DNA from: an uncultured Candidatus Binatia bacterium
GTDB lineage: Bacteria > Desulfobacterota > Binatia > UBA9968 > JAJDTQ01
NCBI GenBank assembly: GCA_964291295.2
Contig: OZ219754.1
Location: 2,848,001 to 2,912,000 of the forward strand
DNA length: 64,000 bases
Reading direction: 5' to 3'
Position 1 is the first letter of the stretch; the number at the start of each line of letters is the position of its first letter. Positions 1 through 64,000 of the stretch are shown piece by piece. The notes below the pieces were generated by a model. It worked only from the letters and a program-made list of their open reading frames with translations. It made no database searches and was not told where the DNA came from. The translations under genes and the position numbers were made by a program.

Positions 1-438
1 CAGAAAGGCGGTATTGAGCGCCCGCAGCGCATGGCCGTCGTAGTCCGCGTGGCGCGCGAGATGCGCTTCCACCCAGGGTGGCGGACGGTCCAGGGCGGCG
101 GCCAGGCGTCCGATGAACAGACCCTCTTCACCCGCGTCCGCGCCGTCATGCGACGGGAATGTCAGCGCGTGGCGCTCCCAGCCGCCCGCGTCGAAGGGAT
201 CCCGGCCCCGCGCCAGGCCCGTCTCCGGAGCGTCCGCCATGCGCAGGCGCGCCTTTCGCAGTCCCTCAAGGCTCGTGTACTTCCATTCCTCGTCCCGGGT
301 CGACGGAAAGCCCAGAAGGCGGAAGCGATCCATGGCCCGACGGCGCAGATCGCCGGTCCAGCCGTTGCCCGGCACCCGCGCCATGAGCTTCTCGAAGTCG
401 TTCTCGAAGTCGTCGAGACAGCCCTGTGCCCCGATCAT
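1..438 (-). CDS. sufD: Fe-S cluster assembly protein SufD (5' part; runs off window)
   Basis: Read manually on the minus strand from ATG at 438 (ATGA overlap with the sufC stop); contains GFPSTRDEEWKYT, typical of the SufD N-terminus; follows sufB-sufC. Confidence 0.85.
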   Translation of the reverse strand, partial: MIGAQGCLDDFENDFEKLMARVPGNGWTGDLRRRAMDRFRLLGFPSTRDEEWKYTSLEGLRKARLRMADAPETGLARGRDPFDAGGWERHALTFPSHDGADAGEEGLFIGRLAAALDRPPPWVEAHLARHADYDGHALRALNTAFL

Positions 439-1220
439 GCCCCCGGTCTCCGGTCCGCCGCCGCGCCCCCTCCGGCGGTCTCCTCCTCCACCCAGGAATA
501 GCCGGTGTCCTCCAGCTCCCGGGCCAGCTCCCTGCCGCCGGACTTCACCAGGCATCCGTTGTGGATGACGTGGACCCTGTCGGGCACCACGTGGTTGAGC
601 AGCCGCTGGTAGTGGGTCACGAGAATGATGGCCCGCTCGGGGCTCCGAAAGAGATTGATGCCGTGGGCCACCACCTTGAGGGCGTCGATGTCCAGGCCCG
701 AGTCGGTCTCGTCCAGGATCGCCAGGGTGGGCTCCAGCATGGTCATCTGGAATATCTCGGCGCGTTTCTTCTCGCCGCCCGAGAAGCCGGCATTCACCGG
801 GCGCCGCAGCAGATCCTCGCCCATCTCCACCGCCTGCATCCTCTCCCTGGCCAAGGCCATGAAGTCCACCGCGTCCAGTTCCTCCTCGCCGCGGTGGGTG
901 CGTGCCGCGTTGACCGCGGCGCGCAGGAAATAGAGGCTGTTGAGGCCGGGAATCTCCACCGGATATTGAAAGCCCAGGAAGATGCCCTCCACCGCCCGCA
1001 GTTCCGGGGCCATGCCGAGCAGGTCCCGCCCCTTGTAGAGGACTTCTCCGGCGGTCACCTCGTAGGTGTCCCGGCCGGCCAGCACCTGGGCCAGGGTGCT
1101 CTTGCCCGAGCCATTGGGTCCCATGATCGCGTGGATCTCGCCCGCTCCCACCGTCAGGTCGATGCCGCGGAGGATCTCCCTGCCTTCAACCCGCGCGTGC
1201 AGATTCCGAACTTCAAGCAT
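435..1220 (-). CDS. sufC: Fe-S cluster assembly ATPase SufC
   Basis: GPNGSGKST, FQYPVEIPG, GFSGGEKKR, LDETDSGLDIDAL; start set at MLEVRNL. Confidence 0.97.
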   Translation of the reverse strand: MLEVRNLHARVEGREILRGIDLTVGAGEIHAIMGPNGSGKSTLAQVLAGRDTYEVTAGEVLYKGRDLLGMAPELRAVEGIFLGFQYPVEIPGLNSLYFLRAAVNAARTHRGEEELDAVDFMALARERMQAVEMGEDLLRRPVNAGFSGGEKKRAEIFQMTMLEPTLAILDETDSGLDIDALKVVAHGINLFRSPERAIILVTHYQRLLNHVVPDRVHVIHNGCLVKSGGRELARELEDTGYSWVEEETAGGGAAADRRPGA

Positions 1221-1237
1221 TCCTTGCACTCCGCCGT

Positions 1238-2686
1238 TCAACCGACGCTGCCTTCAAGGCTGACCCCGAGGAGCTTCTGGGCCTCCACGGCGAACTCCAT
1301 CGGCAGTTCACCGAAGACTTCACGGCAAAAGCCGTTGACGATCATGGCCACGGCGTCCTCTTCCCTGATGCCGCGCTGCCGGCAATAGAAGATCTGGTCC
1401 TCGCCGATCTTCGAAGTCGACGCCTCGTGTTCGATGTGAGCCGAGTTGTTCTTCACCTCCAGATAGGGAAACGTGTGCGCGCCGCATTGGCTGCCCATCA
1501 GCAGGGAATCGCACTGGGAGTAGTTGCGGGCGTTGGCCGCGCCCTTGAGCACCTTCACCAGGCCGCGGTAGCTGTTCTGGCCATGGCCGGCCGAGATTCC
1601 CTTGGACACGATGGTGCTGCGGGTGTTCCTCCCCGCGTGGATCATCTTGGTGCCGGTATCCGCCTGCTGGTGGTTGTTGGTCACGGCCACGGAGTAGAAC
1701 TCTCCCACCGAATCGTCCCCCAGCAGGATGCAGCTCGGGTACTTCCAGGTGATGGCCGACCCGGTCTCCACCTGGGTCCACGAGATCCGGGAGTTCCGAC
1801 CTGCGCACTTTCCCCGCTTGGTGACGAAGTTGTAGATGCCGCCCTTGCCGTCCTTGTCGCCGGGGTACCAGTTCTGCACCGTGGAGTACCGGATCCGGGC
1901 GTCTTCCAGCGCCACCAGCTCCACCACCGCAGCGTGGAGCTGATTCTCATCCCGCATCGGTGCGGTGCAGCCCTCCAGATAACTCACGTAGCTGCCGGCG
2001 TCGGCGACGATCAGGGTGCGCTCGAACTGACCGGTCTGGGCGGCGTTGATGCGGAAATAGGTCGACAACTCCATCGGACAGCGCACGCCCGGGGGAATGT
2101 AGCAGAACGACCCGTCGCTGAAGACCGCCGAGTTGAGCGACGCGAAGAAGTTGTCGCTGTAAGGCACCACCGAGCCCAGGTAACGGCGCACCAGCTCCGG
2201 GTGTTCCCGCACCGCCTCGGAGAACGAGCAGAAGATGATGCCCAGGTCCGCCAGCTTGTCCTTGAAGGTCGTGGCCACGGAGACGCTGTCGAAAACCGCG
2301 TCCACCGCGACGCCGGCCAGCGCCTCGCGCTCGTTCAGGGGAATTCCCAGTTTCTCGTAGGTGGCCAGCAACTCCGGGTCGACTTCATCCAGGCTCTTGG
2401 GAGCCTCCTTCTTCGCCTTGGGCGCCGAGTAGTAGATGATGTCCTGATAGTCGATGGCTGGATAGTGAATGTTGGCCCACCTGGGCTCGGCCTCGGCCTT
2501 CTCGAGCTTCGTCCAGTAACGGTAGGCCTTGAGACGCCAGTCCCGCAGCCACTCGGGCTCACCCTTCTTCTCGGAGATCAGCCGGACCACGGCCTCGCTC
2601 AGGCCGGGCGGCACATCGTCGGCTTCGATATCGGTGACAAAGCCGTACTTGTAGTCACTGCTGACCAACTCGTTGTCGAGTTCCAT
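1238..2686 (-). CDS. sufB: Fe-S cluster assembly protein SufB
   Basis: [40 protein letters not shown]; start MELDNE with GGAG RBS. Confidence 0.97.
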
Positions 2687-2745
2687 GTCTCTCCGTTTCT
2701 TCACGCCGGGGGTGGCCTGCACCGGTCCGGTCCGGCGTGTGCAGT

Positions 2746-3237
2746 TCAACTGTCCAGGCGATTCAACCGGCCCTTGAGGCCCTCCTGGTCCGCGATGCTG
2801 CCGATGGAGATCCCCGCCAGGTAATCCGCCAGCAACATCTGCGCCCTCTCCCACACGGAAATCTGCGTACACACCGCGTCGTAGGCGCAGCGATGGTCCC
2901 GTTCCAGGCAGGCCATCAGGGTCAACGGTTTCTCCACCGCCTCGTAGACCTGCTTGAGGTTGATGGCCTCCGGGTGCCGCGCCAGGCTGAAACCGCCCTT
3001 CCGGCCCACGTGGGAACGCACCAGACCCGCCGCCGCCAGCTCCTTCATGATCTTCGACATGTAATGCGCCGGAATGTCCTGCCGCCGGGCGATCTCCTTG
3101 CTGCCGACCACCCACAGATGCGGGCGGGCCGCCAGATACGACAGCGCCCGCACGGCGTAGTCCACCTTCCTGCCGATGTTCATCAGCGAGCTTCGGTCGG
3201 CCGCGGCCCTGGCGGTATTCACAGCGGTTTCCTGCAT
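2746..3237 (-). CDS. Rrf2-family (IscR-like) Fe-S transcriptional regulator
   Basis: [23 protein letters not shown], three-Cys [14 protein letters not shown]; heads the suf operon; alternative start 3183. Confidence 0.9.
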
Positions 3238-3325
3238 GCCGGCTCCCCGGGCGAATGGAACCCTGTCACCGTGACAGCGCGTGACAGTGCTTCGACGCGC
3301 AGTGCTTCGACGCGCCCGGAATTTA

Positions 3326-3355
3326 AATATAGACTCAATGCGTCCATATTGTCAA
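3326..3355 (-). promoter_or_regulatory. Sigma70 promoter of the Rrf2-suf operon overlapped by an IscR-type operator
   Basis: Minus strand TTGACA (3350-3355)-N18-TATATT (3326-3331); palindrome AATATAGAC-N7-GTCCATATT at 3326-3350. Confidence 0.7.
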
Positions 3356-3411
3356 ATCGCCTGCGACCCGCTGCCTTGAACGAGCCGAAATCCCCGTGTT
3401 AACAATCTCCG

Positions 3412-3972
3412 ATGGCCATCCTCAAGGTAGCCCGGCTCGGCAATCCGATCCTGCGCACCCCCGCCCGGGAAGTTCCGGCGGGCGATGTCGAACAGCCCGA
3501 TTTCCAGCGGTTTCTCGACGACATGGTCGTCACCATGCGCGACCACGACGGGGTGGGTCTCGCGGCCGTACAGGTCCACGAATCCCGACAGGTGGCGGTG
3601 CTGGAAGTGGCGGACAATCCCCGCTACCCGGGCAAGGGCGCCGTGCCCCTTTCGGTCCTGGTCAATCCGGCCATCACGCCCCTGGGCGACGACACCGAGG
3701 AGGACTGGGAGGGATGTCTGAGCATCCCGGAAATGCGCGGCCGGGTGCCCCGCTACAAGCGGCTGCGGGTGACCGCCCTGGACCGCGAGGGGAATGAACG
3801 CGACTTCATTGCCGAAGGCTTCCACGCCCGGGTCATCCAGCACGAGGTCGACCACCTGCGCGGGCTGGTCTACCTGGACCGCATGCCCGATCTCTCGACG
3901 CTCACCTACCTCACGGAACTGTCGCGCTACCGCGTCAGGTTGGCCCGGCCTGCTCCCCCGCCAGGATCCTGA
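3412..3972 (+). CDS. def: Peptide deformylase
   Basis: GVGLAAVQ, EGCLS, QHEVDHL motifs. Confidence 0.96.
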   Translation: MAILKVARLGNPILRTPAREVPAGDVEQPDFQRFLDDMVVTMRDHDGVGLAAVQVHESRQVAVLEVADNPRYPGKGAVPLSVLVNPAITPLGDDTEEDWEGCLSIPEMRGRVPRYKRLRVTALDREGNERDFIAEGFHARVIQHEVDHLRGLVYLDRMPDLSTLTYLTELSRYRVRLARPAPPPGS

Positions 3973-5746
3973 TCTGCAACTCGGACAACTGGCGGCCATC
4001 CACGGCGGTGGGCGCCTCGGTCAGCATGCACACGGCCCGCTGGCTCTTGGGAAACGCGATGACGTCCCGAATGGCGGGCGAATCGCTCAACAGCATGGCC
4101 ATGCGATCGACACCCAAAGCGATGCCGCCATGCGGCGGCGCGCCCAATTCCAGCGCTTCCAGGAGAAATCCGAACTGCTCTTCCACCGTGTCCGGCTTCA
4201 CGTCCAGCAGGGCCAACACCTCCCGCTGCAACTCCGGCGAGTGGATCCGGATACTGCCGCCGCCAAGTTCCATGCCGTTCAGCACCAGATCGTAGGCCCG
4301 GGACCTTGCCCGGTCCGGCTCCTCCTTCAGATACGCCAGGTCTTCCTCGCGAGGCGCCGTGAACGGGTGATGGACGGCGGTGTAGCGGCCCTCCGCCGCC
4401 TTCCATTCCAACAGCGGGAAATCGACGACCCAGCAGAAGGCCTGGAGACTTTCGTCCACCAAGCCGAGCCTCCGGCCCATTTCCAGCCTCAGATTGGCCA
4501 GGCCCTCGTTGACGATGCCCGCGTCGTCGGCCAGCATGAAGAGAGTGTCGCCGGGCTGCGCCTGCATCAGCGTCCTCAGCGACTCCTTCTCGTCCTCGCT
4601 CAGGAACTTGGTCAGCGGCGACTGCCATTCACCCTCGGTCACCTTGATCCAGGCCAGCCCCTTGGCACCGTACCGCCCCACCAGCCCGGTGAGATCGTCC
4701 AGTTCCTTGCGCGACAGGCCGCCGGCTCCCGGCACCCGGAGGCCCTTGACGATGCCGCCGGCCGCCAGGGCGCGAGCGAAGATGGCGACGCCGGAGTCAC
4801 GGAACCGGTCCGACAACTCCACCAATTCCAGGCCGAAGCGGAGATCCGGCTTGTCGGTTCCGTATCGGCCCATGGCCTCGTCCCAACTCAGGCGGGGGAA
4901 CGGCGTCTCCAGCGCGGCCCCCCGGACGTCCCGGAATACCTGCGCCATCATGCCCTCCACCATGGCGAAGATATCCTCGGGCTGCACGAACGACATCTCG
5001 ATGTCGAGCTGGGTGAACTCCGGCTGCCGATCCATGCGCAGGTCCTCGTCCCGGAAACAGCGCACCACCTGAAAGTAGCGGTCCACGCCGCCCACCATGA
5101 GGATCTGCTTGAAGAGCTGGGGCGACTGCGGCAGGGCGTAGAACTTGCCCGGATGGGTCCGGCTGGGCACAAGGTAGTCGCGCGCCCCTTCCGGCGTGCT
5201 CTTGGTAAGCACCGGGGTCTCCACCTCCATGAATGAGAGACCGTTCAGGTGAGCGCGGACGGAGGACAGCATGCGGTGCCGGATCTCCAGAGGGCGCAGG
5301 CTGCGCGGCCGCCTGAGGTCGAGATAACGGTAGCGGAAACGACTGGTTTCGGTGGGCTCCCTCCCGTCATCGACCTGGAACGGCGGAACCCGCGAGGGGT
5401 TGAGCACCCGCAACTCCCGCGCCACCAGCTCCACCGCGCCGGTGGCGATGGCCGGGTTGACCGTTGCTTCGGAACGGCCCACCAGGACCCCCCGGACCGC
5501 CAGCACGTCTTCGGAGCGCACCTGCCGGGCCTTCTCGTGAGCCTCCGGCGTCACCTCGGGATTCACCACCACCTGCACCACGCCGGTACGGTCCCGGAGA
5601 TCGATGAAGAGAAGCCCGCCGTGGTCCCTCAGGGACCGCGTCCAGCCCATCAGGACAAGCTCGCGGCCCACATCGCCCTCGCGCGGTTCGCCGCAACGGC
5701 AGCTTCGCCGCCAGTCACCCATCAGATCGACATTTCTCTTGTTCAC
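3935..5746 (-). CDS. aspS: Aspartyl-tRNA synthetase, probably non-discriminating Asp/Asn type
   Basis: RDHGG, STPEGARDYLVP, LPQSPQLFKQ, FRDEDLR, GAPPHGG. Confidence 0.97.
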   Translation of the reverse strand: MNKRNVDLMGDWRRSCRCGEPREGDVGRELVLMGWTRSLRDHGGLLFIDLRDRTGVVQVVVNPEVTPEAHEKARQVRSEDVLAVRGVLVGRSEATVNPAIATGAVELVARELRVLNPSRVPPFQVDDGREPTETSRFRYRYLDLRRPRSLRPLEIRHRMLSSVRAHLNGLSFMEVETPVLTKSTPEGARDYLVPSRTHPGKFYALPQSPQLFKQILMVGGVDRYFQVVRCFRDEDLRMDRQPEFTQLDIEMSFVQPEDIFAMVEGMMAQVFRDVRGAALETPFPRLSWDEAMGRYGTDKPDLRFGLELVELSDRFRDSGVAIFARALAAGGIVKGLRVPGAGGLSRKELDDLTGLVGRYGAKGLAWIKVTEGEWQSPLTKFLSEDEKESLRTLMQAQPGDTLFMLADDAGIVNEGLANLRLEMGRRLGLVDESLQAFCWVVDFPLLEWKAAEGRYTAVHHPFTAPREEDLAYLKEEPDRARSRAYDLVLNGMELGGGSIRIHSPELQREVLALLDVKPDTVEEQFGFLLEALELGAPPHGGIALGVDRMAMLLSDSPAIRDVIAFPKSQRAVCMLTEAPTAVDGRQLSELQIRILAGEQAGPT

Positions 5747-5750
5747 GTGA

Positions 5751-7040
5751 TTACCCGAAAACCTGGTGCCGCGGCGCGCCCGGACGCCCGGCCAGCCTGT
5801 CGTCGATGTCCGCGAAATCCACCTCGGTCTGTTCCCTTGTCGTCATGTGGCGCATGACGGCCGTGCCCTTCGCCATCTCGTCAGGACCCACGATGAGCAC
5901 CACCCGCGCGCCCAGCTTGCCGGCGCGCCTCATCTGGCTCTTGAGGCTCCTGGCGTCCCCTTCCATATCCACCCGGAGGCCGCGCCGGCGCAGGCGGTGG
6001 GCCAACGCGAACATCCAGCGCCGCGCCTCCGCTCCCATCCACGCCAGATACAGCAGCGGCGCCGCGGCTTCCGTCGCGGCCCCTTCCGCGAGCAGCAGCG
6101 CCAGGCGCTCCACGCCCAGCGCAAAGCCGACCCCGGCCACCGGCGGTCCGCCCAGAGACTTCACCAGGCCGTCGTAACGTCCGCCCGCGGCCACGGTGTT
6201 CTGGCTCCCCAGCCCCGCACCCGCCTTCCATTCGAACGTGGTCCGGCAGTAGTAGTCCAGCCCGCGCACCAGCCTGTCATTGACCACCGGCCCGGGCCGG
6301 AGATCTTTCAGGAGATCCAGAAGCGTCTCGAAGTGCTGCCGGCAGTCCGTGCAAAGATGCGACAGAATCGAGGGAGCCGAAGCCGCGATACCGGCGCAGG
6401 ATTCGCGCTTGCAGTCCAGCACCCGCAGCGGATTGTTCTCCAGACGCCGGTCACAGTCGGCGCACAGCTCCTCCCGGCGCCCTTCCAGGAACGTCACCAG
6501 CGCCGCGCGGTAGACGGGCCGGCATTCGGCGCAGCCGATGGAGTTCACCTCCAGGACCGTGCCGGCCACACCCAGTTCCGCCCACAGGTCCCGCAGCAGC
6601 AGCAGCAGTTCGGCGTCGGCAAAGGGGTCGGTGCGGCCGAACACCTCGGCCCCAATCTGATGGAACTGGCGCAGCCGCCCCTTCTGCGGCCTCTCCCGCC
6701 GGAACATGGGGCCCAGGTACCAGAGCTTTCTCAGCGGCTCCGACTGGTAAAGGTTCCCCTCGACGTAGGCCCGCACCACCCCCGCCGTTCCCTCGGGCCT
6801 CAGGCTCAACAGGGTCGCCCCGGCGTCCCGGTCGGGGAAGGTGTACATCTCCTTCTCGATGACGTCGGTAGTCTCTCCCAGCGAACGGGAGAAGAGTTCC
6901 GACTTCTCCAGGACGGGAATTCGAATCTCCTTGAAGTTGTAGCTGGCAAATACCTGTGCGGCGGCACCCTCGATCCTTTGCCAGACCTTGGCTTCGTCCG
7001 GTCCGACGTCGGCGAATCCCTTGATGCGTGTCACTTTCAT
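5751..7040 (-). CDS. hisS: Histidyl-tRNA synthetase
   Basis: KEMYTF, LRPEGTA, FRRERPQKGRLRQFHQ, LVRGLDYY, AGGRYDGL; start MKVTRIKG. Confidence 0.97.
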   Translation of the reverse strand: MKVTRIKGFADVGPDEAKVWQRIEGAAAQVFASYNFKEIRIPVLEKSELFSRSLGETTDVIEKEMYTFPDRDAGATLLSLRPEGTAGVVRAYVEGNLYQSEPLRKLWYLGPMFRRERPQKGRLRQFHQIGAEVFGRTDPFADAELLLLLRDLWAELGVAGTVLEVNSIGCAECRPVYRAALVTFLEGRREELCADCDRRLENNPLRVLDCKRESCAGIAASAPSILSHLCTDCRQHFETLLDLLKDLRPGPVVNDRLVRGLDYYCRTTFEWKAGAGLGSQNTVAAGGRYDGLVKSLGGPPVAGVGFALGVERLALLLAEGAATEAAAPLLYLAWMGAEARRWMFALAHRLRRRGLRVDMEGDARSLKSQMRRAGKLGARVVLIVGPDEMAKGTAVMRHMTTREQTEVDFADIDDRLAGRPGAPRHQVFG

Positions 7041-7105
7041 AAGCACCCCCGAACGGGCGCCCGCATGGTTGCCATAAGGAGAGTCGGTGACCGGTGACAG
7101 GAAGA

Positions 7106-7138
7106 ATTGTGCGCGCATTGTGCGCGCATTGTACGCGC
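7106..7138. repeat. 3 x 11 bp tandem repeat in the hisS leader
   Basis: attgtgcgcgc attgtgcgcgc attgtacgcgc. Confidence 0.8.
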
Positions 7139-7315
7139 GGAGGGTACGCGCGAAAGGCGGCGGCGTATGCACGGGCGTGTGCGGCCTGCCTTCCACCACA
7201 GGGCCTAACAGAGGCACCCCTGAAAGTCAACAAAGCCCCTCCCGTGAATCCGCGCTTCGCAGGGGAAGACGGCGGGGGTCCCGCTGCGCGAAAGCCGAAA
7301 AGACCCCTGCGGGAA

Positions 7316-8884
7316 TCAGGACAGCCGGCGCAGGATCCGGCAGATGCACGCGGCTGCCGCCAGGATCAGGACGTAGATGAGCGCCACCGTACCCCAGCCG
7401 GGTCTGGGCAGGGAAAGCGCGGCCAGGGGAAGATCGGAAAGAAGCGCCACGACCCGCAGGAACAGCGCGACCAGGGGCTCCAACGCCCGGGCCAGGAGCG
7501 CCGACCCGCCGGAGAGGAACAGGCACAAGGCGCCCATGAGCAGACCCGCCGGCACGATCACGAAACCCAGCAGCGGAACCAGCAGCGGGTTGGCGATGAA
7601 ACCGGCCAGGGACAGGTAGCCAAAGTGGTGGGCCACCACCGGCCCGGTGCCCACGCTCGCGAAGAACGGCACGAGAATCGCCAGCAGGACGGCAGACCGC
7701 CACCGCCCCGGCCATCCTCCCGCCGGCGAGTCCGGCGGACGCGAAGAAGGCGCCTTGTGGAACAGCCGGATGCCGCCGACGATCGACAACACGGCCAGGA
7801 AGGACAGCTGAAACGACACCTCCGTCACCGCCCCCGGCCAACACAGCGCGGCGATGACCGCGGCCCATGCCAAGGCGCGGAGAATATCCACGTGCCGCCC
7901 GCTCAGTACGGCCAGATGGTACAGCCCGATCATGATGGCTGCGCGCACGGTGGGAATGCGCCCCCCGGCCACCACGGTGTACAGGACCACCGGCACCATG
8001 GAGCCCAGGGCCGCCAGCTTGTACACCGGCAGGCACAGCAGCAGCCGGGTGCTGCGCCCCGCCAGCACCCGCAGCAGCAGGAGCACGGCACAGGCGAGCA
8101 TGCCCACGTGGAGGCCCGATATCGACAGGACGTGCGACATGCCGACGGCGGCGAAGCGCTGCCGCGTCTCGCGGGAGAGGCTGCCGCGGTCCCCCAGCAC
8201 CAACGCCCGGACGAGCCCGCCGCCGTCTCCCTCGAAGCGGCGCACCACGAACCGCCGTATCCGCCGGCGCGCCGTCTCGATGGCACTCCGGAGACCCGCA
8301 CCGCGCCGGACCCGCACGGCGTCCCAGTCGCTGTGCAGGTAGGCGACCCGATAGATCCCTCGCCGGGCCAGAAACGCCCGGTAGTCGAAGCGCCCGTCCC
8401 GGTTCCTGGGCGGCCGCAGGCGCAGCGGAACCCGGACCACGTCCCCGTAGTGCCAGTGGCGGTACGCGTTGCGGACGGTCACGAGCAACTTCCCCGCGGC
8501 CTCACGGGGTCCGTCAGGGGTCCAGACCCGCGCCGCCGACAGATACCAGCGACTCCAGGCCCCCCGCCCTTCGGGCTCGCGATAGAGCCTTGCCTCGACC
8601 AGGACCGCCTTCTCCTGTCGCACGACGGAGCGTACATCCTCCGGCCCCGGCTTGGCATGCAACAGCCGATGATGGGCGCCAAGACCCCAATGGAACGCCA
8701 GTGCGCACGCAAGCCCGAGCAGCCCCCAGCCCCGGCTGAAACAGCAGGCCGTGAGACCGGGCAGAAACAGCGCCGCACCCCACCAGGAAAGGCCGCCGCC
8801 TTCGGCCGGCACCGCCGCGGCCTGCCCCGCCAGGAGCGCCAGCAGTGGCAGGACCAGTCCCGCCGTGGGTCCGGGCCGTTTCAC
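7316..8884 (-). CDS. comEC: ComEC/Rec2 competence membrane protein, lacking the C-terminal beta-lactamase-like domain
   Basis: FDYRAFL, ALVLGDR, GMSHVLSISGLHVG, SFQLSF; GTGA overlap with uvrC. Confidence 0.88.
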   Translation of the reverse strand: MKRPGPTAGLVLPLLALLAGQAAAVPAEGGGLSWWGAALFLPGLTACCFSRGWGLLGLACALAFHWGLGAHHRLLHAKPGPEDVRSVVRQEKAVLVEARLYREPEGRGAWSRWYLSAARVWTPDGPREAAGKLLVTVRNAYRHWHYGDVVRVPLRLRPPRNRDGRFDYRAFLARRGIYRVAYLHSDWDAVRVRRGAGLRSAIETARRRIRRFVVRRFEGDGGGLVRALVLGDRGSLSRETRQRFAAVGMSHVLSISGLHVGMLACAVLLLLRVLAGRSTRLLLCLPVYKLAALGSMVPVVLYTVVAGGRIPTVRAAIMIGLYHLAVLSGRHVDILRALAWAAVIAALCWPGAVTEVSFQLSFLAVLSIVGGIRLFHKAPSSRPPDSPAGGWPGRWRSAVLLAILVPFFASVGTGPVVAHHFGYLSLAGFIANPLLVPLLGFVIVPAGLLMGALCLFLSGGSALLARALEPLVALFLRVVALLSDLPLAALSLPRPGWGTVALIYVLILAAAACICRILRRLS

Positions 8885-10734
8885 CGCCGGTGGACGGCAA
8901 CGAAAGAGTCGCGAATGCGCCGGGCCACGGTTCCGGTGATGGAAGGCACCTCCAGGAGTTCCTCCAGGGACGCGCCGCGAAGCCGCTTGAGGCTGCCGAA
9001 TCGCCGCAGCAGCGCCCGTCTCCGGGCGGGCCCCACGCCGGGAATCCCGTCGAGCCCCGAACGCAGAGTATCCCGGCTCCGGATGGTCCGGTGGTAGGTG
9101 ATGGCGAACCGGTGCGCCGCGTCGCGTATGCGCTGGAGCAGAAAGAGCGCATTGGAGTTGCGCCGCAGCACCACCGGATTGCTGCGGCGGGGCAGAAAGA
9201 TCCGTTCCTCCGTCCGCTCGATTTCCGCCAGCCTCGGCGACGCCGTGACGCGCATCTTGGCCAAGGCCACCACGTCCACGTCCGTCACCCGGAGGTCCGC
9301 CAGCGCCGTGAGTGCCACCTGCAACTGTCCCTTGCCACCGTCCACCACCATGAGATCCGGCAGATCGCCCTCCCGCTGGCCGCGCTGGAATCGCCGCTTG
9401 ATGACCTCGTACATCATGGCGAAGTCATCGCCCCGGCTCTCGGGATCGACGGTGCGCACGCGGTAGCGCCGGTAGTTCCGCTTGTCGGGCTCGCCGTCGA
9501 AGAACGACACCCGCGATCCCACCGCATGGGCGCCCTGGATCATGGAGATGTCATAGCACTCGATCCGTTGCGGATACCGCCGCAGCCGCAGCTTCTGCTG
9601 CAGTTCCCGCAGCATCTTCTCCCGTTCCCGCTCCTGGTCGTGGCGTTCGCTGAAGCTGTGGCGGGCATTGTTCATGGCCATCTCCAGCAACTTGTGCTTC
9701 TCGCCCCGGCGCGGACGGTGCAACGTCACCTTTCGGCCCTTGCGCTCTTCCAGATAGTCCTCGCGCACAGCACCGTCTTCCAGGTCCACCGGCACCAGGA
9801 CCTCGTCGGGGACAAAGCGATTCCCCTGGTAGAACTGGGTCAACAGCGCGGCCACGATCTCCTCGTCGTCGAACTGGTGGTCCTCAAGGGAATAGGCCTG
9901 GTTGCCGGTGAGCTTCCCCTGCCGCACGAAGATGACCTGGGCTTCGATGAATCCTCCTTCGCGATACAACCCGAAGATGTCCTGGTCCGCACCCCAATGG
10001 GACACCATGCGCTGTTTCTCCAGAGTCTTTTCCACCGCCCGGATGCGATCCCGGAGCCGCGCCGCCTGCTCGAACTCCAGCGCGTTGGCGCGGGCCCGCA
10101 TGCGGGTGCGGAGTTGCCCGAGCAGGTCCGCGTTCCTCCCCTCGATGAAGAGAACGGCCTGCCGCAGATTACCGCCGTACTCATCCGGGTCCACCGGATG
10201 GACGCACGGCGCCGGACAGCGCCGTATCTGGTATTGCAGACACGGACGGTCCCGATTCCGGAAGTTGTAGTCGGTGCAGGTCCGGAGCAGGAAGTGTTTT
10301 TCGATGACATCCAGGGTCTCGCGCACGGCCACGGCCGAAGCGAACGGCCCGAAGTAGCGGCTGCCGTCCCTGACGATGTTGCGGGTGGCCAGCACCCTTG
10401 CCCAGGGGCCGGCCGTGACCTTGATGCTCAGGTAGCTCTTGTCGTCCTTGAGGCGAATGTTGTAGCGCGGCTTGTATTGCTTGATGAGATTGTTCTCAAG
10501 GATCAGGGCTTCCTTCTCGTTGCTCGTGACCAGGCTCTCGATGTCGCCGGCCTGGCGCATCAGAAAGGCGATGTGCGGGCGCCCGTCGCCGCCCCGGAGG
10601 TAAGCCCGGACCCGCGCCCGGAGGTCCTTGGCCTTGCCCACGTAGAGCACCTTTCCCGCGGCATTCCGCATCAGATAGACGCCGGGTCCGGTGGGCAGCG
10701 TGTCGAGCTTCTCCTTCAGCTCATCGATCTTCAT
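8881..10734 (-). CDS. uvrC: Excinuclease ABC subunit C
   Basis: PGVYLM, YVGKAKDLR, RIECYDIS, DGGKGQL, C-terminal HhH GIPGVG. Confidence 0.97.
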   Translation of the reverse strand: MKIDELKEKLDTLPTGPGVYLMRNAAGKVLYVGKAKDLRARVRAYLRGGDGRPHIAFLMRQAGDIESLVTSNEKEALILENNLIKQYKPRYNIRLKDDKSYLSIKVTAGPWARVLATRNIVRDGSRYFGPFASAVAVRETLDVIEKHFLLRTCTDYNFRNRDRPCLQYQIRRCPAPCVHPVDPDEYGGNLRQAVLFIEGRNADLLGQLRTRMRARANALEFEQAARLRDRIRAVEKTLEKQRMVSHWGADQDIFGLYREGGFIEAQVIFVRQGKLTGNQAYSLEDHQFDDEEIVAALLTQFYQGNRFVPDEVLVPVDLEDGAVREDYLEERKGRKVTLHRPRRGEKHKLLEMAMNNARHSFSERHDQEREREKMLRELQQKLRLRRYPQRIECYDISMIQGAHAVGSRVSFFDGEPDKRNYRRYRVRTVDPESRGDDFAMMYEVIKRRFQRGQREGDLPDLMVVDGGKGQLQVALTALADLRVTDVDVVALAKMRVTASPRLAEIERTEERIFLPRRSNPVVLRRNSNALFLLQRIRDAAHRFAITYHRTIRSRDTLRSGLDGIPGVGPARRRALLRRFGSLKRLRGASLEELLEVPSITGTVARRIRDSFVAVHRR

Positions 10735-10768
10735 GCTCGCTCGGCGGCGGCTCCAGGCCCGTGGGGCC

Positions 10769-12781
<2,013 letters not shown>

Positions 12782-12897
12782 GGAGAAGAGATATCACCGC
12801 GGGCGACGGGTGTGCAAAGCCGCGGCTCTCCTGGACACCGGCCGGACGAAACTGCTATGTCCTGTCTCACCATCAGCCTCCAGTCCCATCTGTCTCC

Positions 12898-14130
12898 ATG
12901 GAAAAATTCGACCTGACCATCATCGGCGGCGGCATCGTGGGGCTGGCCACGGCCATGCGCATGGCGCACCGGCATCCCCGGCTGCGCTGCCTGCTGCTGG
13001 AAAAGGAGCCGGAACTCGCCACCCATCAGACCGGCCACAACAGCGGCGTCCTCCACTCCGGCATCTATTACCGTCCGGGATCGGTCAAGGCCCGGACCTG
13101 CGTCGCCGGCAAGAAGGCGCTCCAGGAATTCTGCGACCAACACGCCATCCGCTACGACCTGTGCGGCAAGGTCATCGTCGCGACGCGCCCGGAAGAGGTG
13201 TCCCGCCTGGACGAACTGCACCGGCGGGCCCAGGCCAACGGCGTGGAGGGTGTCCGCATGATCGATCCCGGGGAGCTCCGGGAGATCGAACCCCACTGCA
13301 CCGGAATCAGGGCGCTCCACGCCCCCTTCACCGGGATCATCGACTTCGGCGCCGTGGCACGGACCTGTGCCCGCCTGTTCCGGACGGCCGGCGGCACCAT
13401 CCGCACCTCCTGCGAGGTCACGGCCATGACCCGATCGCCGGGCAGGTTCGTGATGGACACCACCGGCGAGGCCGTGGAGACACGCACGCTGATCAACTGC
13501 GCAGGGCTGTTCGTCGACCGGGTGGCGGCCATGACCCCCGGGTTCGCATCCCGTGTGCGGGGCGGCATCGACGAGCCCGTGCGCATCGTCCCGTTCCGGG
13601 GTGAATACCATCGGCTCAAGTCGGAAAGGCAGGGACTGGTCAAGGGGCTGGTGTATCCTGTACCCGACCCGCGGTTTCCCTTTCTGGGGGTGCACTTCAC
13701 CCCCACGGTCCACGGCCGCGTGGAGGTGGGCCCCAACGCGGTCCTGGCGTTCGCGCGGCAGGGCTACCGGCAGCGCGACATCAACCTGCGGGATCTGTAC
13801 GAGGTCCTTTCCTACCGCGGCTTCTGGGCCATGGCGCGAAAGCACTGGAAGACGTCCCTGCCGGAGCTCCGGCGCTCGTTCGACAGGCGCGCCTTCACCC
13901 GAGAACTCCAGCGGCTCATTCCGGAGATCCGGTCGGAGGATCTCGAATACAGCGGCGCCGGCGTGCGCGCCCAGGCGGTATCGGCCAGCGGCAGGCTGGT
14001 GGACGACTTCGTCATCGCCGAGTCCGAGGGTGCGGTGCACGTGCTCAACGCGCCGTCGCCCGGCGCCACGTCGTCGTTGGGCATCGCCGACGTCATCTGC
14101 CACACGGCGGCGAAACATCTGGGATCCTGA
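12898..14130 (+). CDS. lhgO: L-2-hydroxyglutarate oxidase family FAD enzyme
   Basis: GGGIVG, HQTGHNSGVLHSGIYY, YPVPDPRFPFLGVH, NAPSPGAT. Confidence 0.9.
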   Translation: MEKFDLTIIGGGIVGLATAMRMAHRHPRLRCLLLEKEPELATHQTGHNSGVLHSGIYYRPGSVKARTCVAGKKALQEFCDQHAIRYDLCGKVIVATRPEEVSRLDELHRRAQANGVEGVRMIDPGELREIEPHCTGIRALHAPFTGIIDFGAVARTCARLFRTAGGTIRTSCEVTAMTRSPGRFVMDTTGEAVETRTLINCAGLFVDRVAAMTPGFASRVRGGIDEPVRIVPFRGEYHRLKSERQGLVKGLVYPVPDPRFPFLGVHFTPTVHGRVEVGPNAVLAFARQGYRQRDINLRDLYEVLSYRGFWAMARKHWKTSLPELRRSFDRRAFTRELQRLIPEIRSEDLEYSGAGVRAQAVSASGRLVDDFVIAESEGAVHVLNAPSPGATSSLGIADVICHTAAKHLGS

Positions 14131-14161
14131 AGACAGGCGGCAGCACCGGGAGGCACCTGCA

Positions 14162-14689
14162 ATGCTCATACAATACAAGGGGCAGCGCCCCAGGATTTCA
14201 CCCCAGGCCTTTGTCGCTCCCACCGCCGTGCTCATCGGCGACGTCACCGTGGAGGCCGGTGCCAGCATCTGGTTCGGCGCGGTGCTCCGTTCCGACGAGA
14301 ACCAGAACCCCATCGTCATCGGCGCCCGGAGCAGCGTTCAGGACAATTGCGTGATGCATTCGGGCGAGGGGGCGGTGATCATCGAAGCGGACGTGACCGT
14401 GGGTCACGCCGCCATCATGGAGGGAGCCACGGTCCGACGATCCGCCATCATCGGCATGAATGCGACGCTGCTGGAAGATACCGAAGTCGGCGAGGAGTCC
14501 CTGGTGGCCGCCGGCAGCGTGCTGGTGCCGCACACCCGCATTCCCCCGCGCTGCCTTGCGGCCGGCAGTCCGGCGAAGGTCAAGAAAGAGATCAGCGGCG
14601 AAGCCCTGAACTGGATCAGGATGGGCTCTTCGACCTACACCGAGCTGTGCAGGAGCTACCTGGGCGGCGACTTCAAGGTGGTGGGCTGA
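14162..14689 (+). CDS. Gamma carbonic anhydrase family (hexapeptide repeat) protein
   Basis: LIGDV, IWFGAVLR, VQDNCVMH, TVGH, AGSPAK; start MLIQYKG. Confidence 0.9.
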   Translation: MLIQYKGQRPRISPQAFVAPTAVLIGDVTVEAGASIWFGAVLRSDENQNPIVIGARSSVQDNCVMHSGEGAVIIEADVTVGHAAIMEGATVRRSAIIGMNATLLEDTEVGEESLVAAGSVLVPHTRIPPRCLAAGSPAKVKKEISGEALNWIRMGSSTYTELCRSYLGGDFKVVG

Positions 14690-14710
14690 CACCGCGCCCG
14701 GCACCGGGTC

Positions 14711-15532
14711 CTATCGCTGGCACCGGGGACAGTAGAAGGCGCCGCGGTTCCCGAGCCCGATGCGCTTGATGGCGGTGCCGCATCCGTAACAGGGCGCGCC
14801 CTTTCTGTCGTAGACTCGCAGACGCCACTGGAAGCCGCCGCGCCGGTCGTTGCCGTCGCGGTAGTCCGATACCGAACTGCCGCGCCATCGGATGGCCTCG
14901 CGCAGCAGCGCACGGGTCGCACGCGCCAGTTCGGCGCACCGCGCCCTGGATATGCGGTGGCTCCGGCGGGTGGGACGAAGCCCGATCCGGAACAGCACTT
15001 CGTTGACGTAGATGTTGCCGAGCCCGCAGACCACCTGCTGGTCCAGCAGCAGGTCCCGGATGGTTCTGCGGGAACGGTGCAGGAAGGGTTGGAGGTAGTC
15101 GCCGGTGAAGCGGCGGTCCAGCGGATCCAGGCCGAGTCTTGCAAAGGGCGGCCAAGCCTCCAGCTCCCGGCTGCGCAAGAGCACACAGAGCCCGAACCGG
15201 CGCGGGTCGTGGTAGCGGAGCTCGCCGCCGTCATCAAGCGTGAAGACCAGGTGGTCGTGCTTCTCCACGGGCGCGTCCGGCTCCCGGAACGCCAGCTTGC
15301 CCGACATCCCCAGATGTGAGACCCAGGTCCACCCCGCCTCCAGTGCCGTCACGATATACTTGCCGCGCCGGGTGACCGCGGCCACCCGGCGTCCCTCCAG
15401 GGTCTCCGCGAAGTCCCCGGCCACGGGCTGACGCAAGCGCCCCTCGATGACCCGCACCCGGACTATTCTCACGCCGCAAAGCCGCTCCCGCAGAGTGCGG
15501 CACACGGTCTCGACCTCAGGCAGCTCCGGCAC
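14711..15532 (-). CDS. mutM: Formamidopyrimidine-DNA glycosylase
   Basis: GTG start, PELPEVETV, HLGMSG, DPRRFG, GLGNIY, C-terminal zinc finger. Confidence 0.96.
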   Translation of the reverse strand: MPELPEVETVCRTLRERLCGVRIVRVRVIEGRLRQPVAGDFAETLEGRRVAAVTRRGKYIVTALEAGWTWVSHLGMSGKLAFREPDAPVEKHDHLVFTLDDGGELRYHDPRRFGLCVLLRSRELEAWPPFARLGLDPLDRRFTGDYLQPFLHRSRRTIRDLLLDQQVVCGLGNIYVNEVLFRIGLRPTRRSHRISRARCAELARATRALLREAIRWRGSSVSDYRDGNDRRGGFQWRLRVYDRKGAPCYGCGTAIKRIGLGNRGAFYCPRCQR

Positions 15533-16388
15533 GACTGCCGCTCCCCTGTGCGCCGCCGGCCTCCCCGAACGCGCGGGCAAGCCGGGAGAATTCCCGCAGG
15601 TCCAACGTCTCGGCCCGACGCCGGGGATCGATGGCGGCCCGGCCGAAGATGTCCCGAGCCCGGGCATGGAACAGACCCGCCAAGGCGTTGCCCAGCATCT
15701 TGCGCCGCCGGGCAAAGCCCGCACGCACCACCATCCGCAGCAACGACACCTCTTCGACCGGAACCAGCGGCTCCCGGTCCGGCTCGATCCTCAGCAGCAT
15801 CGACTCCACCCTGGGTCTGGGCGTGAACGCCTCCCGGGACACCGCCACCTTCCGGGTCACCCGCCCGTAGAGCCGGCACCAGACCGAAAGGGCTCCATAG
15901 GGAGGCGTTCCCGGCGGCGCCGCGAGCCTCCGGGCGACCTCCTTCTGCAACATGACCACCAGCACGGAGAAACGCGGGCCAGCCTCGAAGAACCGCAGCA
16001 GCATGGGTGCGGCCACGCTGTACGGAAGATTGGCCACCACCTTGACTCCCTCCCCGGGCAGCAGCCGATGGAAGTCCGTGGCCAGCACATCCTCGTGGAG
16101 GAGCTGGAAGCCCGGGCAGGACCCGAGCGGGCCGTCCCGGAGCCACCGCACCAGCAACGGGTCCACTTCCACGGCCCAGACCTTCCGCCTCCGCCCCACC
16201 AGACCGCGGGTGACGAACCCGAGGCCCGGCCCCACCTCGAGGATGCGGTCGTCTTCGCCCAGGTCGAGAAGCTGAAGGATGGTATCGATGACGCGCTCAT
16301 GCACGAGAAAGTTCTGCCCGCGCGCCCGGCTGGGTGTGAACCCCAGCCGGCGCCAAGCCGTCCTTGCCTCCTGGTGAAGCGTCGTCAT
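15516..16388 (-). CDS. rsmA: 16S rRNA adenine dimethyltransferase
   Basis: GQNFL, LEVGPGLG, VANLPY, MLQKEVA, RRAETL. Confidence 0.95.
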   Translation of the reverse strand: MTTLHQEARTAWRRLGFTPSRARGQNFLVHERVIDTILQLLDLGEDDRILEVGPGLGFVTRGLVGRRRKVWAVEVDPLLVRWLRDGPLGSCPGFQLLHEDVLATDFHRLLPGEGVKVVANLPYSVAAPMLLRFFEAGPRFSVLVVMLQKEVARRLAAPPGTPPYGALSVWCRLYGRVTRKVAVSREAFTPRPRVESMLLRIEPDREPLVPVEEVSLLRMVVRAGFARRRKMLGNALAGLFHARARDIFGRAAIDPRRRAETLDLREFSRLARAFGEAGGAQGSGSRAGAA

Positions 16389-16451
16389 GTCGAAACCGCC
16401 GCCGGCAGAGCGTCGGGGTGGGTCGTCGGGGCGCCGGGCAGACACCTCGGG

Positions 16452-17447
16452 TCAGAGGATCAGCGCGGGGTCGGCATTCAGACGCGGACCGCTTCGACCG
16501 CCCTGTCCCAGCCGGTGGCTCCCCACCAGCGCCACCATCGCACCATTGTCGGTACAGAAACGCGGTGACGGGTAGTAGAGTTCGGCCCCGACCGCGGCGG
16601 CCTTTTCCGCCATCTTGCCGCGAAGACGGCTGTTGGCGGAGACCCCCCCGCCCAGGACGATGCGCATGATGCCGAACTCCGCCACCGCCGCCAGGGTCGG
16701 GGCGATGAGCATGTCCACCACCGCCTCCTGAAAGCTGGCCGCGATATCCGCCATGGCGTCACGCCAGTCGTCCGGCCGCTTGCGAGTGAGGTAGTGCCAG
16801 ACGGACGTCTTCAGGCCGCTGAAGCTGAAGTCATAGGGGGTGCGCAGGCGCGCCCGGGGAAAAGCGACGGCCCGGGGGTCGCCCTGTCTGGCCAGGTCGT
16901 CGATAACCCTGCCGCCGGGAAAGCCCAGCCCCATCATCTTGGCGACCTTGTCGTAGGCTTCGCCGGCGGCGTCGTCGAGGGTGCCCCCCAGATGCTGGTA
17001 TTCGCCGAACCCCCGCACCACGTAGAGCAGCGTGTGCCCCCCGGAAGCCACCAGCGCCAGGTAGGGGAAGTCCACTTCCTTCTCAAGAAAGATGGACAGC
17101 ACGTGCGCTTCCAGATGGTTGACGCCCACGTACGGTATCCCGGAACGAAAGGACCAGCCCTTGACGAAGGAGAGGCCCACCAGGAGCGAGCCGGTCAATC
17201 CGGGTCCGCAGGTGACCGCAAGGCCGTCCAGCTCCCCAGGGGCCACCCCCGCCTGCTCCAGCGCCCGGTCCACCATGGGTTCGATGGCGCGAACATGTTG
17301 CCGCGAGGCCATCTCCGGAACGATACCGCCGAAGGGTGCGTGCAGAGCGTCCTGGGAAGAGACCAGGTTCGCACGCACGGCCCGGCCGTCTTCGAGAACG
17401 GCCGCCGCGGTATCGTCGCAGGACGTCTCGACACCCATCACGATCAC
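16452..17447 (-). CDS. tsaD: tRNA t6A threonylcarbamoyltransferase TsaD
   Basis: GVETSCDDT, GGIVPEMASRQH, HLEAH, SGGHT, DNGAM; GGAGG RBS. Confidence 0.97.
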   Translation of the reverse strand: MIVMGVETSCDDTAAAVLEDGRAVRANLVSSQDALHAPFGGIVPEMASRQHVRAIEPMVDRALEQAGVAPGELDGLAVTCGPGLTGSLLVGLSFVKGWSFRSGIPYVGVNHLEAHVLSIFLEKEVDFPYLALVASGGHTLLYVVRGFGEYQHLGGTLDDAAGEAYDKVAKMMGLGFPGGRVIDDLARQGDPRAVAFPRARLRTPYDFSFSGLKTSVWHYLTRKRPDDWRDAMADIAASFQEAVVDMLIAPTLAAVAEFGIMRIVLGGGVSANSRLRGKMAEKAAAVGAELYYPSPRFCTDNGAMVALVGSHRLGQGGRSGPRLNADPALIL

Positions 17448-17475
17448 GAGTCACCTCCGTCGAGTTTCGTGGCGG

Positions 17476-18048
17476 CTACCATGACTTTGTCCTCGAACGT
17501 TGCCTGCTCGAAATCAGGCCGCGCTTGGCCGAGGGGTTGGACGGATCCATGGAAAGGGCCCTCCGATAGGCCGCTCCCGCGGCATCGAACTGCCCCAACG
17601 CACGGTGGTTGTCCCCGCGCAGAACCAGACTCCGCACCAGCCATGGCGGATCGTTGCCCAGCATGGGCTCGGCAACATCCAGGAAATCCAGCGAAGCCTT
17701 GAAGTTGCCCAACTGGTGGTGGGCCCGCGCGATGTAGTAGTGAACATGGGGACTGCTGCCACCGGTTGAAAGGCTCTTCTCAAGCTCGGACAGCGCAAGG
17801 GTGTAGTGACCGGACCGGAGCAACCGCTTGGCCCGCTCGATCATGCGCGTCGAGGCGACACGCCGGGACGACGCACCACGCTTCATGCGAAGGCTGCGGT
17901 CGGCGAGGGCACCGGGCGCCGCCTCCGGGCCGTCGCGCCGGGACTCCGCCACCGCGGCAACGGAGGGGCCATACCCTGCGGGAGACCCGCAGGCCGACAC
18001 AATGGAAACCGCCGCGACCCATGCCGCGGTCCGGAACAGCCACTTCAA
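17476..18048 (-). CDS. TPR-repeat lipoprotein (start uncertain)
   Basis: Lipobox-like AAVSIVSA-C; TPR helices YYIARAHHQLG, LRGDNHRALGQFDAAGAAYRRAL; directly after the PBP1B gene. Confidence 0.7.
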   Translation of the reverse strand: MKWLFRTAAWVAAVSIVSACGSPAGYGPSVAAVAESRRDGPEAAPGALADRSLRMKRGASSRRVASTRMIERAKRLLRSGHYTLALSELEKSLSTGGSSPHVHYYIARAHHQLGNFKASLDFLDVAEPMLGNDPPWLVRSLVLRGDNHRALGQFDAAGAAYRRALSMDPSNPSAKRGLISSRQRSRTKSW

Positions 18049-18092
18049 CCGGCCCGCCGCGCGGCAACAGGGCGGGACGCGGCAACCGCCCC

Positions 18093-20366
18093 CTATCCGC
18101 ATGTCTCCACCGGCGCCGCGCATTCCGTTCGCGGGACTCCGTCCGCACAGCGCGGCACGCGCGGGTCGGCCTCGAACGCGGAAGCCCGGGGAGGGGCCAC
18201 GAAATCGGTCACGGGCAGTCTGCGGGTGGCCTTCTTCATGAAGTCCGTCCATATCGGCAAGGCCGCCTGGGAGCCCGCCAGACCCAATTTCGACTGACGA
18301 TCGAAACCGACCCAGACCAGCGCCAACAGGTCGGGCGTATAGCCCGCGAACCAGGCGTCCCTGGCATCGTTGGTGGTGCCGGTCTTGCCCGCCGCGGGGC
18401 GGGTGAAACCCTGCAGGCGCGCACTCCGGGCGGTGCCCCGGTCCACCACGCCCCGCAGCATGTTGTTCAGGTCGTGGGCAACCTCGGGCGACACCACTCG
18501 TTTCACCCGGATGTTGCGCTTTGCCAGCACGTTCCCGTTGCGGCCCACCACGTTCTTGATGGACAGCAGATGGGTGCAGACGCCGTTGTTGGCCAAGGCC
18601 GAAAAGGCGCCCGCCATCTCAAGGGGCGTCACCTCCACCGCACCCAGGGCAAGGGACGGCAGCAGCGGCAGGCGGCTCCGGATCCCCATACTGTACGCCA
18701 TCTCGCGTACCCTGTGGATGCCCACATCCCGGGCGATGCGGGCCGTGGCGGCGTTCAGGGACTTCTCCATGGCCTCGCGCAGGGTCACCCGGCCGTAGTA
18801 CCGCCGCTTGTAGTTTTCCGGAGCCCAGTTTTGCCGGCCAAAGCTCCAGGTGAACGGCGCGTCCTCCACGAACGTGCCGCTGTGATAGGGTGTACGATCC
18901 TGCGCCGACCCATGGGTCAGTGCCGCCAGGTAGACGAAGGGCTTGAACACCGAGCCGGGTTGACGCTTGGCCTGGGCCACCCGGTTGAACTGCGACTTGC
19001 CGTAGTTCCGCCCGCCAACCATGGCCTTGATCTCTCCGGTGGGCGGCCGAATCACCACGAGAGCGCCTTCGAGGTCGTCCGTCCTGGCGATCCTGCGCAG
19101 GCGGTCATGGCTCTTTTCGAGCTTCGTGAGGCCCCCGGACACGGCCGTCACCGCCGCCTGCTGGAGCTCCAGATCCAGACTCGTGAAGATCCGCAGCCCC
19201 TCCGTCATCAGGACGTCGTTGCTGTATTTGTAGCGGGTGGCCAGTTCCTTCTTCACGTAATCGGTGAACCAGGGCGCGCTGTTGGTGACCCGTACCGGCT
19301 CCCGCTCTTCGAAGACCTCCTGCAATGCCCGCTCATAGGCCCGGCGCGTGATGATGCCGTCCCCGGCCAGCTTGCCCAGCACGACGTTGCGCCGCCGGGT
19401 CGCCTCCCGCACGTCCCGGTACGGCGAATACCGATTGGGCGCCCTGATGAGACCGGCCAGCATGGCCGTCTCGCCGACGGTCAGCTGCTCGGGCTCCTTC
19501 GCGAAGTAAAAGCGCGCGGCCTCCCAGATGCCGAAGATCCCCTGCGAGCCGTTCTGCCCGAGATAGATCTCGTTGAGATAGTTCTCCAGGATCCGATCCT
19601 TGCCGTACAACCACTCCGTCACCAGCGCCATGAGCGCTTCCTTGACCTTGCGCTTGAGTGTCCGGTCGCTCTCGAGGAAGAAGTTCTTGACCAACTGCTG
19701 GGTCAAGGTACTGCCGCCCTGCACGACGCCGCCCCGCCGCAGGTTGGCCACGAACGCCCGCAGCACCGCTACCGGATCGACGCCGCGGTGATAGTAGAAG
19801 CGTTCGTCCTCCACCGCCAGCACCACCTTCCTCAATCTGACCGGCACCTCATCCAGGCGCACCACCCGCCGTTGTTCACGGACGCGGTCATAGAACCCGG
19901 TCACCACCTCCGGTTCCAGCTCGAGTGACGGCAGGACTTCCCCGCTGTCCAGGCGCTGAATGCGGTGGATGGTCCCGGATTTCAGGGAGATGCGTATGGG
20001 AAAGCCCTGGAAGTCCCGCAGCGGGTACTGGAAATCATGAAGAAAGACCTCGATGACCGCGGCTCGGCCGTGAACCCTGTATTCCCCCTTGAACTTCGGC
20101 TCGTTCCTTGAAGGGCGATAGCCCAGACGCCGCAGCTTCTCGCGAAGCTGACCCACCTGGACGCCCATCCCGGGATAGAGGATCTTGCTGTCCGCGTAGA
20201 TCGTCGAGGGGAAGTCCCACTTGCGCCCCTCGAACTTTGCCACCACCACCCCCCTCAGATGCCAGACATACCACCCGCCCAGACCCAGTCCCGCCACCAC
20301 CAACAGCAGGAACAACACCGCCGTGATCTTGACGAGCCGCCGGAAGATCCTCTTGAAGGCCTTCAT
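18093..20366 (-). CDS. mrcB: Bifunctional class A penicillin-binding protein, PBP1B-like
   Basis: N-terminal TM, UB2H-like LRRLGYR segment, TG motifs EDERF/GGSTLTQQ/YLNEIYLG, TP motifs SVFK/SLN/KTG. Confidence 0.9.
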   Translation of the reverse strand: MKAFKRIFRRLVKITAVLFLLLVVAGLGLGGWYVWHLRGVVVAKFEGRKWDFPSTIYADSKILYPGMGVQVGQLREKLRRLGYRPSRNEPKFKGEYRVHGRAAVIEVFLHDFQYPLRDFQGFPIRISLKSGTIHRIQRLDSGEVLPSLELEPEVVTGFYDRVREQRRVVRLDEVPVRLRKVVLAVEDERFYYHRGVDPVAVLRAFVANLRRGGVVQGGSTLTQQLVKNFFLESDRTLKRKVKEALMALVTEWLYGKDRILENYLNEIYLGQNGSQGIFGIWEAARFYFAKEPEQLTVGETAMLAGLIRAPNRYSPYRDVREATRRRNVVLGKLAGDGIITRRAYERALQEVFEEREPVRVTNSAPWFTDYVKKELATRYKYSNDVLMTEGLRIFTSLDLELQQAAVTAVSGGLTKLEKSHDRLRRIARTDDLEGALVVIRPPTGEIKAMVGGRNYGKSQFNRVAQAKRQPGSVFKPFVYLAALTHGSAQDRTPYHSGTFVEDAPFTWSFGRQNWAPENYKRRYYGRVTLREAMEKSLNAATARIARDVGIHRVREMAYSMGIRSRLPLLPSLALGAVEVTPLEMAGAFSALANNGVCTHLLSIKNVVGRNGNVLAKRNIRVKRVVSPEVAHDLNNMLRGVVDRGTARSARLQGFTRPAAGKTGTTNDARDAWFAGYTPDLLALVWVGFDRQSKLGLAGSQAALPIWTDFMKKATRRLPVTDFVAPPRASAFEADPRVPRCADGVPRTECAAPVETCG

Positions 20367-20378
20367 GGTCCGGGCTCT

Positions 20379-21797
20379 TCAACGAGGGAGTCGCAACGCG
20401 AGGAAAATGGTGGTGTCTTCACGCCGTATCAGAAAGAGGATGCCGCTTCCTTTCGCCAGCTTGTCGACAATCTGCCTGAAATCGCCGAGCCCGGCGATCC
20501 GTTGGCGGTCGATTTCGAGAATGACGTCGCCGACCCGGATTCCCGCCCGGTCCGCCGGGCTGCCCGACTCCACCGCCGTGACCACGACGCCGCCCCTGTC
20601 CGGCGTTCCCGGGCCACGCCGCAGGTCGGGCGTCAGTGCCCGTACGGTCAGGCCGAGCCCGCTGCCTTCCTCCAGCGCCGCCGCCTCGTCGTCACTCAGG
20701 CGGCCGATCTCCACCTTGAGCGTGACGCGACGCCCGTTGCGCACCACCGCGATGTCCACGAGGCTTCCCACCGGAGTCCGGGCCACCACCAGCGAAAGCT
20801 CGCTGGATCGGGTGACGGGAGTGTCGTCGAACGTGACGATGACATCGCCCACCTCCACTCCGGCCGACTCCGCGGGGCTTCCCTTGGCCACATTGGCCAC
20901 CAGGGCCCCGCCAGGGTCGGCCATGCCCAGCGCCTCGGCCATTTCCGCGTCGACATCCTGTATGACGACGCCCAGCCAGCCGCGGGTGACCTTGCCCTCG
21001 TCCTTGAGTTCCGAGAGCAGTCCCTTGACCAGGTTGATGGGGATCGCGAAGCCGATGCCGATGTTCCCGCCGCCGCGGCTGAAGATGGCGGTATTGACTC
21101 CCACCACCTCGCCTCGCAGATTGATCAGCGGTCCGCCCGAATTGCCGGGATTGATGGAAGCATCGGTCTGGATGAAATTGTCGTAGGGGCCGGCGCCGAT
21201 TCGACGTCCCTTGGCGCTGACGATGCCTGATGTCACCGTGAGCTCGAGACCGAAGGGATTGCCGATGGCCAGCACCCACTCGCCCACTTCCAGGGCCGCC
21301 GAGTCTCCCAGCACTGCCACCGGCAACTCGCGCTCGACGTCGACCTTGATCAATGCGATATCGGTCCTGGGGTCCCGGCCGACGACCCGGGCCGCGTGCT
21401 CCGACCCGTCCGCCAGCTTGACCGTCAGGTCGTGCCCATCTTCCACCACGTGGTCATTGGTGAGAATGTAGCCCGCGGGATCGACGACAAAACCGGAACC
21501 CACGCTGAGGCGCGGACTCGGCGACGGGCTGCGGGGAAAACGTTCGCCGAAAAAGCGCCGCCAGAAATCGCTGAAGGGATCCTCCTCGCGGAAGCGCCCC
21601 GGACCGGACGACGATTGCGTGGAAGGCGTCGAGGAAATATGCACCACCAGCGGCCGCACCTGCTTCGAGAGGGTGACGAAATCCGGCAGACTCATGCGCG
21701 TGGTGGTGCCGGCCCGGGACACCCCCGCGGCAAGCAGGACCATGCAGGCCAGCACCACCACGCGCATGCGCGCGCGTCCTTGAGTGACCGGGGTCAT
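20379..21797 (-). CDS. Do/DegQ family serine endoprotease with two PDZ domains
   Basis: GSGF, LTNDHV, DIAL, QTDASINPGNSGG, GWLGV. Confidence 0.95.
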   Translation of the reverse strand: MTPVTQGRARMRVVVLACMVLLAAGVSRAGTTTRMSLPDFVTLSKQVRPLVVHISSTPSTQSSSGPGRFREEDPFSDFWRRFFGERFPRSPSPSPRLSVGSGFVVDPAGYILTNDHVVEDGHDLTVKLADGSEHAARVVGRDPRTDIALIKVDVERELPVAVLGDSAALEVGEWVLAIGNPFGLELTVTSGIVSAKGRRIGAGPYDNFIQTDASINPGNSGGPLINLRGEVVGVNTAIFSRGGGNIGIGFAIPINLVKGLLSELKDEGKVTRGWLGVVIQDVDAEMAEALGMADPGGALVANVAKGSPAESAGVEVGDVIVTFDDTPVTRSSELSLVVARTPVGSLVDIAVVRNGRRVTLKVEIGRLSDDEAAALEEGSGLGLTVRALTPDLRRGPGTPDRGGVVVTAVESGSPADRAGIRVGDVILEIDRQRIAGLGDFRQIVDKLAKGSGILFLIRREDTTIFLALRLPR

Positions 21798-22234
21798 GGG
21801 GTTCGAACCGCCTCCACGTACTTCATCCTGAGGTTGTACAGCACTTCCCGAACCAGCTGTTCCTCGGTGTCATCCAGATTCCCCTTGCTCTTCTCACCGA
21901 GCATGCCGATGATGTCGATGGTCTGCCTGGCGACGGCCACGTCCTTCTCCACCTTGCCGGTGACAGGATCGTCCATCTCTCCGAGGTGCATGAGGGCCTG
22001 GGTGCTCAGGCTGATGATGAACGTGGAAAAGTTGATGGACGGCAACTCTTCCCGCCGCTCTTTCCCTTCCACGCCCGGACTCGCCTCCGGCTTCGGACGA
22101 GGCTCGGAAACAGGGCCTTTCGGCACCGCCTGCGCCGGCCCGGCCACCGCCTCTTCACGCGCCTCGCCCTCATCGGTGAAGCGCCGCCGGTCTTGTACCT
22201 TGAATCCCCGCTGTTCGTCTGTTTCCCCGCTCAT
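21794..22234 (-). CDS. DUF1844-like protein
   Basis: FKVQDRRRF, FSTFIISL..QALMHLG, ARQTIDII.ML..K.KGNL. Confidence 0.85.
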   Translation of the reverse strand: MSGETDEQRGFKVQDRRRFTDEGEAREEAVAGPAQAVPKGPVSEPRPKPEASPGVEGKERREELPSINFSTFIISLSTQALMHLGEMDDPVTGKVEKDVAVARQTIDIIGMLGEKSKGNLDDTEEQLVREVLYNLRMKYVEAVRTP

Positions 22235-22258
22235 GCGCTCTCCTCCGCGTATTCGACT

Positions 22259-22287
22259 ATTATTGATTCAGCCTCACGGAGTGTCAA
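22259..22287 (-). promoter_or_regulatory. Sigma70 promoter for the DUF1844-degQ-mrcB operon
   Basis: Minus strand TTGACA (22282-22287)-N17-AATAAT (22259-22264). Confidence 0.65.
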
Positions 22288-22318
22288 GGTGAAGGCGGTG
22301 CCGAGGCCGGGGCGGCCA

Positions 22319-22347
22319 TTGACATCGAGCCCGCCGGACTCTATATC
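22319..22347 (+). promoter_or_regulatory. Sigma70 promoter for cysK
   Basis: TTGACA-N17-TATATC, back-to-back with the leftward promoter. Confidence 0.6.
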
Positions 22348-22380
22348 GTGGCTGACCGAGACGGTTCCAACCTCCGACCC

Positions 22381-23301
<921 letters not shown>

Positions 23302-23370
23302 GTCCCGCGCGGTCACCCGGTTTTCAAGAACACCGATTTCTGTTAACCCTTGAAGCTCTCGGTCCGAGCC

Positions 23371-23448
23371 GTCCCCGTCGTCTAGCCTGGCCCAGGACAC
23401 CGGCCTTTCACGCCGGCAACACGGGTTCAAATCCCGTCGGGGACGCCA
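23371..23448 (+). tRNA. tRNA-Glu (TTC)
   Basis: GTCCCCG/CGGGGAC acceptor stem, CCGGC-CT TTC AC-GCCGG anticodon arm, GGTTCAAATCC, encoded CCA. Confidence 0.96.
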
Positions 23449-23465
23449 GCCCCCACGCCCCCTCC

Positions 23466-24155
23466 CTACACCGCCCCGTGCGCCACCAGCGCTTCGGCAA
23501 AAAGGATGTCTTCGGGGTAGGTGACCTTGATGTTGGCGGTGCTTCCCTCGACCACCCGCACCGGCGTGCCCATGCGTTCCACCAGCATTGCGTCGTCGGT
23601 GGCCTCCACCCCTTCCCGGTGGGCGAGCGCGTGGGCATCCCGGAGCAGGCCCACGGGAAACGCCTGCGGCGTCTGTATCTCCCAGAGCCGGCTCGACGGC
23701 AGCGTCTCCGTCACCTGTCCGTCGGTCACGCTCTTGATCGTGTTGCGCGACGGCACCGCCGCCGTCACCGAGCGGTTCCTGCGGGATTCCCGGGCACAGC
23801 GGTCGATCAGCGCCGGTGCGGCGAAGGGCCTCGCTCCATCATGGACGATCACGAACTCGCAGTCGGGGTCCAGCGCGTCCAGTCCCGCGCGCACGGAGTC
23901 CTGACGGCGGGCCCCTCCCGGCCGAACGCCGACCTCCAGCCCGGACACCGGCGCCCCTTGCAGCAGAGTCTCGTATCGCCGCAACGCCTCGGGCGGCACC
24001 ACCAGCGTTGCCCGACCCACCTCCCGGGAACGGCCGAAACGCTCGAGCGTGTGCAGGATCAGCGAACGTCCGGCCACCGGCAACAGAACCTTCGAGACAT
24101 CACTCCCCATTCGCGTCCCCCGGCCGGCGGCCAGGATGATGGCATTGACTCGCAC
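23466..24155 (-). CDS. ispD: 2-C-methyl-D-erythritol 4-phosphate cytidylyltransferase
   Basis: LAAGRGTRM, GGARRQDSV, HDGARP, QTPQAF, TDD, NIKVTYPED. Confidence 0.96.
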   Translation of the reverse strand: MRVNAIILAAGRGTRMGSDVSKVLLPVAGRSLILHTLERFGRSREVGRATLVVPPEALRRYETLLQGAPVSGLEVGVRPGGARRQDSVRAGLDALDPDCEFVIVHDGARPFAAPALIDRCARESRRNRSVTAAVPSRNTIKSVTDGQVTETLPSSRLWEIQTPQAFPVGLLRDAHALAHREGVEATDDAMLVERMGTPVRVVEGSTANIKVTYPEDILFAEALVAHGAV

Positions 24156-24239
24156 CCGGATGTCCTCCCGCGAAAACCTCCCGCAAAAAAAGAGCCGAAG
24201 GATGTCCTTCAGCTCTTTCGTGCCGATCCGAAGTCCGCG

Positions 24240-24725
24240 CTATTGGGTAAAGATGTGGCTCAACTCCTCCATGATCTTTTCCTCGGTGTGCGCCCGGGCG
24301 ATGGAAAGCTCCTTGACCAGCAGGTTTCGGGCCGTATCCAGCACCTTTCGCTCGCCAAAGGAGAGCTCCTTGTCGCCTTTCAGCAGGAACAGGTCCCGCA
24401 GCACCGCGGCGATCTCGATGACCGAGCCTGTCTTGATCTTTTCGGTATACTCCCGATAGCGGCGGTTCCATGTCTGCTGGTCGATGGGCGCCCTTTTCTT
24501 TTCCCGCAGGATTCGGTAGACGCGCGTGACCGTCGTCTTGTCGATGATCTTCCTCATGCCCACGGTCGAGGCGTTGTCGACGGGTACCATCATCTTCATG
24601 TCCGTATCGAGGATGCGAAGCATGTAGAATCTCTTCTCGGTCCCGGATATCACCTGACTCCGTACCGCTTCGATTTCGCCAACGCCATGTGCGGGATAGA
24701 CAACCTTCTCTCCGACCTTGAACAT
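24240..24725 (-). CDS. carD: CarD family transcriptional regulator
   Basis: MFKVGEKVVYPAHGVG, WNRRYR, LSFGERK; AAGGAGG RBS. Confidence 0.95.
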   Translation of the reverse strand: MFKVGEKVVYPAHGVGEIEAVRSQVISGTEKRFYMLRILDTDMKMMVPVDNASTVGMRKIIDKTTVTRVYRILREKKRAPIDQQTWNRRYREYTEKIKTGSVIEIAAVLRDLFLLKGDKELSFGERKVLDTARNLLVKELSIARAHTEEKIMEELSHIFTQ

Positions 24726-24870
24726 TCTTTCCTCCTTGACGGGTCAGAAACGATGCGCGGCAGAGGGACAAATCAGTCGACGGAACCGGAGGAAGGTGAC
24801 TGTGGGGGACGAGTTCAGGACTGGAGGTGGGTTTTTCAATGACTTTCTCTTCAACGATCAGGACACTCCT

Positions 24871-24900
24871 TATATACAACGCCCGTCAAGAAACTGTCAA
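24871..24900 (-). promoter_or_regulatory. Probable carD promoter
   Basis: Minus strand TTGACA (24895-24900)-N18-TATATA (24871-24876) in an AT-rich island. Confidence 0.5.
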
Positions 24901-24967
24901 GCTTTATCGTATGCAAAGATATTCAACATATTACGAATGGTTATCTGACAATATCTAACATAGGACC

Positions 24968-25456
24968 TCAGTTTCCTGAGGATTCGTTGCGCGCAGGTTG
25001 CAGCGTCCGTTCCATGAGCCAGGCGTCCTCTCCATTGTCGGAGTAGTACCCTTTCCGCAGGCCGCAGACCTCGAAACCCATTGAACGGTAAAGGGTTTGC
25101 GCCGGGTCGTTGGACCTCCTGACCTCCAGGGTCATTCGCCGCAAGCCCCGTTTCGCGGCGCTCTCGATGAGGTTCCGGAGCATGGCCCGAGCAACCCCCT
25201 GCCGCCGGCACTGCGGATGCACCGCGACGTTGTGGATGTCCAGCTCGCCGGGCAGTTCCCAGTAGACGACGTACCCGATGGGCCTGCCCTCCCGCTGGCA
25301 CAGGATAGATCCGGCATGCGCCGCCTGCAACTCCTCGAGAAAGAACTGCCGGCTCCAGGGACTGGCGAACGCCGCCGTCTCGATGGTCATGACCTCATCG
25401 ATGTCGGCGGCCGTCATGCTCCGGAGGTACAGCCCTCCACTGGCCTCTACGGACAT
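24968..25456 (-). CDS. rimI: Ribosomal-protein-alanine N-acetyltransferase (start uncertain)
   Basis: IETAAFASPWS, NVAVHPQCRRQG, LEVRRSN, RKGYYSDNGEDA. Confidence 0.9.
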   Translation of the reverse strand: MSVEASGGLYLRSMTAADIDEVMTIETAAFASPWSRQFFLEELQAAHAGSILCQREGRPIGYVVYWELPGELDIHNVAVHPQCRRQGVARAMLRNLIESAAKRGLRRMTLEVRRSNDPAQTLYRSMGFEVCGLRKGYYSDNGEDAWLMERTLQPARNESSGN

Positions 25457-25512
25457 TCGGGGAAAACCGTACGGGTGCGAACCTGACGTCGGTCTTGCGT
25501 GGTCGCGGAATG

Positions 25513-26853
25513 TCAGGTGATCCAACCCAGCCTTCCGGCGCTCTCCTTCAGCAGAAGAACGTCCAGAACCTTGCTGTTCAGACGGTGAACGAAGCCGTAG
25601 ACCCGGTCCTGCAAGGGAATGACCGTGGTGAACTCGGGCGGAAAGGCGCCGATGCTTGAGGATACCTGACGGATGCGGGTGTCCGGCAACCTGCCCTTGA
25701 CGATCAACCGGCCTTCCTTCAGCAACAGGTCATAGTCATAATCCGGCATGCGCGACGGCAGTTTCGACGCAATGGCGATACCCAGGCGCGGCACCTGGGT
25801 GGGGAACTCCAGCCGAAGATGGTAGGCCTTGCCCAGGTCTTCCATCGTGTAGGCGTGGCCGTAGCGCCGCTCGCGCTCCACCTTCTCGACGAATCGCGAA
25901 TCGTAGAATCCCTCCACGGGCACCGGGATTCGCCGCAGCAACCTGCCGCGCCGCGACAGCAACGGCCGCAGCAGCATGGCCAGCGGAACGCCGTAAAGCG
26001 CCGCGCCCACCGTGACCTGCTCCACCGGAACCGCGCTGAAGACGCTCCGGCGCAGGCGATACAACACCTCGGCCAACGCCACCAGGAAACCTGCCAGGAT
26101 GTACAGGTTGACGCCCTTGCCGAAGGCCAGGCCCAGCCCCTCCAGCGCGACCCCCACGAGGACCAGCACCACCGGATAGAGGATCATGTTGAGGATCATG
26201 TTCAGGGCCGTGGCCAAGCCGTCCACGATGCCGTGACGGCCCGCCAGCTCCGCCAGATCGTTTCGCGAGGAAGCGGGCAGGGCGCCGAGCAGCGGCTGCA
26301 ACAGCCGCAGGGTGATTCGCAACAGGCTGGAATCGCTGGTCTGGATCCGTTCCGCCCATTCGTCGAAACCCATGGGCAACTGGCCCGGGAAAACCTTGGG
26401 CTCCCGCGGTACGGGGGCCTCCTCAGGTTCTTCTTCAGGCTCTTCCGCCGGCGCGGGGCTGGCCGCGGCCACCGGAGCGGGGACCACTGCGGCGGGAGCC
26501 GCGGGCGTGGCGTCCGCCGCGGTGGCTTCCGCAGCCGGTGCCGGCGCGGGTTCCGCGGCTTCGCCGCCGGTACGGAACCTCGACTCGAACGCATCCCCGA
26601 AATCGACATCCTGGTGCAACTCCCGCGCCCGTTCGATCAGCACGGTTTCCGATTCCACGTTGTTCGGGTCCGTCACACAGCAGTCCACCGGACAAACCGC
26701 GGCACAGGCTTCGTAATCGTGGAACCCGACGCATTCGGTGCACAGCACCGGATCGATGACGTACAGGTCATCCTGTTGCGTGATGGCTTCGTTGGGACAC
26801 TCGGGTTCGCAAGCGCCGCAGTTGATGCACTCGCTGGTTATCATCGTCGCCAT
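25513..26853 (-). CDS. YfhL-type 2[4Fe-4S] ferredoxin fused to a membrane segment and a C-terminal Hsp20-like domain
   Basis: CINCGACEPECP, CTECVG..CAAVCPVDC; Ala/Pro/Glu linker; 2-3 hydrophobic helices; C-terminal beta-sandwich pattern (Hsp20 call is inference). Confidence 0.8.
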   Translation of the reverse strand: MATMITSECINCGACEPECPNEAITQQDDLYVIDPVLCTECVGFHDYEACAAVCPVDCCVTDPNNVESETVLIERARELHQDVDFGDAFESRFRTGGEAAEPAPAPAAEATAADATPAAPAAVVPAPVAAASPAPAEEPEEEPEEAPVPREPKVFPGQLPMGFDEWAERIQTSDSSLLRITLRLLQPLLGALPASSRNDLAELAGRHGIVDGLATALNMILNMILYPVVLVLVGVALEGLGLAFGKGVNLYILAGFLVALAEVLYRLRRSVFSAVPVEQVTVGAALYGVPLAMLLRPLLSRRGRLLRRIPVPVEGFYDSRFVEKVERERRYGHAYTMEDLGKAYHLRLEFPTQVPRLGIAIASKLPSRMPDYDYDLLLKEGRLIVKGRLPDTRIRQVSSSIGAFPPEFTTVIPLQDRVYGFVHRLNSKVLDVLLLKESAGRLGWIT

Positions 26854-26873
26854 GGAAGAACGCTCCTGAATCA

Positions 26874-26927
26874 GCCCCGCTCAAAGTAAGCCCCGCTCAG
26901 GATCCCGCTCAAGATCCTGCTCGGAAC
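26874..26927. repeat. Degenerate tandem repeats (cccgctca core) upstream of the ferredoxin fusion gene
   Basis: gccccgctcaaagtaa gccccgctcaggat cccgctcaagat cctgctcggaac. Confidence 0.6.
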
Positions 26928-27056
26928 GCCGGCGGGCGCGGCCCGGCTCCTGCAAGCCCTGCAAGATAAAAATAGTTGATTTTCCGGGTTTCTTCAACGT
27001 CCCGGAGCTGCTTGAAAAACCACGATCCCGTGTGTTACAAAGCTGTTGTCTTTTCG

Positions 27057-27132
27057 GGCGGCGTACCCAAGTGGTCAAGGGAGAGGTCTGCAAAACCTCC
27101 ATGCGGCGGTTCGAATCCGCCCGCCGCCTCCA
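27057..27132 (+). tRNA. tRNA-Cys (GCA)
   Basis: GGCGGCG/CGCCGCC acceptor stem, GAGGT-CT GCA AA-ACCTC, GGTTCGAATCC, U discriminator, CCA. Confidence 0.96.
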
Positions 27133-27182
27133 ATCCCCCACCCGACCTGGCGCACGATGGCACTCAACGGCCCGCCGCCCGG

Positions 27183-29015
27183 TCAGCGCTGTTTCAGCAT
27201 GTCGTCCAGCAACTCCGCGTAACGCTCCATCACGGTCCGCCGCTTGAGCTTCAGGCTCGGAGTCAGCTCTCCGGTGTCCGTGGAAAAGTCCGCCGGCAGG
27301 ATGCGGAAGTCGCGCACCGCCTCGAAGGCCGCCAGTTCCTTGTTGCGCTCGTGAATCCGTTGCCTGACGTACGCCGTGAGCCGGGAGTCCGCCGCCGCCT
27401 CCTCGACGCCTTCCCATCGCAAGCCCTCCTTCTCCCCCCAACGGCGAACTTCCTCGGGGTCCAGCGTGATCAACGCCACCAGGTGGCTGCTCCTGTCGCC
27501 CCACACCATGACCTGACTGACCAGCGGCTCCTGCCGCAGATGGTTCTCTATCATCTGCGGCGCCACGTTCTTGCCGCCGGAGGTCACGATCAGGTCTTTC
27601 TTGCGGTCGGTGATGCGCAGAAAACCGCCATCCTCGATCCGCCCGACATCGCCGGTGTGGAACCACCCGTCCTCGCCGATCACGTCCCGGGTGGCGGCGG
27701 GATCCTTGTAATACCCCTTCATGATGTTGGCGCCGCGGATCAGGATCTCGCCATCGCCGTTGATGCGGCACTCCACGCCGTCCAGGGGCAGGCCCACCGT
27801 GCCCACCCGATAGCGGTCCAGCCGGTTCACGTGGGTAACCGTGGAGGTCTCCGTGAGCCCATACCCCTCGACGATCCACACCCCCAGCCCCTGGAAGAAG
27901 TCCGCGATGGGTTCCGACAGCGGCGCACCACCCGAGATGGCCAGACGCAGCCGGCCGCCCATGCCTTGCCTGACCTTTGAAAGCACCAGGGAGTCCGCGA
28001 GCCGGTGGCGAAGCCGCAGCCACGGTCCGCAACGCTCGCCCTTCCTGGCCCGCCGGTTGTACCGCCCGCCCACGCCCACCGCCCAGCCGAAGAGCCTCTG
28101 CCTGAGAGCGCTGCCGCTCTCGACCCGGCTCTGGATGCGCCTGTGGGCATTCTCGTAGACCCGCGGCACGGAGAAGAGAAGCGTGGGCCGAACCGCCTGG
28201 AGATCCGCGGACAGCGTCCCGATGGAGCGCGCGAAAGCGCACACGTATCCTCGCGCCGCCGCCAGAAAGTGCTCCAGGCGGCCGAAGGAATGCGCCAGAG
28301 GAAGGAACTGAAGCGCCACGTCGTCCTCGCTGACGGGCATGGCGGCGAGGGACGAAGCGATGGTGAACAGATAGTGGCCGTGGGTCGTGACCACGCCCTT
28401 GGGTTCACCGGTGGTACCCGAGGTGTAGATGATGGTCAGGTCGTCGTCGGGCTCCAGCACCGCCGCCCGTTCCCGGAACCGTCCCGGATGCGCGCGCCCG
28501 TAGTCCCGCCCCATGGCCTTCAACCGCTCCAACGAGACGACGTCCGCCGCCATGCCGGAAGACTCGTCGGGCGCCGCATCCAGCACCACGGTGAGGGTCA
28601 CCCGCGGCATCGCCGGCGCCGCGGCGCGCAGCCTTTCCAAAGCCGCGCGGGAGTCCACCACCAGACCCACCGATTCGGAATGTTCCACGATGTGGTGTGC
28701 CTGCGCCGGCGTGCTGGAGGGATACAGGGGTACGGTCAGGGCACCGATGCAGATGTTTGCCCAGTCCAGCAGGCACCACTCGACCCGGTTGGCGGCGTAC
28801 AGGGCCACGCGGTCGCCCTTCCGGATCCCCGCCGCGGCCAGCCCCAGGGCCAACGCCTCGACCTCGGTGGCCACCTCGCTCCAGCTCTGGCCGCGCCACC
28901 GGCCGTCGCGCCAGAAACGGTACAGGAGCCGGTCCCGCCGGGCGTCCGCCTGGGACAGAAAGAGCTGGGCCAGGCTCCGATACGGCGTGCCGGCATCATG
29001 ACACAGGGGGCTCAA
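27183..29015 (-). CDS. Long-chain fatty acid-CoA ligase (AMP-binding, FadD15-like)
   Basis: YTSGTTGEPKG, EGYGLTET, WFHTGDVG, DRKKDLIVTSGGKNVAP; TTG start at 29015 after GGAGG. Confidence 0.92.
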   Translation of the reverse strand: MSPLCHDAGTPYRSLAQLFLSQADARRDRLLYRFWRDGRWRGQSWSEVATEVEALALGLAAAGIRKGDRVALYAANRVEWCLLDWANICIGALTVPLYPSSTPAQAHHIVEHSESVGLVVDSRAALERLRAAAPAMPRVTLTVVLDAAPDESSGMAADVVSLERLKAMGRDYGRAHPGRFRERAAVLEPDDDLTIIYTSGTTGEPKGVVTTHGHYLFTIASSLAAMPVSEDDVALQFLPLAHSFGRLEHFLAAARGYVCAFARSIGTLSADLQAVRPTLLFSVPRVYENAHRRIQSRVESGSALRQRLFGWAVGVGGRYNRRARKGERCGPWLRLRHRLADSLVLSKVRQGMGGRLRLAISGGAPLSEPIADFFQGLGVWIVEGYGLTETSTVTHVNRLDRYRVGTVGLPLDGVECRINGDGEILIRGANIMKGYYKDPAATRDVIGEDGWFHTGDVGRIEDGGFLRITDRKKDLIVTSGGKNVAPQMIENHLRQEPLVSQVMVWGDRSSHLVALITLDPEEVRRWGEKEGLRWEGVEEAAADSRLTAYVRQRIHERNKELAAFEAVRDFRILPADFSTDTGELTPSLKLKRRTVMERYAELLDDMLKQR

Positions 29016-29016
29016 G

Positions 29017-30159
29017 TCATCTCCCTCCAGCCTCGACGGGGCCGGGTCCATCCTCGAAGCATCCGTCGATCTGGGCACAGACGTACCGCTGCTGCGCCCA
29101 CGTCATCTCGGGATAGACGGGCAAGGCCAGCGAGGTTCGCGACGCCGCCTCGGCCTCCGGACAGTCCCCCCGACGGTAGTCGAGCGATTCGAAGCACTCC
29201 TGGAGGTGCAGCGGCAAGGGATAGTATATTTCCGTCGCCACGCGGCGCGCTTCCAGAAACGACCGCAGCCGGTCCCGCTCCGACGAACGGATGACGAACT
29301 GGTTGTAGACATGGCCGGGGTTGTCCTGGGGAAGGACAACCCGCTCCGCCGATACCGCCCTGGCCAGGAGTTCCCGGTACCGCCGGGCGTTTTCCCGGCG
29401 CGACTCGGACCATTCCCGGACGTGTCTCAGCTTGACGCGCAGCACCGCGGCCTGAAGGCTGTCGAGTCTGAAGTTTCCGCCCACCAGCCTGTGGTGATAC
29501 TTGGGCGACTCGCCGTGAACCCGCAGCATGCGGATCCGCCGGGCCAGCTCTTCGTCGTCGGTGATCACCATCCCGCCATCGCCAAAGGCTCCAAGGTTCT
29601 TGCTGGGATAGAAGGAGAAGCAGCCCACGTCGCCGATGGTGCCCGCCGCCCGGCCCCGGGCATCGGTGCCGCCGAAGGACTGCGCGGCATCCTCGACCAC
29701 CGCCACCCGCGCACCCTCGGCCAACTCCTTCAGGGGGTCGAGGTCCATGCAGCGGCCGAACAGATGGACGGGCATGATGGCCCGGGTCCGGGGGCTCATG
29801 CGCGCCGCCACGGCCGCGGGATCCATGTTGAAAGTATGGGGCTCGATGTCCACGAACACCGGCCGCGCGCCCACTCGCGCGACCACGCCGGCGGTGGCGA
29901 CGAACGAGTAGGCCGACGTGATGACCTCGTGGCCCGGACCGATCTCCAGGGCCATGAGCGAAGCCAGCAACGCGTCGGTGCCGGACGAGACGCCGATGGC
30001 GAACCGCGCGCCGGCATGGGCGGCGATCTCCCGCTCCAACGCCTCCACCTCCGGGCCCAGGATGAATCTCTGTGACGCGCAGACTCTCAGGACCGCTTCC
30101 TGAACCTCCTCGCGAATGGTCTCGAACTGGGCTTTCAGGTCCAGCAATGGCAATTTCAT
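29017..30159 (-). CDS. DegT/DnrJ/EryC1/StrS PLP-dependent aminotransferase
   Basis: SSGTDAL, MPVHLFG, EDAAQS, SFYPSKNLGAFGDGG. Confidence 0.94.
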   Translation of the reverse strand: MKLPLLDLKAQFETIREEVQEAVLRVCASQRFILGPEVEALEREIAAHAGARFAIGVSSGTDALLASLMALEIGPGHEVITSAYSFVATAGVVARVGARPVFVDIEPHTFNMDPAAVAARMSPRTRAIMPVHLFGRCMDLDPLKELAEGARVAVVEDAAQSFGGTDARGRAAGTIGDVGCFSFYPSKNLGAFGDGGMVITDDEELARRIRMLRVHGESPKYHHRLVGGNFRLDSLQAAVLRVKLRHVREWSESRRENARRYRELLARAVSAERVVLPQDNPGHVYNQFVIRSSERDRLRSFLEARRVATEIYYPLPLHLQECFESLDYRRGDCPEAEAASRTSLALPVYPEMTWAQQRYVCAQIDGCFEDGPGPVEAGGR

Positions 30160-30261
30160 GGGATTCGTCCGCCCGCCTCCTGTCCCGTTGATGCGGCAAT
30201 CGGCAGTTGATACAGAAGCAGGGAACGGTGCCGCAAGCAGGTTCCCCCAGCGAAGGTTGAC

Positions 30262-30915
30262 ATGGCACGAATACTCGGTCTGACCGGCGGCATCGCCACC
30301 GGAAAAAGCACGGTCTCAACCATCCTGAGCGACCGCGCCGCCATCGTCGATGCGGATCGGCTGGCGCGGGAGGTGGTGGAGCCGGGGCAGGAAGCCTGGC
30401 GGGAGATCGTCGGGCTGTTCGGCCACCAGGTACTCCGGGACGACGAGACCCTTGATCGTTCGTGCCTCCGCCGCCTGATCTTTCAGGACCCCGCGAGCCG
30501 CAGGCGCCTGGAGGCCATCACCCATCCGCGAATTCGGGCGCTGGCACGGAAGCGCATCGTCGAGGGTTCCCGCGACGCCGCGTTCGTCATCTACGACGCG
30601 CCGCTCCTGTTCGAGGCCAGGATACATCACTGGCTGCGTCCCGTCATGCTGGTGGCCTGTGCACCCCATATTCAGTCGGAGCGCCTCCGTCAACGGGACG
30701 GCCTCGACGCCGCCGCCATCGAACGCCACCTGACGGCACAGATGCCGCTGGCCGAGAAGCGCCGGCTTGCCGATTTCGTCGTCGAGAACGACGGCTCCCT
30801 GGCGGACCTCGAGGAAGCCGTGGCGGAAGTGTGGAAGGCCGTCGTGGCTACTTCACCCGCTCGATATATCTTCCTTCGGACGGATCCACCCGAATCCGGT
30901 CACCGGTCTGGATGA
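30262..30915 (+). CDS. coaE: Dephospho-CoA kinase
   Basis: GLTGGIATGKST, DADRLAREVV, LEAITHP, PLLFE. Confidence 0.95.
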   Translation: MARILGLTGGIATGKSTVSTILSDRAAIVDADRLAREVVEPGQEAWREIVGLFGHQVLRDDETLDRSCLRRLIFQDPASRRRLEAITHPRIRALARKRIVEGSRDAAFVIYDAPLLFEARIHHWLRPVMLVACAPHIQSERLRQRDGLDAAAIERHLTAQMPLAEKRRLADFVVENDGSLADLEEAVAEVWKAVVATSPARYIFLRTDPPESGHRSG

Positions 30916-31408
30916 ACGGCGGAACCTGGACCGTCACCCCGGTCTCCAGCCGGGCGGGCTTGTAGGACGCCGAGGCGGTGGCGCCCTTCATGGAGGGTTC
31001 GGTCTCCACCACTTCCAGTTCCACCGCCGCGGCGAGGCTCACCCCCACCGGACTTCCCTCGAACAGCTCCACGTTCACCATCTGCGTGGGCAGAAGGTAC
31101 CGCAGGATGTCGCCCACCTCCTCGGACGAGAGCTCCGATTGCTCGTAACTCTCGGTATCCATGAACGTATGACGGTCATCCTCGGCGTAGAGATACTGCA
31201 TTTCGCGGCTCTCCAGGGTGGCCCGGTCGATCTTGTCCTCGGAACGGAACTTGTGCTCGGTGCCGGCCCCGGTCCTGAGATTCCTGAGCTTCGTCTGCAT
31301 GAAGCCGTGGCCCTTGCCGGGCGTGAGATGCTTGACCGCGGTCACCCGGTAGAGCCCGCCCTCATGAAGGATGGTCATTCCCGTCCGAAGCTGTGTCGCA
31401 TTGATCAT
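30848..31408 (-). CDS. efp: Elongation factor P
   Basis: TPGKG loop, FMDTESYEQ, KPARLETG, VPPFI. Confidence 0.96.
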   Translation of the reverse strand: MINATQLRTGMTILHEGGLYRVTAVKHLTPGKGHGFMQTKLRNLRTGAGTEHKFRSEDKIDRATLESREMQYLYAEDDRHTFMDTESYEQSELSSEEVGDILRYLLPTQMVNVELFEGSPVGVSLAAAVELEVVETEPSMKGATASASYKPARLETGVTVQVPPFIQTGDRIRVDPSEGRYIERVK

Positions 31409-31504
31409 TGCGTGGCTTGTCCTTTCGTGAAACCCGCCCGCCCGGTGCCGCGTGGGACGCGAGCCCGGTGGTCGCTCGATTCGCCGCCGGCGGCGCGCCT
31501 CTCC

Positions 31505-31849
31505 TCACCCCGGCGGCCACCCCAGCGCCCGCCCTCCCAGGAGATGGAGATGGAGGTGATGGACGCTCTGCCCGGCATCCGGCCCGGTGTTCACCACCAC
31601 GCGGAATCCGCTCGCCGCCACCCCGTGCGTGGCGGCGAGTTGCCCGGCCACCTGCATGGCGTGTCCGAGGGTTGCCTCGTCTTCCGCCCGCAACGCATCG
31701 ACGCCGGCGACATGCCTGCGGGGGATGATCAGGAGATGCACCGGCGCCTCGGGCGCGATGTCCCTGAAAGCGAGCACCGATTCGTCGCGGTAGACGATGT
31801 CTCCGGGAACGTCTCCGCTGGCGATACCGCAGAACAGGCAGTCCTCCAC
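31505..31849 (-). CDS. Histidine triad (HIT/HinT) nucleotide-binding protein
   Basis: GTG start, DCLFC, AFRDIAP.APVH, AGQSVHHLHLHLLGGR.LGWPPG. Confidence 0.93.
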   Translation of the reverse strand: MEDCLFCGIASGDVPGDIVYRDESVLAFRDIAPEAPVHLLIIPRRHVAGVDALRAEDEATLGHAMQVAGQLAATHGVAASGFRVVVNTGPDAGQSVHHLHLHLLGGRALGWPPG

Positions 31850-32226
31850 TATGCGTTCCCCTGGCGCGGGTCGGAGCCGGGACAGAACGCCCGCACCGTA
31901 CCCGCATCCACCGTGAGCGGCACCTTCTGCAGCCAGGCGCCCACACATGGCCCCCAGACGCACTGGCCGGTAGCGGGCTCGTAGAGCGCTCCGTGATTGG
32001 CGCACACGAGATATCTTTCGTCCACCGTAAAGAACCGGTTGTCCATCCAGTCCATGGGAAGGGGAATGTGGCGACAGCGGTTCAGGTAGGCGAACAGTTC
32101 GCCCTCGTACCCGAACACGAAGCCCTCCAGGCTCTCGCCACGGCAGCGTAGCCTGAACTTCCGGCTGGTGCCGTCGGGGAAATCCTCCCTGCGTCCGATA
32201 CGCTTGCCTACCCGACGTCTTGCCAT
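31849..32226 (-). CDS. Small Rieske [2Fe-2S] protein
   Basis: NRCRH and CANHGALY, extra CVWGPC. Confidence 0.9.
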   Translation of the reverse strand: MARRRVGKRIGRREDFPDGTSRKFRLRCRGESLEGFVFGYEGELFAYLNRCRHIPLPMDWMDNRFFTVDERYLVCANHGALYEPATGQCVWGPCVGAWLQKVPLTVDAGTVRAFCPGSDPRQGNA

Positions 32227-32229
32227 GTG

Positions 32230-32718
32230 TCAGTCCGCCATCTCCCGCAGGAAGGACAGCTCTCCCGGCGGACAGCCTACAACGATCGCCCCCCCATCGA
32301 CAACCACCGGGAGGGCATGCAACGAGAGCCCCCGGCAGGGGCCTTCCACGCACAGCCCCGTGTCGGGCTCGTAGAGGGCGCCGTGGGTGGCGCACATCAG
32401 GTGGTTGCCGTCATCGCTCCAGAATCGGTAGCGAACGAAGTCCAGGGGCGTGACCATGTGGCGGCAGCTGTTGACATATGCGTGGAACCGCCCCCGATGG
32501 TTGACCACGAAACAGGCGATTCGAAACTTCCCGCAGACAAGCGAAAACTTCCTGACCGCCCCGGCCGGGACTTCGTCGACCCCGGCCACCACCCTGCCTC
32601 CGGGGTGCCCCTCCTTCACCATGCGCGCCCGGTCCCGCCTGAAGCGAAGCCGGCGCACCGTCAACGCCACCAGATACACGCCCAGGAAAAGCGCCGATGC
32701 ATAAAAGGTCAGTTCCAT
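32230..32718 (-). CDS. Rieske [2Fe-2S] protein with N-terminal membrane anchor
   Basis: Hydrophobic N-terminus followed by RRLR; NSCRH, CATHGALY, CVEGPC. Confidence 0.88.
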   Translation of the reverse strand: MELTFYASALFLGVYLVALTVRRLRFRRDRARMVKEGHPGGRVVAGVDEVPAGAVRKFSLVCGKFRIACFVVNHRGRFHAYVNSCRHMVTPLDFVRYRFWSDDGNHLMCATHGALYEPDTGLCVEGPCRGLSLHALPVVVDGGAIVVGCPPGELSFLREMAD

Positions 32719-32794
32719 GACTGGACACTCGGCCGCCCGCGCCGTTCTTCCGCAGGAAGGGAGAGCCGCAATGGGGTCGGGCCGAGCCCCGCTG

Positions 32795-33121
32795 CTACGA
32801 TTCGGAGGGTTTCTCGCCGCCCTTGCGGATGCGTTCCACGTCGCCCGGCGTCTGCCGTTCGTTGATGCCCATGACCTTCAACAACTGGTTGGTCATGTCC
32901 GCGGTGAGGCGATCCCGCACGCTCCCGCGACCGTCCGGATCGGCCTTGAGAAAGCGCATGATCTTCTCGGGGCGGACCCCGGTCTCCTCCAGCCGGTCCA
33001 GCATCTCGCTGAAACCCACCTGACCGCCGCAGGCCTGGACCTGTTGCTCCAGCCGCCGGCACTCCTTGCAGTTGCGGGCCAGGACGCCGGCCCGTTCACC
33101 GCAGTAAGCACAGTTTGCCAT
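32795..33121 (-). CDS. Hypothetical protein with N-terminal CxxC..CxxC zinc ribbon
   Basis: MANCAYCGERAGVLARNCKEC; gene-like composition; operon position. Confidence 0.7.
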   Translation of the reverse strand: MANCAYCGERAGVLARNCKECRRLEQQVQACGGQVGFSEMLDRLEETGVRPEKIMRFLKADPDGRGSVRDRLTADMTNQLLKVMGINERQTPGDVERIRKGGEKPSES

Positions 33122-33173
33122 GTATCCGTTACCTGCCGCCCTGAGGACGTGCCGCCCGCGGGCACGGGATGCG

Positions 33174-34019
33174 TCACTCCGGCGGCCGGGCCAGCAGTTC
33201 CTGGATCCTCGCACTGGCGGTCCCGCTCCCGGCCACCAACTGCCGGAGCACGGGCTCCCGCCGGTTGAACACCGGCTGTTCGCCCTCCCCTGTCATGGTG
33301 CGGCCGCCGGCCTCCTCGACCAGGACGACGCCGGCGCACACGTCCCATTCCCGGACCCGGCGAAAGGTCAGCGTGGCATCGGCGCTTCCCCGGGCCACCA
33401 GAGCCAGGCGCCAAGCGATGCTGCCCTTGGACTCGAGCGCGAACTCCCGGGCCAGGCCGGCCAGACGGCGGCGCGGCTCGGCCCGGCTGACCAGCAGCCT
33501 CGGGCGCCCGTGGCTGTCGGGACGGCACACCTGGAGAGGCGTCCCGTTCAGCCGGGCACCGCCGCCCTTCACCGCGCTGAAAAGCTCCGCCCGAAGCGGG
33601 TGGCAGATGACGCCGAGCACCGGGAGTCCGTCCACCGCAAGCCCGATGGACACGCAGAACTCCGGGATCCCGCGAATGAACTCCCGGGTGCCGTCCAGCG
33701 GATCCACGATCCACACCCGGCGCCGCTCCAGCCGCCCGACATCGTCGGCGTCTTCCTCCGAAAGCCACGCATCTTCCGGAAATTGCGCGGCCAGGATCTC
33801 GCGAATGGCGCGGTTGGCCGCGAGGTCCGCGGTGGTCACCGGGTTGCCGCGGGACTTCTCTCGAACATCGTAGTCGCCGCGGTAGAACTCCGCGACGATC
33901 TCGCCCGCCTTTCTGGCCGCCTTCTCCGCCGTCCGAAGCTCCGCCGCCCAGGCGGCTGGCGGCTCGCCCGAGGGTGGACCGCCGGGGGCTGCCCCAAGCC
34001 CCCGGCCCACGCCGGACAT
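33174..34019 (-). CDS. cysQ: 3'(2'),5'-bisphosphate nucleotidase CysQ / inositol monophosphatase family (start uncertain)
   Basis: VTTAD, SEE, WIVDPLDGTREF, EWDVCAG. Confidence 0.8.
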   Translation of the reverse strand: MSGVGRGLGAAPGGPPSGEPPAAWAAELRTAEKAARKAGEIVAEFYRGDYDVREKSRGNPVTTADLAANRAIREILAAQFPEDAWLSEEDADDVGRLERRRVWIVDPLDGTREFIRGIPEFCVSIGLAVDGLPVLGVICHPLRAELFSAVKGGGARLNGTPLQVCRPDSHGRPRLLVSRAEPRRRLAGLAREFALESKGSIAWRLALVARGSADATLTFRRVREWDVCAGVVLVEEAGGRTMTGEGEQPVFNRREPVLRQLVAGSGTASARIQELLARPPE

Positions 34020-34148
34020 GGACTGTCCGCCGGAACCAGGCTGTCCGCTGGACAGAGGCGGATCCAGGGGTCCATACTGCGGTGCGGCCATTTGCGGTGG
34101 AGCCATTACCTCAAGTATAGCGAACACTCCGACAAGACGCGAAGAGCG

Positions 34149-34895
34149 ATGCCTTCACGACCGATCACCAGACCCAGGGCCGTCTTCCTGGACGCCGCCG
34201 GCACCCTGTTCGAATCCGTCAGACCGGTTGCGGTCACCTATGCGGAGTTGGCCCGGCGGTACGGCAAGAACATCCCCTCCGAAGAGGTTTCAAGACGTTT
34301 CCACCACTGTTTCGCCACCGCCCCTCCCATGGCGTTTCCCGGATCGGACGGCCCGGGCCTGCGGGCACTGGAACGGGCCTGGTGGCACGACGTGGTACGA
34401 CGTGTCTTCGAGCCCGCCGGACCCTTTCCCCGTTTCGAAGACTGCTTCGACGAACTCTTCGCCTACTTCGACCGCACCGACTCGTGGGCGCTCTACGACG
34501 ACACCCGCGCCACGCTGAAGGTCCTGAAGGAGCGTGGTCTCATCCTGGTGATGATCTCGAACTTCGACTCGCGCGTGCTGAAGATCATCCGCGGGCTCGG
34601 CGTGGCCCACTACTTCGACTCGGTCTTCATCTCCAGCAGCGCGGGGTTCGCCAAACCCTCGGCGGGGATATTCCACCTCGCGCTGGAGCGCCACGGCATC
34701 GCCCCGGACCAGGTCATCCACGTGGGCGACAGCCCGGAAACCGATGTCGAAGGTGCGCTGAACGCCGGCATCCTGCCCGTCCTGCTGGACCGGCGGGACG
34801 GCGCCCGCCACGCCCGCGCCGTCCGCATCGGCGGGCTCCGCGAGTTGATGCGTCTGGTCGACTCGTCTAGATTACCGGAAACGGGTTCAAGCTGA
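34149..34895 (+). CDS. HAD-superfamily hydrolase (subfamily IA)
   Basis: FLDAAGTL, ISNFD, AKP, HVGDS..DV.GA. Confidence 0.9.
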   Translation: MPSRPITRPRAVFLDAAGTLFESVRPVAVTYAELARRYGKNIPSEEVSRRFHHCFATAPPMAFPGSDGPGLRALERAWWHDVVRRVFEPAGPFPRFEDCFDELFAYFDRTDSWALYDDTRATLKVLKERGLILVMISNFDSRVLKIIRGLGVAHYFDSVFISSSAGFAKPSAGIFHLALERHGIAPDQVIHVGDSPETDVEGALNAGILPVLLDRRDGARHARAVRIGGLRELMRLVDSSRLPETGSS

Positions 34896-34916
34896 CATTC
34901 GACGGGAGGTCATACC

Positions 34917-35936
34917 ATGGCGGTCATCGACGCGGACGCGCACGTGCTGGAGACCAGGCAGACTTGGGAGTACATGGAGGGTGCCGAAAAGACCTATCGG
35001 CCCCGGATCGTCACGGCCGACGGTGGCGCGGGCGAGTACTGGCTCGTGGACGGCCGACTCTTCGCGAAGTCCGACAACGTCGGCCGCGACACGCCCGAGG
35101 CGTCCCGCGAGATGTCCGACATCGCCGCGCGCCTGCGCCACATGGACGAGATGGGCGTATCCATCCAGGTGCTCTACCCCACCCTCTTCCTGCGCCCGGT
35201 CACCGACAAGCCCGAAGTGGAGATGGCGTTGTGCAAGAGCTACAACCGCTGGCTGTGCGACATCTGGAAGGCCGGTCGGGACCGCCTCCGGTGGGCCGCG
35301 ATCCTGCCGCTGCGCACCATGGACGAGGCCCTGAAGGAGCTGGACTTCGTGCGTCAGCACGGCGCCTGCGGCGTCTACGTCCCCGGCCTCGTCGGCGACC
35401 GGCGCCTCAGCGACCCCTGCTTCACCCCGCTCTACGAGGCCCTGAGCGACGCCGACCTGCCGCTGTGCGTGCATTCGGCCACCGGCAGCTTCACCCAGCA
35501 CGACCTCTTCTTCGACGAACCCGGCTTCAACAAGTTCAAGCTCGCGGTGGTCGGAGCCTTTCATTCGGTGATCTGGGATCGTGTTCCCGAGCGATTTCCG
35601 AGACTGCGCATGGGTTTCGTCGAGGTCAGCGCACAATGGGTCCCCTACGTGTTCCACGACCTCGCCAAGCGCTTCCGGCAGAAGCGCGGCATCGAGCTGT
35701 CCCGCAGTTTTCTCAAGGACAACCGCATCTTCGTGGCCTGCCAGACCGACGACGACCTGGACTACGTGCTGGCATACACCGGCGACGACAACCTCGTCAT
35801 CGGCACCGACTACGGCCACAACGACACATCGAGCGAGATCGAGGCGCTGAAGAAACTGAAGGACGACGGCAAGCTCGCCCCCGCTTCGGTGGCCAGGATC
35901 CTGGACGACAATCCCCGGGCCCTGTACGGTTTCTGA
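34917..35936 (+). CDS. Amidohydrolase_2 family metal-dependent hydrolase/decarboxylase
   Basis: IDADAHV, QVLYPT, SYNRWL, LCVH, GTDYGH; GGGAGG RBS. Confidence 0.88.
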   Translation: MAVIDADAHVLETRQTWEYMEGAEKTYRPRIVTADGGAGEYWLVDGRLFAKSDNVGRDTPEASREMSDIAARLRHMDEMGVSIQVLYPTLFLRPVTDKPEVEMALCKSYNRWLCDIWKAGRDRLRWAAILPLRTMDEALKELDFVRQHGACGVYVPGLVGDRRLSDPCFTPLYEALSDADLPLCVHSATGSFTQHDLFFDEPGFNKFKLAVVGAFHSVIWDRVPERFPRLRMGFVEVSAQWVPYVFHDLAKRFRQKRGIELSRSFLKDNRIFVACQTDDDLDYVLAYTGDDNLVIGTDYGHNDTSSEIEALKKLKDDGKLAPASVARILDDNPRALYGF

Positions 35937-36133
35937 CCCTCCCGCCCGGACAGCCCAACGGTGCTCACGAACAGCGCGGAATTCGCGTGACCCCGGCCGA
36001 TGCCGCGCCGCCGTTCCCGGCATCCACGGGATGCCACCGGCGGTAAACATCCCCAGGCCGTTTGTCTCCAGGCCGCTTCCGCAGCCGCCTGTACCGGGCG
36101 CATCAAAGGACCGCGGCGCGGCTGAAAGGCATC

Positions 36134-38359
36134 ATGATGGCAGATCGTCAATTGAGATACGTCGGCGCCAACATCCCCAGGGTGGACGGCTTCGACAAGG
36201 TTACGGGCCGGGCCAGGTACACCGGAGACCTGGAGGTCTCCGGCATGCTTCACGGCCACGTGCTGCGCAGCCCCCATGCGCACGCCCTCATCGACGACAT
36301 CGACACGGCCGCCGCCGAGCAGCTGCCGGGCGTCGCTGGCGTCCTCACCGGACGGGATGTGGCGGACCTCGACCCCCACTATGCCGGCCGCCCGCTGATC
36401 GCGCTGGAACGCGTCCGTTACGCCGGCGAACCGGTGGCGGTGGTGGCCGCCGAGGACCCCCTGGCCGCCGAACAGGCGGCCGCCGCCGTCCACGTGACCT
36501 ACCGGGAGTTGCCCGCCGCACTGGACATCGCCGCCGCCCTGGCCGCGGACGCGGTGCGGGTTCACGAGGACCGGAGTGACAACATCTGCGGCCACGACCA
36601 GGTGCGGCGCGGCGATGTGGCCGAAGGGTTCGCGCAATCCGAACACATCTTCGAGCACCACTTCACCTTCCCGATGGTCTACCACTACTCGATGGAGCCT
36701 CACGGCGTCATCGCCGACTACCAGCCCGACCGCATCACGCTGTGGTCGTCCGCGCAGCACCCGTTCCTGGTCCAGGCGGACCTGGCGCGCATCTTCGGGT
36801 TTCCGGCCAGCAGGGTGAGCCTGAACGTCCCCTACCTGGGAGGCGGCTTCGGAGGCAAGTCCTACGCCAAGATCGAGCCCCTGGTGGTGGCGGCCTCGCG
36901 CAAGGTGGGACGGCCGGTGCGGGTGTGCCTGTCGGTACCGGAAGCCATGATCACGGTGCGGCGGCACAGCGCCCGGATACGCCTGAAGACCGGCGTCGCG
37001 CGGGACGGCACGATGGTGGCCCGGGAGGCGGAGATCCATCTGGACACCGGCGCCTACATGGACAACGGGCCGCAGGTGGCCGCCCGGGCCGCCACCCGGG
37101 TGCTGGGGCCCTACCGCATCCCCCACATTCACACCGATGCCTACGCGGTCTACACGCACACCGGCGGTGCCGGCTCCTTCCGTTCCATCGGCGGGCCCCA
37201 GTCCATCTTCGCCGGCGAGAGTCAGATGAACATGATCGCCGCACGACTCGGCATGGACCCGGCCGAGTTGCGGCTCAGGAACCTGCTCAGGCGCGGCGAG
37301 GTGCTGCGCCCCGGACTCCGTCCCCTGGACGTGAATCTGACCGCGACCCTCCGGCGGCTGGTCACGGCCAGCCGCTGGAAGAAACGGGCCGGCAGGGCCG
37401 GCGCGCCCGTGGGACTGGCCTGCGGCATGACCAACGCCGGCGGCCAACCCATCACCGTAGCCATGGTGCGGCTTCAGGCCGACGGTGCCGCCGCCATCAT
37501 GGCCGGCAGCACCGAGATGGGACAGGGGGTCCGGACCGTGCTGTCGCAGTTCGTGGGCGAGGAACTGCAATTGCCGCTGGAACGGATTCGCATGGCCGGG
37601 GCGGACACGGCGGTCACGCCCTATGACCGCTCCACCGGCTCCAGTCGCTCCACCACGCTCATGGGGCGGGCCGTGCAGTCGGCGGCCCGGGACGTGAAGC
37701 GTCAGCTCCTGAGGATCGGCGCGGCGGTATTCGGGGTACGGCCCGGCCAGGTCCGCCTGGTGGACGGTGCGCTGGTTTGCGGCGAGGCACGGATGTCCTT
37801 CGCCGAGGCCCTTCAGAAACGCTTCGGTGCCGCCGCCGGCGAACTCATCGGTACCGGCACCGTGGGACCGGAGATCATCAATGACGTGCTGCCGGTGGTC
37901 TGGGAGGTGGGCATGGGTGCGGTGGAACTGACAGTTGACGGCGAGACCGGGGCCATCTCGGTGGCCGACTACCTGTCCGTGGCCGACGTGGGCAAGGCCA
38001 TCAATCCCGTTCAGTGCGAGGGTCAGGAAGAAGGCGCGGCCATGATGGGCATCGGCCACACCTTGTTCGAACAGATGGTCCACGAGGGAGGACAACTCAT
38101 CAACTCCGGCCTCGTGGATTACCGCATCCCGTCGTTCTCGGACATGCCCCGCAGTTTCCACACGGTGCTGGTGGAAAACGGCGACGGTCTCGGCCCCTAC
38201 GGCAGCCGGGGCATGGGCGAAGGCGGCATCTTCTCGGTGGCCCCCGCCATCACCGGCGCCCTGGCCCGTGCCACCGGCGCGGAAATCTGCCACCTGCCGC
38301 TCACGCCGGAGCGAGTGTGGCGCTCACTGCGGGCCGGTGGCGGAGACCGTGGCGGATGA
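36134..38359 (+). CDS. Xanthine dehydrogenase family molybdopterin-binding (large) subunit
   Basis: [46 protein letters not shown]. Confidence 0.92.
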   Translation: MMADRQLRYVGANIPRVDGFDKVTGRARYTGDLEVSGMLHGHVLRSPHAHALIDDIDTAAAEQLPGVAGVLTGRDVADLDPHYAGRPLIALERVRYAGEPVAVVAAEDPLAAEQAAAAVHVTYRELPAALDIAAALAADAVRVHEDRSDNICGHDQVRRGDVAEGFAQSEHIFEHHFTFPMVYHYSMEPHGVIADYQPDRITLWSSAQHPFLVQADLARIFGFPASRVSLNVPYLGGGFGGKSYAKIEPLVVAASRKVGRPVRVCLSVPEAMITVRRHSARIRLKTGVARDGTMVAREAEIHLDTGAYMDNGPQVAARAATRVLGPYRIPHIHTDAYAVYTHTGGAGSFRSIGGPQSIFAGESQMNMIAARLGMDPAELRLRNLLRRGEVLRPGLRPLDVNLTATLRRLVTASRWKKRAGRAGAPVGLACGMTNAGGQPITVAMVRLQADGAAAIMAGSTEMGQGVRTVLSQFVGEELQLPLERIRMAGADTAVTPYDRSTGSSRSTTLMGRAVQSAARDVKRQLLRIGAAVFGVRPGQVRLVDGALVCGEARMSFAEALQKRFGAAAGELIGTGTVGPEIINDVLPVVWEVGMGAVELTVDGETGAISVADYLSVADVGKAINPVQCEGQEEGAAMMGIGHTLFEQMVHEGGQLINSGLVDYRIPSFSDMPRSFHTVLVENGDGLGPYGSRGMGEGGIFSVAPAITGALARATGAEICHLPLTPERVWRSLRAGGGDRGG

Positions 38360-39222
38360 AGATCCGCGATTGCTTCGGTCGGCGGCAGCCGCTGTTCTCC
38401 TTCGAGTTCTTCCCGCCCAGGGACGACCGCGGAGTCGACGCACTGTTCGAAACCGTGGCCAATCTCAAGCCGCTGGGGCCGGCTTTCGTCTCCGTCACAT
38501 ATGGAGCCGGAGGCGGCACCCGGGAAAGGACCGTGGCCATCACCCGGCGGATCAAGCACGAAGCCGGCATCGAGGCCATGGCGCACCTCACTTGCGTCGG
38601 GCACGGCCGGGAGGAGATCGGTCAACTCCTGGATGAATACGATGCCGCAGGCATCGAGAACATCATGGCGCTGCGGGGGGACCCGCCCCGCAGCGCCACG
38701 GAGTTCGTTCCCCATCCCCGGGGGTTCACGCATGCCGATGGACTGATCACGTTCATCCGCCAGCGGAAGGACTTCTGTATCGGCGGCGCGGGCTACCCCG
38801 AGGTACACCCCGAGGCGCCCGGCCCGGAGGCGGACCTGCGCAATCTCAAGCGGAAGATCGATGCCGGTGCCGACTTCGTCGTGACCCAGCTCTTCTTCGA
38901 CGAGCGCGCCTACTTCGATTTCGTCTCACGGGCCCGGGCGGAACAGATCGACACCCCCATCATCCCGGGCGTGATGCCGGTCACCAACATCGCCCAGATC
39001 AGGCGCTTCACCCGGCTGTGCGGCGCCACCCTGCCCGGCGCCCTGCTGGCGAAACTGGATGCGGTGGCCGACGATCCCGGCGCGGTCGTCGAGGTGGGCG
39101 TCGAACACGCCACGCGGCAGTGCCGGGCCTTGCTGGAAGGGGGCGCGCCGGGGATCCACTTCTACACCCTCAACCGTTCCCTCTCCACCCGGAAGATCGT
39201 CGCCAACCTGCGGGGCGAATAG
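38356..39222 (+). CDS. metF: 5,10-methylenetetrahydrofolate reductase
   Basis: FSFEFFPP, SVTYGAGG, AHLTC, ALRGD, TQLFFD, HFYTLN; ATGA overlap with the upstream gene. Confidence 0.95.
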   Translation: MKIRDCFGRRQPLFSFEFFPPRDDRGVDALFETVANLKPLGPAFVSVTYGAGGGTRERTVAITRRIKHEAGIEAMAHLTCVGHGREEIGQLLDEYDAAGIENIMALRGDPPRSATEFVPHPRGFTHADGLITFIRQRKDFCIGGAGYPEVHPEAPGPEADLRNLKRKIDAGADFVVTQLFFDERAYFDFVSRARAEQIDTPIIPGVMPVTNIAQIRRFTRLCGATLPGALLAKLDAVADDPGAVVEVGVEHATRQCRALLEGGAPGIHFYTLNRSLSTRKIVANLRGE

Positions 39223-39281
39223 CAAGGGGGCCGGGAGCGCGATGCCCCCGACCCCCTGATGCGGTTACCCGGGACGGACGT

Positions 39282-40769
39282 CTATCCTTCGATGACGTGG
39301 CGCCACTTGTCGAACACCTTTTTCTTGAGTTCGGGTGTCGACTCGGCCACCGGCGGGAAGTCCTTCATCCATTCGAAAGGCCGGGTGGCGTCGATGATGG
39401 CGCGGGAGTTGAAGCCCTTTTTGCCCGGCTGGATGCGCGGGTCGAGAGGGCCGCTCCAGCAGCGCCGCAGGATGTCGATGGAGTCCACCGGATCGGAACG
39501 GGTGGCCAGCGCCCAGAGCACGTCGAAAGTCCTGGTGGGGTCGATATCGTCGTCCACCACGATGACGTAACGGCCGAGGTAGGCGCCGGCGTGGACCTGC
39601 GAGGCCACCATTCCGGCCTGGCGCGCGTGACCCGGATAGCGTTGCTTGATGGAGATGATGTTAAGCAGGCGGCCGCCGCCGGCTTCGTGGCACCACACGC
39701 CCTTGACGTCCGGCACGCCGGCCTTTTCCACCTGGTCCCAGATGAGGGCGGCTTTCACCATGCACTTGGCGATGGAATAGTCCGACGGCGGCCGTCCGGG
39801 TCGGGCCGCGGTGAGGATCGGATCGTTGCGGTGATAGATCCGCTGCACCCGGATCAACGGCTCCGGGCGGCTGTTGCTGGCATAGTAGCCCGTCCACTCG
39901 CCGAACGGTCCCTCGGTGACGCGTTCCTCGGGGTCCATGTAGCCCTCGATGACGATCTCGGCATGGGCAGGGAACGGCAGCCCGGTCACCTCACCCTGGA
40001 GGACGTCGATGGGAGCACCCTTGAGCCCGCCGGCGTAGTCGTACTCCGACACGCCGTAGTCCACCTCGTTGCCGGACACCATGAACAGCACCGGGTCCTG
40101 GCCCACGCACACGATGACGGGACACTTCTCACCCCGGTCGAACCACTTGTCGCGCTGGATGCGGCCGTGCTTTCCGGGCGAGATGTAGACGTTCATGCTC
40201 TTCTCGTCCTGCACCATGCCGCGGTAGGTGCCGAAGTTCACCCAGCCCTCGTCCGGATCCTTCGTCACCACCAGGCAGCCGGTGCCGATGTAGCGTCCCC
40301 CGTCCAGCTCGTGCACGAAGGGCACCGGAAACTTGAGCAGGTTGACGTCGTCGCCCTTGAGCACGTTCTCCATCACCGGTCCGGTCTCGACCACCCGGTG
40401 CGGAATCGGGCTGTGCCGGGAGATCTTCTCGCGCGTGGCCCGCACCAGATCCAGGTCGGTCAGGTCGATGGGCAGGCCCAGGGCCAGCGCCATGCGCTTG
40501 AACGAGGCGTTCTGGGCGAACAGCACCCGGAATCCCTCGGGATAGTCCTTGATGTTGTCGTAGAGCACCGCGGGGACCGGCCCACTGCTTCCCTGGGCGA
40601 TGAGCTCGGAGAGCGTTCCCATCTCCAGGTTCCAGTCCACTCCGTCGACCTTCTTCAACTGGCCGAAACTCTCCACGATTTCCAGCCACTCCCGCAGGTC
40701 CGTATAACCGGGGGTTCCCCCGGCCCTGACTTCCTTCTCGGTGATCCTGGTTGCCTCAACAGCGGCCAT
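39282..40769 (-). CDS. UbiD family prFMN-dependent (de)carboxylase
   Basis: DLREWL, HELDGGRYIGT, NFGTYR, EGPFGEWTGYY, VDDDIDP, IIDATRP; AGGAAGGAG RBS. Confidence 0.92.
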   Translation of the reverse strand: MAAVEATRITEKEVRAGGTPGYTDLREWLEIVESFGQLKKVDGVDWNLEMGTLSELIAQGSSGPVPAVLYDNIKDYPEGFRVLFAQNASFKRMALALGLPIDLTDLDLVRATREKISRHSPIPHRVVETGPVMENVLKGDDVNLLKFPVPFVHELDGGRYIGTGCLVVTKDPDEGWVNFGTYRGMVQDEKSMNVYISPGKHGRIQRDKWFDRGEKCPVIVCVGQDPVLFMVSGNEVDYGVSEYDYAGGLKGAPIDVLQGEVTGLPFPAHAEIVIEGYMDPEERVTEGPFGEWTGYYASNSRPEPLIRVQRIYHRNDPILTAARPGRPPSDYSIAKCMVKAALIWDQVEKAGVPDVKGVWCHEAGGGRLLNIISIKQRYPGHARQAGMVASQVHAGAYLGRYVIVVDDDIDPTRTFDVLWALATRSDPVDSIDILRRCWSGPLDPRIQPGKKGFNSRAIIDATRPFEWMKDFPPVAESTPELKKKVFDKWRHVIEG

Positions 40770-40916
40770 ACAGTACTGGCTCCTTCCTTGGAAATTCATC
40801 CATCAGCGTCATCCGTCAGCGTCATCCCTCTGCGTTGTCCCTCATCGTCACCCGCCGGCGTCCGCCTTTCGGCATCCGGCGTTTATACCGGGTCGCGGCA
40901 GACATTGCCAGCGCGG

Positions 40917-42110
40917 TCAGTCGCCCATCATGGTGTCGTCCATGCCCTCGGTGTCGTCCGCCGGCAGTCCGTTGCAACTCTCCGGGTCGAGGGTCAGACA
41001 GACCGGGGTGCCCACCGGCACGGCGTCGGCGGGATGGGTGTGCACCCGGATCAGCCGCTCCCGCACCTTCACCTGGCAGTGATACGCATCGCCCATGAAG
41101 ACGGCGTCGTTCAACGTTCCCCGCAACACGTTGTCGCTGGATGCGGGCGGCTGCGAGGTCACCGCGATGTTCTCGGGACGAATCGAGATCACCGCATCCG
41201 CACCCTTCTCCATGGGCACCGCGGGAGCGAACGCGAGCATGCCGAACTCGGTCTCGAGCCGGCCCGGATGGGAATCGGCTCCCGTCTCCACGACCTTCCC
41301 GGTGATGAGATTGGTCAGACCCAGGAAGGTGGCGGTGAACTTGCGCCTGGGTCTGGCGTAGAGCTGGTGAGGGTCGCCCACCTCGATGAGCCTGCCGCCG
41401 TGCATGACCGCGATCTGGTCGGAGATGGCCAGGGCTTCCGCCTGGTCGTGGGTGACGTAGATGGTGGTAATGCGGACCCGCCGCTGGAGCGCCTTGATCT
41501 CGAAACGCATCTGTTCCCGCAGCTTGGCGTCGAGGTTGCTGAGGGGTTCGTCCAACAGCATCACCTTGGGCTCGTTGATGAGCGCCCGGGCGAAAGCCAC
41601 CCGCTGCTGCTGCCCGCCGGAAAGCTTGGGGGCCGGCCGCTCCTCAAGGCCGGCCAGACCCACGATCCTGAGCACCTCCTCCACCCGGCTGCGGATCTCG
41701 GCCTTGGCACGGCGTTGAATGGTGAGCGGATAACCGACGTTCTCCGCCACCGTCATGTGCGGCCAGATGGCATAGGACTGGAACACCATGCCGATGGGTC
41801 GATGGTTGGGCGGCACATGGACCCCGCCGGACGAGTTGAACACCGGCTTGTCGTCGATGTCGATGACACCGCTCTCCGGCCGCTCCAGCCCGGCCACGCA
41901 GCGCAGCGTCGTGGTCTTGCCACAGCCGCTGGGCCCCAGGAACGTATAGAGCGAGCCCTCGGGGATGCTCAACGAAACGCCCTTGAGCACGTGGACCCTT
42001 TCGGACCCTTCCCCGAAGTATTTCTCGAGGTTGCCGATGCCCACCATCACCCTGCCGCCGTTCACCGGGTCGCCGTTCACTCCAGCGTCGTTTACCGTAT
42101 CGTCGTTCAC
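40917..42110 (-). CDS. ABC transporter ATP-binding protein (PotA/FbpC-like, TOBE domain)
   Basis: [37 protein letters not shown]; GGAGG RBS. Confidence 0.92.
42051..42110 (-). repeat. 4 x 15 bp degenerate tandem repeat encoding the ATPase N-terminus
   Basis: gtgaacgacgatacg gtaaacgacgctgga gtgaacggcgacccg gtgaacggcggcagg. Confidence 0.7.
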
Positions 42111-42389
42111 GGGCAGCCTCCGTTGCGGGCGCTGGCGCTCGGGTCGGTTCGGAACACGCCCACGAGCCCGGCATCCGGATGAGCCACCTATCGCATACCA
42201 AGCGTCGGATTACAACTTGAAACCGGCGACTTGAACCCGGCGCTTCCAGGGTTGATTTCGTGCCTGCTTTTACCTAACAACAACCTGTCGCGCGCGCCCG
42301 GCGGCGCACCTGCGGACGCGGCGCCGGGTGCGGCGTTTTCGCAAGCCGCGGGACCGAAACAGCGCTCATCCGAGGCGAAGGGAGTATCC

Positions 42390-43763
42390 ATGAAGGCAGA
42401 TCTGGTCATCAGGCACGGCACGGTGGTGACGCCCGAGAGCACGTTCGAGGGCGGCGTGGCCATTCATGCCGGAAAATTCGTGGCCATCGGCACGGACGAC
42501 TCGCTTCCGGAGGGAGCCCGGGAGATCAACGCCGGCGGCAAGCACATTCTGCCCGGACTGATCGACGGCCACGTTCATTTCCGCGAACCCGGCATGACCC
42601 ACAAGGAGGATTTCGGCACCGGCTCCCGCGCGGCCATCTGCGGCGGCATCACCTGCGTGGTGGAGATGCCCAACACGATTCCGCCGGTGACCCATCCCGA
42701 ACAGGTGGAAGAGAAAAAGCGGCTCGCCGAGGAGAAATCGCTGGTGGATTTCGCGCTCCTCGGAGTGATCGTGCAGACCAACGCCGACCAGATCCTGCCC
42801 ATGGCCCGGGCGGGAGCCGTGGGTTACAAGATCTTCTTCGGCGAGACCATCGGCAATCTGCCCTTCCCGGACGACGGCGTGTGCCAGGACGTGTTCCAGC
42901 GTATCACCGAGTCGCGGTTGCCATTGTGCATCCATGCCGAGAACCGCCAGATCATGTACCACCACCTGAACCGCATCAAGGAGGAGGGCAGGACCGCCCC
43001 GGTCAACTGGGAGTCCACGCGCCCGGCCATCTGCGAGGCGGAGTCGGTTCACCACGCCCTCTTCTTTGCCGAGACCTTCGGAACCAGGCTCCACGTGCTG
43101 CATATGAGTTCCAGACAGGCCGCCGGGCTCGTCCGGGACGCCAAGGCCCGGGGGCTTCGGGTCACGGCCGAGACCGGCCCCCACTATCTGTTGCGGGAGC
43201 CCCGGGACATGGAAAAGGTGGGCCCGCTGCTCAAGATGAACCCGCCGGTGCGCACCCGAGACCATGGCGAGGCGCTGTGGGACGGATTGCTCAACGGCCA
43301 TGTGGACATGATCGCCACCGACCACTCCCCCCACACCCTGGAGGAGAAGGGCGCGGACACCGACGGCCACATGCTGAAACCTGCCATCTGGGACTGCATC
43401 TCAGGGTTCTGCGGAGTGGAGACCGGCGTTCCGCTGATGCTCACGGAGGTCAACAAGGGCCGCATGACCCTGAACCATTACGTGAGGCTGGCCTCGGAAA
43501 ACCCCTCGAAAATATGGCAGATCCACCCCCAGAAGGGTGCCCTTCGAGTGGGCTCCGACGGCGACGTGACCATCGTGGACATGGACAAGGAAGGGGTCAT
43601 CGACATCAACAGGCTGCACAGCAGGAACAACCCCTCGCCGTGGCACGGCTGGAAGATCAAGGGCATGCCGGTGACCGCCATCGTGCGGGGCCACGTGCAG
43701 ATGGAAGACGGTGAGCCCGTGGGCGGGCCGGTCGGGCGCATGGTGCTGCCCAAGCCCGACTGA
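42390..43763 (+). CDS. Cyclic amidohydrolase (dihydroorotase/allantoinase/hydantoinase family)
   Basis: PGLIDGHVHFREPG, EMPNT, HAEN, KMNPPVR, ATDHSPH. Confidence 0.9.
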   Translation: MKADLVIRHGTVVTPESTFEGGVAIHAGKFVAIGTDDSLPEGAREINAGGKHILPGLIDGHVHFREPGMTHKEDFGTGSRAAICGGITCVVEMPNTIPPVTHPEQVEEKKRLAEEKSLVDFALLGVIVQTNADQILPMARAGAVGYKIFFGETIGNLPFPDDGVCQDVFQRITESRLPLCIHAENRQIMYHHLNRIKEEGRTAPVNWESTRPAICEAESVHHALFFAETFGTRLHVLHMSSRQAAGLVRDAKARGLRVTAETGPHYLLREPRDMEKVGPLLKMNPPVRTRDHGEALWDGLLNGHVDMIATDHSPHTLEEKGADTDGHMLKPAIWDCISGFCGVETGVPLMLTEVNKGRMTLNHYVRLASENPSKIWQIHPQKGALRVGSDGDVTIVDMDKEGVIDINRLHSRNNPSPWHGWKIKGMPVTAIVRGHVQMEDGEPVGGPVGRMVLPKPD

Positions 43764-43793
43764 CGCCGCGGCGGCACCCCTTCAGGGAGAACC

Positions 43794-44714
43794 ATGAAAC
43801 GCACCGAACCGCTGGAGTTCCATCAGCCCGCGAGTCTTGCGGAAGCCACCCGTATCATGCTGGACGGAGGCCCGGGAGGCCACTTTCTGGCGGGTGGCAC
43901 CGACCTTGTCATCGCCATGAAGGAAAAGGGCCTGGTGCCGAAGTACGTGGTGGACCTCAAGCGAATTCCGGCCCTTTCGGGCATTCGCGAAGAGGCGGAC
44001 GGGGGCATCGCCATCGGCGCCCTGACCACTCTTCGTGAGGTGGAGCTCTCCCCCGTCATCACCGGTCGTTACCGCTTCCTGGCCCAGAGCGCCGCCGAGG
44101 TGGGTTCCATCCAGATCCGCAACCGCGCCACCATCGGCGGAAACATGGCGAACGCCACGCCGTCGGCGGATGTGGCGCCGGCGCTGCTGGCGCTGGACGC
44201 CAGGGTGACGCTGGCAGGCGCCGGCGGCGAACGGGTACTGGATCTCGGGGAATTCTTCCGCGGCCCCGGCCAGACCGTTGCCGAACCCGGCGAGATCCTG
44301 ACGGAACTGCGGATTCCGGCGCAGCACCCGCGCCTCGCCGGCGAGTACATCAAGTTCTCGCCCAGGGAAATGATGGATCTGGCCTATGTCGGGGTGGCCG
44401 TGACCCTGACGTTGACCGAGGCCGACCGGCGCTGCGAGTCGGCGGCCATCGCCCTGGGCGCGGTATCGCCCACGCCCATGCGGTCGCCCCGGGCGGAAGC
44501 GGTCCTGCGGGGCCAGGTGCTGACAAGGGAGCTGGCGGAGGAGGCCGGCAGAACGGCGTCCCTGGAGTGCAGCCCCATCAGCGACGTGCGCTCCTCGGCC
44601 TGGTACCGGAGGGCCATGGTACGCGTGAACACCAGTCGAGCGCTGCTCAACGCCGCCGCGGGAACCGGTCCGGTACGCTGGACGAGGCGTCGGGACCGGC
44701 GCTACGAACAGTGA
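43794..44714 (+). CDS. Xanthine dehydrogenase family FAD-binding (medium) subunit
   Basis: LAGGTDL, IGALTT, QIRNRATIGGN, PISDVRSSAWYR. Confidence 0.93.
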   Translation: MKRTEPLEFHQPASLAEATRIMLDGGPGGHFLAGGTDLVIAMKEKGLVPKYVVDLKRIPALSGIREEADGGIAIGALTTLREVELSPVITGRYRFLAQSAAEVGSIQIRNRATIGGNMANATPSADVAPALLALDARVTLAGAGGERVLDLGEFFRGPGQTVAEPGEILTELRIPAQHPRLAGEYIKFSPREMMDLAYVGVAVTLTLTEADRRCESAAIALGAVSPTPMRSPRAEAVLRGQVLTRELAEEAGRTASLECSPISDVRSSAWYRRAMVRVNTSRALLNAAAGTGPVRWTRRRDRRYEQ

Positions 44715-44930
44715 AGCCGGTCGGGATGATGTCCGAAGGGAATTAGTAGGGAATGGTGCCATTTTCCTGTTGCCATTCTTCTTGTTGCATTCGCGGCGCT
44801 CTCCTACAGGACCGTCCGCAGGAGGTCAGACAGTGTTGCGGTTCGGCGACGGGCGGTCAGCGGACGTGGCATTTTTTATATAACCCCCTGTCCGAAGGGC
44901 CGGCCCTGACATCAAGGAGACCTGAAGTCC

Positions 44931-45422
44931 ATGAACCAACCCATTGAATTCACGTTGAACGGCAAGCCGACTTCGGTGGCGGCGCCGGCGCACCGCCTGC
45001 TGCTGGACCTGTTGCGGGACGAGATCGGCGTCACCGGCACCAAGGAGGGCTGCGGCACCGGCGACTGCGGCGCCTGCACGGTCTACCTCGACGGCAAGCC
45101 GGTGAACTCGTGCCTGGTGCTGACCGGCGAACTCCACCGGACGGAGATCGTGACCATCGAAGGGCTCGGGGACGGCAGCCATCCGCTCCAGGCGGCCTTC
45201 ATGGCCGACGGCGGCGCCCAGTGCGGCTACTGCACGCCTGGCATGCTGATGATGGCCAAGTCGTTCCTCGAAGAGAACCCCGACCCGACGGACGACGATA
45301 TCCGCTTCGCCCTCTCGGGCAATCTGTGCCGCTGTACCGGATACGTGAAGATCGTCGAAGCGGTCCGGAACGCCGCCGCCGACCTGCGGCGACGCGCCGG
45401 CAAGGGGCGGGAAAATGGATGA
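44931..45422 (+). CDS. Xanthine dehydrogenase family 2x[2Fe-2S] (small) subunit
   Basis: [31 protein letters not shown]. Confidence 0.95.
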
Positions 45423-47706
45423 CCTCAAGGTCGTCGGCCATCCCGTCACCCGCGTCGACGCCGGCGAGAAGGTCGCGGGCACGGCGCTGTACGGGTACGA
45501 TCTGGTACTGCCGGACATGCTGCACGGCAAGGTCCTGTTCAGTCCCCGGGCGCACGCGCGCATCGTCCGCATCGACCTGGAAAAGGCGCGCCGGCATCCC
45601 GGCGTGGCGGCGGCCATTGCCGGCGCCGACGCACCCTGGACCCACGGCGAGTCCATCAAGGACAAGCCGTTTCTGGCCACCGGCAAGGTCCGCTACGTTG
45701 GCGAACCGGTGGCGGCGGTGGCGGCCGTGGACGAGGACACCGCCCAGGAAGCGCTGAAGCTCATCGACGTGGAATACGAGGACCTGCCCGCCTACTTCAC
45801 CCCGGAGGAAGCCTGCCAGCCCGGCGCCGCGGCCATACACGAAGAGTTCGGGGCCTATCGCAAGGCACCCTTCATCGTCGGCGCGCCCATGCCCAACGTG
45901 TGCGAGCACTTCAAGCTGCGCACCGGGGACACCGCCGAGGGCTTCCGGCAGTCGGACCTGGTGCTGGAGGAAAAATACTACGTGCCGATCATCCAGCACG
46001 CCGCCATGGAACCCCACTCGGCCCACGCCCAGGTGGATCCCGAGACCGGACGGGTGACCCTGTGGGTCGCCAACGACGCGCCCTTTCGCGCCCTCACCGA
46101 AATAGCCGAGGCCCTGGGCCTGCCCCAGGACCAGATTCGCCTCATCAACCCGCTCCAGGGCGGCGGCTTCGGCTCCAAGGGCGGACTCAAGCTGGAGCCC
46201 ATCGCCATGGGGCTGGCGTGGCACACCCGCGGCCGCCCGGTGCGGGTGAAGTTCAACCGCGAGGAGACCTTCGTCTCGACCCTGGTGCGCCACGAGGCCA
46301 CGGTGCACATCAAGAGCGGCGTCCGGAACGACGGCACGCTCATGGCCCGGCACATGACCCTGTACTGGGGCGGCGGCGCCTACGCGGAGAAGAGCCCCAC
46401 GGTGTGCATCCGCGGCAGCCTGCCCGCCCCCGGCCCCTACCGCATCCCCCATGTCCATGTGGACGGTTACGCGGTGTACACCAACAAGCCCGTGGCCGGG
46501 GCCTTTCGCGGCTACGGCATCCCCCAGGGCGCCTGGGCCACCGAGCAGCACATGGACGAACTGGCCCGGCGGCTGGCCATGGATCCCCTGGAGTTGCGCA
46601 TGAAGAACGTCTTCGCGGACGGCGACACGGCCTACTGGGGCGAACAGTTGCACAACGTGGGCCTCGCCGAAACCCTGACCCGGGCGGCCGCGGCCATCGA
46701 CTGGGACAAGCCCCGGCCGGCCGGGGTCGGACGCGGGCTGGCGTGCATCTCCAAGCCAACCCGCTCGCCCACCACCTCCAACGCGGGCGTGCTGGTGGAT
46801 GCCAACGGCCAGGTCACGGTCCTGGCCGGCACGGTGGAGATCGGACAGGGATGCAACACCATCCTTTCACAAGTGGCCGCGGAAGAGCTGCGTATCCCCA
46901 TGGAGCAGGTGCGGGTGGCGCCCCTCGACACCGACGTGATCCCGTTCGACGCTTCCACCACCTCCAGCCGCAGCACCTACCACATGGGCAACGCCGTGCG
47001 CGGCGCCGCCATCCACGCGCGCGAACAGCTGCTGGAGATGGCCGCCCCCATGCTGGAAGGGAAACGGGAAGAGATGGTGGTCGCCGACGGCAAGGTCCAC
47101 CTCAAGGACCATGACGAGATCGCCCTCACCTTCGGAGAGATGATCCGGCGCAAGCTGGGAACCGACGCCGTGTTGCGGGGCGACGCCTCCTACACCTACG
47201 AGATGGGCAAGGAGCTGGACCTGGAAACCGGCCATAGCGATCACGCGTCGGCCTTCTACATGTACGCCACCCAGGCGGCGGAGGCGTCGGTGGATCCGGA
47301 GACCGGCCGGGTGCGGCTGCACCGGGTATCCGCCGCCCACGACGTGGGCAAGGCCATCAACCCGCTCAATTGCGACGCGCAGATCGAGGGCGGCGTGGCC
47401 ATGGGCATCGGCGCCGCGCTCCACGAGAACCTGGTCATCGACGAGAACGGCAAGGTGCGCAACCCCTCGTTCCTGGACTACCACCTGGTAACGTCCGTGG
47501 ACGTCCCCGAGATCATTCCCATCATCGTCGAATGCGCTGAACCCGAGGGCCCTTACGGCGCCAAGGGACTGGGCGAGCCGGGTCTGGCTCCGACTCCCGC
47601 CGCCATCGGCAATGCGGTGGCGGACGCCATCAAGTGGCGCATCCGCGAACTGCCACTGACACCGGAGCGGGTGTTCCGGGCACTGGAGGAGCGCGACGGG
47701 AAGTAG
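45415..47706 (+). CDS. Xanthine dehydrogenase family molybdopterin-binding (large) subunit
   Basis: [42 protein letters not shown]. Confidence 0.94.
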
Positions 47707-47709
47707 CCC

Positions 47710-48948
47710 ATGGACAGGATACCGGTCGTTATCCTCACGGGCTTTCTCGGGGCCGGCAAGACCACGCTGCTGAACCGCATCCTGACCGCGCCCCACGGCC
47801 ACCGCATCGCCGTGGTCGTCAACGAGTTCGGCGAGGTGGGCATCGATCACCACCTCATCATCGCTTCGGACGAAGAGATCTTCCAGATGAACAACGGCTG
47901 CATCTGCTGCACCGTCCAGGGAGATCTGTTGCGCGTGCTGCTGCAACTGCCGGACCGGCGCGGCACCTTCGACTTCCTGGTGGTGGAGACCTCCGGCCTC
48001 GCCGACCCCACGGTGATCGTGCAGACCCTGCTGCTGGACGAGCGCATCCGCATGGATTTCGAACTGCAGGCCGTGGTGACCGTCGTCGACGGCATGCACA
48101 TCGGACAGCAGCTGGCGGTGCAGCATGAAGCCCGTGAGCAGATCGCCTGCGCGGACGCCATCCTGCTCAACAAGACCGACCTCATCACCGAGGAGGAGGC
48201 GACGGCGGTGGCCGCGCGGCTCGGTGCGCTGAACCCCACCGCCCGGGTCACCCTCACCCGACAGGCCGGCGTGGACATCGGTGAACTGCTGGAGATGCGG
48301 GCCTTCGATCTCGAAGCCCGGCGTCGGACCCTCGGAAACGATCATCATCACGAGCATGCGTCATCGCTCCGGACCGTCTCCTTCGTGCAGCCCGGGGATC
48401 TCGACAAGACCCGCCTGAGCCATTGGTTCCGGGGAGTGCTGGCGGAGAAAGGGGCCGACATCCTGCGCATGAAGGGCATCCTCAACATGCACGGCGACTC
48501 GCACCAGTTCGTGTTCCACGGTGTCCACAGCATGTTCGAGGGGCGCTTGGGGCGGGAATGGGAAGAGGACGAGGAACGGCTCAATCGGCTGGTGTTCATC
48601 GGCAGGGAGCTGGACCACGAGACCCTTCGGAGCGGGCTCCGGACCTGCCTCCGCGCCGACCACGAAGCCGCCGGCGACGGCGCCCTGGACATCTATCGCG
48701 ACGTGTCGTGCTTCACCCTGGACCAGATCCGTATCTGGGTCCGACAGGCGCTGGAGTTCCCGCCGGAGACCGCCATCACCATCAAGGAAGTCCCCTGCGT
48801 CAAGCCGGGCTGCCCGCCCATCGAAACCGCCATCATGGTGTTCCTGGACGGTGAGCCGCCGCGGTTCTACAAGATCCAGAAGACCATCAACGAGGTCAAC
48901 TTCGACACCGTCTACAATCTGATCGAGAATCCGATGCCGTGCTGCTGA
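47710..48948 (+). CDS. COG0523/CobW-family metallochaperone GTPase with an extra Cys-rich C-terminal domain
   Basis: GFLGAGKTT, NEFG, GCICC, ETSG, NKTD, DHHHEH, CobW_C, then EVPCVKPGCPPIET and terminal PCC. Confidence 0.9.
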   Translation: MDRIPVVILTGFLGAGKTTLLNRILTAPHGHRIAVVVNEFGEVGIDHHLIIASDEEIFQMNNGCICCTVQGDLLRVLLQLPDRRGTFDFLVVETSGLADPTVIVQTLLLDERIRMDFELQAVVTVVDGMHIGQQLAVQHEAREQIACADAILLNKTDLITEEEATAVAARLGALNPTARVTLTRQAGVDIGELLEMRAFDLEARRRTLGNDHHHEHASSLRTVSFVQPGDLDKTRLSHWFRGVLAEKGADILRMKGILNMHGDSHQFVFHGVHSMFEGRLGREWEEDEERLNRLVFIGRELDHETLRSGLRTCLRADHEAAGDGALDIYRDVSCFTLDQIRIWVRQALEFPPETAITIKEVPCVKPGCPPIETAIMVFLDGEPPRFYKIQKTINEVNFDTVYNLIENPMPCC

Positions 48949-49083
48949 CCCGTGCCGACCGCAACGCGCCGGCGGTCCCGCCGGGCGCCTGTGCGACCTC
49001 GCACCGCGGTTCCGCCAATCCGGTCCCGTGTTCATCGACCCGGTAACCGGACCCGCCGGGCGCTCCCCGCGGCCCGGCGCTCT

Positions 49084-49704
49084 CTACAGTTCCCGCCGGC
49101 CGTCCAGGGCCTCCCCCAGGGTGCCGGCGTCGGTGTACTCGATCTCTCCGCCCATGGGCAGGCCCCGGGCGATGCGGGTGATGCGGATGCCGAGGGGCCG
49201 GATCAACTTGGCCAGATACAGGGCGGTGGCGTCCCCCGCCCGGGTGGCGTTGGTGGCGACGATGATCTCGGCAGGCGGTCGGGTCCGGATCCGGTACAGG
49301 AGTTCCCTGATCTTCAGCGCGTCGGGGCCCACCCCGTCCAGCGGGAAGATGGCGCCGTGGAGCACGTGGTAGAGACCCTTGTACTCCCCCGACCGCTCCA
49401 GTGCCATGAGATCGGACGGCTCCTCCACCACACAGATGACATGACCGTCACGTCCGGGGTCGCGGCAGACCTTGCAGCGTGCCACCTCCTCCGTCCCCGG
49501 AGGTATTTCACTCAGGCCGAAACACTCGGGGCAGAGCCCCATCTCGCGCTTGAGCCGCTCCATGCTTCCCGCCAGGGCCAGTACCGATGCCCTGCTTTCC
49601 TTCAGCATGTGGAAGGCCAGGCGTCCGGCGGTCTTCTCGCCGATGCCGGGAAGCCGGGAGAGATGCTCGATGACGCGCGCCACCGGTGCCGGATATCCGG
49701 TCAT
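49084..49704 (-). CDS. recR: Recombination protein RecR
   Basis: LPGIGEKTA, C4 zinc finger, ICVVE, YHVLHG, TRIARGLP.GG. Confidence 0.96.
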   Translation of the reverse strand: MTGYPAPVARVIEHLSRLPGIGEKTAGRLAFHMLKESRASVLALAGSMERLKREMGLCPECFGLSEIPPGTEEVARCKVCRDPGRDGHVICVVEEPSDLMALERSGEYKGLYHVLHGAIFPLDGVGPDALKIRELLYRIRTRPPAEIIVATNATRAGDATALYLAKLIRPLGIRITRIARGLPMGGEIEYTDAGTLGEALDGRREL

Positions 49705-50027
49705 GACGTCAGCCCGGGGATCTTGAGTCCTCCGGTCAGCTTGCTCATCTCCTCCGAGGCCATTTCGCGGGCACGCCGGAGCCCCTCGTTGACGGCCGCG
49801 CGCACCAGGTCCTCCAGCATCTCCACCTCTTCCGGATCAACGACCACGGGGTCCAGCTTGATGGAGGCCAGAACCAGTTGGCCATTGACGGTGACGCGCA
49901 CCATGCCGCCGCCCGCGGTGGCGACCACCGTCTTCCTGGCCAGTTCCTCCTGGATCTTCGCAAACCTGGCCTGCATCTCCTGGGCCTGCTTCAGAAGTCC
50001 GCTCATGCCGCCCGAACCCTCGCTCAT
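49701..50027 (-). CDS. ybaB: YbaB/EbfC nucleoid-associated protein
   Basis: LLKQAQEMQ, AGGGMV.V, MLEDLVRAAVN; between dnaX and recR. Confidence 0.95.
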   Translation of the reverse strand: MSEGSGGMSGLLKQAQEMQARFAKIQEELARKTVVATAGGGMVRVTVNGQLVLASIKLDPVVVDPEEVEMLEDLVRAAVNEGLRRAREMASEEMSKLTGGLKIPGLTS

Positions 50028-50052
50028 GTCATTGCTCCCTTCAGCGGGCCGG

Positions 50053-51750
50053 CTACTTCACCGTACCCCCGAAAATCTTCAACGCTTCGTCGATGATGTC
50101 CGCGCCACTTTCCGGATCCACGGTCGAGGGGCCTCCGGCGCTCTCCCCCCCGTCTGTCACCGCCGCCGTCACCGTCAGCTTCCGCCCGAAGAATCCCTCA
50201 AGCAACCGTTCCAGCAGCGCCCGGTTCTCCCCGGTCTCGAAATGGCTCAGATGAAACCGGTCTTCGAAACCGAGTTGCACGCCGGCGACCGAGATCTCCA
50301 GGATCCGTCCCTGCTGCAGATACGATGCCAGCAGTCGGTTCTCGCCCGCGGCGAACTCCAGGAACCGGTTCCACTCGGCCGGAGTCGGTTCGGGCGCCGG
50401 TGAATCCGGCGCCGCTCCGGCCCCGGGGGCCGGACGCCCGGGTTCCGGGACGGCGGGTTGGTCACCGGCGGGATCCGCCGCCGGGAGCGGCCGGGCCTCG
50501 CTCGCGGACTCCGCCGCCGGCGCCGCACTCTCCTCGTGAGTCGCGCCGCTCCCCTGGAGCTCCCGTTCCAGCCGCCGCAACTCTTCGATGGCGTCGGTGA
50601 TGTTCACGGTGCGCGGCAGGGTCGCCACCCGCACCAGCGCCACTTCCAGGTCGAACCTCGGATAGGGCGAGCGGGCCACCCTCTCGTCGCCCTGGACCAT
50701 GAACCGGTAGTAGCCCATGAGGGTCTCGGGATCGACGGACGACGCCTGGGCGCGCAGGAGGGAGATCTCCTCGTCGGCAAGGTCCATGAGGCGCCGGGTC
50801 GCGCTCCCTTCGCCGGCACCGGCCGCCGTCCCGCTGCCGTCCATCAGCCGGATCACAAGGAGATTGCGGAAGTGCTCCACCAGATCCCGGGAAAGGGTCG
50901 CCAGATCCACCCCGTGGCTGGCCACCTCGGCAACCAGGGACAGGCACTCGGCGGCATTCCCCGCGATCACCGCGGCGGAGACCTCATGGAGCACACGCCG
51001 CTCGGCCACGCCGAGAATGTCCCGCAACAGCGGCTCGTCAACCGCACCGCCTTCCTCCGAGGGCTCCGCAAACGACAGCACCTGCTCCAGCAGCGACTGC
51101 GCGTCGCGCATGCTGCCCTGGGCCGCGCGGCTCATGAGCGTCAGCGCACCGTCGGTGATGTCCAGGCCCTCCACTTCCGCCATCCGCCGCAGTCTTTCGT
51201 GGATGTCGGGAACCTCGATGCGGCGGAAGTCGAAGCGCTGGCACCGCGACAGGATGGTTTCCGGCAGCCGGTGGACCTCGGTGGTGGCAAGGATGAACTT
51301 GGCGAACGGCGGCGGCTCCTCCAGGGTCTTGAGCAACGCGTTGAAGGCGTCCCGGGTGACCTGGTGGACCTCGTCGATGATATACACCTTGAAACGCGCC
51401 GCCGCGGGCTGGTAGCGCACATTCTCGATGATCTGCCGGACCTCGTCGATGCCCCGGTTGGAGGCGCCGTCGATCTCGTAAAGGTCGATGGCGCGGGCTT
51501 CGTTGATCTCGTTGCAGCGGGGGCACTCGTTGCAGGGCGCCGGCGTCGGCCCGTGCTGGCAGTTCAGCGCCTTGGCAAGAATGCGCGCGGCGCTGGTCTT
51601 GCCCACGCCCCGGACACCGGTGAACAGGTAGCAATGAGCGATGCGGCCGCTCCGGATGGCGTTGGCAAGGACCCGGGCGACATGCGGCTGCCCCACCATG
51701 TCCGCAAAGCTCCGCGGGCGCCACTTGCGAGCCAGAACGAGGTACGACAT
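50053..51750 (-). CDS. dnaX: DNA polymerase III subunit gamma/tau
   Basis: MSYLVLARKWRP, GVRGVGKT, EIDGASN, IIDEVH, SRCQRF. Confidence 0.97.
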   Translation of the reverse strand: MSYLVLARKWRPRSFADMVGQPHVARVLANAIRSGRIAHCYLFTGVRGVGKTSAARILAKALNCQHGPTPAPCNECPRCNEINEARAIDLYEIDGASNRGIDEVRQIIENVRYQPAAARFKVYIIDEVHQVTRDAFNALLKTLEEPPPFAKFILATTEVHRLPETILSRCQRFDFRRIEVPDIHERLRRMAEVEGLDITDGALTLMSRAAQGSMRDAQSLLEQVLSFAEPSEEGGAVDEPLLRDILGVAERRVLHEVSAAVIAGNAAECLSLVAEVASHGVDLATLSRDLVEHFRNLLVIRLMDGSGTAAGAGEGSATRRLMDLADEEISLLRAQASSVDPETLMGYYRFMVQGDERVARSPYPRFDLEVALVRVATLPRTVNITDAIEELRRLERELQGSGATHEESAAPAAESASEARPLPAADPAGDQPAVPEPGRPAPGAGAAPDSPAPEPTPAEWNRFLEFAAGENRLLASYLQQGRILEISVAGVQLGFEDRFHLSHFETGENRALLERLLEGFFGRKLTVTAAVTDGGESAGGPSTVDPESGADIIDEALKIFGGTVK

Positions 51751-51870
51751 GACGCTAAGTGCGGTTCCGGGTATCCCCCCGGCAGGGCGATCTGGAAGCG
51801 AGATCCGGAAGCGAATCGTCCGCACGGGGGCGCGACCCACGAGGACGCGACCGGAACCGTGCGCGCGGCG

Positions 51871-51999
<129 letters not shown>

Positions 52000-52157
52000 G
52001 GGCCAACGTCCCGAACCGATGTCCGGATCCACGTCCCGGCGGCCAGCCATGTCCCTCGCGCGGAGACCCTTGTCTAGCAGATTTCCCCGCGCACAGCCAA
52101 TCTGCCTGACCTCGGTATTGACCTCCGGAGCCCGTGTCCGGCAAGGGGCGCGAGAGC

Positions 52158-52247
52158 TGGCGGAGAGGGAGGGATTCGAACCCCCGTTACCCGCAGGTAA
52201 ACCTGATTTCGAGTCAGGCGCCTTCAACCGGACTCGGCCACCTCTCC
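52158..52247 (-). tRNA. tRNA-Ser (CGA)
   Basis: GGAGAGG acceptor, CCTGA-CT CGA AA-TCAGG, long variable arm, GGTTCGAATCC, GCCA end. Confidence 0.95.
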
Positions 52248-52413
52248 ACGCGCCGCAGGCCTTGAACCTATCATGCCCGCGGCCCATTGGAAACTCGCGG
52301 TTGGAGTGCATGGCCCATCCGTCCCTTGCCATGGCGCTGGACGACCTGGGGCGGGCCTGGATGTCGATGATGGCCCGAGAGGCCCTGTGAGTCTCGGTCC
52401 GCCCCTGATCCGC

Positions 52414-53283
52414 TCACATCACCCGGCGCCGCAGGCAGGCGCTCAGATAGTCCACTCCCGTCACCAGGACATAGAGCACGATCAACAGCGTCAGCAGTTG
52501 TTGTTCGAGGAACAGGCTCATGGCGACATGGATGCGCTGGCCCAGGCCGCCGGCGCCCACGAACCCCAGGACCGCGGCCACCCGGATGTTCACTTCCCAG
52601 CGGTACAGCGCATAAGAGATGAACTGGGGCAGGACCTGCGGAAGGATGCCGTAGAACAGGATCTGGATTTTCCCCGCCCCGGTGGACTGCAGCGATTCGA
52701 CGGGCTGCGGGTCCACGTCCTCCAGCACCTCCGCGAAGAGCTTTCCGAGCACGCCGCCAGTGTGAACCCCCAGGGCCAGCACACCGGGAAAGGGACCCAG
52801 CCCCACCACGAACACGAACATCAGCGCCCACAGCATCTCGGGGACGGTGCGCAGAAAATTGAGGATGCCCCTGGCGGCCAGGTACGGGACGCGCCGCAAC
52901 CACGTCCGGCGGCGCCGGGCCTCCATCTCGTGAAGCAACCCCGCGTACACGAGATTGCGCGAGCCGAAGCAGGCCAGTGCCAGCGCGATGACCACCGACA
53001 GCAAGGTCCCGATCAGGGAGATGGCGAAGGTCTCCCATGCGCCGGCGACGGCATCGGCCACCACCTTGCCCGAAAGGTCCGGAGGGAAAAGCCGCTCCAC
53101 GTACCCGGCAATGGCACCGCCCCCTTCGACACTGAAGAGCAGGCCGGGGTCGATCCCGGAACCCTGCCAGCTCCAGACGAAGAGCGCCGCCAGGAACGCC
53201 AGCAACACGTACGTGGACGATGGCGTGCGGGCGCCCGCCTTGAGGGTGGGCAGGTCCGCGGGCGCGGGCGCGGCGTGATTCAC
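52414..53283 (-). CDS. PhnE/PtxC-family ABC permease
   Basis: LRTVPEM, GLGPFPGVLAL, GKLFAE, YRWEVNIR, VGAGGLG. Confidence 0.9.
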   Translation of the reverse strand: MNHAAPAPADLPTLKAGARTPSSTYVLLAFLAALFVWSWQGSGIDPGLLFSVEGGGAIAGYVERLFPPDLSGKVVADAVAGAWETFAISLIGTLLSVVIALALACFGSRNLVYAGLLHEMEARRRRTWLRRVPYLAARGILNFLRTVPEMLWALMFVFVVGLGPFPGVLALGVHTGGVLGKLFAEVLEDVDPQPVESLQSTGAGKIQILFYGILPQVLPQFISYALYRWEVNIRVAAVLGFVGAGGLGQRIHVAMSLFLEQQLLTLLIVLYVLVTGVDYLSACLRRRVM

Positions 53284-54138
53284 AGCAGCGACCGCACCCT
53301 GGCGCTGATCCAGTCGGCTCCCGCCACCAGCGCGAACAGGATCATCAGCAACGTGGAGACCTCATGGAAGTTGAACATCCGGATGGAAATCTCGATCTGC
53401 TGCCCGATGCCGCCGGCGCCCACGAGGCCCAGGATGGCCGAGGTCCGCACCGCGCACTCCCATCGGTACAGCGTGTAGGAGGCGAGGTTGGGCAGCACCT
53501 GCGGGAACCAGCCGTAGAAGAAGATCTGCAGCCGCCCGGCACCGGTGGACTGGATCGCCTCCAGCGGCCGCTCATTCACCGACTCGAATATCTCCGAGTA
53601 CACCTTGCCCAACATTCCGCCGTAGGCGACCCCGATGGCCAGTACGCCCGGAAACGGCCCCAGGCCCACGGCGCGCACGAACATGAAGGCCCAGACAAAC
53701 TCCGGGATGCAGCGGAACAGGCTCAACAGGCCCCGGGAGAAACCGTAGAGACCCATCTTGAACCCGTGTCTCAGGCCGGAGCCCCGGTCGCCGCTCTCAT
53801 GGAGGATGCCCTGGAAGCTGAAGGTACGAGTCGCCAGCAGACCGAGGGGGAAACCGATGAACACGGCGATCAGCGTCCCCATGACCGAGATCTGTATGGT
53901 CTCCAGCGTGGGCCGGATCATGAGATGGAGGAACTCCCATGACAACTCGGGCGGATACATGCCCGTGACGAACCGCCACAGGTGCTCCCTGCCCTGGGCC
54001 TCGAAAAACAGCCCTGGATTCACCTCGGCCCGGCGCCAGCTGTCCGCCAGCAGGACAAGGAACAACCCGCCGAACAGGTAGGGGAAGATGGCACGCGATG
54101 CCGTGACCCCGCCGGGAGTCGCCGGCGGGGTCACGGCC

Positions 54139-54947
<809 letters not shown>

Positions 54948-54951
<4 letters not shown>

Positions 54952-55811
54952 GGGATCTTGAGCATCCCGGCGGCGATGGCCGCCCTCCTGATTCCGTCCC
55001 AATCCGAATCCCTGGCCGGAATGAACTTCCGGGTGCGCTGAAGACCCATGATCTTCCTGTCTTCGGGTTTCGCGTAGTCGAGCTTCAGGAGTGCCTGCGT
55101 GAAGCGCTCCCGGACCTTGGCCGGCACTCCGCCCCGGGCCACCCATACGTAGTCCACATAAGGCGGCGTGGTCCAGAACACGTTTGTCTTCCCGGTATCG
55201 ATCCTCTTGCTGTCAACGAGCTTCCGCCACACCAGAAAGTTGAGGGCGCCGGCGTCGACCCGGCCAGCCGCCACCCAGGCCGCGGTGGCGTCATGGGCGC
55301 CGCTGAAACCGAACTTCTTGAAGTCCCGCTCCGGGTCGACGCCCGCCGCCCCGAGGAAGTGCCGGGGCATGAGGTGTCCGGAGGTGGAGCTCACGCTGCC
55401 GAAGGCAAAGGTCCTGCCCTTGAGATCCTCCAGGGTCCGGATGCCGGAATCGGTACGCGCCACGAACACGCTCCTGAAGCTTGCGTCTTCTTCACGCATG
55501 ACCAGCCGAGTGGCTCCCTTGGCCCGCTGGGTGGCCTGAACCGAGGTGAAGCCGCCGTACCAGACAATGTCCAGCCGGCCGGCCGCCAGCCCCTCTACCG
55601 TGGCCGCATAGTCCACCACCGGGATGAACGTGACCTTGGTGCCCACCTCCCTGGCGATGTAGTCGGTAAAGGGCCTGTACTTGCGCAACAACTCCTGCGG
55701 ATCCTCGTCGGGGATGGCGGACAGCCTCAACGTGTCCGCGGCGGCGACACCCCAGGCCACGAACACGGCCGACACCAGCCACCCCAGTCTCCAGGCGAAC
55801 TTCCTGTGCAT
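54948..55811 (-). CDS. PhnD-family substrate-binding protein resembling the putative selenate-binding subgroup
   Basis: Signal peptide; SAIPDE, DYAATVE, VWYGGFTSVQA, STSGHLMPR, SGAHDAT, TPPYVDY. Confidence 0.82.
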
Positions 55812-55846
55812 CCATGCCTCCCGAAACGAATTTCCGTTCATTGGAT

Positions 55847-55883
55847 ATCAAGGGAAACTATATGTCAAATAGACTTGAGCTAT
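55847..55883 (-). promoter_or_regulatory. Tandem LysR boxes flanking the -35 of the ABC operon promoter
   Basis: Minus strand ATAG-N7-CTAT-TTGACAT-ATAG-N7-TGAT; TTGACA at 55863-55868. Confidence 0.7.
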
Positions 55884-56823
55884 GCGTCAGCCCCTTCCAT
55901 GGACCCATCCGCGGCCCCCGGCCCAGGAACTGCACGAAGGCGCGCGGCACCGGCGGCAGCGGCCGGCCCCGGTAGGTCACCTGGTAGAAGGGCCGAATCA
56001 GTTCCAGCTCCTTGATGCGGAGTTCATGGATCAGGCCTTGCTGAACCTCGCGCCGAATGGCGGCACGGGAAAGGATGGAGAACCCGAACCCCTCCATCAG
56101 CGCCTCCTTCACCGCGGCCGTGCTGCCGAGTTCGAGCCCCACCCGGAGAAGGCGATCCGGATCCCGGCCGCGCCTGGCCAGAACCTGCAGAAACGACCGC
56201 AAGGTGCCGGAGCCGGCCTCCCTGGAGATGAACGGGTGCTTGCCGAGATCCTGGAGGGGCACATGCTGCAACCGGGCCCAGGGATGGTTCGCGGGCACCG
56301 CCACGACCAGCTCGTCCTGCCAGATCCTGCGATAGCCCAACCGGTCGTCACGGGTGCGGAAACCGGTGAAGCCCAGTTCCAGCGCGCCCTCGAGGATGGC
56401 GTCCACGATGGAGGCCGAGTCGCCGATGCGCAGCACCGGCCGGACCTCCGGGAAGCGCGCCACGAAGCTTCCCAGCACGCCCGGCAGAATGTACTCCCCC
56501 GGAACGTTGCTGCCGCCCACCCGGAGCTCCCCTTCCACCTTCCGCTGGATGCGGTCGAGGGCCGCCAGCGCCTGGCCCTTCAGCTTGAGCACCGCGCCCG
56601 CCTGCTCGTACAGCAGCCGCCCCCCGGGCGTCAGGTCGAACCGGGCGCCCACGCGCCGGAACAGCGCGACCCCGAGTTGCCGTTCGAGGGTTCGGACATG
56701 GGCGGTCACGGTAGGCTGCCGGAGGGAGAAATGCTCCGCCGCGAGGGAAAAGCTGCGCAGTTCCGCAACCCAGTAGAAGATCTCGAGCTTGCGGAGATCC
56801 AGATCCCTTGACGCCTTGGTCAT
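55858..56823 (-). CDS. LysR family regulator (CysL / selenium-metabolism-associated type)
   Basis: SFSLAA, QPTVTAHVRTLE, GGSNVPGEYILP, REAGSGT, GSTAAVKEA. Confidence 0.88.
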   Translation of the reverse strand: MTKASRDLDLRKLEIFYWVAELRSFSLAAEHFSLRQPTVTAHVRTLERQLGVALFRRVGARFDLTPGGRLLYEQAGAVLKLKGQALAALDRIQRKVEGELRVGGSNVPGEYILPGVLGSFVARFPEVRPVLRIGDSASIVDAILEGALELGFTGFRTRDDRLGYRRIWQDELVVAVPANHPWARLQHVPLQDLGKHPFISREAGSGTLRSFLQVLARRGRDPDRLLRVGLELGSTAAVKEALMEGFGFSILSRAAIRREVQQGLIHELRIKELELIRPFYQVTYRGRPLPPVPRAFVQFLGRGPRMGPWKGLTHSSSLFDI

Positions 56824-56902
56824 GGTGTCGTTCCCCATTGGCCGCGGCCGCGGGCAAGGCCCATTGCCATGTGGCACCAACCCGGTTACGGTAATCTTCG
56901 CC

Positions 56903-57964
56903 ATGAAGATATCGTCCCTCGACCGGTTCCACAAAGGAAACGGCGCGGTCTTCTTTCAGCGAGAGGGATGGCGCCTGCCCGCTCACTTCGGCGACCCCGG
57001 CGCGGAGTACGCTTCGGTGCGTTCCGGCGCCGGCTGGCTGGACCTGGCGGATCAGGCCCTTCTGTCCGTGGCCGGACCCGACAGCGTCGGGTGGCTCCAG
57101 GGAATGCTCTCCAACGACGTCGCGGCCCTGGGCACCGGCCAGGGCATGGTGGCGGCGATCCTGAACATTCAGGGAAAGATCCTGGCCGACGTGAGAGTGT
57201 TGCGCACCGCCGGCGGCTTTCTGCTGGAGGTGGACGAACCCCTCGCACCGGGTGTGCTGGAACACCTCCACCGCCACCTGATCGCGGACCAGGTGGAGAT
57301 TGTCGAGCTTTCGGGCGAGCTGGCCATGATCTCCATCCAGGGACCGGCTTCGGAAACCCTCCTGTCCGGGCTTCTGGATGCCGCTGCGTTGCCAGCGGAA
57401 GAACTGAGCCACCGGGAGAGGGTCTGCGCCGGAAGCCGGATCCGGGCGGTGCGCGCGACGCACACGGGAGAGCCCGGTTTCGACCTGCTGGTACCCCGGG
57501 ATCGGCTGCCGGCCATGATGGCCCTGCCGCGCGCGCGGGCCATCCCCTGGATCGGCCTGAATGCCAGGGAGACTCTGCGGATCGAGGCCGGGATCCCCCG
57601 GTACGGGGTCGACATGGACGCCGACACGCTGCTGCTGGAAACCGGTCTCCAGCACGCCGTCAGCTTCACCAAAGGATGCTATCTGGGACAGGAGACGGTG
57701 GAGCGCATCCACTCCCGAGGCCACGTGAACCGCCGGCTGGTGGGGCTCAAGGCCGAGGGCGACATCGTACCACACCCCCGCGACACCGTGCGCGGCGCCG
57801 GCCGTGACATTGGCCGCATCACCAGCGCGTCAGCCTCGCCACGGCTCGGTTGCCCCATCGCCCTGGGATACCTCCACCGGGACTACGTCGAGCCTGGCAG
57901 CCGGGTCACCATCGGACACGGAGACTTGGCGATTCCCGCCACGGTCCACGCCCTGCCCTTCTGA
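56903..57964 (+). CDS. ygfZ: YgfZ/GcvT-family folate-binding protein
   Basis: WLQGMLSNDV, LRIEAGIP, signature SFTKGCYLGQE. Confidence 0.88.
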   Translation: MKISSLDRFHKGNGAVFFQREGWRLPAHFGDPGAEYASVRSGAGWLDLADQALLSVAGPDSVGWLQGMLSNDVAALGTGQGMVAAILNIQGKILADVRVLRTAGGFLLEVDEPLAPGVLEHLHRHLIADQVEIVELSGELAMISIQGPASETLLSGLLDAAALPAEELSHRERVCAGSRIRAVRATHTGEPGFDLLVPRDRLPAMMALPRARAIPWIGLNARETLRIEAGIPRYGVDMDADTLLLETGLQHAVSFTKGCYLGQETVERIHSRGHVNRRLVGLKAEGDIVPHPRDTVRGAGRDIGRITSASASPRLGCPIALGYLHRDYVEPGSRVTIGHGDLAIPATVHALPF

Positions 57965-58172
57965 TTCGCCGCGGCGGAACCTCTCCAGTGCCGGGGAAGA
58001 AACCCCATCGAGCAGGAAACTCCATCGAACAGAATCGTGGCCGCGCTCGCATTCCAGCTCCGAAGCCGGCTTGGCGAAACCCGGATTCCACCACCAGGAT
58101 CAGGCTTCTGCTGCTGATCGGATGGGGCCGCGGCGAAATCCCCTCCCCTCCAGTCGCGGGCGGGGGTTCTCC

Positions 58173-61100
58173 TCACCAGCGCAGCGCACCGCGCAGCATG
58201 AGGCCCTGCTCGCCGTTGGTCCAGGGCCGGCTTGTGCCCTCGATTCCCAGGGCGACCCCCGACCCCAAGCGGTAGCGCGCACCCAGGCGCAGCGTGCGCT
58301 CGCCCGACTCCGCCAGGCTGAGCCCGGCATAAGGCGTCAGCAGCGCCAGCGGCGCCGGGCCGGCGATGCCGATGCCGTGCCCCATCTCCGCCTCCAGGCG
58401 GCTCTCTCCCGCCCCCGCCCCGCTGTCCATGGCCGAGCCGTAGTCGAACAACCGCCCCAGACCGCTTGCCGTGCGACCGTGGGTCGGGCCGAAGCTCAGG
58501 TAGCTCCCCCGCCCGTCGGCCCCGGGGTCAAGGCGCACCAAGGCGCTCACGCCCCATTCCTCCCGGTCCCGCTCGTGCACCGCCAGCATCCGGGCCCGCA
58601 ACTCCGCAGTCAGACGGGCACCCGGGTCGCGCCAGGTCACGCCGGCCCCCACCTCCACCCCGCCGCCCTGCCCAACGTCGCCGTCGTCATGACGCACGCC
58701 CACTTCCAGTGCCGGCGTCAGCGTCGCATCGCCCCCGACCCGGTGCTCCCACGACCCCTCCAGCATCAGCCGCAGTCGGCTCGCCTTCACCGTCAACTCG
58801 GTCAGACCGTCGCCGGCCTCCGTGTCCAGTTGGACCAGGGAGCCCTCCCCCTTCACCGCCACTCGCGTGGTGCCCCCGGCGATGAGCTCCGGATCCTCCA
58901 ACAGCACCCCGCGCCCGCCCGCCGCCCCACTCCACTGGGACAGGTCCGCCGTGCGCGCCGCCGCTCCCGCCTCGGTGATCCGCACCTCGCCCCTCCCATA
59001 GCCCGCACTCGCCCACAGCGTCGTGCCGTCCGCACGCAGCCACGCCAGATACGGATTCACCGACACCACCCGGCTCTCGTGCCTGCTTTTCGTCCCATCA
59101 CCACCCCGGGACACCGCATCCACCTTGCCCTTCGCATACGACACCGCCGCCCCCGCCAACAGGTCCGGGCGAACCCGCACGTCCGCCCCCAGATACCCCG
59201 ACCACAGCCCGCCCTCCCAGGAAAGATCCCGCTCCGAACCCGACAGCGACCGCCACTCGCCCACTCCCCACAACGCCGGCGCCGCCACCCCTCCCGCCCC
59301 CGAAGCACCCAGCGGCAGCGCGAAGGAGGCCCCGTCCAGCAACTCTCGCAAGCCCGGCCCCCCTTGCCCCCGACCTCCCGGACCAACCCACTCATCATCC
59401 ACCACCATCCCCGGCGCCGCTCCAAAACGCACCGTACCACCCGCACCGCCATCCGACACCGCTTCGATCCGCCCCGTCACCGCCTCAAGCGTCTGCGACA
59501 GCGCCAGCGCCGCCACATGCGGCAGGATCGCACGGTTCACCCGGTTCGCCGACGACGACGAACCCTCTTCCAGCACTCCTTCCGCCACCGCATCCACCCC
59601 CACCGCATAGCCCGGCGCCGCGTTCAGCGTGATGCGGTACGACTCCCTCCCTTCCGCCTCCCCATCCACCCTGGTGGGTATCATCACCAAACCCCTCCGG
59701 CTCGCCGTGGCGCCGAACACCGCATCCAACGAACGCGGCCCCAGCCCACCCGGAAGGTCCTCCCCATCGAAGCCGCCGCCGTCGCGCGCCGCCAGCGTCA
59801 GACTCACCACCAAACTGCCCGTCAGCACACGGTCCGAGGTCACCACAAGGCGGATGTCCTCCCCCTCGCTCACCGCCGCCGGGTCCGTCTCCAGACTCAG
59901 CACCGGCGTCGTGTCCCTCACCCGCACCACCACCGAGGCGATGCTCACCGAATCATAGCCCCCGCCCCTCGCTCCGTGCGTCAGCGTCGCCCTGTCGTCC
60001 GCCGTGTCCGCGTCACGGGCCGCGCTCACCGTCACCCCCTGCGGCTCGCTCCAGTTCGAGGCCGTGAAGGTCAGGCGCCGCGGCACTACCGTCACCTCCC
60101 CCGATGCCCCGCCCACCGTCACCGTCACCGGCCCCGTAGGCTCCGCGCCCAGCACCACCGTGTAACTACCGGAGCCGCCCTCCTCCACCGTCAGCGCCGT
60201 CGGCGTCACCCGCACGCTCCCGCCCGCCGCGGGAGGCGCAGATGGCGGCGCCGCGGCCGTCGGCGTCGCGCTCACCGGCGCATCCGGGCCAGCGCCGTTG
60301 CCGGCACCGTTCACCGCGCGCACCTCGAACTGATACGCGGTGCCGTTGGTCAGACCGCTCACCTTGTAGCTGGTGGTGCCCGCTCCGGAGCCCCCGATGT
60401 CCGTCCAATCGTCCCAGGCCCCGCTGCCGGCCTTCCGCCGGTATTGCCACTTCGTGATGGTCGGATTGCCCGCGTCCGTCCAGCTCAGCGTCACCGAACC
60501 GTCCCCCGCCGCCGCCGCCAGGCCCGTCGGCTTCGCCGGCACCACGCCGCTCTCCGTCACGCTCACCACCACCGAGGCGATGCTCACCGAATCGTAGCCG
60601 CCCCCCGAGGCGCTGTGGGTCAGCGTCACGGCGTCGTCCGTCGCCGTGTCCGTGTCCGTCCCCGCGTTCACCGTCACCGTCTGCGCCATGTTCCAGTTGA
60701 CCGTGGTGAAGGTCAGCGTCGCATTCGCCACCGTTACGTCGCCCGAAGCGCCGTCCACCATTATCGTCACATCGCTCGACGGCGCCGTGTTCAGCCGCAT
60801 CGTGTACGTGTTGGAGCCACCCTCCGCCACCGTCAGCGCCGCCGTCGACACCGTCACCCCCGGCGCAGCGGCCACCGTCACGCCCACCGTGCCGGCATCG
60901 GGAATCGCATCCGCCGCGGCGCCCGTCAGCCGGAAGGCGTGGTTGATCGTCGCCGTGCCCGCCTCCACGCCGGTCACCGTCACCGTCTGTCCCGTGCTGT
61001 AGTTGCTCGCCGAGAAGGTCAGGGTCGCCGGGTCCACCGTCGCCTTGGCCGTGGCGGAGCTCGTGATCGACAGCGTCCCCGCATACTCCTTCGTCAACGC

Positions 61101-63959
61101 CACCGTGTAGCTGACGGAGGAGCCGGCCACCACCGTCACCGGCGCCCCGGTGAACGTGAGCGCGTCCAGGGCGTCGTTCTTGAAGGTGACCGTGCGTATG
61201 TTCGACCAAGGGCCATACACACGGTTGCCGCCCGAGTTGGTGGCCGTCGCCCGAATCCGAACCTCTACCGATGCGCCGTCCGGATAGGTGTTGCCCGGGT
61301 TGGCTCTGCTGTTGCGTCTGCTGGGACTGGAGGCGCCGCTCGGGCTTCCGCCCTCTGCCCAGTTGCTGGACCCCTTTAGCCGGTGACCTATTCGCCACGC
61401 ATAGAACGTGACCGCGTTTGCGACTTGGTCGCCGAGACTCGTACTGGTATGGGTCCAGGTCACATCGATCCGCCCACTCGTCGTCGAGGTGGCGGCCGTC
61501 AGCACCGGGGCCACCGGCGCCGCCGGCGTCGCCGTCACCTCGTCCGACGCCGCACCGTTGCCGTTGCCGTTCACCGCGCGGATCCTGAACGTGTAGATCG
61601 TGCTGTTCGTCAGGCCCGTGATCCGGTGCTGCACCGTCGTCGCGCCGGAACCCGCGATCCGTGTCCATGAACCGTAGCTCCCGTTCCCCGCCTTCTGCCG
61701 GTACTCCCAACGGGTAATGCTGGCGTCGTTCGGGTTGGTCCATGACAGCACAACCTGCGTGTCGCCCTTCGTCGCGCCAAAGCCCGCCGGCTTGGCGGGC
61801 GCCGCGCCGGCAGGAGGCTCCGCCGGCGTCCCGCTCACCACCGCCGACGCGACGCTGTTGCCGGCGTCGCTCTTCGCCCGGATGCGGAAGCGGTATTGGC
61901 TGTCGTTATCCAGCCCCGTCACCGTGTGGTTCGTGGTGTCCGCGTCCGAACCGGAAATGTCGGTCCAGCTGCCCCAGGCGGCGCTGCCCTTCCTCTGCTG
62001 CACCTGATACCCCGAGATCGAATCGTCGTCCGGATCGGTCCACGACAGCGTCACCTGCGCGTTGCCCGCCGTCGCCGACAGGCCCGTCGGTGCGGCGGGT
62101 TGGGCGGCCTCATCGTCGTCGGTGATGGTCAGCGTGAGCTTGCCGCTGGTCCAGCCGTCCTCGTAGCCGATGAGGTTTACCGTCTCGTCCGGTTCGTCCC
62201 GGGTATCGCCGAGGATGCGAACGGTCATCGTGCCCTGGGTCTGGCCTTCGGCGATGGAAACAATGACGCCGTTCGGGAAGCACATATCCGTGTCTACCGG
62301 GAGCAGGGGCGGATCGCAGGGGTCACGCCCCTTGCCGGAGCCCGCGGCGGTGCCGGGGTCCACGTCGTAACCCGACGTAAGCGAGAAGTTCGCGGGCGCC
62401 GGCTCGCTGAGGGTGAAGGTGATGGTGACGTCCGTCGAACCGGAGTCGCCCTCGGTGATCGTGGCCGACGGGGACGCCGACAGCGTGATCGTCTTCGGGC
62501 CGGAGTCCCTGACCGCCACGGTGATCGTGGTGGAGGTCGTGGCGGCCACGGCAGTGCCGTCGCGGCCCTTCCAGCTCCAGGTGACGGTGTGCGTGCCCAC
62601 GCCCAGCGTTGCGCAGGGAAACAGGCCGACGCCGAGGCCGGTCGCAATGCCGGCAGGAGCCTGCGTGATCTCGACGCGGTTATTCCCCTGGAGGTTCGCA
62701 AGCCGGTTAATGTACGAGTTTCCCCCGGTGCGTTGTTGTAGCCAGACGAGATTATCATTTCCCCTGACCTGCTTGACCGACAGCAGGTTGAAGCACACAT
62801 CCGTCGTCGCATCGGCCGACCCGACCGTGACGGTTTTGTCCGGATCGGAGGTCAGCGTCGGGGTCGCCGCCCTGGGCGTGGCCTCGATCCAGCCCTGGTT
62901 GTTGAAGACGCTCGAGGCGATCTCGGTCCGCCCGCCCGGACCCACCAGCCGAACCCGGAAGACGCCAGTCTCGCCGTTGGTTGCGCTGTAGCCGTATTCT
63001 CTGAGGGCGACGCCGCCGGGTAAATCAAGCCACCGGCCCTCTCCATTTCGGTCCGAGAGCCGGATCCACTCGAGCTGCCAGCTCACCGCGCCGTCAGTCG
63101 GGCCGTCGTACACCCACTCGAAACCGAACCATTCATCGTTTCCGGCCACCGTGAGGGCGACAGTGCTGACGAAGACGGTGACCTGGTTGGATTCCGTCCC
63201 CGCCGCGCCATCGCTTCTGGCCGTTCTTACCTGAAAGGTGTAGCTGCCGGGGCTCAAGCCCGTGATCGTGTGGGTGTTGGTGGCCCCCGTGCTGCCCGGA
63301 ATCCGGCTGTAATTGCCTGTGGCCTGCGAACCCGCCGTGTAGCGGACATCCCACTGGTTCACGACGGCGGGCAGATTGGCCCCTGTCCAGGAAAGGGTGA
63401 CGCCGTTGCCTATCCGCGCGACGGTGAGGGTGACGGAGGGCACGGGCGTCGGCGTTGCCGACGCCTCGTTGGACGGGTTGGCGTAATTTGTTATGGTACG
63501 CCTAACGCCAGTGAGATATGCCCCGGTGACCTGAAAGGTGTAGGCGACGCCGGCGGTCAGACCACCAATGGTGTGTCTGCGGATGCCCTCCCCGCCGGGG
63601 ATATTCTGCCAACCGCCGTACTCGCCCGCGCCTTCCTTCTGCCGGTATCGCCACTGCGTGGTGAAGCCAAGGGAGCTCATGGTCCAGGATAACGTCACCT
63701 GCCCGGGTCCAGGCGCGGCTGTGAGCGCCGGCGTCTGATCCTGCGCCCGCGCGATCTGCGGTGCGAGGGCGGCGGCACCCAGCACAATGAGAAAGAGGGT
63801 AAGAAACCCCGCCCTCAGGCGGCGGGCAGCTCTTCCGGACGCACTCACTGGATCAGCCCCGCGCCCGGAGAGAGTGTGTGTGTTGGGGGGGGGGGGGGGC
63901 GCACGAGACGCGAGCGCCTCGCGCGGACAGCCGCGGCAGGCCACGCGCCGCAGGATCAT
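58173..63959 (-). CDS. Large surface protein: FN3, Calx-beta and Ig-like repeats plus autotransporter beta-barrel (start uncertain)
   Basis: Signal peptide ending ARAQ; repeated PAKPTGL..VTLSW..WQYR..YTFQVRA FN3 units; TITEGD..LTITDDD Calx-beta; barrel motifs NPYLAW, GVRHDDGD, terminal LRW. Confidence 0.9.
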   Translation of the reverse strand: MILRRVACRGCPREALASRAPPPPPNTHTLSGRGADPVSASGRAARRLRAGFLTLFLIVLGAAALAPQIARAQDQTPALTAAPGPGQVTLSWTMSSLGFTTQWRYRQKEGAGEYGGWQNIPGGEGIRRHTIGGLTAGVAYTFQVTGAYLTGVRRTITNYANPSNEASATPTPVPSVTLTVARIGNGVTLSWTGANLPAVVNQWDVRYTAGSQATGNYSRIPGSTGATNTHTITGLSPGSYTFQVRTARSDGAAGTESNQVTVFVSTVALTVAGNDEWFGFEWVYDGPTDGAVSWQLEWIRLSDRNGEGRWLDLPGGVALREYGYSATNGETGVFRVRLVGPGGRTEIASSVFNNQGWIEATPRAATPTLTSDPDKTVTVGSADATTDVCFNLLSVKQVRGNDNLVWLQQRTGGNSYINRLANLQGNNRVEITQAPAGIATGLGVGLFPCATLGVGTHTVTWSWKGRDGTAVAATTSTTITVAVRDSGPKTITLSASPSATITEGDSGSTDVTITFTLSEPAPANFSLTSGYDVDPGTAAGSGKGRDPCDPPLLPVDTDMCFPNGVIVSIAEGQTQGTMTVRILGDTRDEPDETVNLIGYEDGWTSGKLTLTITDDDEAAQPAAPTGLSATAGNAQVTLSWTDPDDDSISGYQVQQRKGSAAWGSWTDISGSDADTTNHTVTGLDNDSQYRFRIRAKSDAGNSVASAVVSGTPAEPPAGAAPAKPAGFGATKGDTQVVLSWTNPNDASITRWEYRQKAGNGSYGSWTRIAGSGATTVQHRITGLTNSTIYTFRIRAVNGNGNGAASDEVTATPAAPVAPVLTAATSTTSGRIDVTWTHTSTSLGDQVANAVTFYAWRIGHRLKGSSNWAEGGSPSGASSPSRRNSRANPGNTYPDGASVEVRIRATATNSGGNRVYGPWSNIRTVTFKNDALDALTFTGAPVTVVAGSSVSYTVALTKEYAGTLSITSSATAKATVDPATLTFSASNYSTGQTVTVTGVEAGTATINHAFRLTGAAADAIPDAGTVGVTVAAAPGVTVSTAALTVAEGGSNTYTMRLNTAPSSDVTIMVDGASGDVTVANATLTFTTVNWNMAQTVTVNAGTDTDTATDDAVTLTHSASGGGYDSVSIASVVVSVTESGVVPAKPTGLAAAAGDGSVTLSWTDAGNPTITKWQYRRKAGSGAWDDWTDIGGSGAGTTSYKVSGLTNGTAYQFEVRAVNGAGNGAGPDAPVSATPTAAAPPSAPPAAGGSVRVTPTALTVEEGGSGSYTVVLGAEPTGPVTVTVGGASGEVTVVPRRLTFTASNWSEPQGVTVSAARDADTADDRATLTHGARGGGYDSVSIASVVVRVRDTTPVLSLETDPAAVSEGEDIRLVVTSDRVLTGSLVVSLTLAARDGGGFDGEDLPGGLGPRSLDAVFGATASRRGLVMIPTRVDGEAEGRESYRITLNAAPGYAVGVDAVAEGVLEEGSSSSANRVNRAILPHVAALALSQTLEAVTGRIEAVSDGGAGGTVRFGAAPGMVVDDEWVGPGGRGQGGPGLRELLDGASFALPLGASGAGGVAAPALWGVGEWRSLSGSERDLSWEGGLWSGYLGADVRVRPDLLAGAAVSYAKGKVDAVSRGGDGTKSRHESRVVSVNPYLAWLRADGTTLWASAGYGRGEVRITEAGAAARTADLSQWSGAAGGRGVLLEDPELIAGGTTRVAVKGEGSLVQLDTEAGDGLTELTVKASRLRLMLEGSWEHRVGGDATLTPALEVGVRHDDGDVGQGGGVEVGAGVTWRDPGARLTAELRARMLAVHERDREEWGVSALVRLDPGADGRGSYLSFGPTHGRTASGLGRLFDYGSAMDSGAGAGESRLEAEMGHGIGIAGPAPLALLTPYAGLSLAESGERTLRLGARYRLGSGVALGIEGTSRPWTNGEQGLMLRGALRW
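63869..63899 (-). repeat. Homopolymer C15 followed by (AC)5(TC)3 simple sequence repeats
   Basis: Plus strand G15 at 63885-63899 preceded by gagagagtgtgtgtgtt. Confidence 0.9.
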
Positions 63960-64000
63960 CCGTCGTCTTCGTGCTTGTCCTTGTCATGGTCTCGCTCTCC

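Follow-up and report, generated by a model that had tools for sequence, protein, structure and literature searches.

Is a ferredoxin that shares one open reading frame with hydrophobic helices and a small heat-shock protein (sHSP)-like domain a real gene, and if so, what would such a protein do? The question is raised by a locus in a 64,000-nucleotide stretch of DNA from an uncultured Candidatus Binatia bacterium, referred to here as the window. A preliminary description of this DNA had proposed a four-part layout of ferredoxin, linker, hydrophobic helices and soluble C-terminal domain, and we found every part of it within the ORF (Table 1). That this is a single real gene, with the order ferredoxin, arm, motif and helices, hairpin and crystallin-like domain, is near certain. 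It may be noted that two of the 120 best matches lack a ferredoxin (P0049, 382 aa, and P0060, 304 aa) and that the metagenome representatives are often fragments, as would be the case if chance read-through, misassembly or a miscalled gene had fused a ferredoxin gene with a downstream gene. But 118 of these 120 homologues have the full length of 438-476 aa, and seven related genomes (G291, G263, G110, G076, G038, G204 and G234) carry ferredoxin to alpha-crystallin domain (ACD) as a single open frame, G234 without the hairpin region. Also the gene stretch is unbroken in contigs from two sequencing runs of one study, one of them identical to it (and possibly its source) and the other with 2 SNPs, and every segment is conserved, the junction motif included. 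Where the preliminary description had left room for two separate genes in the relatives, one gene was found, and an artefact is effectively refuted. No model of the Pfam and NCBIfam libraries matches residues 95-446, and in public annotation the family goes under no other name than 'ferredoxin' or 'hypothetical protein'. The remark that no characterised protein of this architecture was known also stands, as the literature searched holds no description of a ferredoxin-hairpin-crystallin-like protein.

Table 1. Features of the locus, in window coordinates, with the evidence for each.
Feature	Coordinates	Strand	Basis or remark
Whole ORF (ferredoxin, linker, motif/helical region, membrane hairpin, ACD-like domain)	25513..26853	-	ATG-to-stop, 446 aa + stop
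Alvin/YfhL-type 2[4Fe-4S] ferredoxin, residues 1-94	26572..26853	-	NF033683 match, PDB ferredoxin matches, invariant Cys
Ala/Pro/Glu-rich disordered linker, residues ~95-152	26398..26571	-	pLDDT <50; 31-34% identity, length variable
K-x-F-P-G-x-L-P..F motif and helical LQPxLGALP, residues 153-212	26218..26397	-	conserved
Predicted membrane hairpin and weaker hydrophobic helix, residues 213-300	25954..26217	-	TM1 ~215-238, TM2 ~249-266, helix ~280-298
Basic connector, ERERRYG helix and divergent alpha-crystallin-type beta-sandwich, residues 301-446	25516..25953	-	model, Foldseek and VIA fold matches, hhalign
Core aligned to HSP20, residues 329-442	25528..25869	-	hhalign
Shine-Dalgarno AGGAG	26863..26867	-	9 nt ahead of ATG, sequence inspection
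Promoter-like box TTGAAG-N17-TATTTT	26969..26997	-	alignment of 9 upstream regions
tRNA-Cys(GCA), divergent	27057..27132	+	ARAGORN; Rfam tRNA 64.4 bits
rimI-type GNAT acetyltransferase, downstream	24968..25525	-	TIGR01575 136.8 bits, cut-off 86.4
HtrA-type protease	20379..21797		within the window

The N-terminal part had been taken for a YfhL-type dicluster ferredoxin, and the family models agree. With NCBIfam NF033683 ('YfhL family 4Fe-4S dicluster ferredoxin'), residues 1-77 reach 100.6 bits against a cut-off of 86, and the region scores 104.9 bits in a whole-genome scan with the same model. The family profile matches the solved Alvin-type ferredoxins 2fgo (E 2e-30), 1blu and 2zvs (YfhL), the alignment to 2fgo extending through residue 79. 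Eight ligand cysteines (C9, C12, C15, C19, C38, C41, C50 and C54) are invariant in 36/36 aligned homologues and form the motifs CxxCxxCxxxCP and CxxCx8CxxxCP; a C-terminal helix and a FESRFR tail come next. According to the accessible part of Elsen 2010 (PMC2984482), AlvinFdx proteins are marked by an insertion of 6-7 residues that separates two ligands of the same cluster and by a partly alpha-helical segment of 27-43 residues after the last ligand. Here the insertion is present as C41-x8-C50, and the post-ligand segment (residues 55-94) is conserved, with a helix modelled at 69-79 at low confidence. Mean family identity of the ferredoxin part is 85%. Since the full-length AF2 model did not fold it confidently (pLDDT 30-41 at residues 1-50), the assignment is based on sequence. 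By family membership the head is predicted to be a very-low-potential 2[4Fe-4S] ferredoxin; the domain is a member of the YfhL family, whereas the 446-aa protein, not being a stand-alone ferredoxin of ~80-85 aa, is not a typical member.

The long Ala/Pro/Glu linker that had been described is present, disordered in the model and poorly conserved. Its only PDB profile matches are the Ala/Pro linkers of E2 succinyltransferases (E 0.036-0.6), which are non-significant and of low complexity. In the segment that follows, K153, F155, F163, Q186, L189, G190, L192 and P193 are invariant in alignment A1, and the AF2 model reaches pLDDT 87-88 at residues 153-212 with a beta-bridge at residue 158; the FPGxLP..F motif is retained in short forms of the protein. 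As for the 2-3 hydrophobic helices, Kyte-Doolittle hydropathy averaged over the family is 2.2 at ~223-237, 1.5-1.8 at ~250-262 and 1.2-1.5 at ~280-298, because of which we take two as credible membrane helices and the third as weak, in line with the earlier count. AF2 helices span residues 212-238, 248-266 and 288-300. The 11-residue TM1-TM2 loop is short and uncharged (K/R count 0.6) as against 3.1 K/R both after TM2 and after helix 3, which would place both soluble domains in the cytoplasm, with a predicted N-in/C-in topology. Fe-S proteins are matured in the cytoplasm. A periplasmic C-terminal domain, as given by three membrane helices, was considered and rejected, helix 3 being weakly hydrophobic and the stretch after it rich in K/R.

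For the C-terminal domain the preliminary description offered a hand alignment to the Hsp20 pattern. Alignment by hhalign of 67 family rows against 32 real HSP20s reproduces it motif for motif (probability 96.7%, P 3.5e-10, 96 columns, reversed controls P 0.16), taking in the equivalents of F-x-R-x-x-x-LP and GVL-x-I-x-x-PK, and the 46 distant rows alone give a probability of 96.6%. The domain also models as an alpha-crystallin/CS beta-sandwich, the point on which the earlier proposal depended (residues 303-446, pLDDT 88.7, pTM 0.80). In an unbiased fold search of 48,161 chains the first 31 matches are, judged by their titles, without exception sHSP or CS domains, and the best Z is 8.1 (rmsd 2.2, 77 aa). 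The best fold matches, up to 3vqm (Z 8.6, rmsd 2.6, 96 aa), are archaeal sHSP ACDs, but their Z of 8.1-8.6 sits where the search tool warns of a possible common arrangement, and this counts against the tether reading preferred below. CS domains reach Z 6.0-7.3 in the fold search and ACDs 7.3-8.1, a difference of ~1 Z, and hhalign was run against HSP20 only. Pfam CS/p23 (PF04969) gives no match to the protein, Pfam HSP20 (PF00011) gives none at E<=0.1 and none in any of the 47 relatives scanned, and the family profile finds no sHSP among PDB sequences. In the ESM Atlas, the values of which serve as leads only, this protein (0.89) and the short form (0.95) fall with Binatota hypothetical clusters only, while HSP20 clusters are at 0.75-0.88. 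Residues 301-446 have a family identity of 69-70% and signature motifs ER-x-RRYG, MPDYDY and (A/S)FPP(E/D)F. I-x-I/V is the C-terminal anchoring motif of small heat-shock proteins; alignment A1 has no conserved I-x-I tail, and the clade tails differ (..RLGWIT, ..GSQHL, ..ERSYR). Despite the missing Pfam HSP20 match, the sandwich is, as judged from profile comparison and model, a remote alpha-crystallin-domain homologue.

This homology, significant though remote and with a fold that agrees, speaks for the main rival among the functional explanations, namely a membrane holdase gated by redox or Fe-S state. The protein would then be an atypical sHSP, its ferredoxin would sense O2, ROS, NO or iron, and the state of the cluster would control client binding; Hsp33 is a known parallel for such a redox-gated holdase. 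The tripartite layout of a variable N-terminal arm with aromatic motif, an ACD and a short tail is also sHSP-like, most clearly in the short forms. But ~58 disordered and poorly conserved residues lie between the supposed sensor and the ACD, the I-x-I tail is not conserved, the Pfam HSP20 model is unmatched, and a genome scan finds a canonical HSP20 (at C1:1705445, the only HSP20 match of the genome) already in place. We therefore regard gated holdase activity as rather unlikely, though deserving of serious weight.

The host class comprises uncultured soil bacteria, the relatives of which are titled Candidatus Binatia or 'delta proteobacterium'. It is known here from metagenome-assembled genomes only, and the relatives are mostly from metagenome collections. 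The ACD-like domain occurs in 8 of 10 same-class genomes (G143 and G174 are without the gene) and in none of the 291 genomes sampled from the rest of the phylum; carried by 8 of the 10 sampled genomes of the class, the protein is therefore likely part of the core physiology of the group. A Fer4 scan covering 47 representatives out of 122 matches found Fer4 domains in 17, of at least three kinds: YfhL-type, FdxA 7Fe-type (P0150, P0187, P0232) and single-cluster Fer4_13 (P0206, P0215). Three proteins (P0194, P0216 and P0227) combine an N-terminal Fer4_13 with C-terminal polyferredoxins, and P0233 has the polyferredoxin only. These ferredoxin kinds fall in separate parts of the ACD-domain tree. 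Because forms without the ferredoxin and/or without the hairpin exist as well, the crystallin-like module is the constant core; P0133 and P0154 resemble clean ferredoxin deletions. The ACD part alone was matched in 66 of 80 metagenome loci, and the module without ferredoxin occurs at the same rimI-carD-ispD locus. The module therefore has a role independent of the ferredoxin, which argues against its serving as a ferredoxin tether and favours a holdase, the ferredoxin-less forms showing that the ACD module works alone.

A paralogue in the same genome bears on all these explanations. Across residues 1-141 it shares the ferredoxin and Ala/Pro arm at 76% identity, after which comes an unrelated C-terminal module, a CxxC..CxxC (zinc-ribbon) with a coiled coil; three related genomes have this paralogue too. 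In the genome, which is 99% complete, only these two tethered proteins exceed the YfhL family cut-off, and a genome-wide NF033683 scan found no free-standing YfhL ferredoxin; related genomes have stand-alone ferredoxins of 111 aa. Tethered YfhL ferredoxins are common in the host class rather than exceptional. That a module other than a chaperone follows the same ferredoxin and arm weighs against the gated holdase. It weighs also against a cis chaperone, in which the ACD-like module would shield or hold an oxygen-labile ferredoxin or assist its maturation, and free short forms would bind free ferredoxins in trans by Rosetta-stone logic, since the paralogue keeps its ferredoxin without any ACD. 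Such a chaperone would account for the repeated fusion of the module to three ferredoxin classes, and the relatives are described, in the portions of the sources available, as aerobic, which puts low-potential clusters at risk (the Binatota preprint, likewise available in part, mentions aerobic methylotrophy). But the stand-alone ferredoxins of related genomes, the lack of a confident ferredoxin-ACD contact in the full-length model and a membrane hairpin to which it gives no role make it improbable.

The best reading, to which we give a probability of roughly 0.4, is that of a scaffold derived from sHSPs and anchored in the membrane, to which a mobile ferredoxin is tethered. Anchoring and assembly or docking at the cytoplasmic face of the inner membrane would be the task of the hairpin together with the crystallin-like domain, and the ferredoxin would be the electron-carrying head, moving on the disordered linker as on a swinging arm, so that low-potential electron transfer stays local to membrane-proximal partners. 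The crystallin-like module would then act as an 'address' for the ferredoxin and not as a classical soluble heat-shock protein. We prefer such a tether to an allosteric sensor because the linker is disordered, poorly conserved and of variable length next to a ferredoxin conserved at the level given above, because the paralogue joins the same ferredoxin and arm to an unrelated module, and because both YfhL proteins of the genome are tethered. High identity of the ferredoxin would be expected of a carrier that has to fit several partners. The coupling of the module to at least three ferredoxin kinds also backs the tether. The AF2 full-length model shows neither a confidently folded ferredoxin nor any docking, and this counts against it.

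The surroundings of the gene were also considered. Its place is usually upstream of rimI-carD-ispD, rimI adjacency being kept in 7/9 genome loci and 9/12 metagenome loci, and the tRNA-Cys lies directly upstream in 7 of the 9 aligned upstream regions. If translated from its TTG, the rimI ORF overlaps the stop of the gene by 13 nt; a start codon further downstream is more probable. A simple consensus scan reported no promoter site and no terminator, so the promoter box is inferred from conservation, the orthologues having TTGACA-N17-TAATT at the aligned position. The leader RNA shows no unusual degree of structure (z 0.11), and the Rfam scan found only the tRNA. Having its own conserved sigma-70-like box and Shine-Dalgarno sequence, the gene accords with a tether, while the box, together with the absence of a CIRCE heat-shock operator from the window, counts against a holdase. 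The neighbourhood is of housekeeping type (tRNA-Cys, rimI, carD, ispD, cysK, acyl-CoA ligase, coaE, efp, tsaD), and there is no redox enzyme among these genes, which argues against the tether. Also a divergent GroEL gene lies upstream in 7/12 metagenome loci and in L032, which fits proteostasis better than electron transfer, and this and the HtrA-type protease in the window are points in favour of the holdase. A functional link to rimI through acetylation of the conserved N-terminal Met-Ala of the ferredoxin remains speculative, since the conserved gene order takes in unrelated housekeeping genes too.

An extension of the scaffold is that the diverged crystallin-like module is an sHSP-derived platform which self-assembles at the membrane and displays several swinging-arm ferredoxins, as a local hub that distributes or gates low-potential electrons, the ferredoxin-less relatives capturing free ferredoxins through the conserved arm motifs. 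We consider this unlikely. In the accessible part of PMC2984482, Alvin/YfhL-type ferredoxins are reported to have very low potentials and an unknown function, and deletion of the AlvinFdx gene abolished growth in P. aeruginosa. As every YfhL copy of the present genome is tethered to an 'address' module, either the membrane-anchored crystallin-like domain or the zinc-ribbon and coiled-coil module, these two addresses give a tangible lead to where the ferredoxin works and to its partners, and the fusion may hint at the role of this ferredoxin type. If the hub is true, the fusion would be a Rosetta stone for the function of Alvin-type ferredoxins. The module itself is a new and strongly diverged branch of the alpha-crystallin superfamily, missed by current family models and repeatedly coupled to three ferredoxin classes.

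Several known systems resemble this protein in part. Residues 1-~80 align over the full length of the Alvin/YfhL ferredoxins (P. aeruginosa Fdx 2fgo, Allochromatium Fd 1blu and E. coli YfhL 2zvs), with the 6-residue insertion and the helical C-terminal piece common to both; unlike these known members, which stand alone at ~80-85 aa, the domain here heads a 446-aa predicted membrane protein. The AlvinFdx family is stated to be almost exclusive to Proteobacteria in the available part of PMC2984482, which makes no mention of AlvinFdx fusions. With sHSP/HSP20 proteins (Sulfolobus Hsp20.1 ACD 4rzk, hsp14.0 3vqm and Deinococcus Hsp17.7 4fei) it shares the beta-sandwich and the variable N-terminal arm with aromatic motif. 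It differs from them by 16 extra residues between strands 3 and 4, a helix in place of the beta-6 loop, signature motifs of its own, the lack of a conserved I-x-I tail, and the hairpin and ferredoxin that share its chain. DnaJ-Fer proteins (Chlamydomonas CDJ3-5 and thaumarchaeal forms) likewise fuse a chaperone-system domain to a 4Fe-4S ferredoxin, as described in the accessible parts of 10.1101/2025.08.22.671721 and PMC3564930, and are a precedent on the side of the holdase. Their chaperone part is a J domain and not an ACD, and lineage and ferredoxin type differ, so that the likeness is one of analogy only; no DnaJ family is among the Pfam or NCBIfam matches of our protein. Ncb5or/CYB5R4 (cytochrome b5, CS domain and b5 reductase) also places an HSP20-like (CS) sandwich inside a redox protein, and the fold search matched its CS-b5R structure 6mv2 (Z 6.9, rmsd 3.0, 81 aa). 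As far as the partial sources go, it is eukaryotic and soluble, carries heme and flavin instead of Fe-S, and has its CS domain between two redox domains. Lastly, the E2 components of 2-oxoacid dehydrogenases carry a small cofactor domain on a long Ala/Pro-rich flexible linker to an assembly core, and these linkers act as swinging arms of the lipoyl domains. This likeness is compositional only, and the core to which the arm leads in our protein is the ACD-like domain with its membrane hairpin.

The frame of the ferredoxin fusion runs for 446 codons from ATG to stop (see the table), and two sequencing runs belonging to the same study both have contigs that span 25300-27100 unbroken, one of them identical (it may be the source) and the other with two SNPs; the frame is therefore not an assembly join. 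Among the 120 best database homologues, 118 have a length of 438-476 aa and an identity of 49-85%, the other two being shorter (382 and 304 aa) and without the ferredoxin. A single open frame from the ferredoxin to the C-terminal alpha-crystallin-domain-like (ACD-like) part is also present in the related genomes G291, G263, G110, G076, G038 and G204; genome G234 has ferredoxin, arm and ACD-like domain with the membrane hairpin missing. Thus the fusion noticed in the preliminary description is one gene in relatives and not two, and an artefact of read-through, misassembly or gene miscalling can be excluded for practical purposes. In public sources the homologues are named 'ferredoxin' or 'hypothetical protein'. 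Nine loci in named genome records match through the C-terminal domain, under the titles Candidatus Binatia, 'delta proteobacterium', Thermodesulfobacteriota, Proteobacteria and one Verrucomicrobiia. When the phylum was sampled evenly, 8 of the 10 genomes from the class of the window had the ACD-like domain, and it was found in none of the 291 genomes outside that class. Family identity is 85% in the ferredoxin, 69-70% in the ACD-like domain, 51-54% in the membrane part, 45-47% in the motif region and 31-34% in the linker. The record titled Verrucomicrobiia bacterium (L010) is a metagenome-assembled genome whose homologue is full-length and sits in the rimI-carD-ispD synteny seen elsewhere; the title is probably a binning or labelling effect and not a true distribution.

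Residues 1-77 match the NCBIfam YfhL family 4Fe-4S dicluster ferredoxin at 100.6 bits (cut-off 86), and the profile of 36 homologues finds solved Alvin-type ferredoxins, namely Pseudomonas aeruginosa Fdx 2fgo (E 2e-30), 1blu and Escherichia coli YfhL 2zvs. The eight ligand cysteines are unchanged in all 36 aligned sequences, and the C41-x8-C50 spacing and the conserved segment beyond C54 agree with both 'AlvinFdx' signatures as given in passages of Elsen et al. 2010 (PMC2984482). In these passages the AlvinFdx gene is essential in P. aeruginosa with a function reported as unknown, and fused forms are not mentioned in those searched. Judged by these matches, the head (residues 1-94) is, as a domain, a member of the AlvinFdx/YfhL family, an assignment that rests on sequence since AF2 gives the ferredoxin part of the full-length model low confidence (pLDDT 30-41). 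In this genome, which is 99% complete, just two loci score above the YfhL cut-off, the present gene and a paralogue; a YfhL-type ferredoxin standing alone was not found. The paralogue carries the same ferredoxin (76% identity over residues 1-141), an Ala-rich arm and a tail made of a CxxC..CxxC (zinc-ribbon-like) stretch with a coiled coil; the same architecture repeats in three related genomes (L199, L200, L201), and other related genomes have 111-aa ferredoxin copies standing alone.

Residues 95-152 are rich in Ala, Pro and Glu, variable in length and modelled as disordered (pLDDT below 50), so that the arm is probably disordered. It is followed by a conserved K-x-F-P-G-x-L-P..F motif and LQPxLGALP helices having invariant columns and a pLDDT of 87-88. 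Helix 1 (~215-238) is strongly hydrophobic with a family-mean hydropathy of 2.2, helix 2 (~249-266) is moderate (1.5-1.8) and a third segment (~280-298) is weak (1.2-1.5). The loop of 11 residues between helices 1 and 2 has nearly no charge, and the stretches behind helix 2 and helix 3 have about three K/R each; the predicted topology is an N-in/C-in hairpin that would leave both soluble domains in the cytoplasm. Asn or Glu inside membrane helices can drive helix association, and the conserved N218, N222 and E262 within the helices could do so here. The YfhL-type head, the long Ala/Pro/Glu linker and the 2-3 hydrophobic helices of the preliminary description are thus all borne out.

For the C-terminal part, Pfam and NCBIfam matched no family outside the ferredoxin in the whole protein, a scan of the genome with the HSP20 model PF00011 matched one canonical HSP20 elsewhere and not the present gene, and the family profile found no small heat-shock protein (sHSP) among PDB sequences. 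When residues 303-446 were folded alone using 67 diverse relatives, the model (pLDDT 88.7, pTM 0.80) had seven strands and two helices. The top Foldseek matches were sHSP, ACD or CS domains throughout, led by Deinococcus Hsp17.7 (E 3.8e-4), and a second structural aligner gave Sulfolobus hsp14.0 (Z 8.6, rmsd 2.6 A, 96 residues). In a Foldseek-independent search of 48,161 chains, the first 31 rows were exclusively sHSP or CS domains, the best being 4rzk (rmsd 2.2, 77 aa) at Z 8.1, though by the aligner's own warning a Z near 8 may reflect a common arrangement. An independent sequence test was therefore made with hhalign, in which the 67-row domain alignment was compared with 32 genuine HSP20s from 30 genomes of the phylum. 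Over 96 columns, which pair residues 329-442 with the ACD, it gave a probability of 96.7% (P 3.5e-10), as opposed to 0.4% (P 0.16) for reversed-alignment controls, and 96.6% with the 46 most distant rows alone. It also recovered the Hsp20 motifs paired by hand earlier, and the model agrees with the proposed alpha-crystallin/CS sandwich. In the alignment, strands 3 and 4 are separated by an insert of 16 residues, and a helix is modelled in place of the loop bearing strand 6 in bacterial sHSPs. The family signature is ER-x-RRYG, MPDYDY and (A/S)FPP(E/D)F, with no conserved I-x-I tail in the family alignment. On the fold matches and the hhalign result against its controls, the domain belongs to the alpha-crystallin superfamily as a remote ACD homologue forming its own family; as it misses the HSP20 family model and has no I-x-I tail, it is not classed as an sHSP.

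We tentatively favour (probability about 0.4) a tether model, in which the hairpin and the ACD-like domain would hold the protein at the cytoplasmic side of the membrane and assemble or dock there, while the ferredoxin would be a mobile head carrying electrons on a swinging arm. A linker so long, disordered and fast-evolving would serve poorly as an allosteric wire but well as a tether; conservation is highest in the ferredoxin; and the paralogue joins the same head and arm to a different 'address'. That the domain is a chaperone in cis acting on the ferredoxin itself is improbable.

Residues 160-446, scanned against the whole set of 1.84 billion representatives, gave 122 proteins. Pfam was run on 47 of these, of which 17 had ferredoxin domains, 28 had nothing recognisable, one had a sub-threshold unrelated match and one, itself a doubtful member of the set, had other domains. 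HSP20 was matched by none of the 47. At least three kinds of ferredoxin occur on the ACD-like module: YfhL-type, FdxA 7Fe-type (P0150, P0187, P0232; 103-119 bits to FdxA models, just below cut-offs) and single-cluster Fer4_13, either as the sole ferredoxin (P0206, P0215) or with a C-terminal polyferredoxin (P0194, P0216, P0227). P0233 has a polyferredoxin and no Fer4_13 match, and P0150 and P0206 also retain the hairpin region. In the ACD-domain tree, with approximate, regex-based architecture labels, the fusions with ferredoxins other than the YfhL type fall into a divergent part of their own and the ferredoxin-less short forms are one clade (support 100/98). Since all four combinations of ferredoxin and hairpin presence occur, what stays constant as the core is the arm motif together with the ACD-like domain. 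P0133 opens with the initial ferredoxin residues (MATVITSD) and goes straight into an FTGEL motif, and P0154 opens likewise (MATMNTSE), followed directly by the arm or FPGEL motif; from these openings both look like in-frame ferredoxin deletions. The short forms (e.g. P0160 ~118-128) also have a conserved P-S-x-P-x-S-M-x-x-R-P inside a low-complexity Pro/Ala/Ser arm, and the long forms L196 and L204 a related P(V/L)(S/T)ML..P.D(I/V).ALPGP ahead of FPGEL.

Downstream of the gene come a rimI-type acetyltransferase, carD and ispD, an order seen at 7 of the 9 genome loci; on the upstream side, an acyl-CoA ligase and an aminotransferase are common only to the window and its closest relative. Of the nine orthologous upstream regions aligned, seven also have a TTGACA-N17-TAATT-like box. 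The wider window is housekeeping (HtrA-type protease, DUF1844, cysK, tsaD, ksgA, fpg, class A PBP, coaE, efp), and because such unrelated genes share the synteny, we read it as a vertically inherited core locus and not as an operon-level clue to function. The tRNA-Cys transcribed divergently from a cysteine-rich ferredoxin gene is likewise probably plain synteny. As family matches of the rimI-type frame start only near residues 24-41, its true start probably lies downstream of the TTG. The 5' leader has an extra GC-rich ~85 nt common only to the closest relative (L004). Two copies of AGCCCCGCTCA on the + strand form short direct repeats in it, it also contains an inverted repeat of 12 nt, and it has no unusual RNA structure (z 0.11).

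Coordinates of the features discussed
Feature	Position	Strand	Remark
Ferredoxin fusion gene	25513..26853	-	ATG to stop
Shine-Dalgarno-like AGGAG	9 nt 5' of the ATG	-	from sequence
5' leader	26872..26924		
rimI-type ORF	24968..25525	-	overlaps the ferredoxin gene's stop by 13 nt if TTG start used
tRNA-Cys(GCA)	27057..27132	+	divergent, upstream; kept in 7/9 aligned orthologous regions
579-aa ORF	12580..14319	-	no Pfam family at E<=1e-5
274-aa paralogue	L002 1084..1908 = G000:C1:~2513771-2514595	-	YfhL ferredoxin family match

A metagenome scan with ferredoxin-less relatives gave 80 loci, 66 of them matching the ACD part alone. From 15 chosen for long flanks, L118, L124 and L167 were omitted as near-repeats and Pfam was run on the neighbours of the remaining 12, which had GNAT downstream in 9, carD in 11, ispD in 8, divergent GroEL upstream in 7 and Flp-pilus genes upstream in 2. 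A GroEL (Cpn60) gene precedes the ACD-like gene in divergent orientation in L116, L122, L153, L155, L156, L163 and L184 and in the genome locus L032, with one or two small ORFs lacking a Pfam match in between. The main rival to the tether model is a redox-gated membrane holdase, for which, and against the tether, speak the frequent GroEL neighbour, the existence of ferredoxin-less forms and the lack of a known partner for a tethered ferredoxin; the DnaJ-ferredoxin proteins, whose function is likewise reported as unknown, give it a precedent. In view of the linker and the paralogue we consider it rather unlikely, though less so than a chaperone in cis.

The literature searched for ferredoxin fusions with alpha-crystallin/HSP20 and for Binatota ferredoxins gave no paper on the combination. 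Its main interest is twofold: it may point to what Alvin-type ferredoxins do, and it adds a new branch of the crystallin superfamily that current family models do not see. The head shares the family profile, ligands and spacing of AlvinFdx/YfhL, but here it is part of a 446-aa fusion. The C-terminal domain is similarly like sHSP/HSP20 in fold and profile homology, whereas the missed HSP20 model and the absent I-x-I tail set it apart. Also among its fold matches is structure 6mv2 of Ncb5or, the b5-CS-b5 reductase, an example of an HSP20-like sandwich built into a redox protein.
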